Positions 1 through 64,000 of a stretch of 64,000 bases of DNA are shown one piece after another. Each line of letters opens with the position of its first letter. The stretch's first letter is position 1. A model generated the notes under the pieces. That model saw only the letters and a program-made list of their open reading frames with translations. It did not search any database and had not been told where the DNA came from. The stretch is from positions 64,001 through 128,000 of the IMG/VR virus record IMGVR_UViG_3300030329_003470. One strand, written 5' to 3'. A program made the translations under genes and the position numbers. The stretch is from a virus.

Positions 1-220
1 CTACTTCACCTAATACAGAGTAGCCTGAACTGATCTGGTCATTAAGTGTTTTAACTGCTTTGCCAATTTCGTTTACTGGGTAAACTCTTTGGTTAGCATT
101 TTTAATTCCACCTTGAATACAGATACCTTTCATGTACAAATCTTTGTTATCTTGGCCTTCGTGTAAGATCTGTACTCTCGCCTGATCGTATGTTAGGTGC
201 TCTCTAAGATAAAGTGACAT
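1..220 (-). CDS. gp21: Prohead core protease (T4 gp21-like), N-terminal part; runs off the window edge
   Basis: Manual translation from ATG at 220: MSLYLREHLTYDQARVQILHEGQDNKDLYMKGICIQGGIKNANQRVYPVNEIGKAVKTLNDQISSGYSVLGEV. The G-I-x-I-Q...N-x-N-x-R-x-Y...LGE pattern is typical of gp21. AAGGAG RBS at 228-233. Not in the ORF track. Confidence 0.85.
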   Translation of the reverse strand, partial: MSLYLREHLTYDQARVQILHEGQDNKDLYMKGICIQGGIKNANQRVYPVNEIGKAVKTLNDQISSGYSVLGEV

Positions 221-251
221 CTAAACTCTCCTTGTTTCCAATTATTGACAA

Positions 252-1193
252 TTACTTGCCAGAAATTGGAGATTTTGCAGATGCATCAGTACCATCTTTA
301 GTGTCAGCCTTCGCCTCACCTGCTGGTAAGTGTTTTTCTTGGCCTGGACTATTAGCAAATTTCCCCATTGCTTCTGCTTTTGGTGCCGCTCTTCCTTTGT
401 CTTCAGCGCCTGAACCAGTTTTTACTGGAGTTCCGCCCTGTTTAGCACCACCTGTTTTAACTGGAGATGATTTGTTATCTGCATGGTCTTTATTATCTGC
501 TGATTTTTTGTCTACGTATTCTTTAACAGTTTCTTTAGTTTCTGCTTTTGATTCAATAGACATTTCAGGTTGAGTTTCCTGTGCTGGAACAACTGGTTCT
601 AAAGATTCTTCTTCTTTGCCTTCTTCATCACCTTTGTCAGCCATCATTGCGTCAAATTCTGCTTTTAATTCGTCTAAAGCATCTTCTAAATCAACAACTC
701 TGTCTTCAACATCTTTGTCTTCACCGTTTTCTTCGCCGTCAGCATCCATATCAGCCGCCATATCGTCAGCCGCTTTATCGCCTTCGCCTTCTTCGTCAGC
801 AGAAATGTCTTTGATTAATTCATCAGTAGCGTCGCCACCAACTTCTTCAATTGACTCTTCTTCTGTTTTTTCAGACTCGTCTGTTTTTTCTTCTTCAGTA
901 GATTCAGTTTCTTTAACTGCTTCGTCTTTAGTTTCTTCTTTAGCAACTTCTTCTACTTTTTCTTCTGTAGACTCTGCCGACGCTTCAGTTTCTTTAACTT
1001 CTTCTTTGCTGTCTTCTTTAGTTTCTTCTTTAGTTTCTTCTACTTTGTCTTCTTTGTCTTCTGCTTTCTCTTCCGCTAAACCTTCGTAGATATCTCTTGA
1101 TTTTTCTACTACGATTTCATGGAAAAGTGCTTCTGCTTTGTCAGTTTCTTCGTTGATTAGTAATTCTAATAACGATTCAAATTTATTTGTCAT
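252..1193 (-). CDS. Highly acidic prohead core/scaffold-like protein
   Basis: 313 aa, very E/D-rich with a basic C-terminal tail; lies between portal and gp21 as T4 core genes do; AAGGAG RBS and TAAATA late promoter upstream. Confidence 0.6.
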   Translation of the reverse strand: MTNKFESLLELLINEETDKAEALFHEIVVEKSRDIYEGLAEEKAEDKEDKVEETKEETKEDSKEEVKETEASAESTEEKVEEVAKEETKDEAVKETESTEEEKTDESEKTEEESIEEVGGDATDELIKDISADEEGEGDKAADDMAADMDADGEENGEDKDVEDRVVDLEDALDELKAEFDAMMADKGDEEGKEEESLEPVVPAQETQPEMSIESKAETKETVKEYVDKKSADNKDHADNKSSPVKTGGAKQGGTPVKTGSGAEDKGRAAPKAEAMGKFANSPGQEKHLPAGEAKADTKDGTDASAKSPISGK

Positions 1194-1235
1194 TACACGT
1201 GCTCCTTTTATGCGATTTGTACTTATAAGCAGTAT

Positions 1236-1241
1236 TATTTA
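1236..1241 (-). promoter_or_regulatory. T4-type late promoter core TAAATA
   Basis: TAAATA on the minus strand upstream of the 1193 start; the same motif precedes about 12 structural genes in the window. Confidence 0.6.
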
Positions 1242-1289
1242 CTACAAATCGATAAAAACGGCGGTGTAATTGGTGTAAAAAGGCGTCTT

Positions 1290-1940
1290 TTATGAAGATT
1301 TTTTTTGTAGGTTGAATTTTGCTAGAAATTCTTCGATAGTAAGGTGTTTTAGATTTTCTCGCCAGTTAAGATCTTTAGGATTGAACCATCCTTTGGGGAT
1401 TACACGATAGAATTGTACGTCACCAAAATCTGCCAAACATTTTTTAGTTTGGTTCATCCAATTACCATAAAAAGTTGCTTCATCTTTGCTCTTTTTGTAG
1501 TTACGAGTGTCTTTGAACATATTATTAAACTTGTATCTATTGTTGTTTGAGTCTTTTGGAAGTCCTTGATAGTCAAAACCCAGTATGTATATCTCTTTGT
1601 GTTTGCGATCACAAGCCATTCTTAAAGCAGTTGGACCACTGCTCCATCCCAAACTAGGTTGGAACCATTTGACATGATCCAGCACTTTTTGAGTTTTATT
1701 GTACTGAGCATTGAAGTTTGACCACACTTGATTCTCTATAGGATAGTTACTTTCAGCAATTTCTAACACCATTTTAGGGTCTACTGCTATTAAAAAGTCG
1801 GGTTTATCCTTTCTATAAACACCATTACAGGCAAATACTTTGCCATGCTGTTTAAGATCTTCAATTTCAATGCCTGATCGAGACTCTCCATTTCCGAGAA
1901 CGAACGCAATCCCGTGATCAGTCCTATCTGGTTTTGCCAT
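1290..1940 (-). CDS. DUF115/Maf/sialyltransferase-like Rossmann-fold protein
   Basis: N-terminal AFVLGNGESR, then VFACNGVY, PDFLIAVD, WSSGPTA and IYILGFDY, which is the motif order of DUF115/Maf/CstII-like proteins. Confidence 0.5.
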   Translation of the reverse strand: MAKPDRTDHGIAFVLGNGESRSGIEIEDLKQHGKVFACNGVYRKDKPDFLIAVDPKMVLEIAESNYPIENQVWSNFNAQYNKTQKVLDHVKWFQPSLGWSSGPTALRMACDRKHKEIYILGFDYQGLPKDSNNNRYKFNNMFKDTRNYKKSKDEATFYGNWMNQTKKCLADFGDVQFYRVIPKGWFNPKDLNWRENLKHLTIEEFLAKFNLQKKSS

Positions 1941-2182
1941 TATAACTCTAAATTATCTGTTTCGGCTGGCTGTCCATACATTTTCTGGACAAATACTGCT
2001 TCTTCCTTTTGTTGCTCATCGTGTTCTTCAGATGATAATCTCATAGAGTTGATATCTTTGAGTGTAAGTCGAGTTTTTCTAGTATCGTCTTTGTCTAAAA
2101 TTGAAATATCTTGTTCTGGATCATACGTATTATCCTCTTTTGCACCTTCTGGTCCATATGTAAAGAATTCCATTAGTTTCAT
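1940..2182 (-). CDS. Small acidic hypothetical protein of the head operon
   Basis: 80 aa; TAAATA 5 nt upstream of its ATG; its stop overlaps the next ATG. Confidence 0.6.
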   Translation of the reverse strand: MKLMEFFTYGPEGAKEDNTYDPEQDISILDKDDTRKTRLTLKDINSMRLSSEEHDEQQKEEAVFVQKMYGQPAETDNLEL

Positions 2183-2187
2183 ATTCG

Positions 2188-2193
2188 TATTTA
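2188..2193 (-). promoter_or_regulatory. Late promoter core TAAATA
   Basis: Ends 5 nt before ATG 2182. Confidence 0.6.
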
Positions 2194-2196
2194 ACC

Positions 2197-3930
2197 TTAT
2201 GTAGGTGTTCCTCCACCTGTGCCACCTGGTATAACTCCTCCACCACCTGGTGTTGTGCCTGGTGCTCCTGCTCCTGGTTGTCCCGGTTCTGGTGCTTCTG
2301 GTTCTGCTGTTGGCTCTTCAAATTGGTCTAAATCCGAAGTAATACCTGCTTTGGATACTCCACCTGATCTAAGTTGAGCATTTTTGCTTTGTTTTCTTTG
2401 AGGTACATTGTTTTCTTCTGCCCACTGATCAGCATTTTGAGCCATTTCTTCTTCAGTAAGTCCAAGATATCTTTTTAACGCAAATCTTTTAGAAATATAA
2501 GGCAAGTCTGCTACCTGTACAAATGATTGAATTCTAGTTTGATCCATTTCTGTCTGTCTATACTGTGCAAAGTTTTGTGGTGGATTAAGTTTTAGTTCAA
2601 ACATACCATTGTCTATGTTGTAACCTTTGCTTTTTATCCACATTTTAAACTCTTCATCGAATGTTGGATTCAACATTGATTGTAATCTTGCACAATATTT
2701 GTTAAATCTTAATTCTTGAATGTATGCAGTACCTACTCTACCGTCATTGTACTGTTGTTGTGAATCATCTGGTCCAGTTGGCAAATAAGAACTTGGTATT
2801 CTTAAACCTCTGAACAGTTTGTTTGTAAAGAATTTAAGGTCATCTATTTCACCCAAGTTAGTACCACCCGGTAGTGTATCAACTTTAGATCCTCTTCCTT
2901 CTGCTGTTTGCGGAAAGAAGTAATCTTCATTAATACTCATTGGATTATAAGTTGCATCAATATAGTTGACACCACCTGATGTGCTTGGAATTCTTCTTTG
3001 ATTAATTTCGTTCTTGACTCTCTCAACGAATTGCATAGCCAAGTGTGTTGGCATATTACCTACGTCGATGTAAAATACTCTTCTTTCAGGTGCTCTTTGT
3101 ACCCTGTAAATGATAATTGCGTCTTCTAATAATTCTTTTTGTTTGTAAACTTTGAAAACTTGTTCTAATACTGACTGTCCAAACGGAAATAAGTTATCTA
3201 AACCATCTGACATTGACATATGTACAACGTGTTCTGCATTTATGTTGTACGCATTCATTGTTCTGTAGAATCTACCACCCGATGTTCCAGCAAATCCTGA
3301 CATATTGGCAGTTGCACCTGCGTTTGCATAACTTTGACCGTATGCCGCAGTACCACCACCTGTTGTTCCACCACCACCATATGTTTGATTGGGTGTAATT
3401 TGTGTTGCACTTAATCTTTGTAGGTTTGGATTGATATCTCTTACAACATATTGTTCAGGTTTTTTACCTTCTGATTCGTTAACAACTATTCTGTCAACTT
3501 TTGCGTTGTCAATGTACAACCATTTGTACGTTTCTGGATCTCTTACAAAGAAACAGTCTCCATATTTCAATGCATTTCTAAATATTCTAAAAATTCTTTT
3601 AGTAAGTTTGTTTGCTTTTGTCCATTGTTGAAGTGCTTTCTTTAAAAGTTTAACTTCGTGTTCTGTAGTTTCGTCTTTGAACACAATATCAAATGGAGTT
3701 TCGTTTTCTTTGTTTTGTTGTGTTGAAAATTCTGCAAGTATATCTAATGCCGCATTGATTTCTGAATCAGAATCCATTTGGTCATATTGAAAATATCTCT
3801 GTATTCTATTTGGATGTCCTGTGTAAACATCAGGCAAATAAGATGAGTAATTTCTCTTCGCAAAATTAGGTACTTTTTCTCCTGAAATTGGAGAAAGATT
3901 AGCGTCTTTAAAATATTTTTTCCAAGCCAT
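2197..3930 (-). CDS. gp20: Portal vertex protein (T4 gp20-like)
   Basis: Contains EDAIIIYRVQRAPERRVFYIDVGNMP, EDYFFP..EGRGSKVDTLPGG.NLGEIDD and GRVGTAYIQELRF, all diagnostic of T4-like portals; Pro/Gly-rich C-terminal tail. Confidence 0.92.
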   Translation of the reverse strand: MAWKKYFKDANLSPISGEKVPNFAKRNYSSYLPDVYTGHPNRIQRYFQYDQMDSDSEINAALDILAEFSTQQNKENETPFDIVFKDETTEHEVKLLKKALQQWTKANKLTKRIFRIFRNALKYGDCFFVRDPETYKWLYIDNAKVDRIVVNESEGKKPEQYVVRDINPNLQRLSATQITPNQTYGGGGTTGGGTAAYGQSYANAGATANMSGFAGTSGGRFYRTMNAYNINAEHVVHMSMSDGLDNLFPFGQSVLEQVFKVYKQKELLEDAIIIYRVQRAPERRVFYIDVGNMPTHLAMQFVERVKNEINQRRIPSTSGGVNYIDATYNPMSINEDYFFPQTAEGRGSKVDTLPGGTNLGEIDDLKFFTNKLFRGLRIPSSYLPTGPDDSQQQYNDGRVGTAYIQELRFNKYCARLQSMLNPTFDEEFKMWIKSKGYNIDNGMFELKLNPPQNFAQYRQTEMDQTRIQSFVQVADLPYISKRFALKRYLGLTEEEMAQNADQWAEENNVPQRKQSKNAQLRSGGVSKAGITSDLDQFEEPTAEPEAPEPGQPGAGAPGTTPGGGGVIPGGTGGGTPT

Positions 3931-3936
3931 ACTTTA

Positions 3937-5958
3937 TTATACTAGAGAACTACCTACATTTGCAAGATTATTTTTTGTGTCTTTGGTATTTTTCTCCGTC
4001 ATTGCCCCTATCGTTATTAATTTATTTAAGTGATTTGCCACCTTTTGGTTAGATTCGTTTAACTTGACTAACTCTGCTAGACTGCTTGTATGCACAGTTT
4101 GATCTTCTGCAACAGCAGTGGCTCCTGTACCAGTGGTTGTTGCTGTTGCTTTGTTTTTTAACTGTGTTAAAATAGTTAAAGCAGTACCAAACAAACTGTC
4201 TTTTGGTACAACTGCTTCTTCTCCGTGTAACATTGCCGGAGTTCCTGTGCCAAAATTTTGGAATCCGTCTGTTCCATCTTTAAATTGAAAATTTTTATAA
4301 CGTTTAATTTGAGCATTTATCCAATCGTCATGCTCAGGTGTACCTACTGGTGGTATTTCATGATAACCATAACTTTTGGCTTGTTCCTTGTAAGAATTGA
4401 AGTTACTGGAAGTTGAAGTTCCTGTTTCTGTGTTGTCTTTTTTGAAAAAGCCAGATTTAGAAACCCCGTCTATCCATGCATTTAATTTTGGTAAGGTTTC
4501 TTCTTGAAGTTTCCTCATACCTGTTTCTAATCCGCCCACTACGTCTAGCAACTTAGGCCCATCTTCGTATATAAAAGGTTTTAAAATTTTAAATCTTAAA
4601 TCTTCAAACTCAGTTTTTAATAAATCTGTTGTATCTCTTAATGACACTAAGGTCTCAATGTTGTCGCCTCGTGCAGTCATTTCTTTGTCTAAGTCTTCCG
4701 GATCAACTGCCGCTCCAATTGCCGCCACAACTGCGTTCAACGCCTCGGTAAATCCGCCACCGGCAAGTGCGGCATCACCAAACGCCTCGGCGTTCTGCAT
4801 CACATTACCTGATATGGTTTTGATGCTGTTCTGGAATGCAACTAGGTCTCCGGTATTCTGGAACTGTTTGATAGCCTCATTGAACGCACCGCCTGACATC
4901 GCTGTAAGTTCTCTGCTGGTGTCACTTATAGGTGCACCCAGTCCTATCACTTCTTTGGCCAGTTGTTGTAATGGTCCGGGTAACTGACTAATCCCTAGTG
5001 ATAATGTTTTAGCATCACCGGCCGCCATCTTGGATAACTGTGACTGGAATACGCCATCTGCCGCCATGGCCATGTTTTGGTTGTTTAATTCTTCAACACT
5101 TTGCCCTGTAAGTTTACTCAGTGTTACTAAATTTTTTGTGTATTCTCTTGTGCCATCCAACAATTGAGCCTGTGTAAATCTTGTTGTGTTACCTCTTGCT
5201 CTTTCTAATTCTAAAAAGGTTGTTAGATAACCAGAGGTATCCTCAAGTGTCAAACCAAATTTTGCAAATTCGTTTTGTGTTATATCTCTGAGACTTCTTG
5301 TAAGACCTGCAATTTGAGGCACACCCTGGTCCACCGAGCCAAACAGTTTTGCTAACATACCAGTATTAGAACCTATTAGATCGGTAAATTTTGCCAACGG
5401 CATTCCGGCGTCATATGATGCCTTTCTTAACATCACAATTGACGAACCAAACGATGCTCCTGATTTTGCTAGTTGCATAAACACTTCGGTGTTTGCATCA
5501 ACTTCTCTTCCCAACTCATTTATTAGTTTTCCAGCAACTGGTATATCTTCCATCCCTTCAAGTAAAGATTCAAGGTTACTAATGTCTTTTGTAACATCTG
5601 ATAAAGATATTGCTGTTTTGATCATTGCCGTACCAACGGCTACCACTGCATCTTTTAAAAAGCCTAAGGCACCTGACACTATTCCTAATGGTGTTGCCTT
5701 TAATGCCATTCCAAAGTTTTTTACATCTTTTTTACCGGCTTCTAGTGCATCACTAAATTCGTGTAGAGTACCCTCACCTGCTTTTACTTTTTTCTCGTAA
5801 TCAGTGTAAGTTCTATTCAGTACTTTTTGAAGGTTAACAAAAATCTTTTTAGATCTTGATTCTTTTAAAAGAGTCTTACTGGAACTGCTCATTGTCTTAG
5901 ACAATGCCGCAACTTCCTTACGCAATTTCTCCAGTTCTTCTGTTGTATCTTCTGCCAT
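3937..5958 (-). CDS. Tape-measure/baseplate-hub-like protein
   Basis: 673 aa, Ala/Gly/Leu-rich and helical, with a C-terminal FKDGT..GTPAMLHGEEAVVP motif common in tape-measure proteins; divergent from the gp26-like gene. Confidence 0.55.
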   Translation of the reverse strand: MAEDTTEELEKLRKEVAALSKTMSSSSKTLLKESRSKKIFVNLQKVLNRTYTDYEKKVKAGEGTLHEFSDALEAGKKDVKNFGMALKATPLGIVSGALGFLKDAVVAVGTAMIKTAISLSDVTKDISNLESLLEGMEDIPVAGKLINELGREVDANTEVFMQLAKSGASFGSSIVMLRKASYDAGMPLAKFTDLIGSNTGMLAKLFGSVDQGVPQIAGLTRSLRDITQNEFAKFGLTLEDTSGYLTTFLELERARGNTTRFTQAQLLDGTREYTKNLVTLSKLTGQSVEELNNQNMAMAADGVFQSQLSKMAAGDAKTLSLGISQLPGPLQQLAKEVIGLGAPISDTSRELTAMSGGAFNEAIKQFQNTGDLVAFQNSIKTISGNVMQNAEAFGDAALAGGGFTEALNAVVAAIGAAVDPEDLDKEMTARGDNIETLVSLRDTTDLLKTEFEDLRFKILKPFIYEDGPKLLDVVGGLETGMRKLQEETLPKLNAWIDGVSKSGFFKKDNTETGTSTSSNFNSYKEQAKSYGYHEIPPVGTPEHDDWINAQIKRYKNFQFKDGTDGFQNFGTGTPAMLHGEEAVVPKDSLFGTALTILTQLKNKATATTTGTGATAVAEDQTVHTSSLAELVKLNESNQKVANHLNKLITIGAMTEKNTKDTKNNLANVGSSLV

Positions 5959-5988
5959 ACGGGTTTATTTCACCTATTAATATACGCA

Positions 5989-5996
5989 TATAAATA
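5989..5996 (+). promoter_or_regulatory. Late promoter TATAAATA
   Basis: Exact T4 late consensus upstream of 6039. Confidence 0.7.
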
Positions 5997-6021
5997 TTGA
6001 CATATATACGCAATTAATGTA

Positions 6022-6029
6022 TATTTATA
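6022..6029 (-). promoter_or_regulatory. Late promoter TATAAATA
   Basis: Exact T4 late consensus on the minus strand upstream of 5958; a divergent pair with 5989-5996. Confidence 0.7.
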
Positions 6030-6038
6030 GAATAAAAA

Positions 6039-6896
6039 ATGACTGAAAATATCAACCCGTTACAAAAGTATTATAGACAACCAGCAATCTATATCAAACT
6101 GCCTTCTGAGGGCAGGTACTACGATAAAAACGTTTTTACACCGTCAGAAACAGGCGAAATACCAATATTGCCAATGACTGCAAAGGACGAACTGACATTT
6201 AAAACTCCTGATGCTATGATAAACGGTCAAGCCACAGTGGACGTGATTAAATCATGTGTGCCAAACTTGCTGGATCCGTGGAAAATGGTGAACTATGACA
6301 CTGACACAATTTTGTTAGCAATAAGAATTGCCACATATGGTGAAACAATGAATATTAAATTCGGCGTTCCAGTAACAGGTACTCAACAAGAACACACAGT
6401 CAACTTGTCTGCTATTCTAGAACAACTAGGAAAAGTCAAAATACAAGATTACGCAACAACATCCAAAGGATTTAAAATAAAAATTAATCCGTTGACATAC
6501 GATTCTCTAACAAAAATTCAAATAGCAAGATTTGAACAGCAAAAAATATACGGTACAATTAATTCCAGCACATTAACAGAAGAACAAAAACAAACAGCCT
6601 TTGCAAAAAGTTTTGAAACACTGAACACAGTTAATTTTAGTTTGTTGTTGGACTCAATTGGCGAAGTTACAACGCCTGATGGAATCACAGTTACTAACAG
6701 AGAACAAATTATTGAATTTTGTAACAAAGCAGATTCAAAAACAATAAAAGAAATTGAAGCAAAACTTTCGGAGTTGAGAGTACAAGCACAAACTCCACCA
6801 CAGAAACTTAAAGCAACAGATGAGCAAATAAAGGCAGGTGTCCCGGCAACTTATGAAGTACCAATGACATTTGACAACTCAAATTTTTTCGGATAA
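6039..6896 (+). CDS. Baseplate hub assembly protein (T4 gp26-like) / tail assembly chaperone
   Basis: NPLQKYYRQPAIYIKLPSEG..IPILPMTAKDE..D.ILLAIRIATYG pattern of gp26-like proteins; ends NFFG over a T-TTT-TTC slippery site. Confidence 0.6.
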   Translation: MTENINPLQKYYRQPAIYIKLPSEGRYYDKNVFTPSETGEIPILPMTAKDELTFKTPDAMINGQATVDVIKSCVPNLLDPWKMVNYDTDTILLAIRIATYGETMNIKFGVPVTGTQQEHTVNLSAILEQLGKVKIQDYATTSKGFKIKINPLTYDSLTKIQIARFEQQKIYGTINSSTLTEEQKQTAFAKSFETLNTVNFSLLLDSIGEVTTPDGITVTNREQIIEFCNKADSKTIKEIEAKLSELRVQAQTPPQKLKATDEQIKAGVPATYEVPMTFDNSNFFG

Positions 6897-6925
6897 CATT
6901 ACTGACAAAGTCGGATTCTGACATA

Positions 6926-7120
6926 GTGACCTACCTAAAGGATTTCGATAGTCAAGCAAAAAATATTAAATTAGAAATTCTAAAAGTGTGTTGGTTTATG
7001 AGAGGCGGTGTTACATGGCAAGAAGCATTGAATTTATCGCCTGAAGAACGTGAAATAGTGGCTGGATTGGTAAAGGAAAACATGGCTACTACCAAAAAAA
7101 CAGGTCAACCTTTCTTCTAA
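6926..7120 (+). CDS. gp51-like hub assembly protein, probably made as a -1 frameshift extension of 6039-6896
   Basis: CWFMRGGVTWQEALNLSPEEREIV resembles gp51/TAC C-terminal domains; the frame is open from 6875; the GTG start has only a weak RBS. Confidence 0.5.
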   Translation: MTYLKDFDSQAKNIKLEILKVCWFMRGGVTWQEALNLSPEEREIVAGLVKENMATTKKTGQPFF

Positions 7121-7127
7121 ATCATTA

Positions 7128-7133
7128 TATAAT
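7128..7133 (+). promoter_or_regulatory. Sigma70-like -10 box TATAAT, 6 nt before ATG 7140, with CAGGTC 21 nt upstream
   Basis: Same geometry as the site at 46891-46932. Confidence 0.4.
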
Positions 7134-7174
7134 ACTTTAATGGCAACTAAAAATCCGGATAATTACAGAACATT

Positions 7175-7495
7175 ATGTCTGAACGAGATCTAGTCAAAGA
7201 ACTCAAAACCCAAATCGCTGACCTGACTGTAGACAGAGACGAGGCACTAGCGAAAGTCAAAACCAAAGAGGCGAGACTTAAACAAGTTATGATCAAATTA
7301 GAACACGCCACGGGCGATGTACAGAATGTGGGTCATAGAGTTGCGGAAAGAGACAAAGAAATTGCCACACTAAAAGCCAAACTCGAAACCAAAGACAAGT
7401 TGTTACAAGATGCGTTAAAAAAAATTAAGGGCATATATGAAGACTCGACAGAAAAAGAAGAAGATCAAAAAGAAATCTCAGAAGACGAAGAGTAA
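7175..7495 (+). CDS. Coiled-coil hypothetical protein
   Basis: 106 aa with heptad-like K/E/L pattern and an acidic tail. Confidence 0.6.
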   Translation: MSERDLVKELKTQIADLTVDRDEALAKVKTKEARLKQVMIKLEHATGDVQNVGHRVAERDKEIATLKAKLETKDKLLQDALKKIKGIYEDSTEKEEDQKEISEDEE

Positions 7496-7568
7496 GAACA
7501 CTCAACCATTATCACCTGAAACTATCGGCAAACTACTTGCACAGTTAGGACCAATCAAAACCAACTAA
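7437..7568 (+). CDS. Possible 43-aa Lys-rich peptide overlapping the previous gene in the +1 frame
   Basis: MKTRQKKKKIKKKSQKTKSKNTQPLSPETIGKLLAQLGPIKTN; AAGGG upstream of the ATG; ends just before the hairpins at 7572. Confidence 0.3.
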   Translation: MKTRQKKKKIKKKSQKTKSKNTQPLSPETIGKLLAQLGPIKTN

Positions 7569-7569
7569 C

Positions 7570-7980
7570 AAAGATGGTTTACAACCATCTGAAACTCGCT
7601 TACGCTCGTTTCTTTTTTTAACTTAACGCAGTATAAAAAAACTTGAACGCAATTTGCGTCCTATGTGGCAGATGAGCAGTCACAATACGGCTATTTCTAG
7701 CCGTACTGACTTTAACCCATGTGGCGAGTTCGCAGTCACCATACATCGTTACCAAATTGGCCGGGCGGTTGTGCTGTACCCGTTAACTCATACTTCCAAC
7801 GCGAGCCTACTATGCCTTTGTATGATAATTCATAATAGACTTGAGGTTGCTTTTTCTCAGAGCCTCTTCATTTTTGCTGTTTGCATCAAGGGATTCACCT
7901 GTCGCTTGTTAGCCGCATTTCCCTGCTCACTGGTCGAGATGCTATGTTTGCCTGATTGAAATTGTGATGTGCCTATCGCA
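7570..7980 (-). ncRNA. Candidate large structured non-coding RNA, family unassigned
   Basis: About 46% GC over 7681-7980 (hand count 138/300) versus roughly one third in flanking genes. At least 8 helices; GNRA loops (GAAA, GTAA) read only on the minus strand; TTGACC and TATAAACA promoter-like motifs at 8011-7983; hairpin plus U7 at 7660-7635. Confidence 0.62.
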
Positions 7981-8023
7981 TATGTTTATATGAGTTTTCT
8001 TTTAAGGTCAATCTTTTTGGCTT

Positions 8024-8029
8024 TAAATA
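8024..8029 (+). promoter_or_regulatory. Late promoter core TAAATA
   Basis: Ends 5 nt before ATG 8035. Confidence 0.55.
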
Positions 8030-8034
8030 TGATT

Positions 8035-8466
8035 ATGAATTGGCAGTACCAAGGAAAAGACATTGTAGAATTACCAAATGATTGTGTAGGATTTGTTTAT
8101 CAAATAACAAATACAACCAATGGTAGGATGTATATTGGCAAAAAATTAGCAAGATTTAGAAAGTCACGTAGACCTTTAAAGGGCAGAGTTAACAAACGTA
8201 GGTACACTGTGTCCAGTGATTGGCAACATTACTATGGTTCGAGTGATGCTTTAAATGAGGACATTGAAAAATTTGGTAAAGATAATTTTAAAAGAGAAAT
8301 ACTTTTCTACTGCAAATCAAAAGCAGAACTATCATACATTGAAGCCAGAGAACAGTTTGCACGTAAAGTTTTAGAAACTGATGATTATTATAATGGTCAT
8401 ATTCGTGTGCGAATACACGGTTCTGGAATTCTCAGAGAAAAATCTACAAAGGGTATTTTAAAATAG
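8035..8466 (+). CDS. GIY-YIG family endonuclease (Seg-like, stand-alone)
   Basis: GFVYQITNTTNGRMYIGKK (GIY-YIG), YYGSS, FKREIL..C.SK, E..EQF and YYNG motifs; start moved from the track's 7969 to ATG 8035. Confidence 0.8.
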   Translation: MNWQYQGKDIVELPNDCVGFVYQITNTTNGRMYIGKKLARFRKSRRPLKGRVNKRRYTVSSDWQHYYGSSDALNEDIEKFGKDNFKREILFYCKSKAELSYIEAREQFARKVLETDDYYNGHIRVRIHGSGILREKSTKGILK

Positions 8467-8495
8467 AAAAACCCCCGACTAGTAAAAGCCGAGGG
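8467..8495 (-). terminator. Intrinsic terminator for the Hc1-like gene (possibly bidirectional)
   Basis: Minus strand CCCTCGGC-ttttacta-GTCGGGGG followed by TTTTT, between convergent genes. Confidence 0.7.
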
Positions 8496-8524
8496 TTTAT
8501 TTGAATTAATTCAAGTAAAATTCT

Positions 8525-8713
8525 TTACGCCGCCTTAGCCGCGTTTTTCGCCTCTTGAATTTCTTTTCTTCTTGCTTTGATCAATTTAGAAAGATTCGCT
8601 AATGCTTTTCTGGCTCTTGTTGCAGATGCCTTAACACCCTTCTCTGTGAACTTGCCGTTCTCTTCAGAGTAGTTTTGAATCTCTGTCATGATCTGTTCAT
8701 GTGTTTGTGACAT
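8525..8713 (-). CDS. Histone H1-like (Hc1-family) small basic DNA-binding protein
   Basis: 62 aa with KGVKASATRARKAL..L.K..KARRKE, matching the chlamydial/Bacteroidota Hc1-like pattern; GGAAGGA RBS. Confidence 0.6.
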   Translation of the reverse strand: MSQTHEQIMTEIQNYSEENGKFTEKGVKASATRARKALANLSKLIKARRKEIQEAKNAAKAA

Positions 8714-8758
8714 ATCTTTTTGTCCTTCCTATGTTCGTACGATATAATTAATTAACAT

Positions 8759-9304
8759 ATGTTTAATTTAAGCACACAAGAAGTGGTTTTGTCAATAGAA
8801 AATTCGCCTTTGGTAAATTTAGAAGGATTAGTTTACCAAGAATATGATAATTTTTTTGGTAATAACTTTAATTTAGACGTTAGCAAGAAAGAAAATTTTG
8901 AAAAATTAGAAAATCAAACACATTTGAATCGTGTAAAATTGTCTGATAATGATATTGATTTAAAAAAAATTAAAATACTTTTTATGAATACGCAAATTAC
9001 CAAAGCATTAGAAAAAAAGTTTAATACAAATTTAAAATTTGAATCAGTTGATGTTTGGATTGATGGTAAGGGTTACAAATTAACACCACACGTTGATGAC
9101 TCTAGAATTAAGTTACATTTACAAGTGTATCTTAGCAACGATAACAAAGGCACAACATTATATGACAAGACAAGAAAAGAATTATATACGTTTCCGTTCA
9201 AAGCAAATTTTGGATATGCTTTGCTTAATAATGAACATAGTTATCATGGAGTCGAGGAAATTATAAAAGACGGGAGAACAAGTTTATATGTCAGATTCAG
9301 TTAG
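8759..9304 (+). CDS. 2OG-Fe(II) oxygenase
   Basis: H-x-D (PHVDD), distal His (SYHGV) and C-terminal R-x-S-L-Y. Confidence 0.7.
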   Translation: MFNLSTQEVVLSIENSPLVNLEGLVYQEYDNFFGNNFNLDVSKKENFEKLENQTHLNRVKLSDNDIDLKKIKILFMNTQITKALEKKFNTNLKFESVDVWIDGKGYKLTPHVDDSRIKLHLQVYLSNDNKGTTLYDKTRKELYTFPFKANFGYALLNNEHSYHGVEEIIKDGRTSLYVRFS

Positions 9305-10091
9305 CAAAACATTATATCCAATTGAAGACAAATATCTTTTGAAAATAAAAAATGATTTTTTTGCAACTAATCAAAAACAAGTGCAATCAAAAGACTTTAT
9401 TTTACAAGCAAACGAATGGTTTCAAAGTACAAAATTAAACAACTTGTCTGGATGGGACAAATTTACTCATATGGATGTAATGTTAGGTTGTACGCATTTT
9501 ATAGAGGCAACTTGTCTGCGATATGGGTGGAAAATACAGCACCTTCCAAACGAATATCTTTATTATACACTTAACGGAAAACGTCCAACACAAATAGATC
9601 AATTAAAAGAGAATGTACCTTTGATAATAAGTTTACCCATATGGCAATATTGCGATATACATCCAGAATGGGATAAAATTTTAAAGATCTGTGAAGAAAG
9701 AAATATTAATATTCATATAGACGGTGCTTGGTTCCAATCTGCTAGAAATATTGAATTTGATTTTGATCATCCAAACATACAAAGTTTTGGTATGAGTATT
9801 GGAAAAGGACTTGACTTACAATGGAATAGAATAGGATTAAGATGGAGTAGACAAAAATCAATTGATAGTATTACTCTTATGAACCAATGGGATCAAATGC
9901 ATCACACAGCAATCACGTGTGGTTCTTTTATTATGAATAATGTTGAAAAAGATTATGCTTGGAACAAATATAGTGAAGCAAATGAAAAAATTGCTAAACA
10001 AAATTCTTTACAACAGACAAATAGTTGTCATGTATTAAAAGATAATAATAATAATTTATGGGGAATAGGAAAAATTATTTCTAAACAATAA
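9288..10091 (+). CDS. PLP-dependent transferase-like protein (fold type I, truncated)
   Basis: IHIDGAW (D-x-A-like) and MSIGKG (S-x-x-K Schiff-base Lys) motifs. Confidence 0.45.
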   Translation: MSDSVSKTLYPIEDKYLLKIKNDFFATNQKQVQSKDFILQANEWFQSTKLNNLSGWDKFTHMDVMLGCTHFIEATCLRYGWKIQHLPNEYLYYTLNGKRPTQIDQLKENVPLIISLPIWQYCDIHPEWDKILKICEERNINIHIDGAWFQSARNIEFDFDHPNIQSFGMSIGKGLDLQWNRIGLRWSRQKSIDSITLMNQWDQMHHTAITCGSFIMNNVEKDYAWNKYSEANEKIAKQNSLQQTNSCHVLKDNNNNLWGIGKIISKQ

Positions 10092-11856
10092 TTTCAACAT
10101 CATTAGCATAGTTTGTAAATCCATTTTCTTTTACAACTTTTAGTACTGAATTTACTCTGCTTACCAATTCGTCTTTGTGAGATATTAAAAATATATTTTT
10201 TTGTTGTGTTCTGCTCATGTCTTTTAGCACCGCCATTGAACTTTCAACACCCGATATATCCATACCAGCATCTACAAGTTCATCAATAAACAACAAGTTG
10301 ATCTGTTGATAAAGTGATTCCCATACATCTCTGAATGCCCAACTTAAACTTAATATCAATCTGTTTCTTTCACCTCTGCTTAAATTATCAAAGTCTAGTT
10401 CTCTACCAAGTTCTTCAATACGCACAGTCAAGTCTGGTTGGAAAACAACTGTGTGTGGCAATTTTACTTTGCCTAAGAAAAATGCTAAACGTTGATTTAG
10501 ATATGTTAAGTTTTGTTCAATTATTCTTGTTCTTATAAACGAATCTTTTGCAGTTAACAATTTATATAAGAATTCTTGGTGTCTGTGCAAGTCTTCCATT
10601 TCGTTAACTTTAGTATAATCAATTTTTTGTATTGCCTTTTTAGTTAATTCTTCTATTTGTTCAGCATACGGGTCATTTTTCTTTTCAGTTTGTTCTAATT
10701 GACGTTGTAAATCTTTTAATGAACCTTTATGATTGTATGCTTCATCAATACTGTCATAATAAGTGTCAGGTGTTTGTCCTAGATCACCTATTGTATCAAT
10801 GTCTTGTTGTATTTTTGCAAGATCACTTTTTAATTTCTCGCTGTATGTTTTACTTTCAGTAAGTGTTTCTGTTAATTGTTCAGTTAAATGTTTATGTTTT
10901 TCGTCATGAAGTGATTGTTCACAAGTTGGACATTTTGCATCTTTGGCAAATTCTAAATCAGTTTCTGTTTTTGTTATGTTTGTTTCTGCTTTAGTTAAAC
11001 TATCTTCGTGATATGCTTTTTCTTTGTTTAAACTTAATTGTTTAATGTAATTTTCATTGTGTTTTTGTAATTTTTTGTGTGCATCAAGTTCTGCTTTAAT
11101 GTCTACTTTTTCCAATTCTGCTATTGCTTCGTTAAATTTTGCAATATCTTCTTCTTTTTGTGTTTGCCATGCACTTGATCTTATTTTTAAACTTTCAATA
11201 GATTCTTGTATTTTTTCATTTGATGACATTTTTGAATCTATTTTGTATTTTTCTTCCAGAACTTCTGTTTTAGTTGCCTTCATTTTTTCTTTAAGCAAGT
11301 CTGCTTTTTGAGATAATAATGTTATACCAAGCAACTGCTCAATAATTTCTCTTTGTTCTGCTTGTTTGGTTGCTAAAAATGGTAGTGTATAAGTGTTCAA
11401 TGCAATTATGTTTTTAAACATAGCAAGAGTCATACCAACCAGTTTATTAATTTCTTGTTGTGTTTCTCTGTTTTCACCTTGTGCTTCGTTGCTGTCTGTA
11501 TTTTGTTCAATATTGTTTGCATAGAATTTAAAGATGCCAGGTTTTCTACCTCTTTCAATAGTATATTCTACATTATTTTTAACAAACTTAACACTAACTA
11601 ACATTCCTCTTTCGTTAGTTTTGTTTACAAGATTATCTCTTCTAATGTTTGTTAGTGCTTCACCGTAGAACACATAAGACAATGCATTGATAATAGTTGT
11701 TTTACCTGTACCGTTTCTAGCACCAGCATCATCACCACCCAAGTCTAAGTTTTCACCAATAACTAAAACTAAATTTTTATTGGCAAAGTTTATACTTTGT
11801 GTAGCATTACCCACACTCATAAAGTTTTTAACTGTAAGTTCTTTAATTGTTAACAT
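10081..11856 (-). CDS. gp46: Rad50/SbcC-like recombination ATPase (T4 gp46)
   Basis: Walker A NGTGKT, coiled coil with CPTC zinc hook, LSRGE signature, FIDE Walker B, ISH. Confidence 0.92.
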   Translation of the reverse strand: MLTIKELTVKNFMSVGNATQSINFANKNLVLVIGENLDLGGDDAGARNGTGKTTIINALSYVFYGEALTNIRRDNLVNKTNERGMLVSVKFVKNNVEYTIERGRKPGIFKFYANNIEQNTDSNEAQGENRETQQEINKLVGMTLAMFKNIIALNTYTLPFLATKQAEQREIIEQLLGITLLSQKADLLKEKMKATKTEVLEEKYKIDSKMSSNEKIQESIESLKIRSSAWQTQKEEDIAKFNEAIAELEKVDIKAELDAHKKLQKHNENYIKQLSLNKEKAYHEDSLTKAETNITKTETDLEFAKDAKCPTCEQSLHDEKHKHLTEQLTETLTESKTYSEKLKSDLAKIQQDIDTIGDLGQTPDTYYDSIDEAYNHKGSLKDLQRQLEQTEKKNDPYAEQIEELTKKAIQKIDYTKVNEMEDLHRHQEFLYKLLTAKDSFIRTRIIEQNLTYLNQRLAFFLGKVKLPHTVVFQPDLTVRIEELGRELDFDNLSRGERNRLILSLSWAFRDVWESLYQQINLLFIDELVDAGMDISGVESSMAVLKDMSRTQQKNIFLISHKDELVSRVNSVLKVVKENGFTNYANDVEIIV

Positions 11857-12862
11857 CTAAATCGTTGTAAATTGCTGTTAATATGTTTTTGTCATATGTT
11901 TCAGAATCTACACCTTGTAATTGTTTAATAACAATTTGATCAACACTATCAAATTTTTGCACTTCAACTGTAGGCTGTTGTGCTTGATCAAGTTGTTCTG
12001 GTATTAGTTGTAATTCTCTTAATTGATATTTGTCAATAAATGTTTCTCGTATAAAGTTTGCTTCTTCATAAGATATTTTTATATCCAATGATACTCTTAC
12101 ATACATTTTTGGTTTTAAATGTTTTTCAGGATCTGCCAACAATTCAGATATTTTTATTGTTCTATATCTTGGCATATCCGGCCAATTAATATATTTTGGT
12201 TTGTTGCCGTATTCTATTATCATCATACCACGTTCATCATCCCAAGCGTCTGCGTAGTTGTGCGGAAATGCATTACCCATATAAGTTACATTTGCGTTTT
12301 GTTGTCTTTTATGGAAGTGTCCTGAGAAAACTTCTCCACAATTTGCAAAGTGTTCTGTTTTAATAGTTCCAACATCTGGCATATCTACCATTGCGTTCAT
12401 TTTAAAATACGGAAGTTCAAAGTGTCCAAACACATATTTTTGTTTCATTTTTTGTATTGTTTTCCATTCATCTCCAACCACCCACGGAATAATTGCAACG
12501 TCATCTTCAACAATCCATTCATTAACAAGATGTATGCCTGGAATATTTCTAATATATTCCATTGAATTAATTTCTCTTTTTTCTCTGTAAAATAAATCGT
12601 GATTACCCATTATTACATAAACTTTTTCAAACGCCGCACCTAGTCTTTCCATATTAGATACAGTGTAGTTCATTGTAGAAACGTTGGTTGCTGATCTTTG
12701 GTGGTGCCAATCACCTAAGAATATACAAGTTTCGCAACCGTGTGCTTTGGCTTGTTCAATAAACCAATGAATAAAAGATTCACAATCATCATTGTGTACT
12801 CTAGAATTTCCTTTTAATCCAAAGTGTATGTCTGTAAAACAAGCGACTTTTTTAAAAAACAT
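11843..12862 (-). CDS. gp47: Mre11/SbcD-like recombination nuclease (T4 gp47)
   Basis: Metallophosphoesterase motifs TDIHFG, GDW, GNHD, GHFE and SGHFH; adjacent to gp46. Confidence 0.92.
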   Translation of the reverse strand: MFFKKVACFTDIHFGLKGNSRVHNDDCESFIHWFIEQAKAHGCETCIFLGDWHHQRSATNVSTMNYTVSNMERLGAAFEKVYVIMGNHDLFYREKREINSMEYIRNIPGIHLVNEWIVEDDVAIIPWVVGDEWKTIQKMKQKYVFGHFELPYFKMNAMVDMPDVGTIKTEHFANCGEVFSGHFHKRQQNANVTYMGNAFPHNYADAWDDERGMMIIEYGNKPKYINWPDMPRYRTIKISELLADPEKHLKPKMYVRVSLDIKISYEEANFIRETFIDKYQLRELQLIPEQLDQAQQPTVEVQKFDSVDQIVIKQLQGVDSETYDKNILTAIYNDLDVNN

Positions 12863-12865
12863 ATA

Positions 12866-13846
12866 TTACCATCTTTTTTTAACTGGTGCTTTGTGTCCTG
12901 TCATATCATATTTTTTATAATTGACATCTTCAAAATCATCTTTAGACAAAGATCCAGTTTTTTTAAGTTTTTTGTTTAGTTTTGCAATACCAGTTTTGTT
13001 AACAATTTTTACATCACCGTGTACATTTGCCATTCGTTTTTTATATGCAACTGTGTTTCTTTCATTTTCTCCTTGTCTAGTAAACGATGGCATCATATGA
13101 TTTAATTCTAATAAGTCATCTCTAATGGATTGATTTTTCTTTTCAATGTTTAATATTCTTGTAAATGAATTTGTAATTGCCGCAGTATAATATGCAAAAG
13201 GATTTTCTGATTTGCTTTCATCAAACTGTAAACCAATTTGTGATAACTGCATTAGTGCTTGTGATTGCATTTCATCATTATATGTGTAACCTCTCCAGTT
13301 TGCTCTTGTACCATAACGTTCACACAATTTCATAAACATCATTGCAAGACTGTTTGTAATTTTTCCATGATCACAAGAGAAATGTCCATTTGACATTCCA
13401 CCAATCCAGTGTGATTTTCCTACACATTGTAGTTTGCCTTTTTTATCTAATCTATAATGTTGAAAAGGCGGAAAGTTTACTTTGGCATGATGATCCGATG
13501 TTTGCTTAGGATTTTTCTTTCTAGTAGAGTCCAAAGGAACATGATCATAAGTGTTTACTCTAAATACCAAATCAGTTTTATCAATTTTTCTTGGAGAAAC
13601 AGTACAGTTTGTTAGTTTAATTTTTTTATCACCTGATGCTTTTGCTTCTTCCCATGCCAGTTGTGTTAATCTTTTTGCTTTGGCTTTTCTGGCTTTTGCT
13701 ATTGTTGTAGGGTTAATTTTTTTAAGGTTAGGTACTATGATATCATACTGTGAATCCTCTGGAGCCACGTATGAACAATATGTATTTTTGCTGGCGTGTA
13801 TTTGTGCCAACAGATCTCGGTTGTTTAGGTATTTCACTCTCTTCAT
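12866..13846 (-). CDS. gp55: Late transcription sigma factor (T4 gp55-like) with a long basic insertion
   Basis: YLNNRDLL N-terminus and NWRGYTYNDEM..NPFAYYT.AI.NSF.R...EKK region; upstream of gp47-gp46 as in T4-like phages; matches the TATAAATA promoters. Confidence 0.75.
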   Translation of the reverse strand: MKRVKYLNNRDLLAQIHASKNTYCSYVAPEDSQYDIIVPNLKKINPTTIAKARKAKAKRLTQLAWEEAKASGDKKIKLTNCTVSPRKIDKTDLVFRVNTYDHVPLDSTRKKNPKQTSDHHAKVNFPPFQHYRLDKKGKLQCVGKSHWIGGMSNGHFSCDHGKITNSLAMMFMKLCERYGTRANWRGYTYNDEMQSQALMQLSQIGLQFDESKSENPFAYYTAAITNSFTRILNIEKKNQSIRDDLLELNHMMPSFTRQGENERNTVAYKKRMANVHGDVKIVNKTGIAKLNKKLKKTGSLSKDDFEDVNYKKYDMTGHKAPVKKRW

Positions 13847-13934
13847 AATTATCTCTTTTATTTTGCTAAAATGACCACAAACAGGTCTGTTGAATTGTGC
13901 CGTACGGTTAATTAAATACGCCTATAATTGTGCC

Positions 13935-13942
13935 TATAAATA
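13935..13942 (+). promoter_or_regulatory. Late promoter TATAAATA for the baseplate operon
   Basis: Exact consensus; a second TAAATA lies at 13913-13918. Confidence 0.7.
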
Positions 13943-13949
13943 TGTTTAA

Positions 13950-13978
13950 AGTATACGAAATTTAACAAAGGAAAGCAA
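13950..13978 (-). promoter_or_regulatory. Sigma70-type promoter for gp55-gp47-gp46
   Basis: TTGCTT (13978-13973), 17-nt spacer, TATACT (13955-13950). Confidence 0.6.
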
Positions 13979-13987
13979 CCAAAAAAA

Positions 13988-14821
13988 ATGGCATTCGGTA
14001 ACCAAAATACAAGACCAAACGTTGGAATAGGAGACGTGGTTAAAAATGTTGGAACAGGCATTTATAATCGTACGATAGGACGTTTGTTTAGTTCTGGTAT
14101 TAGAAGAGATTCTAGAATAGTTAATGCACGGGCAAAATGGAGTGGTAGAGATTCTAAAAAAGATTGGCGTGTGAAATTAAAAGTACCAACAGGTTCACCA
14201 TTAGAAGCATTTTTCTTTGAAAACAATCAATTACTGCAACCATTAAGAGAAGAAATGGGAATTTTTTGGCCGTTGACACCATCAATTGTTATACAGTATT
14301 CAGCAAACTATAATGCAATGGAGCAAACACACAGTAACTATCCTCACTATCAATATGGAAATTCACAAGTTGATCAAATGAATATATTTGGAGAATTTCC
14401 TGTACAGAATCAGGATGACGCAAAACATTGGGTTGCAACAGTAAATTTTTTAAGAACAGCCTCAAAAATGTTTTTTGGTGAAGATGAAGGGTATGGTTTA
14501 AAAGGAAACCCACCGCCAATATTTCATTTGTATGGATACGGTGACCATATGTTCAATAAAGTTCCAGTAATTATTAACACTTTTAACGTTGAACTAAGAT
14601 CAGGAATAGATTATATTTCAACACAACAATCTGATGTTTATAGATCAGACTCTAACATTGATTATCAACAACAAGACTCAACATGGGCACCAACATTATC
14701 AACCATATCAGTTCTTGTATCACCTATCTACTCTAGAGAGTCAGTTAAAAACTTTAGTATGTCTAAATTTGTACGTGGTGAATTAAACGGAAAAGGTGCA
14801 AACGAAATAGGATTTATTTAA
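13988..14821 (+). CDS. Baseplate/tail-tube initiator-like protein (gp48/gp54-like)
   Basis: FWPLTPSI..QYSANY..HSNYP..F.VQN..DA..W...FLR...KM.FG..PPP...L.GYG...F..VPV pattern; first gene of the baseplate operon. Confidence 0.55.
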   Translation: MAFGNQNTRPNVGIGDVVKNVGTGIYNRTIGRLFSSGIRRDSRIVNARAKWSGRDSKKDWRVKLKVPTGSPLEAFFFENNQLLQPLREEMGIFWPLTPSIVIQYSANYNAMEQTHSNYPHYQYGNSQVDQMNIFGEFPVQNQDDAKHWVATVNFLRTASKMFFGEDEGYGLKGNPPPIFHLYGYGDHMFNKVPVIINTFNVELRSGIDYISTQQSDVYRSDSNIDYQQQDSTWAPTLSTISVLVSPIYSRESVKNFSMSKFVRGELNGKGANEIGFI

Positions 14822-15120
14822 TGGCAGGCTATTCTCGAACATCACCCTATTTTGAAACACCAATGTCTGCAGACAATCTGGAGATATTAACTCCAAGAAC
14901 AATTACTGTTGAAGATGATGATCAATCATACACAATTGAAAGAACTTACGCATACAGACCAGACCTTTTAGCATATGACTTGTATGGTACTCCAAGATTA
15001 TGGTGGGTTTTTGCTCAACGTAATCCAGATAAAATAGAAGATCCAATTTACGATTTCAAAATAGGAGTAACCATTCAGTTACCAAAGAAAGAATTATTGC
15101 TTAAAGATTTAGGAGTATAA
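14821..15120 (+). CDS. LysM-like baseplate wedge protein (gp53-like)
   Basis: YRPDLLAYDLYGTPRLWWVFAQRN..DP..DF..G..I.LP. Confidence 0.75.
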   Translation: MAGYSRTSPYFETPMSADNLEILTPRTITVEDDDQSYTIERTYAYRPDLLAYDLYGTPRLWWVFAQRNPDKIEDPIYDFKIGVTIQLPKKELLLKDLGV

Positions 15121-15122
15121 TC

Positions 15123-17555
15123 ATGGCAGGTGCCATAAAAACAAAAAAAAGATCTTCTAAAGAAAATTCCGCTATTGACAATACTGGTAGCAGTTCTACT
15201 GGTAGCACTAATTCTCATCACATATTCGGGGGCAATAAAAATATTAATAAAGTAACTTCAAATCACACAAAGTTCCATGGAAAAAACCATTACTTTAGTT
15301 CAATGAAAACCTCTACTAGTAGCGGTTTTTTAAAATCAGGAATAGGTGAATCTGAAGAAAAACGAACAACTCAATATGTAACAAATATTTCTGAACCTAA
15401 TATATTGCATCAGTATGCAAGTTACAATCCACTTTTTACTCTTTCTGCTTTATCACAAGCAGACTTACTAGACACAACAACCTTGTTAAATTCTAAACCT
15501 CATGATATTATTATACAAAGTAGCGGTATAGGATCACAAGCAAACCAAAGAGGGTATGGTCCATTAGATGCTCGTCAAGGTCGAGGCGGAGAAACATTAT
15601 CAGGAGATAATAAAAAGTTTGTGGACAAAAACGAAGGATTGTCTAAAACACTTAATAAAGCCAGAAAAGAATTTCAAAAAAATAGAGATTTGTATTTTAG
15701 AAATGTAACAATGAACAGTGTTAATGGTCATAACAGTAAAAGACGATTAACAAATATTACAGATATTAATATGGAAATAATGGAACCGTTTGGCATTTCT
15801 TTAATAGATAGAATCAGAGCGGCCGCGGCTAATAATGATTATTTAGATCACTTAGATGCTCCTTATTTGCTTACAGTAGAATTTACAGGGTGGGATGAAT
15901 TAGGCAAAGTAGTGCAACCGCAATATTCTACAAAACGTGTTATTCCAGTTAAATTAACCGATATGAAAATAGACATTAGTCAAGGAGGTTCTGTTTATTC
16001 AGTAAGAGCAATTCCTTGGTCTGAATTTGCATACGTAAACAGATTTGCTTACCCAAGAACTGCTGGAACATTATCAACAAAAGACAAAAAATTGAATACA
16101 TTGGTAGTAGAGTTACAGAATATTTTAAACAAACAAGGCGAAGATAATGAAAAAGACGGAACAATTTCAATTCCAGACGAGTATCAGATAAGCATAGATA
16201 ACTTTTTTGAACCAGACACAACAGAAATTGAATTAGATTCTTATGTTAAAAGAGAAATGCATCCAACACAAGGTGTTATAGAAACCGAAACAGGCGATCC
16301 TTTAGAATTTTTAAAATTTTCAAAAAATGATCACGTCACAGCAATACTAGATCAGATCATGAAAGGACACCCAAAACAAAGACATAACGACTACGAGAAC
16401 TGGAAACAAAAAGTAACAACAGTATTGGCATCAAGATCAACTAATCAAGCAGTATATGATGCCGCAAAAGAACAAGGATGGTATTATAAAAAATATCAAA
16501 TTAGAAGCACAGTTATACCTACAAACAAATTTGATCCAAAAAGGGCAACCAATGCCAAAATAATAAAGTTTGTTGTTGAACCGTTGATGATTCATGCTTA
16601 TAGCCTTGCTGTACCTGGTGTTAGTACTGGCGATAACTTTAAAAGTTTTGTACACAAAACTTACAATTATATTTTTACAGGCGAAAACGTTGATGTTTTA
16701 GATCTTAATATAAATTATAAAGTTGCATATTTTCAAAGCAGATTATCAGAAGGTGGTGATTCAAAACGAAATAGAGATCAAGTGCAATTAATTGATGTTA
16801 AAACTGCCGGTATTACTGAGTCTCAGGACCACGGTTTAGATCAATCTCTTCTTTTAAAGTCAGAGCCTGGTGAAGGAAAATCAGCAGACAATTTATCAAA
16901 TGATAAAACTACAGAATTAGATAATTTTTTAGATTATTTGGCAAACCCAGAAGCAGATATGGTCACCATAAATTTAGAAATTTTAGGTGATCCAGCATGG
17001 CTAGGACAATCACAATTTATACCTGCAAATCCAGAAATGTTTGCTCCTGGAGTCAGTGAGGACAAAGATATTTCATATTGGAGAGCAGGACTTAATGCTG
17101 TATGGAACAACGAATTAAAATGTTACAATCCAGAACTTGCAGATCCAATAGTATTAATAAATTTTAGAATGCCTACAGACCTTGATGATAAAACAGGAAT
17201 ATACGAACTCCAGTCTGATCAGTCAGCAACTTTTTCTGGACTATATAGAGTATACCAAATAGAACATAGTTTTGATAACGGAATGTACAAAAATATTTTA
17301 AAATTAGTTAGATTTAATAACCAAGGTGTTAAAATATCAACACCAATGAGAGAATACAGATATCTTAACAAAAAAGATGGCACAACACATATAGTACATC
17401 ATAGTGAAATTCCTGAAAACTTTCTTGCAATGGGTGGACAAATTTTTAGTGTACAAGATAAACTAAATTCTCTTTTTGCTAAAGTAAAAAGTTCTTCATT
17501 ATATAAAACAGTTGCTAGAACATCAAAAAGAATAAAGGATTTCTTCAATGTCTAA
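15123..17555 (+). CDS. Baseplate hub protein (gp27-like)
   Basis: 810 aa between the gp53-like and gp5-like genes; C-terminal LEILGDP and FSGLYRVYQIEHSF..G.Y...L.L.R typical of hub proteins. Confidence 0.55.
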   Translation: MAGAIKTKKRSSKENSAIDNTGSSSTGSTNSHHIFGGNKNINKVTSNHTKFHGKNHYFSSMKTSTSSGFLKSGIGESEEKRTTQYVTNISEPNILHQYASYNPLFTLSALSQADLLDTTTLLNSKPHDIIIQSSGIGSQANQRGYGPLDARQGRGGETLSGDNKKFVDKNEGLSKTLNKARKEFQKNRDLYFRNVTMNSVNGHNSKRRLTNITDINMEIMEPFGISLIDRIRAAAANNDYLDHLDAPYLLTVEFTGWDELGKVVQPQYSTKRVIPVKLTDMKIDISQGGSVYSVRAIPWSEFAYVNRFAYPRTAGTLSTKDKKLNTLVVELQNILNKQGEDNEKDGTISIPDEYQISIDNFFEPDTTEIELDSYVKREMHPTQGVIETETGDPLEFLKFSKNDHVTAILDQIMKGHPKQRHNDYENWKQKVTTVLASRSTNQAVYDAAKEQGWYYKKYQIRSTVIPTNKFDPKRATNAKIIKFVVEPLMIHAYSLAVPGVSTGDNFKSFVHKTYNYIFTGENVDVLDLNINYKVAYFQSRLSEGGDSKRNRDQVQLIDVKTAGITESQDHGLDQSLLLKSEPGEGKSADNLSNDKTTELDNFLDYLANPEADMVTINLEILGDPAWLGQSQFIPANPEMFAPGVSEDKDISYWRAGLNAVWNNELKCYNPELADPIVLINFRMPTDLDDKTGIYELQSDQSATFSGLYRVYQIEHSFDNGMYKNILKLVRFNNQGVKISTPMREYRYLNKKDGTTHIVHHSEIPENFLAMGGQIFSVQDKLNSLFAKVKSSSLYKTVARTSKRIKDFFNV

Positions 17556-19566
17556 GTTACATGATCATCTTAAAGGTGATGCATCAACATCAGTACCACC
17601 GGGTGCGGATCAATCATGGTCTAAAGGAAACCCAGGACCATACATAGGCATAGTAAAAGGTAACATTGATCCTGCTAGAATGGGACGGTTAAAAGTTTCA
17701 ATTCCTGAAATTAGTAAAACACAATCACCAAACTTTAATCAATTATACACAGTTGATTATCTTTCTCCTTTTTATGGAGCCAAAGCATCTATATACAATA
17801 AACCACATAGTAGAACCCACGAAGGGTCGCAACACTCGTATGGTTTTTGGGCAATACCACCAGATTTAGAATCAAGAGTTTTAGTTATTTTTGCTGAAGG
17901 AAAATTATCACAAGGATATTGGATAGGATGTATACAAGATCCTTACACAAATCATATGGTGCCTGGTATTGCATCAAGCGAAAAAACAATTGATAAAACC
18001 ACAGGATTAGATGTTAACAATCCAAACGAAATGAAAAATGCCAGTGTTGACAAAATGTCAACTTATGGAACAACCAATGTTCCTGCAGGCGAAGTTAATA
18101 GAGCATCGCCGGGGTATGACAATATTAACCATGATAACTTTCCAAAACCTATACACCCTTTTGCTGAAACTTTAAAAGCACAAGGATTGATTGGTGACAC
18201 TGTAAGAGGCACAACATCTTCTTCAGCAAGAAGAGAAACACCAAGTCAGGTTTTTGGTATCAGTACTCCTGGTAGAAAAAATACAGGTACTACTAAAGAG
18301 AAAGTCGGTGCAAAAGACACCAATCAAACTGACCACGTAGTTAGAGATACTGGACATACTTTTGTTATGGACGATGGAGATGTTAACGGTAACAACCAAT
18401 TAACAAGATTAAGAACAGCATCAGGACACCAAATATTAATGCATGATACATCGGGTGTTGTGTATATTGCAAATGGTTCAGGAAACAGTTGGTTTGAAAT
18501 GAGTAGTGATGGAAAAATTTATGTATATGCTCAAGACGGATTTAATTTTAGGTCAGATGGAAATTTTGATTTACACTCAGGTGGAGATATTAACTTCCAT
18601 GCCAAGCATAGTATAAAATTTACAGCAGAAGTTGACATGGTTAATAATGCTGGATATTTAATGAACATTGGACAAACAGGTATTGCTAATTCTTCTCAAG
18701 GAGGTGCAATAACATCATACGCCAGTGGTAGCATTTCGTCCTACGCAGGTGGTGGACAGATGCACGGTGCCGGCGGTAGAATAGATTTAGCGGCGAGTGG
18801 ACAGATACATTTCAATTCAGTCCCTGCCAGTTCTAGTTGGGGACCAACATGGTTAACACCAGAAGCGTCAGGAATAATAACAGACGAATCAGAAAATGAT
18901 GTAAACCTCACAGTTGGCGTGGGCGGAGTACTAGAAGCAAACACAAAAAAAACAAAAACAACTGTGCCAAATCTTGTAACACATGAACCATTTGCAAGAG
19001 CACCGTCTGGTATATATGAAACAGTATCACAATGGAACGATCCTGTAAAATGGAAAGAATTATCACAAACGCCAGGTACGTTAGAATTTATGGCACAACA
19101 AAATAGAGAAAGTGATGTGGATTACATTAAACAACTACAATTTTTTACAGATCAAAAAAAATATCTTACAGACAAGGGTTTGTTAGAATCAAAAGGTATA
19201 GATATAACCAATCCTAATGAAATGAAAAGTTTAACGAAATTTAATGCTGTTAAATTAAAAGAATTTTCAGATACATTTACTAAAAGTTACAATAACATTT
19301 ACAAAGTAAACAGTGTTGTTGAAAATTTAAAATCAGGAGATATCAAACAAATTTTAACGACTAAAGTTGTAGCAGGCAAGATTACAAGTGTTGCATCAAA
19401 TCTTGCAGGTACAATATTAGGTAGATCATCTGCTAATAACCTACCACCATCATTACGAGGTACAGCGGTAGGAAGAATTACGCAGGTAGCAACTGCATTC
19501 AGACAGAGTGCGGCCGGTGTTTTCAAAAGTATTTCAAGTGCAATAGGCAAGTTTAAATTTTGGTAA
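17548..19566 (+). CDS. gp5: Baseplate central spike (gp5/VgrG-like, OB-fold plus beta-helix; no lysozyme domain seen)
   Basis: GPYIGIVK.N.DP.RMGRLKV, YGFWAIPPD..RVLV.F and RLRTASGHQILMHD motifs. Confidence 0.75.
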   Translation: MSKLHDHLKGDASTSVPPGADQSWSKGNPGPYIGIVKGNIDPARMGRLKVSIPEISKTQSPNFNQLYTVDYLSPFYGAKASIYNKPHSRTHEGSQHSYGFWAIPPDLESRVLVIFAEGKLSQGYWIGCIQDPYTNHMVPGIASSEKTIDKTTGLDVNNPNEMKNASVDKMSTYGTTNVPAGEVNRASPGYDNINHDNFPKPIHPFAETLKAQGLIGDTVRGTTSSSARRETPSQVFGISTPGRKNTGTTKEKVGAKDTNQTDHVVRDTGHTFVMDDGDVNGNNQLTRLRTASGHQILMHDTSGVVYIANGSGNSWFEMSSDGKIYVYAQDGFNFRSDGNFDLHSGGDINFHAKHSIKFTAEVDMVNNAGYLMNIGQTGIANSSQGGAITSYASGSISSYAGGGQMHGAGGRIDLAASGQIHFNSVPASSSWGPTWLTPEASGIITDESENDVNLTVGVGGVLEANTKKTKTTVPNLVTHEPFARAPSGIYETVSQWNDPVKWKELSQTPGTLEFMAQQNRESDVDYIKQLQFFTDQKKYLTDKGLLESKGIDITNPNEMKSLTKFNAVKLKEFSDTFTKSYNNIYKVNSVVENLKSGDIKQILTTKVVAGKITSVASNLAGTILGRSSANNLPPSLRGTAVGRITQVATAFRQSAAGVFKSISSAIGKFKFW

Positions 19567-19575
19567 AATTAAGGA

Positions 19576-19583
19576 TATAAATA
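19576..19583 (+). promoter_or_regulatory. Late promoter TATAAATA
   Basis: Ends 6 nt before ATG 19590. Confidence 0.7.
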
Positions 19584-19589
19584 TTTAAA

Positions 19590-20009
19590 ATGGCATACGG
19601 ATCAGGTTCAGGAACAGGTACAACAGCAGGTAACTCAACAGTTACATTCAAAGGATTTTCATCACGAGCAGATAATCAAAACTTTAAGGTTTATGATTTT
19701 GAGTGTGCCAAACAGGATCTCATAAACCGTTTGTCGGTACGTAAGGGCGAAAGGGTGGAGAATCCTGAATTTGGTACAATAATATATGATTTGTTGTTTG
19801 AACCGTTTACAGAAGCATTAAAAGATGCCATAACGGAAGATATTACAGCAAATTTAAATGCTGATCCACGTATTGGAACAGAGGAAATCACAGTAGTAGA
19901 AGCAGATCACGGTATAGCCATACAGGCAACATTGAAATATATACCGTTAGATATTACAGAGAAATTGGCGTTTAAGTTTGATGAAAATTCTCTAATACGC
20001 CTATCTTAA
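19590..20009 (+). CDS. gp25: Baseplate wedge subunit (T4 gp25-like)
   Basis: KQDLIN.L..RKGERV.NPEFG..I..LLFEP...DPR motif. Confidence 0.88.
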   Translation: MAYGSGSGTGTTAGNSTVTFKGFSSRADNQNFKVYDFECAKQDLINRLSVRKGERVENPEFGTIIYDLLFEPFTEALKDAITEDITANLNADPRIGTEEITVVEADHGIAIQATLKYIPLDITEKLAFKFDENSLIRLS

Positions 20010-20031
20010 TATACGCACTTAATTTAGCACA

Positions 20032-20037
20032 TAAATA
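20032..20037 (+). promoter_or_regulatory. Late promoter core TAAATA
   Basis: Upstream of 20052, with ATACGC 15 nt before it. Confidence 0.6.
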
Positions 20038-20051
20038 TCCATACAAACGAT

Positions 20052-23000
20052 ATGGCTACCACAGAACGACAGAATAGATTATTAGTTGCAGAGGATTGGA
20101 GAAAGATCTATCAGGCTTTCCAACAAGCAGATTTTAAATCTTACGACTTTGAAACGTTACGTAGAACAATGGTGGCGTACATCAGAGAAAATTACCCAGA
20201 TGATTTCAATGATTTTGTAGAAAGTTCAGAGTATATTGCACTTATTGATTTAATTGCTTATATTTCACAAGCACTTTCGTTCAGAATAGATTTGAATGCT
20301 AGAGAAAACTTTTTAGAAACAGCAGAAAGAAGAAATTCAGTTTTAAGATTAGCACGTCTAATAAATTATAACGCAAGTAGAAATAAACCAGCAACAGGTC
20401 TTTTAAAAATTAATTCTGTATCAACAACGCAAGACGTGTATGATTCAACAGGAACTAACATAGCAAACTCAACAGTTATTTGGAATGATTCAGTTAATTC
20501 AAGTTACAGGGAACAATTTATTGCGATACTAAATGCCGCAAACCAATCAGGACAATTATTTGGTAACCCAAGAGAGTCAGGATCTATAGGAGGCATTCCA
20601 ACAGAAATTTATACATTAAGTTCTAATCAATTAGATCTTCCAATATATAATTTTACAAAAAGTGTTGGTGGTATTAGTAGACGTTTTGAAATTATACCTT
20701 CGAGTATAACTGATTCTGAAAGCATATATGAATCAAAACCAATTAATGGAACAGGATTAACTTATTGTTATAGATCAGACGGATCTGGAGATTCATCTAA
20801 CAATACAGGATTTTTCTTTTTATTCAAACAAGGTGCAATGGAAAATGTAGACTTTACTGTTGATTCATCAATTACAAATTATGTTAAAAGTTTTAGTACT
20901 GCAAATGTTAATGATACTGATATTTGGTTGTATAAACTAGATCAATTTGGTCAACCATTTGAAGAATGGAAAAAGGTTCCTTCATTAGCAGGAAACAATG
21001 CCATTTATAATTCTTTAGCAAAATCAGAAAGAAATATCTACAATGTAATTACGAAAGTTGATGATGCAATTGATTTAGTTTTTGGTGACGGTAACTTTGC
21101 TAATATGCCATTAGGAACGTTTAGATTGTATTATAGAGTAAGTGACAATGCCAAATATTCTATTCAACCAGCAGATATGAGAAATGTACAACTTTCAGTT
21201 CCATATACAGATGCTAATGGTAGTCAACAAACTCTTACAATGAGTTTATCATTAAAATCATCAATTTACAATTCTGCGGCAACTGAATCTAATGATTCAA
21301 TAAGAGAAAAAGCACCACAAGTTTACTATTCACAAAATAGAATGGTTACTGCTGAAGATTATCAAGTGGTACCTTTAGGTGCTTCACAAGAAATTATAAA
21401 AGTAAGATCAGTAAACAGAGCGGCTTCTGGGATATCTAGAGCAAAAGAAATTTTAGATCCTACAGGAGCATATTCAAATGTTAATATATTTGCTGAAGAC
21501 GGAATACTATACAGAGAAGAAAAAACAAACACATTTAGTTTTACATTTACAAATAGAAACATAATTGAATCTACTCTTAATAGTTCTGTAGAAGCAAGAT
21601 TAAAAAAAGCATATGCAAGACAATTTTATTATCTAAAATATAGTACAAAGGATGTAAGTTCTTTGTCAGCAACTTGGAATTCTTCAACAACAACTACAAA
21701 CACCAACACTGGTTTCTTTACATCAGGCGGTGCACTTGTAATTGGAGATTTTGCAACATCTAACCTTAAGTATGCAAAACCAGGTGCTTTAATTAAATTT
21801 ACTTCACCAGACACTAGAGAATTTTTAAATGATAGTTTAGTAACAGCAGGTACAGACGACGCAGAAGACAGAGCATGGTCAAAAATTGGAGCAGTTACTG
21901 GTGATGGTGCTAATGGTGGTACAGGAAATTTAGAATCTGGTTTAGGACCAGTAACATTGTCTAATATTATTCCAGATGGTGCATCTGTATCAGCAATAAT
22001 ACCTAACCTAACAACAACATTTTCATCTACTTTAAAAACAGATTTAATTGATAGAGTTGAAGCATATGAAGAATTTGGAATAAGATATGATGTAGATTCT
22101 GAGGAATGGAAAGTTATTACAGCAACAAATTTAAGTACAAGTTCGGTTTTTAGTTTAAGTAACACAGGATCATCAGCAGGTACAAACTTAGATGCAAGTT
22201 GGTGGTTTAAATTTACCAATGATGGTAGTACATACACAGTAACTTATAGATCATTAGATTATATTTTTGAATCAGAAGGACAAAATAAATTTCATTATGA
22301 TTCACAAGAAAAAATTTATGATTATAAAACAGGTCAAAGTGTTAAAGACACAGTAAAAGTTTTAAAAACAAATTCTATTGTTTCTACAGGAAACTCAATT
22401 GGTTATCCAATTAATTGGCAAATTGTAGACACAGTAACAGAAGCAGACGGATATCAAGACAATAGAAAAGTAAAAATTGGGTTCTTTGATAGTGATGACG
22501 ACGGAGTTGTTGATAATCCTGATATTTTTGACATTGTAATAGAGCCAGATACAACTCCTACTACAAAATTTGTTTTCTTTGAAAAATATATTTCATACAA
22601 TAACATAGCAAGATACAAACCATATGCGGCAACAAACTTTGTAGTGTCGTTAAACGAAACAGACATTAATTTAACTACAGGTGGATATTCAGATGGACAG
22701 TTATTTTATTTTTACGACGAAGATGAAGATGTTGTTAAAAAATACAGTTCATCTACTGGTGTTTTAACAACAACAACTGACTATTATGCAAGAAGAGGAA
22801 GAAGTTCACTTTCATTCCAATATAAACATCATGCAGGACAAGAAACTAGAATTGATCCTGCAGTTTCAAATATTGTTGATCTTTATCTATTAGAAAGATC
22901 TTATGATAACCTATATAGAATTTGGTTAAAAGATGGTGGTACCGAACCAACACCAGCAACATCAGACCAATTAAGAATAAGTTATTCTGGTACACTTAAT

Positions 23001-23534
23001 CCATTAAAATCGTTAAGTGATCATGTGGTATATCATCCAGTAAAATATAAAATTTTGTTTGGAACGAATGCCGACGAAGAATTACAATGTACATTTAAAG
23101 TTGTTAAAAATCCAAATACTAATATCACAGATGCAATTATTAAAACAAGAGTAATTGCCGCAGTAAATGAATTTTTTGCATTAGATAATTGGGATTTTGG
23201 AGATAGTTTTTATTTTACAGAATTAGCCGCTTATATACACCAACAACTAGCACCAGATTTATTAACAGTTGTTATTGTACCAAACCAATCAGGACAAAGT
23301 TTTGGGTCTTTGTTTCAATTAGCATCAGCGGCAGACGAAATTTTCATTAGTGGGGCCACCGTTAGTGATGTATCAATTATAACTGCACTAGGTGCCAACC
23401 AATTAGAAGCATCAGGAACAGTTGTAACTTCAACATCAACTACTACAACGAACACAACAACAGGTTCAGCAGTGTCAGGCTCTACTACATCGGGTTCCGG
23501 TTCAGGTACCGGCAGTAGTGGGGCAGGATACTAA
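20052..23534 (+). CDS. gp6: Baseplate wedge subunit (T4 gp6-like)
   Basis: DFETLR..MV.Y..YP.DFNDF.ESSE..ALID..E.FLETA.RR.SV.RLA..INY and ES...IR..AP..Y..QNRMVT..DY. Confidence 0.85.
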   Translation: MATTERQNRLLVAEDWRKIYQAFQQADFKSYDFETLRRTMVAYIRENYPDDFNDFVESSEYIALIDLIAYISQALSFRIDLNARENFLETAERRNSVLRLARLINYNASRNKPATGLLKINSVSTTQDVYDSTGTNIANSTVIWNDSVNSSYREQFIAILNAANQSGQLFGNPRESGSIGGIPTEIYTLSSNQLDLPIYNFTKSVGGISRRFEIIPSSITDSESIYESKPINGTGLTYCYRSDGSGDSSNNTGFFFLFKQGAMENVDFTVDSSITNYVKSFSTANVNDTDIWLYKLDQFGQPFEEWKKVPSLAGNNAIYNSLAKSERNIYNVITKVDDAIDLVFGDGNFANMPLGTFRLYYRVSDNAKYSIQPADMRNVQLSVPYTDANGSQQTLTMSLSLKSSIYNSAATESNDSIREKAPQVYYSQNRMVTAEDYQVVPLGASQEIIKVRSVNRAASGISRAKEILDPTGAYSNVNIFAEDGILYREEKTNTFSFTFTNRNIIESTLNSSVEARLKKAYARQFYYLKYSTKDVSSLSATWNSSTTTTNTNTGFFTSGGALVIGDFATSNLKYAKPGALIKFTSPDTREFLNDSLVTAGTDDAEDRAWSKIGAVTGDGANGGTGNLESGLGPVTLSNIIPDGASVSAIIPNLTTTFSSTLKTDLIDRVEAYEEFGIRYDVDSEEWKVITATNLSTSSVFSLSNTGSSAGTNLDASWWFKFTNDGSTYTVTYRSLDYIFESEGQNKFHYDSQEKIYDYKTGQSVKDTVKVLKTNSIVSTGNSIGYPINWQIVDTVTEADGYQDNRKVKIGFFDSDDDGVVDNPDIFDIVIEPDTTPTTKFVFFEKYISYNNIARYKPYAATNFVVSLNETDINLTTGGYSDGQLFYFYDEDEDVVKKYSSSTGVLTTTTDYYARRGRSSLSFQYKHHAGQETRIDPAVSNIVDLYLLERSYDNLYRIWLKDGGTEPTPATSDQLRISYSGTLNPLKSLSDHVVYHPVKYKILFGTNADEELQCTFKVVKNPNTNITDAIIKTRVIAAVNEFFALDNWDFGDSFYFTELAAYIHQQLAPDLLTVVIVPNQSGQSFGSLFQLASAADEIFISGATVSDVSIITALGANQLEASGTVVTSTSTTTTNTTTGSAVSGSTTSGSGSGTGSSGAGY

Positions 23535-26500
23535 TGGCAGACAACGCAATCAATCCACTAACAAATCAAGAAGTTGTTAAACAAGGTGACAACGAATTAC
23601 GAAGAACTGTTCAACACTTACCTGCGTTTTATAGAACTGATGTAAACCAAAGATTTTTAGGTAGTACGTTAGATCCTTTAGTGCAAAAAGGCTCCTTAGA
23701 AAGGGTCGATGGATTTGTTGGTAGACAAGATGCTTACACAAGAAAATCTACAGATAGATATCTAAGTGCTACTAACAGAGACAGAATGGCTTATCAACTA
23801 GAGCCTGCAGTAACTTACACAACTCAAGACACAACTTCAGTAAATCCAGAAGACCAAGTAAAATTTTCTGGAACATATGATGACTACATTAATCAAATAA
23901 AATACTTTGGTGGAAAAGTTGATAACCACGATAGATTAAACAAAGAAAAAATTTACAGTTGGAATCCAGCAATTGACTACGATAAGTTAATCAATTACAG
24001 AGAATATTATTGGATGCCAACAGGTCCAAATGCAATTGAAATAGATTCAGTTGGAACAGGAGCAGTAGCAGAATACAAAGTTGAAGCACATCCACTTGAT
24101 GGCAGTTCCGCAAGAGCATGGAATTTCCCTCACAGAGAAAATGAAAGAAATCCAATTGTAACTCTTTACAGAGGTAACACATACAAGTTTAATGTAAATG
24201 CAAAAGGGCATCCGTTTTGGATAATGACAGAACCTTTTATGGATGCAGTGGCCGCCGATGGCTCAACTTCTACAGTATATTCAACAGGTGTAACAAATAA
24301 TGGAACAGACAACGGTACAGTAACTTTCACAGTACCAACTGGTGCTCCAGACACTTTATATTATCAGTGCGGAAATCATGATGCAATGAATGGTATATTA
24401 CAAATTTTAACTGTTGATTCTACAAGAAAAATTAATCCTGAAAATGATATAATTGGAGTTAAAAATTATTCATTAAGAACATTAGATCTATCTAATGGTA
24501 TGAAAGTTAAGTTTACTAGTAGTAAAGTAACAACAGCATATCAAAACAAAGAGTATTATGTAGAAGGAGTTGGAGACGCAATAACTTTAACTGATGTTGA
24601 AGATTTAATTACTCCAGGATCATATTCAACCGAAACAACTATTTTATATGATACTGTTGTATACGATTCAAGACCCTACGCAAAAGCATTTTTTAGACCA
24701 GATGATCAAGACTATATTACTATTAAAAGAAACTCAAGAGATCAAAATGCTTGGTCTAGATACAATAGATGGTTTCATAAATCAGTTATTGAAAAAACTG
24801 CAGACATCAACGGACATACTCCTGTATTAGACGAAACAGATAGAGCAAAAAGACCAATTATAGAATTTGATTCAGGACTAGAACTTTATAATCACGGAAC
24901 TGTTGCAAAAAAATCTATCACAGTTTATGATACAGTAACAACAGATGCATTTAGTGATGTGGTTAACACACCAGGTTACATTGTTGACGGAATTACTTTG
25001 TCACAAGGAATGAGAATTATATTTGCCGCAGACACAGATTCGATAGTAAAAAATAAAATTTACACAGTAAATTTTGTTCATGCGTCAGATGATTCAACAA
25101 TTAGTACAGCGGCTAACGATTCAACAGCAGTACTTCAATTTACAGAAGCGGACGACGGTGCACCTGCAGACGGTGAATCAGTATTTGTAGAATTTGGAAC
25201 AAAGAACCAAGGAAAAACTTTTCACTATGTTGAAGCAGAAGAAACATGGAAAGAAGCACAACAAAAAACAAAAGTTAATGAGCAACCGTTGTTTGCGATG
25301 TATGACAACGATGAAGTTGCTTTTGATAATGCAACAACGTATCCAAACTCAACTTTTGAAGGAGCAAAAGTTTTTGAATTTGCAACATCAGACTCAGCAA
25401 CAACAGACACAGTATTAGGAATTAAAGTAAAATATGATACAATTAATAACGTTGGAGATATTGTATTTGAATCAGATCATACTTCAGGATCATTTACATA
25501 TAAATCCGACACAACAACTGTAACAAAAAAATTAGCAGAAGGACATTTACACTATACAACAGGTATTACAACACACAACAATAAAAGTGCTTGGATTGAA
25601 AGAACAAACGAAAGCAAACAAAGAGTTCTTAGAACTTTTATAGTTGATGACACAGAAAAACAATATTTTCAAATAGATTTTTATAAAGATTCTGTAGATT
25701 TAACAGATTTAGAAATTTCTGTATCAGTAAATGGTATAAGAAAAACTATTACAACAGACTATACGTTAGTTGATGGTAGTACAAACAAGTATGTAAAATT
25801 TGTAGAAGAATTATCAGTAGATGATCAAGTTAAAATTTCTGGATATAGTTCTGCAAGTAAAGTTTCTGACAAAGGAATTTACGAAACGCCAGATAATTTA
25901 TCAATAAACAGCAAAAATAAACAACTAGGTACTTTTACATGGGGTCAAATATTACTTCATGTTAAAGATATATTTGAAAAAAATGAAGACGTTACAGGAG
26001 CCATACCTGGTACATCAAATTTAAGAGATAAACAACCTGATGCAAAATTAAATGGCGGAACAATAAAACAACATTTAGGATCGTTATTGCCAGCAGTATT
26101 TGGATTGATTGACCAAGAAGCAAATGTTGTATCAGCAATTGATTATTGTAATTTAGAATATGAAAAATGGTACAGTTCATTCTTAACGTATGCAGTTGGT
26201 ACAGCATACGAAGGTGTAGCGGCAGACAGAGTAGATGAAATTATTGCGGCAATTAGTCAAGGTAAAAATAGTTCATTTGCATTTTACTATGACGACATGG
26301 TAGGCTATGGTGAAAATGTGTCTACAAGAACTTACACAGTGCAAGGATCTTCACAAACAGAATACGCACTTGATTCGCAACACAGTATAACAACTACGAG
26401 TAGTAGAGCGGTGTATGTGTATCTAAATGATGTGCAGTTAATCTTAGGTACAGACTATACCTTTAGTACAACTGACGATACAGTTAATATCTCAGCCACA

Positions 26501-29500
26501 CTTGCAGAGGGTGATACAATTAAGATTAAAGATTATTCAGACACTGCTGGAAGTTATATTCCAGCAACACCAACTAAACTTGGAATATATCCATCATACA
26601 AACCAGAGACATTTACTGATACAACTTATATTACAGATACTGATGTTATTAGAAGACACGACGGTTCAATCATTAAAGCATATGGTGATGAAAGAGACGA
26701 TTTAATACTAGAACTTGAAAAAAGAATTTACAACAATATAAAAGTAACCTATGATCAAACATTATTAGATGTAAACGAAGTAGTACCGTCTGCATTTACA
26801 TCAACCGAATATACATTAACTGAATGTGATGATATAATGGGATCTGATTTTTATGTTTGGGCAGGAAGAAACAATGTACAATACATTAACAATACAACAT
26901 TTAGTGAAGGCTCTCCTTTCACTTACAACTATGCAAAAAGTACTGGCAGATTAAAAGATGAAAAAATGCCTGGACACTGGAGAGGCATATACAAATATTA
27001 CTATGACACAGATAGTCCACACACTAGACCATGGGAGATATTAGGTCATTCTGAAAAACCTAGCACGTGGGACGCAACTTACGGGGCGGCACCTTATACA
27101 TCAGGTAACACAGTATTATGGGACGCAGTAGAATCTCAAACTGGAAGATATGGAAAATTAGGAATTAAAAGTTATCTACCTGTTAACGAATCAGGTGAAT
27201 TATTAGATCCTATTGCGGCAGGATTAATACATGAATTAGTTGTACCGGGTAGAAGAAATAGTTGGAAGTTTGGAGACCAAGGACCATCAGAAACTGCATG
27301 GAGAAGATCAAGTGCTTATCCATTTTCAGTTATAAAATTTTTAGCACTTACAAGACCTGCTAAATTTTTTACTGTATTTTTTGATCCATCTAGATTAAAA
27401 ACTAACATAACAGGAAACGTTGTTAGTACAGAAACAGATATTAGAACACAATTATCAACAGCAAAATATCATTTAGAAACAGAAACTAATAATGCAACAG
27501 GAGTTACAACAAGATACACAACAACAGGTTATCAACCATGCGTTGTTAATTACTTGATTTCAAAAGGATTAGATACAAAGACATTTTATTACGATAAAAT
27601 GAAAAATATAACAACTCAGTTGGCTTATAAGTTAGGTGGATTTACAGATAAAAACAATTTAAAAATTTTAACAGATTCAATTTCACCAGGATCATCTTCT
27701 GGATCCAAATTTATACCTGACGAAAACTATAAAATATTATTTAGAACATCTAATCCAGTAAATTCATTTTATTACTCTGGAGTACTAATTGAGAAGAATA
27801 CTGATACAGATTTAGACGGATCAACATTATTAGGTGGATATAAAGTTTTAGGTTATTCAACTGTAAAACCGTATTTTAACTTTCAATATCCTATTAAATC
27901 AGTTTCAGGTACAAAAGTTAGTGTAGAGGGTGCTGAAGCATTACAATACCAAAATTATCAACAAACAGTTCAAACGATTCCATATGGTTATGTGTTTGAT
28001 ACAGTGCAAGATGTTGTAGACTTTTTATTTGGTTATGGACATTGGTTAGAAGGTCAAGGATTTAAATTTAACAGATGGTCAACTGAATTAAAAGAAACAC
28101 TGAACTGGAGTAATTCAGTAAGAGAATTTTTATTTTGGACGACTCAAAATTGGTCAGCAGGATCGGCAGTAACAGTGTCTCCAGCGGCAGACGGTTTTGA
28201 ATTAGAAACAAATAATTCAGTTGTAGGTAAATTAAGAAATCTTGCAGGCGACTATTCTATATTAGACGCTGGTGGAAGAAAAATAGATATAAACGATATT
28301 TCAACAAAACGTGTTGGTACAACTATTGAATTAGTAATAAAACCAGCAGATGTAGGATTGTATAATGTTGCATTGAACACAGTTCAAAAAGAACACGTAT
28401 TAATATTTGATAATTCTACAGTGTTTTCAGATAAACTTTATGACCCAGATACAGGATTTAGACAACAAAGATTAAAATTAGTTGGTTGGAAAACTGGAGG
28501 GTGGAATGGAGATTATTATGCACCTGGTTTTATTTTTGATGCCGCACAGGTAACTTATTGGTTAAAAAATACAGATTATAAAATTGGAGATACGGTTGAA
28601 TATCAAGGTAAGTTTTATGTTGCCAAAATAAATCATACTTCAACTACAGAATTTGTAACATCTAGTTGGATTTTAAAAGATGAAAAACCTGCTCCTCAAC
28701 TTGTACCAAATTTTGATTATAAAATTTCTTCATTCCAAGATTTTTATAATTTAGAAACTAATAATTTTGATGAATCGCAACAAACACTCGCACAAAGATT
28801 AATTGGATACCAAAGCAGAGATTATTTAGAAAATTTATTTGTTAATGATATTTCACAATATAAATTTTATCAAGGGTATGTAAGAGAAAAAGGAACTGAG
28901 AATGCAATAACAAGAATATTAAAAGCAAAATATGAAGAGCAAGATATTGCATTAAGTTTATATCCAGAGTGGATGATTAGAACAAATAGAATAGGTAACA
29001 CTGACGCCAAAGAAAGTATACAAATAACTCTAAAAGATAATGAAGTAGTTGCTAATCCACAAAGTATTGAATTGCTTGAAACAACAAACGATACTAAATC
29101 GTATGCTAGAAGTTTAGGTGTAGCAGAAACTAATCTTTATTTTAAACCAGTTGACTATTCATCAACAACAACATTTTCAAGATATGATTACACAAAAGCC
29201 GGTGTAGACAGAGACCAAGTACAAGTTTATAAAACAGCAGGATATCCACAGTTGAATCAAGTGCAACATACAGCATTCAATGAATCAGATTTACTTAATA
29301 TTGACACTACTAAACTTAAACAAAACGAATTAGTTTGGGTAGCAAACAAAGGTAACAAAGATTGGGACGTGTTTAGAATTACAAATGCAGGTGTAAAAAT
29401 TGCTGAACTTGAACATATTAACAGTAATACTGAATTAGAAATTACATTTACAAGTGCTCATAGTTTCTCAGCAGGCACGACAACAACAACAGCAGATTAT

Positions 29501-32500
29501 ATTTTAATTGCAAATTCTGAATCCACAGATTTAAACAAAGTTTTTGTAGTTAAATCAGTTCCAAGTTATGAAAAGGTTATCGTAGACTTTGATGGAGTAA
29601 TTGCATCTTTACCAGTATTAGAAGACGGATCTACAGCAGAGTCTTATGGAAATGTTTACAAATTTACTTCAGTAAGATTAAGTTCAATGGATAATGCAAA
29701 CGATCTTATATCTTTTGATGACTATAAAGATAAAAATGATTCAATTAACAAAGAAGGTGATAAAGTTTTTGCAGACGCCGACAGTGACGGATTATGGAGA
29801 GTATATGAAAAACAAGATCCATACACACAAATAAGAACATTATCTCCAGACAATACAACAGAAGACCAAGACTTTGGTTATCAAATTGTTGCAAGAAACG
29901 ATGGAAGAACTGTGGTAGTTGCCGCACCAACAGATGGACAAGGTACAATAAACTTTTTATTCCGTTCAAGCACAACAGCAGGCACAACATTTGGCACACA
30001 ATCAGCAATGACAACAACTGCTGGAGACGATAATACGGGTAAATTAGGTTATTCTTTATCAATGAGTTCAGATGAAAATTTTGTTGTAGCAGGTGCACCT
30101 TATGCCAATTCTTATGGCTCTGATGGAAGTACAAGATTTTCAGATGCTGGTTTAGTTAAAATATTTGTATGGGATCCAGACACATTCAAATACGGAACAT
30201 TGAGTACAATATTACCTCCAGTAGATGCGGCATCACAAAATTTTGGTTGGGCACACAAAATTGTAGAACCAGGAGCAAATTCAGTTAGATCAACACCAAC
30301 AAAATATATGTTTGTATCAGCACCAGGTTTTGTTCCATCAGATGCACCAGACACTGATACAGGTAGAGTTTATATGTATGAGTGGGGAGTTGGAGCAGAT
30401 GGCTCAACATATGACAGATGGACACAGTGTTTAGAAATAGATTCTCCAGACGGAGACATTAACAAACGTTTTGGTCATAGATTACAAGTAAATGATAATG
30501 GTGATATACTTGCTGTATCTTCAGTTTCAACAGGCACAGCAGGTAAAGTAGAAATATTTGTAAGAGCATCAACATCAAATGATGATAGTGTACAACACGC
30601 ATTTACTCATGTGCAAACATTAACTGGTGCAACAAGTGACGGATCAACATTGAATACAAAATTTGGTGACTCAATGACAATGAGTAAAGATGGTACAACA
30701 TTGGTTATTGGTGCTCCAGGGTATGATGATAGCAGTCAAGCAGACGCAGGAGCAGTTTATTATTATAAATGGGACGCAAATGCTGATTCAACATTAAGTT
30801 ATACTTTACAGCAAACAATAACAGCACCAAAAACTCAAGTTAACATGAAATTTGGTTCAACGTTGGATATAAATGATGCAGGTACAAGACTTGTAATTGG
30901 TGCAGAAACATATTCAAATCACAGAGAAATGGTATTTGATTCAGGAGAAACAACATTTGACCTACAAGACACAACAATATCAGACCAAAATCCTAATTCA
31001 GGCGGTGCTTTTACTGCCACAAAATATAATACTAAATTTGTTATTGATGATTTATTAGTGACAACAAGTGTATCAGCAGATGATAATTTTGGAAAAGGTG
31101 TTTGTGCAATAGATAATACAATATTTGTTGGAGCACCAGATGACGAAGGTAACATAGCAAGTGACGGAAGTTCAATGTTAAGCAACGACGGAACTGTAAC
31201 TTGTTTTGATTGTAATGTTGCTGGAGAGTATGCTTGGAAACAACTTGCGTATGAAACTGCATTAATGGATGTTACAAAATTAGGAAATGTTTTTGAATTT
31301 AATAAAGCATCTAAACAAATTAGAGACCATTACAATTTACATGATCCAGTAAAAGGAAAAATTTTAGGATTAGCAGATAGAGAAATTAATATTAAAACAA
31401 CGTGGGATCCAGCACAATATAATTTTGGACCAAAAGCAAATACGCAAACTCCGTGGGGAGAAGAACACGTTGGTGAGGTTTGGTGGAATTTATCAACTGT
31501 AAAATGGTTGTGGTACGAACAAGATTCTCAAGAATACAAAACTAATAATTGGGGAAATTTATTTCCAGGATCATCAATTGACATATATGAATGGATAGAA
31601 TCAACGTTATTGCCAAGTGAATATGCTATTGCTTCAGCGGCGGCAAGTGAAACATTGGGCATCACAGGTACACCATTTATGGCAGATGATTCAGAATACA
31701 CAGTAAAACAAAGATATAATTCAGCACTTGATACAAATGTAAATTATTATTATTATTGGGTAAAAAATTCAACGTCACTTCCAGTAAACAGTACAGTTGA
31801 AAGAAAAAATACAACTAATTTTGTTTCTAATTTAATTACAAATCCTAGAAATTCTGGTATTAAACATTATGCAATTACTGATACAAACAAGTTATTAGTT
31901 TACAACACAATACAATTAGTTAATAGTGATATTGTTTTAAATGTTGATATTAGAACAAACACATTTGAAGGTGATGCACATTCAATTTGGAAATTAGTAC
32001 GTGAAGGAGATAAATCTTATCGTCCTGGAACACAAATAGAAACACGTTGGTGGGATTCATTAATAGGAAAAAACTCTACAGGCGATACTGTACCAGATTT
32101 AGATCTACCAGTAAACGAAAGGTATGGAAACAACATACGTCCAAGACAAACGTGGTATGTAGATAGATATGCCGCACTTAAAGAAATTATAGATTATGCA
32201 AATTCTATATTAAAGAAAAATCAATTAGTTGGAACATTTAGTTTAGATAATTTAGATTCTAATGATCCTGAACCAACAGCGGAAAGTTTAGAATGGGACG
32301 CATCTGTAGATACATATGCAGACTTAACTTATATTAATACACAAGACTTGTCAGGCACAGTAAAATATCTTGTAAAAGCAGACGAAAATGCTAATAATTA
32401 TTGGGCAATATACACGTGGGACGGATCCGTTTGGTCAAGAACAAAAATTCAAACTTTTAATACTTCTAATTACTGGAGTTACACAGATTGGTATGATATA

Positions 32501-35500
32501 AGTGGTGATTCAGGACACATACATAGTGAAAATACAAAAATTGATAAGCAGGTTACGTATGAATATGAATTAGATCAATTATTAGATTTAGAGAACGGAA
32601 AACACGTTAAAGTTACATCTGCAGACACAGGTGGATGGAAATTGTTTATGAGAACAGTATCAGGTGACGAAGACTGGGAAAATGTTGGAACAGAAAACGG
32701 AACTATAAAATTATCAACTAAACTTTATGATTATTCTCAAGACGCAACAGGATACGCAGGTGCAGATAATTTTGATGATAACTTCTTTGATCAAGAACCA
32801 TCACAAGAAACAAGACATATTTTAACTGCTTTAAGAGATGATTTATTCATAAACGATTTAGCATTAGAATATAATACTTTATTTTTTACAGGTTTAAGAA
32901 AAGTTTTAGAAGAACAAACATATGTTGATTGGATGTTTAAAACTTCATTTATAAATGTTACAAACTCTGTTAGACAACTAGATCAGAGAAAAACTTATAC
33001 AACTGGTACAGACGCATGGATAGAAAGTTATATTAATGAAGTTAAACCGTTCCATTCAAAATTAAGAGAGTACAAATTAGGATATCAAAGTACAGATACA
33101 CAAGATGGAATGAATACAGATTTTGATAGTCCACCTTTCTATGATGCTACTGATGGTAAAATTAGAAATCTAAATGTAACAAAAGATTCTGATAAACTTA
33201 CAGAATATCCTTGGCAGATGTGGAATGACTATCATAAAAAATATGTTTCATCTATTACATTATTAGCAGGAGGTTCAGGATATACAGAAGCACCAACAGT
33301 AACAATATTAGGTGGAACTGTTAATAGCACAGGACCGTTCCAAATACAAGGAACAAGTGCATCAGGAACAACTTCTGGAAGTTATGGATATTATTATCCA
33401 TTGTTTACAAGTGAGTCTCAAGCAAATGTATGGGACACACAAAACAATGGCGGTTCAGGTGCTTCAACAAAATACACATTTGATGAGTATGCAGGAGATT
33501 TTTATATGCCTAACGGTACTTCAAACACTGCACAAACTACACAATCTGGTGCTTATAAAATGTATACAACACCAAATACAGATGCGGCAACAGCCACGGC
33601 AACTGTTAGGAATGGTGAAGTTACAAAAGTTACACTAGTAACCAAAGGAAGAAATTACACAGCAACTCCAACAGTGGTTTTCACAGGCGGAACAGCATCA
33701 GGTACAAATCCAACTACGGTAGCAAAAGCATATGCAAACTTAAACAACGACCTTGTTAGAGATCTTGATGTTACAATGAAGTTTGATAGAATTAAATCTA
33801 CGCATGATGTTGTAGATTGGGCGGCATCTACTGCTTATGTGTATGGACAGTTAATTAGACACAATAACGAACTATACAAAACAACAAAAGCATATACATC
33901 AACTACTAAATTTAAAGAAGGTCTTAATAATCTTTATAAAGTTTATGGAGACGAAACAGGTTTAACAGCGTCAGACAGATTAAAAGGTTTCTATACACCA
34001 GGTACAGGAATGCCAGGCAATGAGTTAAATCAATTAATGCAAGGTGTTGATTATGGTGGAACAATGGTTACAGGATTGTTGTTCTCACAAGGACAAGGAT
34101 GGGATAAATCAGGATGGTATGATTTTCCTTGGGATAATTATGGTGCTTCAAATGTTGTATCATTTACAGCAGACGGTTCAACTAGCACTTATACTTTTGA
34201 CACAGCACCAGCAACAGGAAAAGTTTATCAAGTTTATGTTTCTGCAGATGACAGTACAAGATTAAAACTAGATGATATTATTAATGGTGATGGGTCAACA
34301 ACAGCATTTACTTTAACAACAACACCAGATGAAGGTGCTCTTGTAGAATTTATTCCATTTGATGACGATGGTGTATTAACACCAACTGATGACAGAACAA
34401 TAGATTCAATTATTAAAGGCGGTATGTTTGGTTCTGCTTTAGGTGTATCAGAAAGTGATATTTTATTAGAAGGTGATGAATTTGTAAGTCCAGATACAAG
34501 TTATGCACCAGAAGAAGCAATACCAGGACAGATATTTGACACATTAGATATTAAAGTTTATACATCTCCAGAATCAGGAGTTCCATTTATAACTGAAAAA
34601 AATCATAGAGTTGACGGATCTACACAAACATTTAGCATAGGTGACTATCCAGGAACTATTGCTTCAGTAACAGTTTCCATTGATGGAAAAATGAAAAAAA
34701 TTACAACAGATTACACAGTTGATATTACTAATAAAACAATTACTTTTAATACTGCACCAGCATTGTTCAGCATAGTGTCTACAAAAGTTTTTGCAATATC
34801 TGGAGAAAATTACAGAGTATTAGACCAGTATACTGGTGATGGTAGCACAGTTACATTTACTACAGGTACTAGTGACGATTTCCAATTAGATTCAACAGCA
34901 TCTGAAATTTATATTACAATAGACGGTGTGCCTACTACTTCTTTTTCAACTGCTAGTATTCAACAAAGATTACAAGTAACGTTTGATTCAGCACCAGCGG
35001 CAGACTCGTATATACAAATTGCAGGATTTAATAAATCAGCAACATCAACAAGAAGTTACGCAAGTATTAGAAATCAAGCAGTAACTTATGATGGTTCAAC
35101 AAACAGATATACTCTAACTTATCCACCAGGAGCAATTGGTCCATTCTCAGGATTAACAATAATTGAAGTTAATGGAAAAGTTTTAAGAGGACCAGACAAT
35201 ACTTACTACACAGGAGATGGCAGTACATATACATATGGAGTAACATCAGGAATGAACGATGACTCAACAGTTGATCCTGCAAAAACAGTTACAGCCGCTT
35301 CACAAGTTGAAGTTTATGTCAACGGAACGAAAAAAGATTTAAACACACACTACACAGTTGACGTAACAAATCAAAATGTTGAATTTAAAACAGATTCAGT
35401 TCCAACAGCAACAGATGTAATTTGTATTTCAACTTTAGTTGATAATCAATATTACAATGAAGGAACTGATATTATTTTAGATAAAGCACAGATTGATGCA

Positions 35501-37273
35501 GACTCAAGTACTTTAGGATACGCATTAGAGCAAAGTGATGTTATGTCAGTAACAACATTTAACAATGCATTTGGATCAAAAATTCGTAGAGAAGTTTTAG
35601 AAGGAAGAACTGAAAATGTCTTCAAATTAAGATTTGATGCTTTGAGTGGTGCTTACACTTATGTTTGGTTAAACGGAGATCAATTATTAGAAGGAACAGA
35701 TTTTACAATTAGTGGAAATACAATTACTGTAATTGGAAAAACAATAGTACAAGCAGATAGATTAGATGTAATGTATTTTGCTATAGACAGTGCTGTGAAT
35801 GCCACAGGATTTAGAATATTCAAAGATATGTTAAACAGAACTTTTTACAAACGTATTTCAAAAACTGCAACAACAACAATCAAAAATACTTTGGTTGCAG
35901 GTACCTCAGAAATTGAAGTTGTAGATGCAACTGTTTTAAGTACACCTAATGCGGCAAATAATATGCCAGGTGTAATTTTTATAGACAAAGAAAGAATAGA
36001 ATACTTTACATTATCAGGTAACACGTTAGGACAATTAAGACGTGGTACTTTAGGTACAGGAATTAAGGAGCATAGCGGTGGCACAGAAGTGGTAGATGCC
36101 AGCGGAACTCAAACTATCCCTTACGCAGATACAGTATACACCAACACTTTTACAAGTGATGGAAGTACGGCTGTATATGCTCTATCACAAGCACCGTCCT
36201 CAGCAAGTGAGTTAGACATATTCATTGGTGGCCAACGATTGTTGCTTACTAGCGAGGACGGTTCTACTATTAACTATTCTATCAACAACGATCAAATTAT
36301 TTCAACAGCAACTTTTGTAGACAGTTTTGATGTAAGTTCTCAAGATGGCGATGTAAGAGATGTGAAGTTTAATGCAGATGGAACTAAAATGTTTATGTTG
36401 GGTAGAGCCGATACCTCTGACGTTTATGAATATACATTAACAACAGCATTTGATGTTTCAACAGCATCATTCGTTGATGGTATAGATGTTGGTGTTGGCA
36501 CTTTAGGTGCATCTGGTTCACAAGGAGATAATTCAGCAAATAGTATAGAATTCAATACAGACGGAACTAAATTGTTTGTGTTAGGTCAAGGTAATGATCT
36601 TGTTAATGAATATGCATTGAGTACAGGATTTGATGTTTCAACGGCATCTTTTACGCAAAGTTTTGATATAAGTGCTCAAGAAAGTCTACCTTATGGTTTG
36701 GCATTTAATAATGACGGAACTAAAATGTTTATTTGTGGATGGTCAGGTGACGATATTAATGAATATGTATTAACAACAGGTTTTGATATTTCAACAGCAT
36801 CTTATTCTCAAAATTACAGTGTAGCGGCTCAAAACGCAAAACCATCAGCAGTACAATTTAATACTGACGGAACTAAAATGTATGTTTTGAGAGGAACTGG
36901 TGCTCCAGAAATACAAGAATATAGATTAACAACAGGATTTGATGTGTCAACAGCATCTTTTGTAAATAGTGATGCTGTGTTTGATGTTTCAAGCGAAGAA
37001 ACTAAACCAAGAGGTTTCTGTTTTAACAGTGATGGAACCAAATTATTTGTTTGCGGATATACTGGAGACGATATTAACGAATATACTTTAACTTCAACAG
37101 TTACTTTAACTACTCCTCCAGCGTCAGGAACACAGGTTAAAGTATTACATAAGAAAGGACAGGTGTGGTATACAGCAAAAGATGGTAATCCGTCAAACGG
37201 ATTAGGATTGCAGGCTTCTACTACTGCTCAGGCTAAATTCATAGCAGGCGAACCAACAAATGCACCTGAATAA
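23534..37273 (+). CDS. Giant (4579 aa) multidomain baseplate/virion protein (gp7-like position)
   Basis: Follows gp6. Contains a cupredoxin-like domain, repeated V.VNG....DYT...I.F...P modules, 7 FG-GAP-like repeats, IN..KPFH (as in wedge proteins) and a C-terminal propeller insert. Confidence 0.75.
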   Translation: MADNAINPLTNQEVVKQGDNELRRTVQHLPAFYRTDVNQRFLGSTLDPLVQKGSLERVDGFVGRQDAYTRKSTDRYLSATNRDRMAYQLEPAVTYTTQDTTSVNPEDQVKFSGTYDDYINQIKYFGGKVDNHDRLNKEKIYSWNPAIDYDKLINYREYYWMPTGPNAIEIDSVGTGAVAEYKVEAHPLDGSSARAWNFPHRENERNPIVTLYRGNTYKFNVNAKGHPFWIMTEPFMDAVAADGSTSTVYSTGVTNNGTDNGTVTFTVPTGAPDTLYYQCGNHDAMNGILQILTVDSTRKINPENDIIGVKNYSLRTLDLSNGMKVKFTSSKVTTAYQNKEYYVEGVGDAITLTDVEDLITPGSYSTETTILYDTVVYDSRPYAKAFFRPDDQDYITIKRNSRDQNAWSRYNRWFHKSVIEKTADINGHTPVLDETDRAKRPIIEFDSGLELYNHGTVAKKSITVYDTVTTDAFSDVVNTPGYIVDGITLSQGMRIIFAADTDSIVKNKIYTVNFVHASDDSTISTAANDSTAVLQFTEADDGAPADGESVFVEFGTKNQGKTFHYVEAEETWKEAQQKTKVNEQPLFAMYDNDEVAFDNATTYPNSTFEGAKVFEFATSDSATTDTVLGIKVKYDTINNVGDIVFESDHTSGSFTYKSDTTTVTKKLAEGHLHYTTGITTHNNKSAWIERTNESKQRVLRTFIVDDTEKQYFQIDFYKDSVDLTDLEISVSVNGIRKTITTDYTLVDGSTNKYVKFVEELSVDDQVKISGYSSASKVSDKGIYETPDNLSINSKNKQLGTFTWGQILLHVKDIFEKNEDVTGAIPGTSNLRDKQPDAKLNGGTIKQHLGSLLPAVFGLIDQEANVVSAIDYCNLEYEKWYSSFLTYAVGTAYEGVAADRVDEIIAAISQGKNSSFAFYYDDMVGYGENVSTRTYTVQGSSQTEYALDSQHSITTTSSRAVYVYLNDVQLILGTDYTFSTTDDTVNISATLAEGDTIKIKDYSDTAGSYIPATPTKLGIYPSYKPETFTDTTYITDTDVIRRHDGSIIKAYGDERDDLILELEKRIYNNIKVTYDQTLLDVNEVVPSAFTSTEYTLTECDDIMGSDFYVWAGRNNVQYINNTTFSEGSPFTYNYAKSTGRLKDEKMPGHWRGIYKYYYDTDSPHTRPWEILGHSEKPSTWDATYGAAPYTSGNTVLWDAVESQTGRYGKLGIKSYLPVNESGELLDPIAAGLIHELVVPGRRNSWKFGDQGPSETAWRRSSAYPFSVIKFLALTRPAKFFTVFFDPSRLKTNITGNVVSTETDIRTQLSTAKYHLETETNNATGVTTRYTTTGYQPCVVNYLISKGLDTKTFYYDKMKNITTQLAYKLGGFTDKNNLKILTDSISPGSSSGSKFIPDENYKILFRTSNPVNSFYYSGVLIEKNTDTDLDGSTLLGGYKVLGYSTVKPYFNFQYPIKSVSGTKVSVEGAEALQYQNYQQTVQTIPYGYVFDTVQDVVDFLFGYGHWLEGQGFKFNRWSTELKETLNWSNSVREFLFWTTQNWSAGSAVTVSPAADGFELETNNSVVGKLRNLAGDYSILDAGGRKIDINDISTKRVGTTIELVIKPADVGLYNVALNTVQKEHVLIFDNSTVFSDKLYDPDTGFRQQRLKLVGWKTGGWNGDYYAPGFIFDAAQVTYWLKNTDYKIGDTVEYQGKFYVAKINHTSTTEFVTSSWILKDEKPAPQLVPNFDYKISSFQDFYNLETNNFDESQQTLAQRLIGYQSRDYLENLFVNDISQYKFYQGYVREKGTENAITRILKAKYEEQDIALSLYPEWMIRTNRIGNTDAKESIQITLKDNEVVANPQSIELLETTNDTKSYARSLGVAETNLYFKPVDYSSTTTFSRYDYTKAGVDRDQVQVYKTAGYPQLNQVQHTAFNESDLLNIDTTKLKQNELVWVANKGNKDWDVFRITNAGVKIAELEHINSNTELEITFTSAHSFSAGTTTTTADYILIANSESTDLNKVFVVKSVPSYEKVIVDFDGVIASLPVLEDGSTAESYGNVYKFTSVRLSSMDNANDLISFDDYKDKNDSINKEGDKVFADADSDGLWRVYEKQDPYTQIRTLSPDNTTEDQDFGYQIVARNDGRTVVVAAPTDGQGTINFLFRSSTTAGTTFGTQSAMTTTAGDDNTGKLGYSLSMSSDENFVVAGAPYANSYGSDGSTRFSDAGLVKIFVWDPDTFKYGTLSTILPPVDAASQNFGWAHKIVEPGANSVRSTPTKYMFVSAPGFVPSDAPDTDTGRVYMYEWGVGADGSTYDRWTQCLEIDSPDGDINKRFGHRLQVNDNGDILAVSSVSTGTAGKVEIFVRASTSNDDSVQHAFTHVQTLTGATSDGSTLNTKFGDSMTMSKDGTTLVIGAPGYDDSSQADAGAVYYYKWDANADSTLSYTLQQTITAPKTQVNMKFGSTLDINDAGTRLVIGAETYSNHREMVFDSGETTFDLQDTTISDQNPNSGGAFTATKYNTKFVIDDLLVTTSVSADDNFGKGVCAIDNTIFVGAPDDEGNIASDGSSMLSNDGTVTCFDCNVAGEYAWKQLAYETALMDVTKLGNVFEFNKASKQIRDHYNLHDPVKGKILGLADREINIKTTWDPAQYNFGPKANTQTPWGEEHVGEVWWNLSTVKWLWYEQDSQEYKTNNWGNLFPGSSIDIYEWIESTLLPSEYAIASAAASETLGITGTPFMADDSEYTVKQRYNSALDTNVNYYYYWVKNSTSLPVNSTVERKNTTNFVSNLITNPRNSGIKHYAITDTNKLLVYNTIQLVNSDIVLNVDIRTNTFEGDAHSIWKLVREGDKSYRPGTQIETRWWDSLIGKNSTGDTVPDLDLPVNERYGNNIRPRQTWYVDRYAALKEIIDYANSILKKNQLVGTFSLDNLDSNDPEPTAESLEWDASVDTYADLTYINTQDLSGTVKYLVKADENANNYWAIYTWDGSVWSRTKIQTFNTSNYWSYTDWYDISGDSGHIHSENTKIDKQVTYEYELDQLLDLENGKHVKVTSADTGGWKLFMRTVSGDEDWENVGTENGTIKLSTKLYDYSQDATGYAGADNFDDNFFDQEPSQETRHILTALRDDLFINDLALEYNTLFFTGLRKVLEEQTYVDWMFKTSFINVTNSVRQLDQRKTYTTGTDAWIESYINEVKPFHSKLREYKLGYQSTDTQDGMNTDFDSPPFYDATDGKIRNLNVTKDSDKLTEYPWQMWNDYHKKYVSSITLLAGGSGYTEAPTVTILGGTVNSTGPFQIQGTSASGTTSGSYGYYYPLFTSESQANVWDTQNNGGSGASTKYTFDEYAGDFYMPNGTSNTAQTTQSGAYKMYTTPNTDAATATATVRNGEVTKVTLVTKGRNYTATPTVVFTGGTASGTNPTTVAKAYANLNNDLVRDLDVTMKFDRIKSTHDVVDWAASTAYVYGQLIRHNNELYKTTKAYTSTTKFKEGLNNLYKVYGDETGLTASDRLKGFYTPGTGMPGNELNQLMQGVDYGGTMVTGLLFSQGQGWDKSGWYDFPWDNYGASNVVSFTADGSTSTYTFDTAPATGKVYQVYVSADDSTRLKLDDIINGDGSTTAFTLTTTPDEGALVEFIPFDDDGVLTPTDDRTIDSIIKGGMFGSALGVSESDILLEGDEFVSPDTSYAPEEAIPGQIFDTLDIKVYTSPESGVPFITEKNHRVDGSTQTFSIGDYPGTIASVTVSIDGKMKKITTDYTVDITNKTITFNTAPALFSIVSTKVFAISGENYRVLDQYTGDGSTVTFTTGTSDDFQLDSTASEIYITIDGVPTTSFSTASIQQRLQVTFDSAPAADSYIQIAGFNKSATSTRSYASIRNQAVTYDGSTNRYTLTYPPGAIGPFSGLTIIEVNGKVLRGPDNTYYTGDGSTYTYGVTSGMNDDSTVDPAKTVTAASQVEVYVNGTKKDLNTHYTVDVTNQNVEFKTDSVPTATDVICISTLVDNQYYNEGTDIILDKAQIDADSSTLGYALEQSDVMSVTTFNNAFGSKIRREVLEGRTENVFKLRFDALSGAYTYVWLNGDQLLEGTDFTISGNTITVIGKTIVQADRLDVMYFAIDSAVNATGFRIFKDMLNRTFYKRISKTATTTIKNTLVAGTSEIEVVDATVLSTPNAANNMPGVIFIDKERIEYFTLSGNTLGQLRRGTLGTGIKEHSGGTEVVDASGTQTIPYADTVYTNTFTSDGSTAVYALSQAPSSASELDIFIGGQRLLLTSEDGSTINYSINNDQIISTATFVDSFDVSSQDGDVRDVKFNADGTKMFMLGRADTSDVYEYTLTTAFDVSTASFVDGIDVGVGTLGASGSQGDNSANSIEFNTDGTKLFVLGQGNDLVNEYALSTGFDVSTASFTQSFDISAQESLPYGLAFNNDGTKMFICGWSGDDINEYVLTTGFDISTASYSQNYSVAAQNAKPSAVQFNTDGTKMYVLRGTGAPEIQEYRLTTGFDVSTASFVNSDAVFDVSSEETKPRGFCFNSDGTKLFVCGYTGDDINEYTLTSTVTLTTPPASGTQVKVLHKKGQVWYTAKDGNPSNGLGLQASTTAQAKFIAGEPTNAPE
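29870..31200 (+). repeat. Seven FG-GAP-like repeats (integrin-alpha-type beta-propeller)
   Basis: DFGYQI..VVVAAP, KLGYSL..VVAGAPY, NFGWA..FVSAPG, RFGHRL..LAVSS, KFGDSM..LVIGAPG, KFGSTL..LVIGA, NFGKGV..IFVGAP. Confidence 0.75.
36305..37093 (+). repeat. Five ~52-aa beta-propeller blade repeats
   Basis: TAS(F/Y)...F(D/S)V.........FN.DGTK(M/L)F.......I.EY.L.T.FD(V/I)S occurs five times. Confidence 0.85.
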
Positions 37274-37276
37274 ATA
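37271..37276 (+). promoter_or_regulatory. Late promoter core TAAATA
   Basis: Overlaps the stop of the giant gene; ends 6 nt before ATG 37283. Confidence 0.6.
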
Positions 37277-37282
37277 CACTAG

Positions 37283-38008
37283 ATGACAGAAGACAATAAA
37301 CAAAACGAGCATAAAGAAGAGACTAAAAAGCCACAAGATCACAGCGGAGTTATGATGGAAGGGCATATTAAAATCTGGGATCCAGAAACAGGTGAAGTAA
37401 TAGTAGATAAAAGAAACGCAATTCACTATGAAAATATGTCTCAGGCACTAGCGAATTCATTAGCAAACAAAACAACAGGTTTTGTACATGAAATGGCATT
37501 TGGTAATGGTGGAACATCTGTTGATCCAACAGGAATTATAACTTACCTAACGCCAAATTCAACAGGATCAAATGCAACATTATACAATCAAACATATTAT
37601 AAAGTAATTGATGATAATTCATCTACAAATAAAGACACAACTAGAAACAAAATGGAAGTAAGACACACAGCAGGTAACAAGTATACTGACATTGTTTGCA
37701 CTTGTACTTTAGATTATGGTGAACCAACAGGACAATCTGCATTTGATAACACAACAAATTTTAATGGCGATTATGTATTTGACGAATTAGGATTAAAAAG
37801 TTGGGAAGGAACAGAGAACGGTTCAACTAATAAATTGTTAACACACGTTATATTCCACCCAGTACAAAAATCATTAAACAGATTAATACAAATTGATTAT
37901 ACTTTAAGAATACAATCATTAACAACATTTACTGAAACAAGTTCAACTGCATTATCAACATCAAATACTGTAAGTGGATCAACTTCAGGAAGTAATACTG
38001 GATATTAA
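37283..38008 (+). CDS. Baseplate/fibre-attachment structural protein
   Basis: 241 aa: GHIKIWD..TGEV.VDK.NAI..MAFG.GG..FDELGL..LLTHVIFHPVQKSLNR.I.I.YT.RI, resembling baseplate/tail-collar-type folds. Confidence 0.55.
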   Translation: MTEDNKQNEHKEETKKPQDHSGVMMEGHIKIWDPETGEVIVDKRNAIHYENMSQALANSLANKTTGFVHEMAFGNGGTSVDPTGIITYLTPNSTGSNATLYNQTYYKVIDDNSSTNKDTTRNKMEVRHTAGNKYTDIVCTCTLDYGEPTGQSAFDNTTNFNGDYVFDELGLKSWEGTENGSTNKLLTHVIFHPVQKSLNRLIQIDYTLRIQSLTTFTETSSTALSTSNTVSGSTSGSNTGY

Positions 38009-38011
38009 TAG

Positions 38012-39520
38012 ATGGCATACACAGTAAACAAAAGTAATAGTTCAGCATCGCCAAATGCTTACACAGTTCAAGATGGTGTAGTTAATACACAAACTGATTT
38101 AAGTTTTATTGGAAAAGGGTATGCAGGGTATGGAGAAAGTATTGCTGAAAATTTTTTACACATATTAGAAAACTTTTCAAACACATCAGCACCAACAAAA
38201 CCAATTACTGGACAACTTTGGTGGGATAGCACAAACAGTAAATTAAAAGTTTATAATGGTACATCATGGCTATCATCAGGTGGTAGTGCACCTTATCAAT
38301 CAGCAGAACCTTCAGGAATTTCACAAGGTGATATGTGGATTGATTCAGACACAGGACAATTATATTTCCATAATGGTACACAATCAATATTAGTAGGACC
38401 TCCAGCGGCAACTGGAACCACAAACGGATTTACATATGATTCTATATTAGATTCTACAGATGTAACGCAGAATATTACAAAATTATATAACGACGGAAAT
38501 TTAATTGCAATTATTTCTGAAGATACATTTACTCCAAAAACTTCAATATCAGGTTTTGCCACAATTAAAAAAGGTATTACTTTAACAACAGCAATATCAG
38601 ATACAAAATTTCAGGGTACTTCTACTGACTCAGATGCATTAGGCGGAGTTACCGCGGCCAACTATTTGAGATCAAATGCAAACGATACAACATCAGGTAC
38701 ATTAGGTGTTGTAACAGATTCAGGGATGACTGTTGGAGCAGACAACGACTTGTCTATTACAGTTGACTCAAGTGGTGCAATTATTTCAAATACAATATCA
38801 GATACAGATATTACGTTTAAAGTTAATGATGGTGGTACAACAACAACACTAATGACTTTAGATGGATCAGAAGCACGAATTGGAATTGGAACAACATCTC
38901 CAAGTACAAAAGTAGAAGTTTCAGGCACAGTAACAGCCACAGCATTCGCAGGTCCAATTACAGGAGCAGTTACAGGAAACGTTGCAGGTAACGTATCAAG
39001 TTCTGGTGCTAACACAATGGGCAGTTTGGTTTTAAGTGGAAATATAACAACACAAGATATTATTGCGGCCTCAGATGCAACATATGACATTGGATCTTCA
39101 AGTGCTGGATATAACACAGTTTACGCCAAAGCAACATCGGCTCAATATGCTGACTTGGCTGAGAAATATGAAACTGACTCTAACTATGACGTAGGTACAG
39201 TTGTTATATTTGGTGGAGAAAAAGAAGTTACACAATCAACAATATCTAATGATACTAGAGTGGCAGGAGTAATAAGTGAAGATCCTGCATACTTAATGAA
39301 TGATAAATCAGAAGGTCAAGCAATAGCACTTGTAGGAAAAGTTAAGTGTAAAGTACACGGTGTAGTATCAAAAGGTGATCTTTTGACTACTTGCGGAACA
39401 CATCCTGGCTGTGCCCAAAAGGCAATCAGTCCAGTTTTAGGTTCTGTAGTAGGAAAAGCAATGGAAAACAAAGAAGATGCTGGTGAAAGTGTCATTTTAA
39501 TAAGTGTAGGAAGGTTATAA
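38012..39520 (+). CDS. Tail fibre protein with C-terminal Peptidase_G2-like intramolecular chaperone
   Basis: N-terminal GKGYAGYGE..AENFL..LENF....P...GQLW.D; C-terminal YADLAEKY..GTVV.FGGEKEV..VAGVIS..PAYLMN..IAL.G.V.CKV.G...KGDLL. Confidence 0.75.
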   Translation: MAYTVNKSNSSASPNAYTVQDGVVNTQTDLSFIGKGYAGYGESIAENFLHILENFSNTSAPTKPITGQLWWDSTNSKLKVYNGTSWLSSGGSAPYQSAEPSGISQGDMWIDSDTGQLYFHNGTQSILVGPPAATGTTNGFTYDSILDSTDVTQNITKLYNDGNLIAIISEDTFTPKTSISGFATIKKGITLTTAISDTKFQGTSTDSDALGGVTAANYLRSNANDTTSGTLGVVTDSGMTVGADNDLSITVDSSGAIISNTISDTDITFKVNDGGTTTTLMTLDGSEARIGIGTTSPSTKVEVSGTVTATAFAGPITGAVTGNVAGNVSSSGANTMGSLVLSGNITTQDIIAASDATYDIGSSSAGYNTVYAKATSAQYADLAEKYETDSNYDVGTVVIFGGEKEVTQSTISNDTRVAGVISEDPAYLMNDKSEGQAIALVGKVKCKVHGVVSKGDLLTTCGTHPGCAQKAISPVLGSVVGKAMENKEDAGESVILISVGRL

Positions 39521-39523
39521 ATA
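39516..39523 (+). promoter_or_regulatory. Late promoter TATAAATA
   Basis: Exact consensus, ending 7 nt before ATG 39531. Confidence 0.7.
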
Positions 39524-39530
39524 TAGGTAT

Positions 39531-40925
39531 ATGGCGTACACAATTAACAAAACAGACGGAACAGTATTAGCAACAATTACAGACGGTACAATAGACACGT
39601 CTACAAGTTTAACACTTTTTGGAAAAAGTTATTCAGGGTTTGGTGAGGGTTTAAACGAGGACCTTGTAAAATTATTAGAGAATTCAGCAGGAACATCAAC
39701 ACCAACATCACCAATTAAAGGTGAATTATGGTTTGATGCAAACACAGGACAATTAAAAGTATACGACGGTACACAGTTTGAACCGGCAGGCGGAGCAAAA
39801 TCACAGTCAGCACAGCCAACATCAGCATCAGCAGGGGATTTATGGCATGACACAGATGATGATCAAGTTTACATTTATACTGGATCAGCATGGGTATTAA
39901 TTGGACCAGTTTATACTTCAGGACAAACATTATCAGGATGGAAAATAGAAACACTTGCTAGTTCAGGTGGTGACAAAGTTGTTTCATCAATGTATGCAGG
40001 CAATTCAAGAGTTTGTATATTATCAAAAGAAACATTTACACCATCAGTATCGCAAACAGGTTTTGCATCAATTAAAGCAGGATTAACTTTAAATTCTACT
40101 TTAGGTGCAGTGTTTGAAGGAACAAACACTCAAGCAACTTTCCTTGATGTAAGTTCAACAACTAACAGTTCAGCCAGTTTAATTGCAGGCGGAAATATGA
40201 TGAGAGCAGATGCGGCAGACACCACAACAGGTGCAATAACAATTGACGCAGATGGTGGTTTAATAGTTGGTGACGCACAAGAATTTTCAATAACAGTTTC
40301 AAGTAATCATGTTACATTAGCACAAACGTCTGAAGATAAAGACATGAGTTTTACAATTAATGATGGTGGAGCAACAGTTACACCATTGAAATTTACAGGC
40401 TCAACAGGAGCAGTTACTATTGTAGGAAACGTAGATATCACAGGAACATTGACAGTAAGTGGTGAATATGATGCAAAAAGTGTTAACATTAACACTTATG
40501 ATGATGCATTTATAAAACTTAACAACGGTAATTCAGAAACAGATTCAGGATTAATTGTTGAAACAGGCGATACTGATGATGCTAGAATTTTTTATGAAGT
40601 AGGCACAAACAGATGGATGGCAGGTGAAGGAGCAAATTATTCCAATATTATAAGATTATCAGACGCAACAACAAACGGGGCAACAAGTCAAGGTTCAGTT
40701 ATTAAAACTGATTCATCAGGTATATTCACAGTTGCAGGTATCGAAATGTCAGCAGTAGGATCTGCAATAGGAACAGGAGACACTGGTGATACTAGTGTAC
40801 CAACTATTGGTCAGGTAGCGACATTTGGAGAAAAATGGGGTGGTTCAGAGAAAACTGTTTCAACTTCAGACCCAACATCAGGTGACGGTGCAAACGGAGA
40901 CTTTTGGTTCGTAAGGGAGGCATAA
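39531..40925 (+). CDS. Tail fibre paralog without the chaperone domain
   Basis: Same N-terminal module as 38012 (GKSYSGFGEGLNEDLVKLLEN..GELWFD); ends STSDPTSGDGANGDFWFV. Confidence 0.72.
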   Translation: MAYTINKTDGTVLATITDGTIDTSTSLTLFGKSYSGFGEGLNEDLVKLLENSAGTSTPTSPIKGELWFDANTGQLKVYDGTQFEPAGGAKSQSAQPTSASAGDLWHDTDDDQVYIYTGSAWVLIGPVYTSGQTLSGWKIETLASSGGDKVVSSMYAGNSRVCILSKETFTPSVSQTGFASIKAGLTLNSTLGAVFEGTNTQATFLDVSSTTNSSASLIAGGNMMRADAADTTTGAITIDADGGLIVGDAQEFSITVSSNHVTLAQTSEDKDMSFTINDGGATVTPLKFTGSTGAVTIVGNVDITGTLTVSGEYDAKSVNINTYDDAFIKLNNGNSETDSGLIVETGDTDDARIFYEVGTNRWMAGEGANYSNIIRLSDATTNGATSQGSVIKTDSSGIFTVAGIEMSAVGSAIGTGDTGDTSVPTIGQVATFGEKWGGSEKTVSTSDPTSGDGANGDFWFVREA

Positions 40926-40931
40926 TCCTTT

Positions 40932-42365
40932 ATGGTCGCAGTAGTCAAATCTTTCATTTATACAGGAACACTTCAAGAAGCAACGATTCCAGCAGGAACA
41001 ACGACAATCGATATGTACCTATGGGGCGGTGCTGGCGGTGGTGGCGGTGGTGACGCAGGTGGTCCAGGTGGTGGAGGTGCCGCAGGACACTTTGTAAAAA
41101 AAACAAGTTATGCTGTTACATCAAATATTGGCGACACAATTACTGTTGCAGTAGGTGGTGGTGGAGCAGGTGGCTCAGGTGGTAGCAGTGCACCGGGCGG
41201 AGGCAACGGAAAAAGTATTACAGAATATTCAGGCGGAACAGGTGGTACATCAGGTCCACGAGGTTCTTCAGGAGCAGGTGGAGGCGGTGGAGGAGCCTCA
41301 GTTATAAAAATAGGTTCAGAAGGTGCAATCGCAGTCGCAGGTGGCGGTGGCGGAGGTGCTGGAGCAGGAGTTGCCTCAAATGGATCAGGCGGTATAAATT
41401 CTAATTCAGCCACAGGTAATTCACCAGGCACATTAGGTGAAAATGGAAAAAGTCACTCTGGAGACGGTGGCGGTGGTGGTGCTGGAGGCGGAGGAGCCGA
41501 CGGCGGAAAATCAGGTAACGGTGGTTCCGGAGACAACGGAGGTACTGGAGGTTATGCTGGATCAAACACTGTACCATCAAGTGGATCAGCAGATGACGGT
41601 TCAGGTGTAACACCAGGAGGAACAGGCGAAAGTTATTATGCTTCAGGCGTAGCAGTTGGTGCCGGTGCAGGCGGTGTTGGAGGAAACGGAAAAGTAGTTG
41701 TAGTATTCAACATTGGTGTACAAGCAAATCATAAAGTAAGTGGCAATTGGAAAAGTATTAATGCTATGTATTACAAAGTATCAGGTGCTTGGAAACAGAT
41801 TACAGCAGGATATTACAAAGTATCAGGCACATGGAAAGCGTTATTCAATTCAGGAATTACATTTGTATCAAACTCAGCAGGGTTTGGAGATTCAGGCGGA
41901 AGTTCATCATCAGGTGGCGGCGGCTCTGGAGGCGGCGGTGGTTGTTTCATAGCCGGAACATTAGTTACTATGCTAGACGGTACAACTAAACCAGTAGAAC
42001 AAGTAGATATTGGAGACGAAGTACTAGTTGGTGGCAAAGTATTTGCAACAGGTAAGTTCTTAATTGATAATTTATATGATTACAAAGGCATACAAGTATC
42101 AGGTACACACATGGTTAAAGAAGATGGTAAATGGACTAGAGTTGAAAACAGCAAACATGGTATTTCATTAGGCAGTGATGATGCAATAGTTTATGTATTT
42201 GGATCTGAAAATAGAAGAATTATTATAAACGGAATAGAATTCACAGACTACTTTGAATTAAGTGAACAACAAGAATTAGTAAACCACGGCGAACAATTTT
42301 TTAGTAATTGGCAAGATCATGATAGACAGATACATGATAAAAATGTTAATATACTAAATGCTTGA
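40932..42365 (+). CDS. Glycine-rich fibre/adhesin protein with C-terminal Hint autoprocessing domain
   Basis: Gly-rich domain (YLWGGAGGGG), three (Y/H)KVSG.WK repeats, then GGGG|CFIAGTLV (Cys at 41943), VSGTH and VY..G.....ING..FTDY. Confidence 0.8.
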   Translation: MVAVVKSFIYTGTLQEATIPAGTTTIDMYLWGGAGGGGGGDAGGPGGGGAAGHFVKKTSYAVTSNIGDTITVAVGGGGAGGSGGSSAPGGGNGKSITEYSGGTGGTSGPRGSSGAGGGGGGASVIKIGSEGAIAVAGGGGGGAGAGVASNGSGGINSNSATGNSPGTLGENGKSHSGDGGGGGAGGGGADGGKSGNGGSGDNGGTGGYAGSNTVPSSGSADDGSGVTPGGTGESYYASGVAVGAGAGGVGGNGKVVVVFNIGVQANHKVSGNWKSINAMYYKVSGAWKQITAGYYKVSGTWKALFNSGITFVSNSAGFGDSGGSSSSGGGGSGGGGGCFIAGTLVTMLDGTTKPVEQVDIGDEVLVGGKVFATGKFLIDNLYDYKGIQVSGTHMVKEDGKWTRVENSKHGISLGSDDAIVYVFGSENRRIIINGIEFTDYFELSEQQELVNHGEQFFSNWQDHDRQIHDKNVNILNA

Positions 42366-43026
42366 TAAATCATTTTACCAAGGCGAACAAGGCGACTGTT
42401 TTTTAAAACTTGAAAAACATTTCCAAGAAATAAAACACGAGTTTGATTCACAACCTAACAAAACATTTTTAGAACCTGAAGATTTTTCAGATAGTGTAAG
42501 AGGATTACCTGAAGATTTTGATGATAAGTCAGGAGACTATGTTAGTGGTGAATGGCGAGCATTAGGCATACAATCAGGTGATCATGAAGGACAATCTTTT
42601 AATGATTATCCTATGTTGTACTCAATTTTAAGAAAATTTCCATACAAAACCAACGTTGCTATTATGACTGTAGGACCAGATACAAAAATTGGCAATCATA
42701 CTGACAACGAAGGCGGATGGAGATATCAAATGTGTTTAGATGATGGAGGTGGAACCAATAGTGGTATGTATGTAATGAATATAGAAACAAAAAAACAAGA
42801 ATTGTACACTTGGAAAACAGGCGAAGCATTTATATTTCAACCAGATATACAACTACATAACGGTTTTAATAATAATCCTAACGAAAGAACTACATTATTG
42901 ATTGACTTTTTTAAAGAATCAGAGTACACTAAAGAGAAGTTTGAAAAATATTACCAAAACTATTCAGAGTGCTTTGAAGGATTGGAAAATTTAGTTGATA
43001 CATATGAGTCGAGAAAACAAAAATAA
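42358..43026 (+). CDS. Aspartyl/asparaginyl beta-hydroxylase-like 2OG-Fe(II) enzyme
   Basis: GNHTD (H-x-D), W..GEAFIF...LHNGFN and R..L.ID pattern of the Asp_Arg_Hydrox family. Confidence 0.75.
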   Translation: MLDKSFYQGEQGDCFLKLEKHFQEIKHEFDSQPNKTFLEPEDFSDSVRGLPEDFDDKSGDYVSGEWRALGIQSGDHEGQSFNDYPMLYSILRKFPYKTNVAIMTVGPDTKIGNHTDNEGGWRYQMCLDDGGGTNSGMYVMNIETKKQELYTWKTGEAFIFQPDIQLHNGFNNNPNERTTLLIDFFKESEYTKEKFEKYYQNYSECFEGLENLVDTYESRKQK

Positions 43027-43579
43027 AATTGCAATAATTGGACACACCAAAGGTATTGGTAAAGCCATTGCAAAGTTATATCAAAAAAATAAGTTTGAAA
43101 TAGTTGGATTAAGTAGGTCCAATGGATATGATTTAGAAAAAAATCAAAATGAAATATTAGATTGTTTAGATGATTGTAATCTTGTTGTTATAAATGCATT
43201 TGCAGGTAAAGGGCAATTAAATCTTTTAAAAAGAATATACGGAAGATATCATAATTCAAAAAAGAAAATTGCTGTAATAACAAGTACTTCAGGAACTATT
43301 GCAGGAGAAGACGAAGATATAAGTTCTAAAACGTATAAAGAATATTGTAAATTAAAAAAAGAATTAATAGAATATATAAGTGATTTACAACAAGAGTTAG
43401 TTATGAGACCGTTATCTGTATATGATGTATGTCCAGACACAGTAGATACTGACATGACAAAAGGTTTATGGGAAGAATGGCCAAAATTAAAAGCAAGTGA
43501 AGTGGCTCAAGCAGTAAAATATTGCTTTGAATCAACGTTTAATATTAATAAGATAGTGATGCAGAAAAATGTTAGTTAG
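43004..43579 (+). CDS. Short-chain dehydrogenase/reductase-like protein
   Basis: IAIIGHTKGIGKAIA, INA, ITS, Y...K (YCKLK) and PDTVDTDMT; ATG 43004 preferred over TTG 42995. Confidence 0.75.
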   Translation: MSRENKNKIAIIGHTKGIGKAIAKLYQKNKFEIVGLSRSNGYDLEKNQNEILDCLDDCNLVVINAFAGKGQLNLLKRIYGRYHNSKKKIAVITSTSGTIAGEDEDISSKTYKEYCKLKKELIEYISDLQQELVMRPLSVYDVCPDTVDTDMTKGLWEEWPKLKASEVAQAVKYCFESTFNINKIVMQKNVS

Positions 43580-44033
43580 ACCTTGGGATAGAAATAAAGA
43601 TTATGATACACTAGTCAAGTGGTGGAAAGATTGGCAATTTGGTGTAGTACCAAAAGAATGTTTGCCACCTGAAGGTATTATAGTAGAAGTAGACGGAAAA
43701 CCAGTTTGTGCTGGCGGATTGTATGTAGGAGAAGGAACACAGTTTGGATTTATGGAATGGATTGTAACAGATAAACAAGCAGACCCAAGGAATTTGCATG
43801 AATCATTAAAATTGTGTATTGATAGTATTATGTCACTTGCAAAAGACAAAGGATTAAAACTAGTTTACACTGCTACAAAACACGAAGCACTGCATAAAAG
43901 ATATCAAAAATACCATGAAATGATGCTCACAGAGAGTAATGTAAAGACTTTTTTACGTGATTTAGACGGCAAATATACTCAAAATTTAGAGTGGATACAG
44001 GACGACGAGCAATACTTCAAGCATAATAAATAA
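43569..44033 (+). CDS. GNAT-fold acetyltransferase-like protein
   Basis: 154 aa: GIIVE.DG.PVCAGGLY..FMEWIVTD..L..CID....LAK..G...VY, a GNAT topology. Confidence 0.55.
   Translation: MLVRPWDRNKDYDTLVKWWKDWQFGVVPKECLPPEGIIVEVDGKPVCAGGLYVGEGTQFGFMEWIVTDKQADPRNLHESLKLCIDSIMSLAKDKGLKLVYTATKHEALHKRYQKYHEMMLTESNVKTFLRDLDGKYTQNLEWIQDDEQYFKHNK
44027..44032 (+). promoter_or_regulatory. Late promoter core TAAATA
   Basis: Upstream of an AAGGAG RBS and ATG 44053. Confidence 0.55.
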
Positions 44034-44052
44034 GCATAAGGAGTACATTTAA

Positions 44053-44229
44053 ATGGCAACGAAACAAGAAGTCGCAGACTACATTAACGCAAATTATGAA
44101 TCTGCATGGAGTAAAGCAGAAGAGACTAAAATAGATCAAATGCTAACACCAGAATTAGCAGAGATTTTAATTAAATTAGTCGGTGATGTTAGTTTTTTAA
44201 CAGAGGTTAGAGACAATAAATCTAACTAG
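44053..44229 (+). CDS. 58-aa hypothetical protein
   Basis: MATKQEVADYINANYESAWSKAEETKIDQMLTPELAEILIKLVGDVSFLTEVRDNKSN; strong AAGGAG RBS; below the track's length cut-off. Confidence 0.65.
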   Translation: MATKQEVADYINANYESAWSKAEETKIDQMLTPELAEILIKLVGDVSFLTEVRDNKSN

Positions 44230-44235
44230 GAGATT

Positions 44236-45885
44236 ATGGCGTACAAAATTAACAACACCTTCGGGACACAAATAGTCTCATTAGCAGATGGTACATTAGA
44301 TACCACTACTACTGATCTTGCACTTTTTGGAAAAGGGTATGCAGGATTTGGTGAAAAACTAAATGAAAATTTAATAAAACTTCTAGAAAATTTTAATAAT
44401 ACATCAGCACCATCAAACAAAATTACAGGTCAACTATGGTATGACCAAACAAATAAACAAATCAACGTTTACGACGGAACAAAATTTAAACCAGTTGGAT
44501 CATCTACAAATTCAACAACGTCACCGTCAAATGCAGTACTAGGTGATACATGGTTTGATACCACTAATACACAATTATATGTTTACAACGGATCAGCATG
44601 GACACTGATTGGACCAACAACAGTTGCAGGATCAGGTGTTACATCAGCAACCTCAGAAACAGTTCAAGATAATGCAGGCGTTAACAGAGATATTTTAAAA
44701 CTTGTTGCCAACGATGCAGTTGTTGGGGTTGTATCTAATATTGCTTTTACACCAAGTTCAACAGAAACAGCAGGTGCGGCATTAGTTGCGGCTGGTTATT
44801 CCACTGTTGCACAAGGTATACAATTATCATCTACAGTATCATCAGCAAAATTTAGAGGAACGTCAACAGATTCAGATGCATTAGGTGGAGTTGCCGCGGC
44901 AAACTATCTAAGATCAAATGCGGCAGATACAACATCAGGCACATTAGGAATACTAGCAGATGGTACAACATTAACTTTAGGTGCAGGTTCAGATATTACT
45001 TTTACAATGGCAAGTGATAACTTAACTGTTGCACAAACAACACAAGATAAAGATATAATTTTCACTGTAAATGATGGCGGCTCAACTGTAACATTAATGA
45101 CACTTGATGGAGACACAGGAAGATTAGAACTTCCATCATGTGGTGATGTAAGAATTAAAGGAAATTTAACAGTAGATGGTGATCAAGTTGTTAATAACAC
45201 ATCAACTTTAACAGTTGAAGACAATATTATTGAATTAAACAGAAATATTTCCTCAAATTCAGGAATGCCAAACTATTCAGGAATTAAAGTAAACAGAGGT
45301 GAAACATCTGTTGCTACTGAACAAGACTTATACTGGGTTTGGGACGAAACATTCGCAGATGATGGTACAACAATATACGGAAATGCAGGCGGAGCCTGGA
45401 CAGCATTTAAATCAGGTGGCGGTGATGACGAATTATCAGCACCAACGTTGGTTGATTTAAGAGCAAACGTGGTTCATGCAACATCAACATCGGCTCAATA
45501 TGCTGACTTGGCAGAAAGATATGCCTCAGATATGGCAGTAGAAGTGGGTGATGTTGTAATGTTAGGTGGCTCAGAAGAAATAACTAAATGTGATAAAGAT
45601 GCTTGTGATAAAGTGTTTGGGGTAGTAAGTGAATCACCAGCATTTTTAATGAATGCTCAAGCAGGTAACAATGACTCACATCCAATGATAGCATTAAAAG
45701 GACGTGTTATGGTTAAAATTAAGGGTACAGGACAAGCAGGAGATCGTGTGGTATCAGCAGGATCTGGAGAGGCTAGAATAGCCAGCATAGAAGAATGTAC
45801 GGCTTTTAATGTATTGGGCAGACTAATTAAAGATAAATATAATGAAGAAACCGCACTTACTGAGTGTGTAATAGGAGTTAAATAG
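44236..45885 (+). CDS. Third tail fibre paralog with Peptidase_G2-like intramolecular chaperone
   Basis: Same N-terminal module; C-terminal YADLAERY..VGDVV.LGG..VFGVVS..PAFLMN..IALKGRV.VK. Confidence 0.75.
   Translation: MAYKINNTFGTQIVSLADGTLDTTTTDLALFGKGYAGFGEKLNENLIKLLENFNNTSAPSNKITGQLWYDQTNKQINVYDGTKFKPVGSSTNSTTSPSNAVLGDTWFDTTNTQLYVYNGSAWTLIGPTTVAGSGVTSATSETVQDNAGVNRDILKLVANDAVVGVVSNIAFTPSSTETAGAALVAAGYSTVAQGIQLSSTVSSAKFRGTSTDSDALGGVAAANYLRSNAADTTSGTLGILADGTTLTLGAGSDITFTMASDNLTVAQTTQDKDIIFTVNDGGSTVTLMTLDGDTGRLELPSCGDVRIKGNLTVDGDQVVNNTSTLTVEDNIIELNRNISSNSGMPNYSGIKVNRGETSVATEQDLYWVWDETFADDGTTIYGNAGGAWTAFKSGGGDDELSAPTLVDLRANVVHATSTSAQYADLAERYASDMAVEVGDVVMLGGSEEITKCDKDACDKVFGVVSESPAFLMNAQAGNNDSHPMIALKGRVMVKIKGTGQAGDRVVSAGSGEARIASIEECTAFNVLGRLIKDKYNEETALTECVIGVK
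45879..45884 (+). promoter_or_regulatory. Late promoter core TAAATA
   Basis: Ends 5 nt before ATG 45890. Confidence 0.55.
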
Positions 45886-45889
45886 TAAT

Positions 45890-46870
45890 ATGGGATATGT
45901 AGCAGGGGAAACAATTTTAGACGACGAATACAACACATTCGTTAACAGTTCATCAGATCCATTTGGATATAATCACTTTGCAGGAACAGGCGCAACAGTT
46001 TACGGTCTTGGGCAAACGCACATAGACACTGTAGGCGCAGGAGCAACAGTTGAAGCATCTAATTGGAATACTTTAATGACAGGTATTACTAATATTGCAA
46101 ACCACTGTAATTCATCTATTACTTCAAGAACACAGGTAACAGCAGGTGATACAATATCAATTAAAGCGGCAATGGCAACAGACTTGGCTACATTGGCAAC
46201 AGCGATTGCTGGTGGTAGTACAAGTGCAACAGCATTAGACACATCTTCGGCAAAAAGACAATCAAGTTCATCAAGTGCTTGGTCACAATCACACATAGTA
46301 GAACACTCAGTTACATTTACGAATGCTAACACAATGAGATGGTTCTTTAACGGTGGTGGAAAAATTAGAGTATTAGGTGACAGAACAGGTAACGGTAACA
46401 CAGGCGGAGATGCCAATACAAAAGACACAAACTGGACAACATTATTAGCGGCAGTAGGAAACTTTGATATTGGGGCAACTGTTTCAACAAGATCTGGATC
46501 AGGCGAAACTTTAACTACAGATGGTTTATCAAATGGTTTCCATGATTTAGGAACTGGTTATACTGTTCTTATTAAATTAACAGAAGCAACTTCACCGTAC
46601 ACAGGAAACTATGTTCAAGTAGAAGCAAAATTAGATGCGGCGGCATCAGGTGGAGCGGCAACAAAAATTACTATCAAGTATTCCTTAATTGACGGTGCGG
46701 CAGATAACACATACACATCTGGTAACCTATCAAGTGTTGACCAAACTGTAGACAGAGTTGGTGTAACAAGAGTTCAATTATTCGTTATTAGTCCAAACGA
46801 CGAGCAAGGACTTGCGTCAGACATCACTGAATCAGCAACTGCTGAAGAATCTAACGCAACTACAACATAA
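45890..46870 (+). CDS. Virion structural protein (fibre-associated)
   Basis: 326 aa, T/S/G/A-rich, late promoter, last gene of the fibre block. Confidence 0.55.
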   Translation: MGYVAGETILDDEYNTFVNSSSDPFGYNHFAGTGATVYGLGQTHIDTVGAGATVEASNWNTLMTGITNIANHCNSSITSRTQVTAGDTISIKAAMATDLATLATAIAGGSTSATALDTSSAKRQSSSSSAWSQSHIVEHSVTFTNANTMRWFFNGGGKIRVLGDRTGNGNTGGDANTKDTNWTTLLAAVGNFDIGATVSTRSGSGETLTTDGLSNGFHDLGTGYTVLIKLTEATSPYTGNYVQVEAKLDAAASGGAATKITIKYSLIDGAADNTYTSGNLSSVDQTVDRVGVTRVQLFVISPNDEQGLASDITESATAEESNATTT

Positions 46871-46917
46871 TAATACCAAAAAATTTTTATCAGGTCGTTA
46901 AATCGCCATAATTATCG

Positions 46918-46923
46918 TATAAT
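46918..46923 (+). promoter_or_regulatory. Sigma70-like -10 box TATAAT heading the sugar-tailoring operon
   Basis: 6 nt before ATG 46930; CAGGTC 21 nt upstream; no canonical -35. Confidence 0.45.
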
Positions 46924-46929
46924 TGTGGT

Positions 46930-47244
46930 ATGAATATTGGCGAACTAAAACAAAAAGCAGATCTATCTTTCGATATTACAGTCGCAAAGAAAAATGCACT
47001 AGAACGTGCAGAATCAAGACAGATAATTGCATACAACGGACATCTTTTCCGTGCAGACCCGCAAACTATCTGTTTGGTAAAAACTTTAAATGAACAAAAA
47101 GATACTTTCTTTGTACTAGACACAAATAGTAATCCTTGTGAGATAAAAGATCCTGCTGAATTTCTCAACAAACTTATAGAACGGAATCAAGAGACGCTCA
47201 ATGCTTATCACCAAATAAACGAAGAATTCGTAAAAAGGAGATAG
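46930..47244 (+). CDS. Hypothetical protein (possibly DUF4376-like)
   Basis: 104 aa with YNG.LF.AD..T and ...DT.SN pattern; first gene of the operon. Confidence 0.45.
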   Translation: MNIGELKQKADLSFDITVAKKNALERAESRQIIAYNGHLFRADPQTICLVKTLNEQKDTFFVLDTNSNPCEIKDPAEFLNKLIERNQETLNAYHQINEEFVKRR

Positions 47245-47245
47245 T

Positions 47246-47995
47246 ATGTCAAAAGGTGTTTTGTTGTTCTGTTTTAATACAGAAACTTGCGAGTATCATC
47301 GTATCGCTGAACGTTGTGTTGAACTAATTAAAAAAAATCTTAAACTAGAAATCACAATAGTAACAAATTTTGAAACTTTTAAAAAGTTTAAGCCTCTCGG
47401 CATGATCAATTATAGAATGATTGAGAACGAAACTGGAAATAAAAGACTCAATGAACAATGGCATAATTTAGATAGATGCCATGCATATGATTTATCTCCA
47501 TATGATACAACACTTTTAATGGATATTGATTATCTTCCATTTACAGATAATCTTTTAGAATACTTTAATGTTGACGAAGATTTTTTAATACACGACAAAA
47601 TACACGATTTAACTAATAAGGGTGTTTACAATTTTAGAAACAATTCAATTATTCCAATGCTATGGGCAACTGTTATTATTTTTAAAAAAACAGACAGAGC
47701 AAAAAGAATATTTGACACAGTAAAATATGTAAAACAATATTATCAACATTTTTGCGATTTATATAGAGTGGATTTTCGTAACTTTAGAAACGATTATGCT
47801 TTTTCAGTTGCTGTAAATCAAGTTAATGGACATACGCAACAAAAATTTTTACCTGGTAAGTTGCCAACTTTGCCTGGAATAGCAAAAGTTTTAGAAATTA
47901 CTGACACAGGTATTGTGTTTAAGTATGATGACAAAATTAATTACATAGAAAATCAAGATGTACACATCTTAGACAAGGAGATTGCAAATGTCTAA
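47246..47995 (+). CDS. GT-A fold glycosyltransferase-like protein (GT8-like)
   Basis: GVLLF, LSPYD.TLLMDIDY (DxD), WATVIIFKK and RNDYAFSVA. Confidence 0.65.
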   Translation: MSKGVLLFCFNTETCEYHRIAERCVELIKKNLKLEITIVTNFETFKKFKPLGMINYRMIENETGNKRLNEQWHNLDRCHAYDLSPYDTTLLMDIDYLPFTDNLLEYFNVDEDFLIHDKIHDLTNKGVYNFRNNSIIPMLWATVIIFKKTDRAKRIFDTVKYVKQYYQHFCDLYRVDFRNFRNDYAFSVAVNQVNGHTQQKFLPGKLPTLPGIAKVLEITDTGIVFKYDDKINYIENQDVHILDKEIANV

Positions 47996-48773
47996 AGGTT
48001 TTTTATGGTTCTGCCAGAACACTGACAAAGTAGATTATGTAAAATGCAGTATAGAGTTAGCAAAATCAATTAAAAAGTTTAATAAAGAAAATAATATTTG
48101 TGTTGTAACTGATAAAACGTTTGAATCAGAATACATTGACGTTGTAAAAGTAATGAACGCAGATGAAAGTGCTGAACATGAAGTAAAATGGGCAAATGAG
48201 TACAAAGCATTTCAATTATCACCTTTTACACACACAATTAAATTAGAATCTGATATGTTATGGACACAAAATACTGATTGGTGGTGGCATCATTTGTGGC
48301 AACACGATTTAGTATTTGCAGTTGACTGTAAAGATTACAAAGACAACACAATTAAAGACACAACTTACAGAAAATTATTTGTTAGAAACAATTTGCCAAA
48401 CATTTATAATGGTTTAAGTTATTTTAGAAGAAGTATTACAGCAAAAAACTTTTTTGATTTATGTGAAGTAATTACAAAAAACTGGCAAAAAGTGCGTGAT
48501 ACTGTATTAATTGGTTGCCATGACAAGTATCCAAGTACAGATGTTGTTTATGCACTTGCTTATAGAATAATTGATCCCACACAAAAACAATTAATTGACT
48601 ATCCATGGTTTAAGTTTATTCATAATAAACCTGCAATACAAGGAAATAATACTGATTATCTAATGCCAATAAAATTAAACAACAAAATTATAGTAGGCAC
48701 TCAAAGATTACATAGAGTATGGCATTATTTGGACAAAAATTTAACGGAGGAATTAGATGCCGGGGTTTTTTGA
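47988..48773 (+). CDS. Second GT-A-like protein (paralog of 47246)
   Basis: KGFL..CQN..DY...LAKS, LSPF..TIKLESDML, Y.GLSYF and STDVVYALA. Confidence 0.6.
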   Translation: MSKGFLWFCQNTDKVDYVKCSIELAKSIKKFNKENNICVVTDKTFESEYIDVVKVMNADESAEHEVKWANEYKAFQLSPFTHTIKLESDMLWTQNTDWWWHHLWQHDLVFAVDCKDYKDNTIKDTTYRKLFVRNNLPNIYNGLSYFRRSITAKNFFDLCEVITKNWQKVRDTVLIGCHDKYPSTDVVYALAYRIIDPTQKQLIDYPWFKFIHNKPAIQGNNTDYLMPIKLNNKIIVGTQRLHRVWHYLDKNLTEELDAGVF

Positions 48774-49056
48774 AGCATTAGAAAATTCTAAACCAATAGA
48801 AAAAGTTCACACAGTTACTATACAAGGACAAAGTGTTGTAGTAACTTTAGAAAAGAAATTAGAAGTAATGCGACATGGAGAAGATGCGTATATGTGGAAA
48901 ACAGCAACTGAATTTGTGCTTAAACCACCGCCAAAGATTTTGCCACGATACAAAACTTTGAAAAAAACAGAAGAAAAAGGATATGAATTTTATAATAATG
49001 ATCCGTTTTATCCAAAAGGTATTGTAGAGGGAGGATTTAAATGGGTGCGAGAGTAA
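48757..49056 (+). CDS. Hypothetical protein
   Basis: 99 aa, overlapping both neighbours within the operon. Confidence 0.55.
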   Translation: MPGFFEALENSKPIEKVHTVTIQGQSVVVTLEKKLEVMRHGEDAYMWKTATEFVLKPPPKILPRYKTLKKTEEKGYEFYNNDPFYPKGIVEGGFKWVRE

Positions 49057-49940
49057 GAGTTTCAGATCTAGATTTTGTTTACATAAGTTACCTAGAGCCA
49101 AACAGAGAAGAAAATTGGGCAGATTTAAAAAATAAAGTGCCATGGGCAAAAAGAGTAGACGGAGTTGTAGGATTTGATTCTGCACACAAGGCCGCGGCGG
49201 AAAAAGCAGAAACAGATTTCTTTATATCAGTTGACGGTGATAATATTCTTGATGAAAGTTTTTTATTACAAACATTAGATTGGGATAAAACAAATCCAAA
49301 AGCAGTACATAGATGGAGAGCAAAAAATAATGTTAATGGTTTAATTTATGGAAATGGTGGATTAGTAGGATGGCCACGTGAAACTTGTTTGCAAATGCAA
49401 ACGCACGAAAACGCCAAAGATAAAAAAGCAGAAATAGACTTTTGTTGGACTGTGCCACATGAAAATTTAGCAAGTTGTTATTCAACCACTGTAATCAATA
49501 GTACAAAATCACAGGCATGGGTTGCTGGATACAGAGAAGGTGTTAAAATGAGTTTGGAACAAGGTGAACATATACCACCTATGGATTTTAATAAAAAAAT
49601 TTGGCCACAAAATTTAAGGATATTAACAACATGGATGACAATAGGTGCTGATGTTGAATACGGAAAGTATGCCATGTTGGGTGCAAGGATGGGTTGTTAT
49701 TCAACAACAGTTAACACAAACGAATGGATTCAGATTAGAGATTTAGAAAAAATGTCTGACTTGTATCATAATGCTGTTATTGAAGATAACATAGACGAAG
49801 ATTTAAAATTATACGGTGAAAGTTTAAGAAGACAATTAGATATACCAGTATCAGATTTAGACGAATATCAAAGTAAATTTTTTAAGTTTGTAATGCCACA
49901 AAAAAACAATAAAGGAGTGCAAGATCGTGAGTACCAGTGA
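49041..49940 (+). CDS. GT2-like glycosyltransferase
   Basis: DFVYISY.EP, AH..AA..A.TDFF..VDGDN (DxD), N.VNGL.YGNGG and AW..G.REGVKM. Confidence 0.65.
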   Translation: MGARVRVSDLDFVYISYLEPNREENWADLKNKVPWAKRVDGVVGFDSAHKAAAEKAETDFFISVDGDNILDESFLLQTLDWDKTNPKAVHRWRAKNNVNGLIYGNGGLVGWPRETCLQMQTHENAKDKKAEIDFCWTVPHENLASCYSTTVINSTKSQAWVAGYREGVKMSLEQGEHIPPMDFNKKIWPQNLRILTTWMTIGADVEYGKYAMLGARMGCYSTTVNTNEWIQIRDLEKMSDLYHNAVIEDNIDEDLKLYGESLRRQLDIPVSDLDEYQSKFFKFVMPQKNNKGVQDREYQ

Positions 49941-51297
49941 TTATAAATCAGATGCTATGATGGCACAAAAGAAACTTGAAGAAGTTTCTCCTACGTTTTG
50001 CCTAGCAAAATGGAATCAAGTTTCATTACATCTACCAACTGGATTAACAAACAGTTGTTATCATCCGCCTTTGCACAAAATAGATGCCGCACAGTTGAAA
50101 AATAATCCTGCGGCACTGCACAACACTGCAGAAAAACTAGATCAAAGATTTAAAATGCTTCAAGGAGAACGTCCAGACGGGTGTTCTTATTGCTGGAAGA
50201 TAGAAGACACAGGACAAATGTCAGATCGACATTATCGTTCTGGAGAACCATGGGCAATGGAAGACTTTGAAGCAATTAAACAGAATCCAATGACCACAAG
50301 TTGGACCCCTAGGTACGTGGAAGTTAATTTTAACCATGCTTGTAATTTCAAGTGTAGTTATTGTTCGCCACAATTTTCCACTACCTGGGGTAAAGAAACA
50401 GAGCGTTATGGGGAGTTTCCAACCACACCTCCTCATAATGCTCCTGAACACTTCCAAGGCAGAAATCGTCCTATACCTAACAGAGAAGACAATCCTTATG
50501 TAGATGCTTTCTGGAAGTGGTGGCCAACATTGTACAAAAATTTAAAACATTTTAGAATGACAGGTGGAGAACCCATGATGGATCATAACACATACAAAGT
50601 ATTTCAGTACGTTATAGATCATCCCAAAGACGATTTACACTTGAATATCACAAGTAATATGTGTCCGCCAGATCCTAAATTAAAACAAAAGTATTTTAAT
50701 ATGTTACAAACCATATGTTTACAAGAGAAAGTGGAACACGTGATGCAGTTTGTAAGTGTAGATACATGGGGCAAACAAGCAGAGTATATACGTAACGGTT
50801 TGAATTTTAACTACATGATGGATAATGTGGAAGAATTTTTAGAACGTATTCCACATCGTAATTCCATAACCTTTATAATCACTTACAACAATTTAAGTGT
50901 TACAGGACTAGACAAATTATTAGCAAAGATACTCGAACTACGTAAAAAATATTCAAAAGATTATCAACGTGTATGGTTTGACATACCGTTATTAAGACAA
51001 CCTAAATGGCAACAGATAACATTATTGCCTGAGTCATATCAGGCTATACACGAAGCCAACATAGAATATATGAGAGAAAATTCTGGAGAGGACAAAGGAT
51101 TACACATATTCAAAGACTTTGAGATTCAAAAAATGCTACGCAATCTTGCTTACTGGAAAAAAAACGCAGACGCTAGTGCTGAACAAAAAAGAAACTTTTA
51201 CGCATTTTTTAACGAACACGATCGTAGACGTAGAACTAACTTTTTAAACACATTTCCAGAAATGGAAGAATTTTGGGTGGAGTGTAAAAACGCATGA
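49927..51297 (+). CDS. Radical SAM enzyme 1 with N-terminal Twitch/SPASM-like domain
   Basis: CNFKCSYC (CxxxCxxC), TGGEP; N-terminal FCLAKW..SCYH..GCSYCW. Confidence 0.88.
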   Translation: MSTSDYKSDAMMAQKKLEEVSPTFCLAKWNQVSLHLPTGLTNSCYHPPLHKIDAAQLKNNPAALHNTAEKLDQRFKMLQGERPDGCSYCWKIEDTGQMSDRHYRSGEPWAMEDFEAIKQNPMTTSWTPRYVEVNFNHACNFKCSYCSPQFSTTWGKETERYGEFPTTPPHNAPEHFQGRNRPIPNREDNPYVDAFWKWWPTLYKNLKHFRMTGGEPMMDHNTYKVFQYVIDHPKDDLHLNITSNMCPPDPKLKQKYFNMLQTICLQEKVEHVMQFVSVDTWGKQAEYIRNGLNFNYMMDNVEEFLERIPHRNSITFIITYNNLSVTGLDKLLAKILELRKKYSKDYQRVWFDIPLLRQPKWQQITLLPESYQAIHEANIEYMRENSGEDKGLHIFKDFEIQKMLRNLAYWKKNADASAEQKRNFYAFFNEHDRRRRTNFLNTFPEMEEFWVECKNA

Positions 51298-52025
51298 AAA
51301 AAATAATAACAGCAGGTTGTAGTTTTACAAAATATAAATGGCCTTGTTGGTCTTCATACGTAAGTTGGTTTGAGCCTGAATATAATGTTGTTAATATTGG
51401 AGCATCTGGTAGTTCAAACGAAACAATTATGCGTTCAGTATACAATGCTGTAAACAAATGGAGTAATGTAGAAAAAGTTTATATTATGTGGTCAGAACCA
51501 AACAGATACGAAGTAGTTCATAATAAAATTGATACGTCAGTTAAAAAAGACGAATCAGTTACGTATTCTAGATGGGACCAGGATTTTGATTGGAATACCT
51601 TTTATGGTGGACATTATTATAAAGACAAGCATGAATATTATGTGCGTCATTTTCAGAATGAAAGACAAAACGATATTCGTATACTTGAAAGAATACTGTT
51701 TACACAAATGTATTTAGAAAAACATAATATTGAATATAAGATGATGTGTTATAAAGGTATTATTATTGCACACGATCAAAATGAAATGACTAACGGACAA
51801 AGAGCCTTGTACAATAAAATTGATTGGAATAAATTTATATTTTATAACAAATTTTACGGATTAAATGAATTTGCTGAAGACAACTGGCAAGATCAGTTTA
51901 ATAAACCAAATGACGAACATCCATTACCTCTTGCACACTATCATTGGGTAAAAGATGTTATGTATAAAAGTGATATTAAATGTCCTGATAAGGAATATGA
52001 GAAATTGAAACAATGGAAGATCTAG
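51294..52025 (+). CDS. SGNH/GDSL-hydrolase-like protein
   Basis: AGCSFT (block I), GASGSSN (block II) and DEHP (block V). Confidence 0.55.
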   Translation: MKKIITAGCSFTKYKWPCWSSYVSWFEPEYNVVNIGASGSSNETIMRSVYNAVNKWSNVEKVYIMWSEPNRYEVVHNKIDTSVKKDESVTYSRWDQDFDWNTFYGGHYYKDKHEYYVRHFQNERQNDIRILERILFTQMYLEKHNIEYKMMCYKGIIIAHDQNEMTNGQRALYNKIDWNKFIFYNKFYGLNEFAEDNWQDQFNKPNDEHPLPLAHYHWVKDVMYKSDIKCPDKEYEKLKQWKI

Positions 52026-53356
52026 AATATAAAAAACAAATATTAGATACCAAGTCAGCAAGTTTTTGTGGTGCTAAATGGTTTAATGCGACTATATGGT
52101 TGGGCAGTGGTATGACCACAAGTTGTCATCACCCGTTACCACACAAAATAGATTTAGAAGAAATAAAAACAAATCCAAGTGCTATACACAATACTAAAGA
52201 AAAGAAAGAACAACGTAGACAAATGCAGTGTGGAGAAAGACCTGCTGGTTGCGAATATTGTTGGAAGATTGAAGATATAGGTAGAGATGCTATAAGTGAT
52301 AGAGTATATAAATCAAAAATATTTGACAATAATCATTTAAATGAAGCATTTAATGAAAGTCATAATATTGATTGGAACTTAAAAACTTTAGAAATAGCAT
52401 TTGATAGGACTTGTAATTTTGCTTGTTCTTACTGCAATCCTGCATTCAGTACAACATGGGCAAGAGATATTAAACAAAAAGGTCCATACACAGATATGAC
52501 TACAGACGGAAGAAATCATTTTACTCACAGTCATGAATCAGCAGAGCCTTACAAAAAGGATGAAACCAATCCATATGTTGAAGCATTTTACACTTGGTGG
52601 GAAACAGATTTACACAAAAGTTTAGATGAATTAAGAATAACAGGGGGTGAACCAATGATGTCACCTAACTTATGGAGACTGTTAGATTGGATAGAAACAC
52701 AAGGACACAGAATGAATCCGCGTATGCGTATTGCAATTAATTCTAATTTAGGTGCAAAACAAGATATTATAGATCGTTTTAAAAAGAAATTAAAAAACTT
52801 TGATAGATTTCATTTGTATACTAGTAACGAAGCAACATTTAGACAAGCAGAATATATTAGAGACGGATTAAATTATGGAGATTGGTATAGTCAAGTGTTA
52901 CACATGATGGTTGATAAAGTACCAGCAGAAATTCACAATATGTGTACAATCAATGCATTGTGTTTAGAATCACTGGCTGAATTTTTAGAAAAAATTGTAT
53001 GGTTAAAAAATGCAAGTAAGGTTTACGGACCAACAATAAATTATACACTTAATATTTTAAGGTTTCCAAGTTTTCAATCTCCTCTTGTACTACCAGACGA
53101 CTTAAGAAATAAATTTAAGACCGATATTGAACAGTTTTTAAATAATAATAAGAAACATTTAGAAGAGATGGAGATTAACCACACACAAAGATTAATTGAT
53201 TATTTAGATGTTGTTAAAACACCACACGCTGGTGCGGCAGAAAGAGAAAAATTACAGAAAGATTTTAAAACATTTTATAGTCAATATGATAAAAGAAGAG
53301 GAAAGGACTTTGAAAAAACTTTCCCAATTATAGGAGAATGGTACCGTGGCATATGA
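52013..53356 (+). CDS. Radical SAM enzyme 2 (close paralog of enzyme 1)
   Basis: CNFACSYC, TGGEP; N-terminal FCGAKW..SCHH..GCEYCW. Confidence 0.88.
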   Translation: MEDLEYKKQILDTKSASFCGAKWFNATIWLGSGMTTSCHHPLPHKIDLEEIKTNPSAIHNTKEKKEQRRQMQCGERPAGCEYCWKIEDIGRDAISDRVYKSKIFDNNHLNEAFNESHNIDWNLKTLEIAFDRTCNFACSYCNPAFSTTWARDIKQKGPYTDMTTDGRNHFTHSHESAEPYKKDETNPYVEAFYTWWETDLHKSLDELRITGGEPMMSPNLWRLLDWIETQGHRMNPRMRIAINSNLGAKQDIIDRFKKKLKNFDRFHLYTSNEATFRQAEYIRDGLNYGDWYSQVLHMMVDKVPAEIHNMCTINALCLESLAEFLEKIVWLKNASKVYGPTINYTLNILRFPSFQSPLVLPDDLRNKFKTDIEQFLNNNKKHLEEMEINHTQRLIDYLDVVKTPHAGAAEREKLQKDFKTFYSQYDKRRGKDFEKTFPIIGEWYRGI

Positions 53357-54644
53357 GTATGGGGCAAAAGAGCCTGAAAAATTAAAGATTAAAGACATGA
53401 CCCCTAAAGAAAAGGAGTTGTTAATAGATTCGGAAACGTTCTGTATGTTACCGTGGATGCACCTTCACGCATATCCAGATGGTAGAGCATACCCTTGTTG
53501 TTTTGCATTTGATCCTTACCCTGTTGGCGATTTAAACAAACAAAGTTTAAAAGAAGTATTCAACGGTGAAAAAATGAAAAAGATGAGGTTAAGAATGTTG
53601 AATAACAAAAAATCACGTGAGTGTTTGAAATGTTACGATCAAGAAAAATCTGGATTCTTTTCATTACGTTTAAGTTCTAATAAACATTTTGGTCACAACG
53701 TACCTTTAGTACATAACACTCTACCAGACGGTACTGCTGATTTTGTAATGAAGTATTGGGATATAAGGTTTAGCAATCTCTGTAATATGGCTTGTAGAAG
53801 TTGTGGTACGTGGTTCAGTTCTAATTGGTATGAAGATCATAAAAAATTAACTGGTGCACCACCGCCCCATGCAAAAATAATGAAAGTTGGTAGAACTACT
53901 AATGATATGTGGGAGCAGATGTTAGAATCATTTGAACATTCTGAACAGTTTTATTTTGCAGGTGGAGAACCAATTATAATGGAGGAGCATTATAGAATAT
54001 TAAAAGAGTTAGATAAACGTAAAATGTATCACGTAAGATTAATTTATAATACTAATTTTAGTAAAACAAAATTTAAAGATATTGATGTATTTGAGTTATG
54101 GAATAAATTTGATTCGGTTTCAGTTGGTGCAAGTTTAGATGCAGAAGGACCAAGAGCAGAATTAATGCGTAAAGGAACTAAATGGGAAGAAACTATTGCT
54201 AATAGAAAAAGAATGATGGAAGTTTGTCCACAAGTTGATTTTTATATTAGTTCAACTGTTGGATTGACTAATAGTTTACACGTGTGTGACTTTCATAAAA
54301 GTTGGGTAGAACAAGGATTAATAAAACCACAAGACTTTAATTTTAATTTGTTACAGCACCCTATTTGGCAAAGAATGGATATACTACCACCAGAACACAA
54401 ACAGCGAGTAAAAGAAAGATATGAAGAACATTTTGTATGGTTAAAAAATCAAGATCCGCTAACAAGAGCAACTAAAGGATTTGAATCTGCATTAGATTGG
54501 ATGTTTAAAACTGATAATCAAAAACATTTAGAATTATTCTTTGCTAATACAAAAAGATATGATGAAATAAGAAATGAAAATACCATAGAAGTATTTCCAG
54601 AATGGAAAGAATTATTTGACAAATATGATAAGAATAAAACCTAA
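53346..54644 (+). CDS. Radical SAM enzyme 3 with N-terminal Twitch/SPASM-like domain
   Basis: CNMACRSC, AGGEP; N-terminal FCMLPW..DG..YPCC..ECLKCY. Confidence 0.88.
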   Translation: MAYEYGAKEPEKLKIKDMTPKEKELLIDSETFCMLPWMHLHAYPDGRAYPCCFAFDPYPVGDLNKQSLKEVFNGEKMKKMRLRMLNNKKSRECLKCYDQEKSGFFSLRLSSNKHFGHNVPLVHNTLPDGTADFVMKYWDIRFSNLCNMACRSCGTWFSSNWYEDHKKLTGAPPPHAKIMKVGRTTNDMWEQMLESFEHSEQFYFAGGEPIIMEEHYRILKELDKRKMYHVRLIYNTNFSKTKFKDIDVFELWNKFDSVSVGASLDAEGPRAELMRKGTKWEETIANRKRMMEVCPQVDFYISSTVGLTNSLHVCDFHKSWVEQGLIKPQDFNFNLLQHPIWQRMDILPPEHKQRVKERYEEHFVWLKNQDPLTRATKGFESALDWMFKTDNQKHLELFFANTKRYDEIRNENTIEVFPEWKELFDKYDKNKT

Positions 54645-55959
54645 AGACGGTAATAAAACATTTTGTATGGCACCATGGACACATACATATCTTTCTCCAC
54701 AAATGGAAAGACGATTATGTTGTGCAAGTAGAGAAAAATCTACAAATTTTAAACAATATATTGATTTAGAAAATAAAGACAAGCAATCAGAAAAATTACA
54801 TTTATTAACTGCTAAAGAACATTGGAATTCTGATTATATGAAAGATGCAAGAGTTAAACTTATGGCAGGGAAAGAAATTGATGCCTGTGCCGCTTGTAAT
54901 TATAAGTTGTTAAATGCTCAGGTTTATAGACAACATTTTAATAGATTTTATGCAAATCAAATAGATGAAGCATTTGAAAAAACACGAGATGATGGACATA
55001 CAGATATGGAAATTACAAGTTGGGATTATAGATTTTCTAATTTATGTAACTTTAGTTGTAGAATGTGCGGGGATATGTTATCAAGTACTTGGGAAACTGA
55101 AAATAAAAAACATGGCAGAGCAGATTATTATGAAAATGATAGAATATGGGGTAGAAAAGATATTAAAGAACAATTACAAAAATTTCATGATCAACAAGTT
55201 GTAAAAGAATTTATGGAGGCTGTAGAAAATAAAACAATAAAAGAATTTTATTGGTGCGGTGGAGAACCTTTAATGTGGAAAATACACTGGACTGCTATGC
55301 AAAGAGTAATAGATTTAGGTTATGCTGATCAAGTACTTGCAAGATATAATTCAAATATGAGTCGTATACAATTTTATAAGAAAAATTTATTTGATGACGT
55401 ATTAAGTAAATTTCAACATTGGCAAATAAATGCATCAATTGACGGAACAGGAGAAATAGGCGAGTACATAAGAACTGGTTTAAAATATGACGAATGGTTA
55501 GCAAATATGAAATATGCTAGAAAGTTTATTACACAACCAAGACAATTACAATTAGATTTAACAATTACATTGCCGGGATTATTTGATTTAGAAAATATGT
55601 ACGAATTACATAAAGAATTAAATGTTCCAATATTGGGTAAAAAAGTTTTTAATTTTAGTCCAGATGCATTTATGGCCCCAAACTTTATGCCTAAACATTT
55701 ATTGCATCTAATGGTTGATAAGGTCCAAAATAAATTAGCAAATGAAAGAAAAACAATTCATAATTTAGCCTTTTTAGAAAGTTTAGAAGATTTAAAAAAT
55801 CATAAAACTAACGAAGAACGTTATAGTGAAGAAGAATGTAAGAAAGGGTGGAAAGATGGAAAAGCAGAATGTGAAAGATTAGACAAAATTAGAGGAACAG
55901 ATATTAAAAAAATATTAGCAAAAGAACCAGAGGTTTTAAAATGGTGGACAAGTATATAA
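54616..55959 (+). CDS. Radical SAM enzyme 4 with N-terminal Twitch/SPASM-like domain
   Basis: CNFSCRMC, CGGEP; N-terminal FCMAPW..LCC..ACAACN. Confidence 0.88.
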   Translation: MTNMIRIKPKDGNKTFCMAPWTHTYLSPQMERRLCCASREKSTNFKQYIDLENKDKQSEKLHLLTAKEHWNSDYMKDARVKLMAGKEIDACAACNYKLLNAQVYRQHFNRFYANQIDEAFEKTRDDGHTDMEITSWDYRFSNLCNFSCRMCGDMLSSTWETENKKHGRADYYENDRIWGRKDIKEQLQKFHDQQVVKEFMEAVENKTIKEFYWCGGEPLMWKIHWTAMQRVIDLGYADQVLARYNSNMSRIQFYKKNLFDDVLSKFQHWQINASIDGTGEIGEYIRTGLKYDEWLANMKYARKFITQPRQLQLDLTITLPGLFDLENMYELHKELNVPILGKKVFNFSPDAFMAPNFMPKHLLHLMVDKVQNKLANERKTIHNLAFLESLEDLKNHKTNEERYSEEECKKGWKDGKAECERLDKIRGTDIKKILAKEPEVLKWWTSI

Positions 55960-57107
55960 AATCAAATGTATGTCCATTGCCTTGGACACATTTAGAAATT
56001 GATGTAAATGGTGGAGCATCTCCTTGTTGTTTATACAAAGGTAGTATACCCGACGTAAAAGTCTATGAAACTGGTTTAAAAGAAATACAAAAACATCAGT
56101 ATATGGACAATTTAAGAACACAATTTAAAAATGGAGAAAGACCAGATGGATGTTCAAATTGTTGGGCAGAAGAAGATGCAGGTAAAACATCAAAACGTAT
56201 GAATTCAATTTATAAAATGAAAAATAGTTTAAATGATTGGTCTCCTAACAGCGAGCCGTCATTAAAATTTATAGATTTTAAGTTGGGTAACGTGTGTAAT
56301 TTAAAGTGTAGAATATGTGGCAGTTGGAGTTCTAGTAAATGGGCACAGGAAGAATTAGATTATGGAGAAAATCCAGTCGCCAAAAAAAACTTAAAAGAAG
56401 GAGGTTGGCCAAAAAGACATCCTAAATTTTTTGAGGATGTAAAAGAAGATCTTGCAGATGCAGAATATTTTGAATTTACAGGCGGTGAACCGTTCATGAT
56501 ACAAAACCATTTTAAAATTTTAGAGCATTGTGTTGAAAAAGGTTATGCTAAAAATCAAGATATACACTATAACACTAATGGAACACAATTACCGCCAAGA
56601 GAAATATTTGATTTGTGGAAACATTTTAAAAGAGTAGAAATTGCATTTAGTATTGATGACGTGGGCGAGCCATTTGAATATCAAAGGCATCCTGCAAATT
56701 GGAAAGAAGTAAATCATAATTTAAATCAGTTTAAAATATATCAAACTGCAAATATGGAGTTTCAAATATGTTCAACAATTAATATTTTTAATATTTTTAG
56801 TTTGGCAAAATTATTATTATGGGTAAGAAATTTTGATCCAAAATTCTTTTATGTTAATACTTGCTTTGATCCGCCATATTTTAATATACAAACACTGCCA
56901 AAACAAATTAAAAATATTGTTAATGCACGTTATTCTGATTTAAAAGATTTTGAAGGTACTTTAAGATATATGAATTCTGCAGATAGAGACACAGAAGAAA
57001 TAAGAAAAAAAAGAAAAGAACGTATTTTACTAGCAGACAATTACAGAAAAGAAAATTTTAGTGATGTGTTTCCACTTTTAAATAATGTGATGAGGATTTA
57101 TGACTAA
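55941..57107 (+). CDS. Radical SAM enzyme 5 with N-terminal Twitch/SPASM-like domain
   Basis: CNLKCRIC, TGGEP, TNGT; N-terminal VCPLPW..NG..SPCC..GCSNCW. Confidence 0.88.
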   Translation: MVDKYIKSNVCPLPWTHLEIDVNGGASPCCLYKGSIPDVKVYETGLKEIQKHQYMDNLRTQFKNGERPDGCSNCWAEEDAGKTSKRMNSIYKMKNSLNDWSPNSEPSLKFIDFKLGNVCNLKCRICGSWSSSKWAQEELDYGENPVAKKNLKEGGWPKRHPKFFEDVKEDLADAEYFEFTGGEPFMIQNHFKILEHCVEKGYAKNQDIHYNTNGTQLPPREIFDLWKHFKRVEIAFSIDDVGEPFEYQRHPANWKEVNHNLNQFKIYQTANMEFQICSTINIFNIFSLAKLLLWVRNFDPKFFYVNTCFDPPYFNIQTLPKQIKNIVNARYSDLKDFEGTLRYMNSADRDTEEIRKKRKERILLADNYRKENFSDVFPLLNNVMRIYD

Positions 57108-57906
57108 AAATTTTATATCAGGTGGATGTAGTTTTACCTTTGGCAATGAATTAAGCGACGATAATGGTGGCAACATACCGTCTAGAAAAAGTTGGGCATA
57201 TGGATTAATGAATGATACTCAGGCTACTTCGCAAGACAATTACATTTGCACTGCAAAAGGAGGTATAGGAAATACAGCGATTGCTCGTAGAGTTTTTAAT
57301 ACAGTAGCAAACACAAAAGATATTAGTTGTGTAGTTGTGATGTGGAGTTTCAACTCACGATACGATTGGGCGATGCCACGTCATAGACTTTTAGAAGACA
57401 CACGTTGGGCAACAATGTCTCCGTGGGATACAAAATTAGCAGACGAAGAAAGGCACAAAACAATTCAAGGATCAGAAGCAGAATTAGAATATTGGAAACA
57501 TAGGAAAGATATGATGCAAGAAACTAGGGTACAACCTTTTGCAGATGCAATTTATAGATATGCGGCCAACGAGTATCACGAAACTTACCTAAGTTGGAAA
57601 AGTATAATTTGGCTACAAAATATTCTTGAAAAGAAAAATATTCCGTATTTGTTTACACTTGCAGACAATAGTTTATTTTATAAAGATTTTGACCCACACA
57701 AAGATCAAGACTCTTTTATGACAGCATTACACAATGAAATTAATTTTACCAACTGGTTTTCCTTTGGTGAACGTAATATGGGGTTTAATCAATGGTCGGT
57801 AATAAACGAATATAAACGAGGCACTACACATCCACTTGATAAAGCACACCAAGATGCTGTACAATTAATGTTGCCAAAGTTTAAGAAAATAATAGGAGGA
57901 AAATAA
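57100..57906 (+). CDS. Second SGNH/GDSL-hydrolase-like protein
   Basis: GGCSFTFG, AKGGIGN, VVVMWS...R and C-terminal THP. Confidence 0.55.
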   Translation: MTKNFISGGCSFTFGNELSDDNGGNIPSRKSWAYGLMNDTQATSQDNYICTAKGGIGNTAIARRVFNTVANTKDISCVVVMWSFNSRYDWAMPRHRLLEDTRWATMSPWDTKLADEERHKTIQGSEAELEYWKHRKDMMQETRVQPFADAIYRYAANEYHETYLSWKSIIWLQNILEKKNIPYLFTLADNSLFYKDFDPHKDQDSFMTALHNEINFTNWFSFGERNMGFNQWSVINEYKRGTTHPLDKAHQDAVQLMLPKFKKIIGGK

Positions 57907-58010
57907 TGTTTAATTGGATAAAAAAACTAATTGATAGAATTAAGTCTGAATTAGCATATAGAAAAAGACTTAAAGAGTTAAAGAAAAAAGACCCGTTTAT
58001 ATACAAGTAA
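57906..58010 (+). CDS. 34-aa basic peptide
   Basis: MFNWIKKLIDRIKSELAYRKRLKELKKKDPFIYK; AGGAGG RBS; TAATG-coupled to the upstream gene and fills the gap exactly. Confidence 0.6.
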   Translation: MFNWIKKLIDRIKSELAYRKRLKELKKKDPFIYK

Positions 58011-58013
58011 AAA

Positions 58014-58661
58014 ATGGACATACTTAATAAAGATAAACTCAAGCAAGTACTTGAGAAATGGAAGGGACACCCATCTATTACGGAGTTAATGGATCGTTTT
58101 GACAAACTTCAAACATATACAAAAAAGAAGTTTGAAAAAAAACCAAAATATGATTTAATTGAACTGCATAATATAGATGTTAAAGAAGATCCTGTAAGAC
58201 CTGAGTTAACTTTAGAGTTTAGACAAAAACATGGCAGAAAGATATATGGACTAAAAGACGAAGAAGGAGATATAGCGGCAATTATGTGTTTTGCTTTTAC
58301 ACACAACGTACCAAAAACAGTTGAAGAAATGGATAGATTAAGTTATGATGCTTGGATGCAATCAACACACAGAGCAGGTGTGCAAGGAGATATTGCAATA
58401 GCATACACAGTTTGGGCAAAAAAAAGAGGCGGCGGAAAAGCCATAGTAAATGAAGTGTATAAAATGATTAAAAAATCACATCACTTAAACAGATTAGTTA
58501 CACTATCGCCTTTAACTGATATGGCAAGAAAGTTTCATATTAGAAATGGAGCAAAAGAATTACAAGTAAACGAAGAAACACAAAATTTTGAATATGATAT
58601 TACGTTAGAAGATTGGGAGAAAGCATTAGATAAAGCAAAAAGGTTTTTTAAAATAAAATGA
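58014..58661 (+). CDS. GNAT-fold-like hypothetical protein
   Basis: AYTVWAKKRGGGKAIV..RLVTLSPLT.MARKFHIRNGA pattern. Confidence 0.45.
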   Translation: MDILNKDKLKQVLEKWKGHPSITELMDRFDKLQTYTKKKFEKKPKYDLIELHNIDVKEDPVRPELTLEFRQKHGRKIYGLKDEEGDIAAIMCFAFTHNVPKTVEEMDRLSYDAWMQSTHRAGVQGDIAIAYTVWAKKRGGGKAIVNEVYKMIKKSHHLNRLVTLSPLTDMARKFHIRNGAKELQVNEETQNFEYDITLEDWEKALDKAKRFFKIK

Positions 58662-60121
58662 GAGTATTAGGTATTAATTGTATGAATCACGATGCCGCAA
58701 TGGCAGTAGTAGATTTTAGTAGTGGCATAGGAGAAGTACTATGGGCCGCTCATGCTGAACGTTATTCAAAAGTAAAAAATGATTTTCATTTAAATTGGGC
58801 AATAGTAAATGAAGCAAAAACATACGGTCCTTTTGACAAAGTTGTTTATTATGAAAAACCTTTATTAAAAAAAACAAGACAATTATATGCAGGACAATAC
58901 AATGATGCATTTAGTTATACTGAAATGCCACAGAGACATTGTGGTATATTTGGAATTAAAATAGATGAGTTTGTACTACATCATGACAGTCATGCCGCGG
59001 CAGGATATTTTACATCACCTTTCAAAGAAGCCACAATACTTACAGTGGACGCAATAGGTGAATGGGATACTGTTTCTATATCAACTGCTGAAAAAGTTTG
59101 GATAGAAAGAAAAGAAACTATAAAGTATCCACACAGTTTAGGTATATTGTATTCTGCATTTACACATCGTTGTGGATTAAAGCCTGCAGAAGAAGAATAT
59201 ATTTTAATGGGCATGGCGGCATATGGCAAGCCAATTTATAAAGAGGACATATATGAAGATTTTGTAGAACAAAGTCCTTTTAAACTCAAAAAGAATTTGC
59301 ACAGAGGATTAAGTGATTGGCATCCAGAAGCAGATGTTATGGATCTTGCCGCAAGTATACAATCAGTTACAGAAGAATGTCTTGCAGGACTATGGCATAG
59401 AGCGAGTAAGTATGGATCACGTAATTTAGTATATGCTGGAGGAGTAGCATTAAATTGTGCCGCCAACAGAGTACTTGCAAATTTGGGATTGTTTGACAAT
59501 ATATGGATTATTCCAAACCCAGGTGATGCAGGAAGTTCGTTAGGTTGTATTGCCGCAAGTGAGAAAACATTTATTAATTGGAAAAGTCCGTTCTTAGGAC
59601 ACAACATAGAAGGTGAATATCCAGTAGATAAAATTATAAAAGAATTAAAAGAAAATAAGATGGTAGGAGTTGCAAATGGTAGAGCAGAGTTTGGTCCCAG
59701 GGCACTTGGTAATAGATCTCTTTTAGCAGACCCACGTGGTCCAGAAATTAAGGATTTGGTAAATGCAATTAAGAAAAGACAGAAGTTTAGACCCTTTGCA
59801 CCAGCCATATTAGAAGAGGATGTAAACGACTATTTTGAACTACCTAAAGGTGTTTTAAACACCCCTTATATGCAATATACAGCGGCGTGTACGCATGGTA
59901 AAGACTTTCCTGCCATAATACACTACGATAACACAAGTCGCGTACAAACCGTCTCTAAAAGCGATAATGAAGGGTTTTATGAACTGCTTAAAGCATGGAA
60001 AAAAGAAACAGGGTGTCCTATGTTGTTAAACACGAGTTTGAATATTAAGGGTCAACCAATAGTAAATGACGTTAATGATGGTAAAGCATTTACCAAAAAA
60101 TATGGAGTAAAAGTATTATAA
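58658..60121 (+). CDS. Carbamoyltransferase (NodU/CmcH/TobZ family)
   Basis: HDAA.A, HAERYS..K, HH.SHAAAG.F.SPF, DAIGE, GGVALNC, PGDAG, EFGPRALG.RS.LA.P, RPFAP and LLNTSLN. Confidence 0.93.
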   Translation: MRVLGINCMNHDAAMAVVDFSSGIGEVLWAAHAERYSKVKNDFHLNWAIVNEAKTYGPFDKVVYYEKPLLKKTRQLYAGQYNDAFSYTEMPQRHCGIFGIKIDEFVLHHDSHAAAGYFTSPFKEATILTVDAIGEWDTVSISTAEKVWIERKETIKYPHSLGILYSAFTHRCGLKPAEEEYILMGMAAYGKPIYKEDIYEDFVEQSPFKLKKNLHRGLSDWHPEADVMDLAASIQSVTEECLAGLWHRASKYGSRNLVYAGGVALNCAANRVLANLGLFDNIWIIPNPGDAGSSLGCIAASEKTFINWKSPFLGHNIEGEYPVDKIIKELKENKMVGVANGRAEFGPRALGNRSLLADPRGPEIKDLVNAIKKRQKFRPFAPAILEEDVNDYFELPKGVLNTPYMQYTAACTHGKDFPAIIHYDNTSRVQTVSKSDNEGFYELLKAWKKETGCPMLLNTSLNIKGQPIVNDVNDGKAFTKKYGVKVL

Positions 60122-61068
60122 TGAGATTTTTAGTAACAGGCGGATTTGGTTTTATTGGATCACAAGTAGTAGAACAATTATGCAAAGAACATTCAGTAAC
60201 TGTGCTGGATAATCATGACACATATGGCATAATGGATAAAACAGAAGCAGACAAACTTTATAAATGGAGATCTCGTAATTGGACTAGCAACGTAACTCAT
60301 CATAGAGGAGATGTAATGGATAGAATGTCTTGCTTAAGATCATTCAGTCATCGTCCAGATATTGTAATACATCTTGCCGCATATCCTAGAGCAAAGATAG
60401 TTGATAATGATCCAATATTAGGAATACCTAAAATTATAAATGGAACTACAAATTTATTATGGCATTCAACAAACTTTGGTGTAAGAAAATTTGTTTATGT
60501 TAGTAGTAGTATGGTATATGGAGATTTTAAAGATGGTATGAAAGAAGACGGAAATACAAAACCTAAAAACATTTACGGAGAGGCAAAGTTAGCAGGAGAA
60601 AGATTTACAAAATTATTTCAAAAAAGAGATAATTTAGATTATATTGTTATACGTCCTAGTGGTGTTTACGGTCCAGGAGATATGCCTGATAGAGTTGTAA
60701 GTAAGTTTTTTGAAAAAGCAATGAAGAATGATCCAATAACATTACACAATGGAGAGAATAAAGTTGACTTTACATACATAGAAGACACAGTGCAAGGTAT
60801 AATAAAAGCCGCAACGTCGTCAGTAGCCAATGTTAGTTTTAACATAACCCAAGGTAACGCAACAAGTTTAAGAAAACTTGCAGAAACAATTATAGAAATT
60901 ACAGGTAGTGAGTCAGAACTTGAAGATATTGGCAATCATGATTTGTATCCAATGCGTGGAACACTTGATATATCTAGAGCAAAAGACTTAATTGGATACG
61001 AACCACAATATGAATTAAAAGAAGGATTGAAAAAATATTATGACTGGATTCGACAGTATTCAAGTTAG
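60121..61068 (+). CDS. NAD-dependent nucleotide-sugar epimerase/dehydratase
   Basis: VTGGFGFIG, SSSMVYG, YGEAK (YxxxK), VYGP and DFTYIED. Confidence 0.92.
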   Translation: MRFLVTGGFGFIGSQVVEQLCKEHSVTVLDNHDTYGIMDKTEADKLYKWRSRNWTSNVTHHRGDVMDRMSCLRSFSHRPDIVIHLAAYPRAKIVDNDPILGIPKIINGTTNLLWHSTNFGVRKFVYVSSSMVYGDFKDGMKEDGNTKPKNIYGEAKLAGERFTKLFQKRDNLDYIVIRPSGVYGPGDMPDRVVSKFFEKAMKNDPITLHNGENKVDFTYIEDTVQGIIKAATSSVANVSFNITQGNATSLRKLAETIIEITGSESELEDIGNHDLYPMRGTLDISRAKDLIGYEPQYELKEGLKKYYDWIRQYSS

Positions 61069-62344
61069 GTTTAAAAATATTGAGTTTTACAAATCACCAT
61101 TAGCAAATACTAGGACAGTTCCTTTTGTTGACAGTTATTTCGATATACTAAAGGCAGTTGTGAATGATGTTAAAACAGAATACTTTTGGTTCTTTGCAAG
61201 TTTTTGTAAATTAGATACAAACTTTGATTGGAATTACATTCCAGAACAACACGAAAAAGATCAAATACACGTTTGGTATACAACTCATCCTATGGGCGGA
61301 TTAAACAAAGAAGGTAATGTGTTTTTAATACCTACACAAAAGTTTAAAGAACAAATGAATAGTTTAAAATTTTTACGTGATTTTAAAGATATAAACTATC
61401 ATGCTTCACCTGTTTTAGAAGTACAACCAATTACAGTAACTTATTTTGAATTAAAAGATCCTTATGTAAACTATCATACAAATCCTGTTTTATACAAATG
61501 GTTGGTTAACAAAGATTTACAAGGAATAAAACTTCCAAATTTTTATCCAAGTTTTTGGGAAGACGAAAAAATTTATACATTTGGCAAAACAAAAGATATT
61601 ATGTTAGTGCCTTATCGTAAAGATTTAAAACAGTTTTATGATATAGATAGAGCAGTTCATTATGATTATGAATACGATTCTAAACCAATGGATATAGTTT
61701 TTATTTCATATGATGAACCAAATGCTGAAAAACGTTATAAAGAACTTAAAGCAAAATACCCAAAAGCAAAATGGAGCAAAAATGTAATAGGGCAAACACT
61801 TGCTTATGTCACCGCGGCACTAAAGAGTGAAACTGATTATTTTTTTGCAGTATTTCCTAAAATTGAAATTGTTGATAGTTTTAAATTTGACTTTCAACCA
61901 GATAGAATGAAAAATCCTTGTCATTATATTTTTAATTGTAAAAATCCTGTTAATGATTTAGAATACGGACATGGTGCAGTATTGTTGTATAATAAAAAAT
62001 TAGTATTAGAAACTAAAGATCCTGGTTTAGACTTTACACTTTCAAAACCTCATGATTGGGTACCTCAATTAAGTGCTATAAATCATTTCAACGAATCTCC
62101 TTGGTTGGCATGGAGAACTGCTTTTAGAGAAGTTGTAAAATTATGCCAATATAAGCCAACGGTTGAATCTAAATTTAGATTAAAAAAATGGTGCCAACTT
62201 GGTAAAGGAGAAAATGCAGATTGGGTATATAAGGGTGCAATTGACGGAAAAGAATTTTACGAAAAAAACAGTGACAACTACGACAAATTAATGTTATCAT
62301 ACAACTTTGAATGGTTAAAACAATACTATGAATCAAAATATTAA
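61040..62344 (+). CDS. Two-domain protein with a C-terminal GT2-like domain (paralog of 49041, DxD lost)
   Basis: DIVFISYDEP..N.VNDL.YG.G..AWR.AFRE.VKL align to 49041, but VDGD is replaced by VFPK. Confidence 0.55.
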   Translation: MTGFDSIQVRFKNIEFYKSPLANTRTVPFVDSYFDILKAVVNDVKTEYFWFFASFCKLDTNFDWNYIPEQHEKDQIHVWYTTHPMGGLNKEGNVFLIPTQKFKEQMNSLKFLRDFKDINYHASPVLEVQPITVTYFELKDPYVNYHTNPVLYKWLVNKDLQGIKLPNFYPSFWEDEKIYTFGKTKDIMLVPYRKDLKQFYDIDRAVHYDYEYDSKPMDIVFISYDEPNAEKRYKELKAKYPKAKWSKNVIGQTLAYVTAALKSETDYFFAVFPKIEIVDSFKFDFQPDRMKNPCHYIFNCKNPVNDLEYGHGAVLLYNKKLVLETKDPGLDFTLSKPHDWVPQLSAINHFNESPWLAWRTAFREVVKLCQYKPTVESKFRLKKWCQLGKGENADWVYKGAIDGKEFYEKNSDNYDKLMLSYNFEWLKQYYESKY

Positions 62345-63452
62345 AATACCTTTTGTAGATTTATATCCGCAGTATGAGGAACTGAAATCAGAAATAGATA
62401 TAGCAATAACAGATATTATTGATAGAACAGACTTTATAACAGGACCAACTGTAGAACGTTTTGAAAAATCAATTTGTGATTATACTGGAGCAGAAGCCTG
62501 TGCTGGTTTAGGATCAGGAACCAATGCTTTAGTATGTGCCTTGAAAGCACTAGGAATAGGACCAGGTGACCATGTAATGACAGTAGGACATACATTTGTT
62601 TCAACTACTGAAGCAATAGTAAATGTAGGAGCAACACCGTTGTTTGTAGATATCGATGAATTTTATCATTTGGACACAGAAGAGATGAGGAAAGTAACCG
62701 GGTCAAAAGAATTTGCATTACCTGAGTTGAAAGCAATTCTATTTGTAGATTTGTATGGTCAAACACCGGACATAGATAAGATTAAGGCATTTGCTCAAGA
62801 GTATAATTTAAAAGTAATTGAAGATGCCGCACAAAGTTTTGGAGCAAAATATAAAAATAAAACAGTCGGTAGTCTAGTAGATTTAACTTGTTTCTCATTT
62901 AATCCTGTTAAAAATTTAGGTGCTATGGGAGATGCTGGTGCAGTTACTGGCAATAAAGAGTTAATTGATAAAGTTAAAATGTATAGAGATCACGGAAGAC
63001 GAACAAAGTTTGAATATGATGTAGTAGGATATAATTCTAGAATAGATAACTTACAAGCAGTTGTTATAGAATCTAAATTAAAAAAATTAAACGAATGGAC
63101 AGAAAAGAAAAGAAAAATTTGTCACAGATACACTGCTGAATTAAAGGGAGTAGTAAAATGTCCTAAAGAAGCACAGTGGAGTTATCATACCTATTATGTG
63201 TATGTAATTGAAACACCAAAAGGAACTAGAGATGCATTACAAAAACATTTGAAAGAAAAAGGAATTCAAACAAACATACATTATAGATTTCCTACACACA
63301 CCACAAAAGCATTTGAACAATATGGTACAGAATTGCCAAGGACTGAATATATGTGTAATAATATTTTAAGTTTGCCTTGCTATTTTACATTACCAAAACA
63401 TCATCAGGATTATATTATAAAAGCAATAAAGGAATTTTATGAAAACAATTAA
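62328..63452 (+). CDS. DegT/DnrJ/EryC1/StrS sugar aminotransferase
   Basis: GSGT.AL..AL.ALGIGPGD.V, EDAAQSFGA and FSFNPVKNLGA.GDAGAV. Confidence 0.93.
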   Translation: MNQNIKIPFVDLYPQYEELKSEIDIAITDIIDRTDFITGPTVERFEKSICDYTGAEACAGLGSGTNALVCALKALGIGPGDHVMTVGHTFVSTTEAIVNVGATPLFVDIDEFYHLDTEEMRKVTGSKEFALPELKAILFVDLYGQTPDIDKIKAFAQEYNLKVIEDAAQSFGAKYKNKTVGSLVDLTCFSFNPVKNLGAMGDAGAVTGNKELIDKVKMYRDHGRRTKFEYDVVGYNSRIDNLQAVVIESKLKKLNEWTEKKRKICHRYTAELKGVVKCPKEAQWSYHTYYVYVIETPKGTRDALQKHLKEKGIQTNIHYRFPTHTTKAFEQYGTELPRTEYMCNNILSLPCYFTLPKHHQDYIIKAIKEFYENN

Positions 63453-64000
63453 TATTAGTTTAGTAGGTGCAGGATATTGGGGTTCTAAGATTGCTAAAGA
63501 ATTAAAAATTATTCAAGGAGTTGGTGACATTGAAATAATAGATATCAAAGATGGCAAAACAATTGATGATGTAAATTATGATAATGTAATATTAGCCACT
63601 CCTGCTTGGGATCATTATATGCAAACCATCGCTTTATTACAAAGAGATAAAAACGTTTATGTAGAAAAACCCTTATCACTTACTTGTACAGATTGTTGTG
63701 TAATAAAAAGTTTTTTAAAAGATCAAACATTAATGGTTGGGCATATATTTTTATATAACGATAGAGTTAAAAAAATAAAAGAACTTTTACCTCAAATAGG
63801 CAAAATACAATATATAGAATCTAATAGATTAAATTGGGGAAGATTTCAAAAGAAGATTAGTACATTACACAGTCTTGCTCCACACGATGTTAGTATCATA
63901 CACTATCTACTTGGTGTACATACTTTTGAAAATATAAAACATACCGGGCATAAGTTTAGTAAATTTGAACAGTATGATAGAGATGAATTTGAATTTACTG
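63439..64000 (+). CDS. Gfo/Idh/MocA family oxidoreductase (truncated by the window end)
   Basis: Manual translation MKTINISLVGAGYWGSKIA..ATPAWDHY..VYVEKP..LMVGHIFLYN..APHD; not in the track. Confidence 0.88.
   Translation, partial: MKTINISLVGAGYWGSKIAKELKIIQGVGDIEIIDIKDGKTIDDVNYDNVILATPAWDHYMQTIALLQRDKNVYVEKPLSLTCTDCCVIKSFLKDQTLMVGHIFLYNDRVKKIKELLPQIGKIQYIESNRLNWGRFQKKISTLHSLAPHDVSIIHYLLGVHTFENIKHTGHKFSKFEQYDRDEFEFT

What the first reader, a model, noticed from the sequence alone, without database searches (positions are those of the whole stretch)
7570..7980. Unassigned ~340-410-nt highly structured non-coding RNA in a jumbo-type phage
This is the only long non-coding gap in 64 kb, and it is GC-enriched (about 46%). 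On the minus strand it folds into nested helices: GCATC/GATGC enclosing AGGGA/TCCCT (7942-7883); GAGG/CCTC (7866-7843); a 10-bp GTCTATTATG/CATAGTAGGC stem with 2 G-U pairs (7840-7805); CGTTGG/TTAACG; CGGG/CCCG; TGGTGA/TCGCCA; a perfect TACGGCTA-GAAA-TAGCCGTA (7705-7686); GACGCA/TGCGTT plus U7 (7660-7635); GAAAC-GA-GC-GTAA-GC-GA-GTTTC with tandem G.A pairs and a GNRA loop (7612-7591); and AGATGGTT/AACCATCT (7590-7572). GNRA loops and G-U pairs favour the minus strand, and TTGACC and TATAAACA lie just upstream. I could not recognise tRNA, tmRNA, RNase P or group I/II intron hallmarks. It may be a new large phage RNA: ribozyme, packaging/scaffold RNA, decoy against host defence, or guide scaffold (inference).
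Basis: partly seen in the sequence, partly recalled or inferred. Interest (0 to 1): 0.85.

Follow-up and report, generated by a model that had tools for sequence, protein, structure and literature searches.

The report
Twin-box structured RNA of marine phages
The gene-free gap holds a real gene for a roughly 400-base, knotted RNA that no RNA catalogue lists and that is common in uncultured marine T4-like phages. It carries the same 7-letter word twice, and in most relatives it sits directly in front of a gene for a tRNA-dependent amino-acid transferase, so it may work on tRNA.

Summary
Window 7979-7572 (minus strand) encodes a structured RNA with its own promoter.

A 14-helix model with one pseudoknot is 96.9% paired over 45 sequences. 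34 of its 82 pairs show compensatory double changes. G-U pairs outnumber A-C by 404 to 24, which fixes the strand. No open reading frame is conserved, and no Rfam family matches.

The oddest feature is two identical single-stranded 7-mers (GCCACAU at 7725-7719 and 7669-7663). The 6-mers are identical in 141 of 144 homologues, and they changed together at least 11 times on a tree. No complement exists inside the RNA.

This scan has already met the family on other DNA, where earlier notes call it the "twin-box RNA".

New here:
- The gene that follows the RNA in most relatives (absent from this phage) folds like ATE1, MprF and FemX, which are aminoacyl-tRNA-dependent transferases.
- 64 of 67 such genes lie downstream of the RNA.
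- Every word variant fits R-S-NNN-A-N, whose complement reads like a tRNA anticodon loop.

The GIY-YIG nuclease gene next door looks like a habitual neighbour, not a partner. The function is still unproven, and I could not test expression.

The parts
7572..7979 (-). Twin-box RNA gene. The 5' end is inferred at about 7979-7977, 7 nt after the -10 box. The 3' end is either the U-run at 7635 (about 345 nt) or the last conserved hairpin at 7572 (about 407 nt).
   Evidence: Homologous over this whole span in more than 100 contigs. The structure is supported by covariation. The ends were not measured.
7983..8011 (-). Promoter: -35 TTGACC (8011-8006), 15-nt spacer, -10 TATAAA(CA) (7990-7983)
   Evidence: Read from the sequence. 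Conserved as CCAAAAAGATTGACC..TATAAACA in the main clade; a second clade has TTATATAGTAG instead. The simple sigma-70 scan does not list it because the spacer is 15 nt.
7949..7974 (-). 5' leader with two AGGCA(A/C) motifs (7974-7970 and 7953-7949). Relatives have 2-4 copies and a variable length.
   Evidence: Alignments
7883..7942 (-). 5' domain: P1 (7942-7938 / 7887-7883) enclosing P2 (7924-7920 / 7893-7889)
   Evidence: helices 1 and 2: 100% and 94.7% paired, 2 double-change pairs each
7842..7871 (-). The AUGA strand (7871-7868) of a long-range helix to UCAU (7675-7672) in box 2, followed by hairpin P3 (7867-7863 / 7846-7842)
   Evidence: Helix 4 has 3 double-change pairs. Helix 3 is 97% paired but nearly invariant, so it is unproven.
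7804..7841 (-). Long hairpin P4 (7841-7831 / 7814-7804). Its apical loop (7827-7819) forms the pseudoknot.
   Evidence: helix 5: 9 of 11 pairs show double changes
7737..7745 (-). 3' strand of the pseudoknot (UGUAUGGUG), pairing with 7827-7819 (UAUCAUACA). It is also the start of box 1.
   Evidence: (9 bp, 4 compensatory pairs), helix 6 (98.5% paired, 4 double-change pairs)
7751..7782 (-). P6 (7782-7778 / 7766-7762) with the near-invariant 11-nt loop ACAGCACAACC, then a short capped hairpin (7761-7759 / 7753-7751)
   Evidence: helices 7 and 8. 55 of 56 RNAs found independently through the neighbouring protein carry the exact 17-mer GGUACAGCACAACCGCC.
7713..7736 (-). Box 1, 3' part: GACUGC, then a hairpin (7731-7726 / 7718-7713) that presents word 1, GCCACAU (7725-7719), in its loop
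   Evidence: helix 9. The stem changes between subfamilies (GAACUC/GGGUUC versus GAUAC/GUAUC).
7683..7708 (-). P8: 11-bp hairpin with a GAAA (GNRA) loop
   Evidence: helix 10: 99.2% paired, 4 double-change pairs
7663..7682 (-). Box 2: GUGACUGC, UCAUCU, then word 2, GCCACAU (7669-7663), in a single-stranded junction
7635..7661 (-). Terminator-like hairpin GGACGCA-AAU-UGCGUUC, followed by U7 (7641-7635)
7572..7612 (-). Two adjacent GUAA-type capped hairpins that are almost invariant in the family: P10 (7612-7591, with tandem G-A pairs) and P11 (7590-7572). On the plus strand, together with T7 (7613-7619), they also read as a terminator for the convergent 106-aa gene.
   Evidence: helices 12-14 (3 + 2 double-change pairs)
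8029..8466 (+). Minimal GIY-YIG (SegE-type) nuclease gene, transcribed divergently from the RNA promoter. It is the habitual neighbour.
   Evidence: Pfam PF19835, E = 4e-36. Single copy in the contig. Adjacent and divergent in 62 of 72 loci.
7175..7495 (+). Convergent 106-aa coiled-coil gene, the syntenic anchor. In most relatives a 257-aa and a 172-aa gene lie between it and the RNA; here they are missing.

Best explanation
Window 7979-7572 (minus strand) is the gene for a stable, separately transcribed, pseudoknotted non-coding RNA of about 345-410 nt. It belongs to a widespread, uncatalogued family of uncultured marine T4-like phages, which this scan calls the 'twin-box RNA'.

The fold is a multi-helix core with GNRA-capped hairpins and a loop-to-strand pseudoknot. 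It holds out two identical single-stranded 7-mers: one in a hairpin loop, the other in a junction just before a terminator-like hairpin. I read these as two equivalent docking sites. They would let the RNA bind two copies of one outside partner, either a nucleic-acid loop or a sequence-specific protein.

In this phage the RNA acts in trans, because no gene follows it on its strand. In most relatives the same transcript runs on into a gene for an aminoacyl-tRNA-dependent transferase. That makes tRNA the leading candidate for the partner.

Shown: the RNA family, the strand, the fold, the twin-word identity and the gene links. Inferred: transcription, the RNA ends, action in trans, and the partner.
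For: 108 loci carry the whole element at 70-96% identity. In bacterial genome bins it occurs only on marine MAG contigs of unrelated phyla, which I take to be mis-binned phage DNA.

Fold: 82 pairs are 96.9% paired, 34 pairs show double changes and no shuffle out of 500 reached that. Slid controls give about 34% paired and 5-10 double-change pairs. RNAalifold independently found 32 of 67 pairs compensatory.

Strand: 404 G-U cells against 24 A-C cells.

Not coding: only 13 of 78 homologues keep an open frame, and length differences are not multiples of 3.

Twin words: the 6-mers are identical in 141 of 144 sequences. Very different words are still twinned in distant subfamilies: ACAUGAUG, AACGUGAUG, AGAUGAU, AGAUGAG. 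On a tree built without the word columns there are 11 parsimony changes of each word and 11 of the pair. No complementary segment exists inside the RNA, in the flanks or enriched in the contig.

Independent gene: it has its own conserved promoter. It is kept where no same-strand gene follows: this window, and 15 loci. It is also kept in two other gene arrangements, the L117 and L041 types.

tRNA link: the 257-aa downstream gene of relatives gives an AlphaFold model with pLDDT 83.6. Its best PDB matches are ATE1, MprF/aminoacyl-PG synthases and FemX (E = 4e-6 to 3e-4). Starting from that protein, 58 of 67 loci have the RNA directly upstream on the same strand and 6 more have it further upstream.
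Against: The promoter spacer is 15 nt, which is poor for sigma-70. The RNA ends are inferred.

The partner is unidentified. Identity of the two words could in principle also come from repeated gene conversion between the two 29-nt boxes. That would have to spare the differing hexamer that lies directly next to each word.

This phage contig has no transferase gene and no tRNA gene, so any tRNA link here rests on relatives.

The tree behind the count of 11 changes is a quick FastTree of short sequences.
Confidence: 0.6

Rival explanations
1. tRNA-docking RNA (a T-box-like principle, not a T-box). Each word is a codon-like triplet followed by an A. It pairs with the anticodon loop (positions 32-36) of a tRNA, so the RNA would hold two copies of one tRNA species: His in most phages, Tyr, Met or Val in others. 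It would either feed them to, or sense them for, the co-transcribed aminoacyl-tRNA-dependent transferase. Where that gene is lost, as here, it might shield or sequester the tRNA.
For: All nine word types fit R-S-NNN-A-N. The A that would face the universal U33 never changes, while the triplet does: CAC, UAC, AUG, GUG. Word 1 sits in a 6-9-nt hairpin loop, which is suited to loop-loop kissing. Real tRNA-His loops fetched here are UUGUGAU and UUGUGGA; against these, ACCACAG pairs at 6 of 7 positions. The downstream gene folds like ATE1, MprF and FemX and is almost always behind the RNA.
Against: Any triplet matches some tRNA, so the fit is weak evidence. The only real constraint is one conserved A. 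About a fifth of the words have G at position 2, which would face position 37, normally a modified purine. N7 = U (this window) would face U32. The hosts and their tRNAs are unknown. The contig has no tRNA genes. No T-box features and no Rfam T-box hit were found. The known transferases of this fold recognise the acceptor arm, not the anticodon (PMC10115844, abstract only, and general knowledge).
Confidence: 0.2
2. Decoy or pseudo-substrate for a sequence-specific host RNA-binding enzyme, for example a dimeric MazF/ToxN-type endoribonuclease or an anticodon nuclease. The two words copy the enzyme's short recognition sequence, so they track the host's enzyme.
For: An outside partner with a 6-7-nt specificity that differs between hosts would explain why both words switch together at least 11 times with no compensating change in the RNA. 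Most words contain ACA, which is the E. coli MazF site (general knowledge).
Against: No host or toxin is known, and nothing was tested. Words in other subfamilies lack ACA. This reading does not explain the tight link to the transferase gene.
Confidence: 0.08
3. Purely cis-acting leader (riboswitch or attenuator) of the downstream transferase gene. The copy in this window would be a remnant left after that gene was lost.
For: In 37 of 54 loci the 257-aa gene starts about 12-14 nt after the last hairpin, with no room for a promoter. A terminator-like hairpin follows word 2.
Against: The RNA is fully conserved, including every helix and both words, in this window and in at least 14 other loci without the gene. 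It is also conserved in arrangements where the gene is divergent or absent. U-run strength does not differ between loci with and without the gene (4.4 versus 4.2).
Confidence: 0.07
4. RNA partner or guide of the adjacent minimal GIY-YIG nuclease.
For: The nuclease gene is single-copy, lacks a DNA-binding domain, and lies next to the RNA in 62 of 72 loci and within the locus in 70 of 72. This holds in both the divergent and the tandem arrangement.
Against: Close homologues (41-61% identity) in the cultured phages Melnitz, phiM12 and S-SRM01 have no comparable non-coding gap beside them. In the L041-type loci the nuclease gene is 2.2-2.7 kb away. No target for the words was found in the contig. 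Free-standing Seg nucleases are known to settle beside conserved RNA genes, for example T4 segB in the tRNA cluster (general knowledge).
Confidence: 0.05
5. It is not an RNA at all: either a DNA-level element (replication origin, iterons) or the 101-aa plus-strand ORF 7654-7959.
For: Two 29-nt direct repeats lie 56 nt apart. An ORF spans the gap.
Against: Compensatory changes with many G-U pairs on one strand only. The region is GC-rich, not AT-rich. The ORF is open in only 13 of 78 homologues, has no Pfam hit and starts with TTG.
Confidence: 0.02

Closest known systems
ROOL (RF03087) and GOLLD (RF01998), the large 'ornate' RNAs of phages and prophages (cryo-EM: PMC12286853)
   Same: Large (over 350 nt) and multi-helix, with pseudoknots and GNRA loops. 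Carried by phages, function unknown, and found by comparative genomics.
   Different: There is no sequence or structure match in Rfam. This RNA is smaller. It is not next to tRNA genes here. No covariation suggests self-assembly contacts. The twin identical words have no counterpart in those families, as far as I know.
T-box riboswitch leaders (RF00230)
   Same: A long structured RNA in front of a gene of tRNA/aminoacyl metabolism (in relatives). It has a variable codon-like triplet followed by a conserved purine, and a terminator-like hairpin downstream.
   Different: No Rfam hit. No T-box sequence, Stem I platform or antiterminator was recognised. It has two identical 'specifiers' instead of one. 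It persists without a downstream gene. It is phage-borne. tRNA binding is untested.
T4 stable RNAs C and D and the tRNA cluster, with the free-standing GIY-YIG gene segB
   Same: A stable-RNA gene of a T4-type phage with a Seg-type GIY-YIG nuclease gene settled beside it.
   Different: The length and fold are unrelated. The nuclease here is a minimal domain (about 146 aa). It is nearly always present, not sporadic.
Polynucleobacter-1 motif (RF01718; PMC2864571), named as closest by earlier notes of this scan for freshwater relatives
   Same: An aquatic metagenome RNA motif of unknown function.
   Different: No match in this contig even at E <= 10, nor in 11 related loci at E <= 1.
Unnamed candidate structured RNAs mined from IMG/VR (PMC10690425)
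   Same: Same data source (IMG/VR intergenic regions) and the same kind of evidence (covariation).
   Different: Those candidates are 29-151 nt long, so at most they could cover fragments of this RNA. The supplementary alignments were not available, so overlap could not be checked.

Membership tests
Any Rfam 15 family | Covariance-model score at or above the family's gathering threshold | tested here: not met
   0 hits in the whole window. Only a junk 6A hit at E = 1.8 in 7400-8100. 0 hits in 13 distant loci. Only a snoRNA hit at E = 0.55 in 11 further loci.
Polynucleobacter-1 (RF01718) | Match to the 141-position model (gathering score 37 bits) | tested here: not met
   No match at E <= 10 in the 196.6-kb contig
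tRNA / tmRNA | Cloverleaf or tRNA-like domain with a tag reading frame (ARAGORN) | tested here: not met
   0 genes in the window and in the whole contig
T-box riboswitch | Match to the RF00230 model (Stem I, T-box sequence, antiterminator) | tested here: not met
   No hit at E <= 10
T-box riboswitch | Binds a specific tRNA through specifier-anticodon pairing | not testable with these tools
   There is only a pattern (R-S-NNN-A-N) and the context of a tRNA-dependent transferase gene
Twin-box RNA (this scan's working name, unpublished) | Near-invariant hairpin loop ACAGCACAACC closed by CGGGU/GCCCG | tested here: met
   7782-7762. The 17-mer is exact in the window and in 55 of 56 independently found relatives.
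Twin-box RNA (this scan's working name, unpublished) | Two GUGACUGC boxes, each followed after 6 nt by the same 6-7-nt word | tested here: met
   7739-7719 and 7683-7663, word GCCACAU in both; 141 of 144 in the family
Twin-box RNA (this scan's working name, unpublished) | Pseudoknot between the apical loop of the long hairpin and the 5' part of box 1 | tested here: met
   7827-7819 with 7745-7737; 98.5% paired, 4 double-change pairs
Free-standing Seg-type GIY-YIG homing endonuclease (the neighbouring gene) | GIY-YIG catalytic domain of the SegE type | tested here: met
   PF19835, E = 4.4e-36, covering the full domain
Free-standing Seg-type GIY-YIG homing endonuclease (the neighbouring gene) | Sporadic presence or absence among close relatives, as expected of a mobile gene | tested here: not met
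   Present in 70 of 72 loci with room and adjacent in 62. Single copy in the contig.
Aminoacyl-tRNA-dependent transferases with a tandem-GNAT fold (ATE1, MprF, FemX): the 257-aa gene of relatives | Fold similarity | tested here: met
   Foldseek against PDB: 8tzv (human ATE1) E = 4.2e-6; MprF/aminoacyl-PG synthases 2.6e-5 to 1e-4; FemX 1.2e-4. TM-scores are only 0.37-0.49.
Aminoacyl-tRNA-dependent transferases with a tandem-GNAT fold (ATE1, MprF, FemX): the 257-aa gene of relatives | Sequence-family membership (Pfam ATE_N/ATE_C, DUF2156, FemAB) | tested here: not met
   No Pfam or PHROG family at E <= 0.01. The profile against PDB sequences gives only noise.

The most novel reading that the evidence does not exclude
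The RNA is a phage-made tRNA-docking scaffold. Its two identical codon-plus-A words kiss the anticodon loops of two copies of one tRNA (tRNA-His in most lineages). In the phages that also carry the co-transcribed ATE1/FemX-like transferase, the RNA would choose which aminoacyl-tRNA that enzyme uses. That would be an RNA-templated, ribosome-free use of aminoacyl-tRNA.
Probability: 0.15. Interest if true: 0.95.

Novelty: categorically new. Interest (0 to 1): 0.78.

Why it matters
Large, intricately folded RNAs with strong covariation are rare, and most that are known do fundamental jobs (ribosome, RNase P, introns, riboswitches). This one is abundant in ocean viral DNA, absent from Rfam, and has a feature I know from no described RNA: two unpaired words that must stay identical while they change.

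The link found here gives a concrete, testable lead. An aminoacyl-tRNA-dependent transferase gene sits behind the RNA in 64 of 67 cases, which suggests tRNA binding or control of non-ribosomal use of aminoacyl-tRNA during infection.

Even if that lead fails, the family is a well-defined target for probing, cryo-EM and metatranscriptome mapping.

It is not new to this scan. At least a dozen earlier notes describe the same family on other DNA, so this window adds a member that lacks the transferase gene, not a first sighting.

Tried and rejected
- **Rfam**: searched at gathering score and at permissive E-values, on the window and on 24 related loci. Nothing. RF01718, named by earlier notes, gave no match.
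- **Cultured phages**: blastn of the region against 50,697 phage records found no match, so no cultured phage is known to carry it.
- **Twin-box pattern scan**: scanning IMG/VR for the twin-box pattern alone gave 26 single hits, consistent with chance.
- **Coding**: the plus-strand 101-aa ORF is rejected.
- **16S mimic**: I considered mimicry of the 16S rRNA decoding site, because the invariant loop looks a little like GUACACACCGCCCGU. Local alignment to E. coli 16S scores no better than shuffles.
- **Partner for the words**: no partner inside the RNA, in the flanking genes, or as an enriched or inverted-repeat site in the contig.
- **Second pseudoknot**: a pairing of the invariant loop (CACAA) with box 2 (UUGUG) cannot be tested, because the loop never varies, and box-2 variants would break it. 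An alternative pairing of 7946-7942 with 7685-7681 gave mixed support.
- **Regulated terminator**: U-run strength is the same with and without the downstream gene.
- **tRNA genes near the RNA**: none in 126 loci.
- **257-aa protein**: its profile against PDB sequences returned only noise.
- **Prior publication**: the supplementary files of PMC10690425 were not available to check for overlap.
Full report
**What is there.** The window is bases 64001-128000 of a 196.6-kb IMG/VR contig of an uncultured T4-type phage. Its markers include a T4 baseplate protein, a Rad50-like gp46 and a SegE-type GIY-YIG nuclease. The best cultured match of gp46 is Pseudomonas phage PA5oct at 48% identity.

Between the convergent 106-aa gene (7175-7495, +) and the GIY-YIG gene (true start probably ATG 8029, +) lies about 530 nt without a credible gene. 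GC there is 0.44-0.46, against 0.34 for the window.

A 101-aa TTG-started ORF on the plus strand spans the gap. It has no family and stays open in only 13 of 78 homologues, and length differences are spread over all three residues mod 3. It is not a gene.

**It is a conserved element.** Using the 106-aa gene as an anchor I found 8 related contigs. Six of them carry the element at 78-86% identity.

A 17-mer from its core (GGTACAGCACAACCGCC) then hit at least 118 IMG/VR contigs and at least 120 metagenome contigs (GOS, Tara and others). 108 viral loci align over most of the element at 70-96% identity.

In 596 Gb of bacterial and archaeal genomes, the 87 hits of the 17-mer are close to the number I estimate for chance. 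Only five loci really hold the element (a sixth hit was a 21-nt chance match). All five are contigs of MAGs, and the three whose titles I read (Neomarinimicrobiota, Pacearchaeota and an unclassified archaeon) are marine and of unrelated phyla. I read these as mis-binned phage DNA.

The near-invariance of the 17-mer is not an artefact of how I searched. Among 56 RNAs found independently through a neighbouring protein, 55 carry it exactly. No cultured phage record matches.

**It is a structured RNA, read from the minus strand.** RNAalifold on 45 sequences gave 67 pairs, 32 of them with compensatory double changes. I added helices found by an exhaustive stack search and tested a 14-helix, 82-pair model:
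- 96.9% of 3671 cells are paired.
- 34 pairs show double changes, and no shuffle out of 500 reached that.
- Partners slid by 1-3 columns give about 34% paired and 5-10 such pairs.

One helix is a pseudoknot. The apical loop of the long hairpin (7827-7819) pairs with 7745-7737 over 9 bp, 4 of them compensatory.

G-U cells outnumber A-C cells 404 to 24. The model is therefore 96.9% paired on the minus strand but would be 86.5% paired on the plus strand.

TGGTGA/TCGCCA is wrong, because its 5' arm belongs to the pseudoknot. Only four pairs of CGTTGG/TTAACG are conserved, and they clash with a covarying helix.

No Rfam family matches, at gathering score or at permissive E-values, in the window or in 24 related loci. 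The Polynucleobacter-1 motif, which earlier notes of this scan named for freshwater relatives, does not match either. There is no tRNA or tmRNA.

**Gene anatomy.** A promoter-like TTGACC, 15-nt spacer and TATAAACA (8011-7983) is conserved in the main clade. A second clade has a different upstream box.

From 5' to 3' the RNA has:
- a variable leader with repeated AGGCA motifs;
- a two-helix 5' domain;
- a multi-helix core, closed by a nearly invariant long-range AUGA/UCAU helix;
- a terminator-like hairpin with U7 (7661-7635);
- a variable linker;
- two almost invariant GUAA-type capped hairpins (7612-7572).

Because those last hairpins are conserved even at 70% overall identity, and show covariation, I count them as part of the RNA. 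On the plus strand they would also terminate the convergent gene.

**The twin words.** Two 29-nt direct repeats lie 56 nt apart. Each consists of (U)GUGACUGC, a hexamer that differs between the two (GAACUC versus UCAUCU), and then the same word, GCCACAU in this window (7725-7719 and 7669-7663).

Across 144 homologues the two 6-mers are identical in 141. The counts are ACCACA 91, GCCACA 21, AGCACA 20, AGUACA 8 and ACUACA 1. Two further rows are an alignment shift of the identical AACGUGAUG word, and one sequence has a single mismatch. Distant subfamilies have quite different words that are still identical in both boxes: ACAUGAUG, AACGUGAUG, AGAUGAU, AGAUGAG.

On a tree built without the word columns, each word changes at least 11 times and the pair also changes 11 times, so the two always change together.

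Word 1 sits in the loop of a hairpin whose stem itself covaries. Word 2 sits in a junction just before the terminator-like hairpin.

I found no complementary segment inside the RNA, even allowing G-U pairs and searching the poorly aligned parts. There is none at a fixed place in the flanks, and no enrichment or inverted repeat in the contig.

This confirms, on new DNA, what earlier notes of this scan reported. The simplest reading is two equivalent docking sites for one outside partner.

**Neighbours.** The minimal GIY-YIG gene is single-copy in the contig. It is adjacent and divergent in 62 of 72 loci with room, and present somewhere in the locus in 70 of 72. In one subfamily it lies upstream on the same strand.

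However, homologues at 41-61% identity in the cultured phages Melnitz, phiM12 and S-SRM01 have no comparable gap beside them. In another subfamily the gene is 2-3 kb away. I agree with the earlier notes that it is a habitual neighbour, possibly a settled homing gene as segB is in the T4 tRNA cluster, and not an RNA-guided partner.

**The new lead.** In 37 of 54 loci a 257-aa gene starts about a dozen bases after the last hairpin on the RNA's strand. In the L041-type subfamily a 28%-identical homologue is divergent from the RNA instead.

Searching from the protein side, I looked at the 80 best of 366 relatives. 58 of the 67 with room have the RNA directly upstream, 6 more have it further upstream, and 3 have none.

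The protein has no Pfam or PHROG family. Its AlphaFold model (pLDDT 83.6) matches ATE1, MprF/aminoacyl-phosphatidylglycerol synthases and FemX best (E = 4e-6 to 3e-4). All of these take an amino acid from an aminoacyl-tRNA. The TM-scores are modest (0.37-0.49), so this is a fold-level assignment, not a family membership.

The gene is absent from this window and from the whole contig. The RNA here directly abuts the 106-aa gene, as in at least 14 other loci.

**A hypothesis, not a finding.** All word types fit R-S-NNN-A-N:
- AC-CAC-A-G, GC-CAC-A-U, AG-CAC-A-U
- AG-UAC-A-G, AC-UAC-A-A
- AC-AUG-A-U, AC-GUG-A-U
- AG-AUG-A-U/G

The complement reads N-U-[GUG, GUA, CAU or CAC]-S-Y, which is the layout of an anticodon loop with its universal U33.

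Real tRNA-His loops that I fetched are UUGUGAU (E. coli and three marine genomes) and UUGUGGA (one alphaproteobacterium). Against these, ACCACAG pairs at 6 of 7 positions.

Together with the transferase gene, this suggests an RNA that docks two tRNAs by their anticodon loops. The caveats are serious:
- Any triplet matches some tRNA.
- Position 2 of the word is G in a fifth of the sequences and would face a purine at position 37.
- The hosts are unknown.
- Enzymes of this fold recognise the acceptor arm.

I put this reading at 0.15-0.2.

**Rejected or weak rivals.**
- Cis-only leader: the RNA is kept intact without a downstream gene, and the terminator is no weaker when the gene is present.
- Nuclease guide: see the neighbours section above.
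- Toxin decoy: possible but untested.
- 16S decoding-site mimic: alignment is no better than shuffles.
- DNA-level origin or coding region: refuted by one-strand covariation.

**Novelty.** Nothing in Rfam 15 or in the papers I could search describes this RNA. A 2023 survey of IMG/VR intergenic regions lists 8,495 unnamed candidates of 29-151 nt, which might include fragments of it. I could not check its supplementary files.

Within this scan the family has been noted at least a dozen times on other genomes. This window is a further member, notable for lacking the transferase cassette.

Noticed in passing
L087:4971-5741 (and 44 other loci; alignment A3): A 257-aa protein of no Pfam or PHROG family. 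It follows the RNA in most relatives and folds like the aminoacyl-tRNA-dependent transferases ATE1, MprF and FemX. A 172-aa gene (weak DUF6875 and phrog_28122 hits) always accompanies it on the opposite strand. Both are missing from this window.
   Followed up: yes
window 7613-7662 and the same linker in relatives: The 3' part of the RNA holds 3-4 copies of GCGUAAG. Two of them are the GUAA loops of the last two hairpins; the others lie in the variable linker. This could be a repeated protein site or extra mini-hairpins.
   Followed up: no
window 7949-7974; relatives in alignment A2, columns 40-105: The 5' leader repeats AGGCA(A/C) 2-4 times. Its length varies, and a second clade has an extra hairpin (GAAGG..CCUUC) and a different promoter box (TTATATAGTAG).
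   Followed up: no
L117:10276-10704, L082, L147, L091, L058: A distant subfamily in which the RNA lies directly behind the GIY-YIG gene on the same strand. It shares the invariant loop and the last GUAA hairpin, and carries a different twin word (GGUAAUA).
   Followed up: partly
L087:3209-4081 and L155, L134: In some relatives a radical-SAM gene (phrog_21308) sits beside the GIY-YIG gene, or between it and the RNA.
   Followed up: no
window 14822-15122 and 46871-47245: Two further stretches of 300-375 nt without an ORF of at least 110 aa. Their GC is ordinary (0.33-0.35). I did not examine them.
   Followed up: no
window 7572-7619: The RNA's last two hairpins, together with the T7 run, read on the plus strand as an intrinsic terminator for the convergent 106-aa gene. 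The same sequence may therefore serve both strands in this phage.
   Followed up: partly
whole contig G000 (196,581 bases): ARAGORN finds no tRNA or tmRNA gene in 196.6 kb of a T4-type phage that CheckV rates as only 55% complete.
   Followed up: partly
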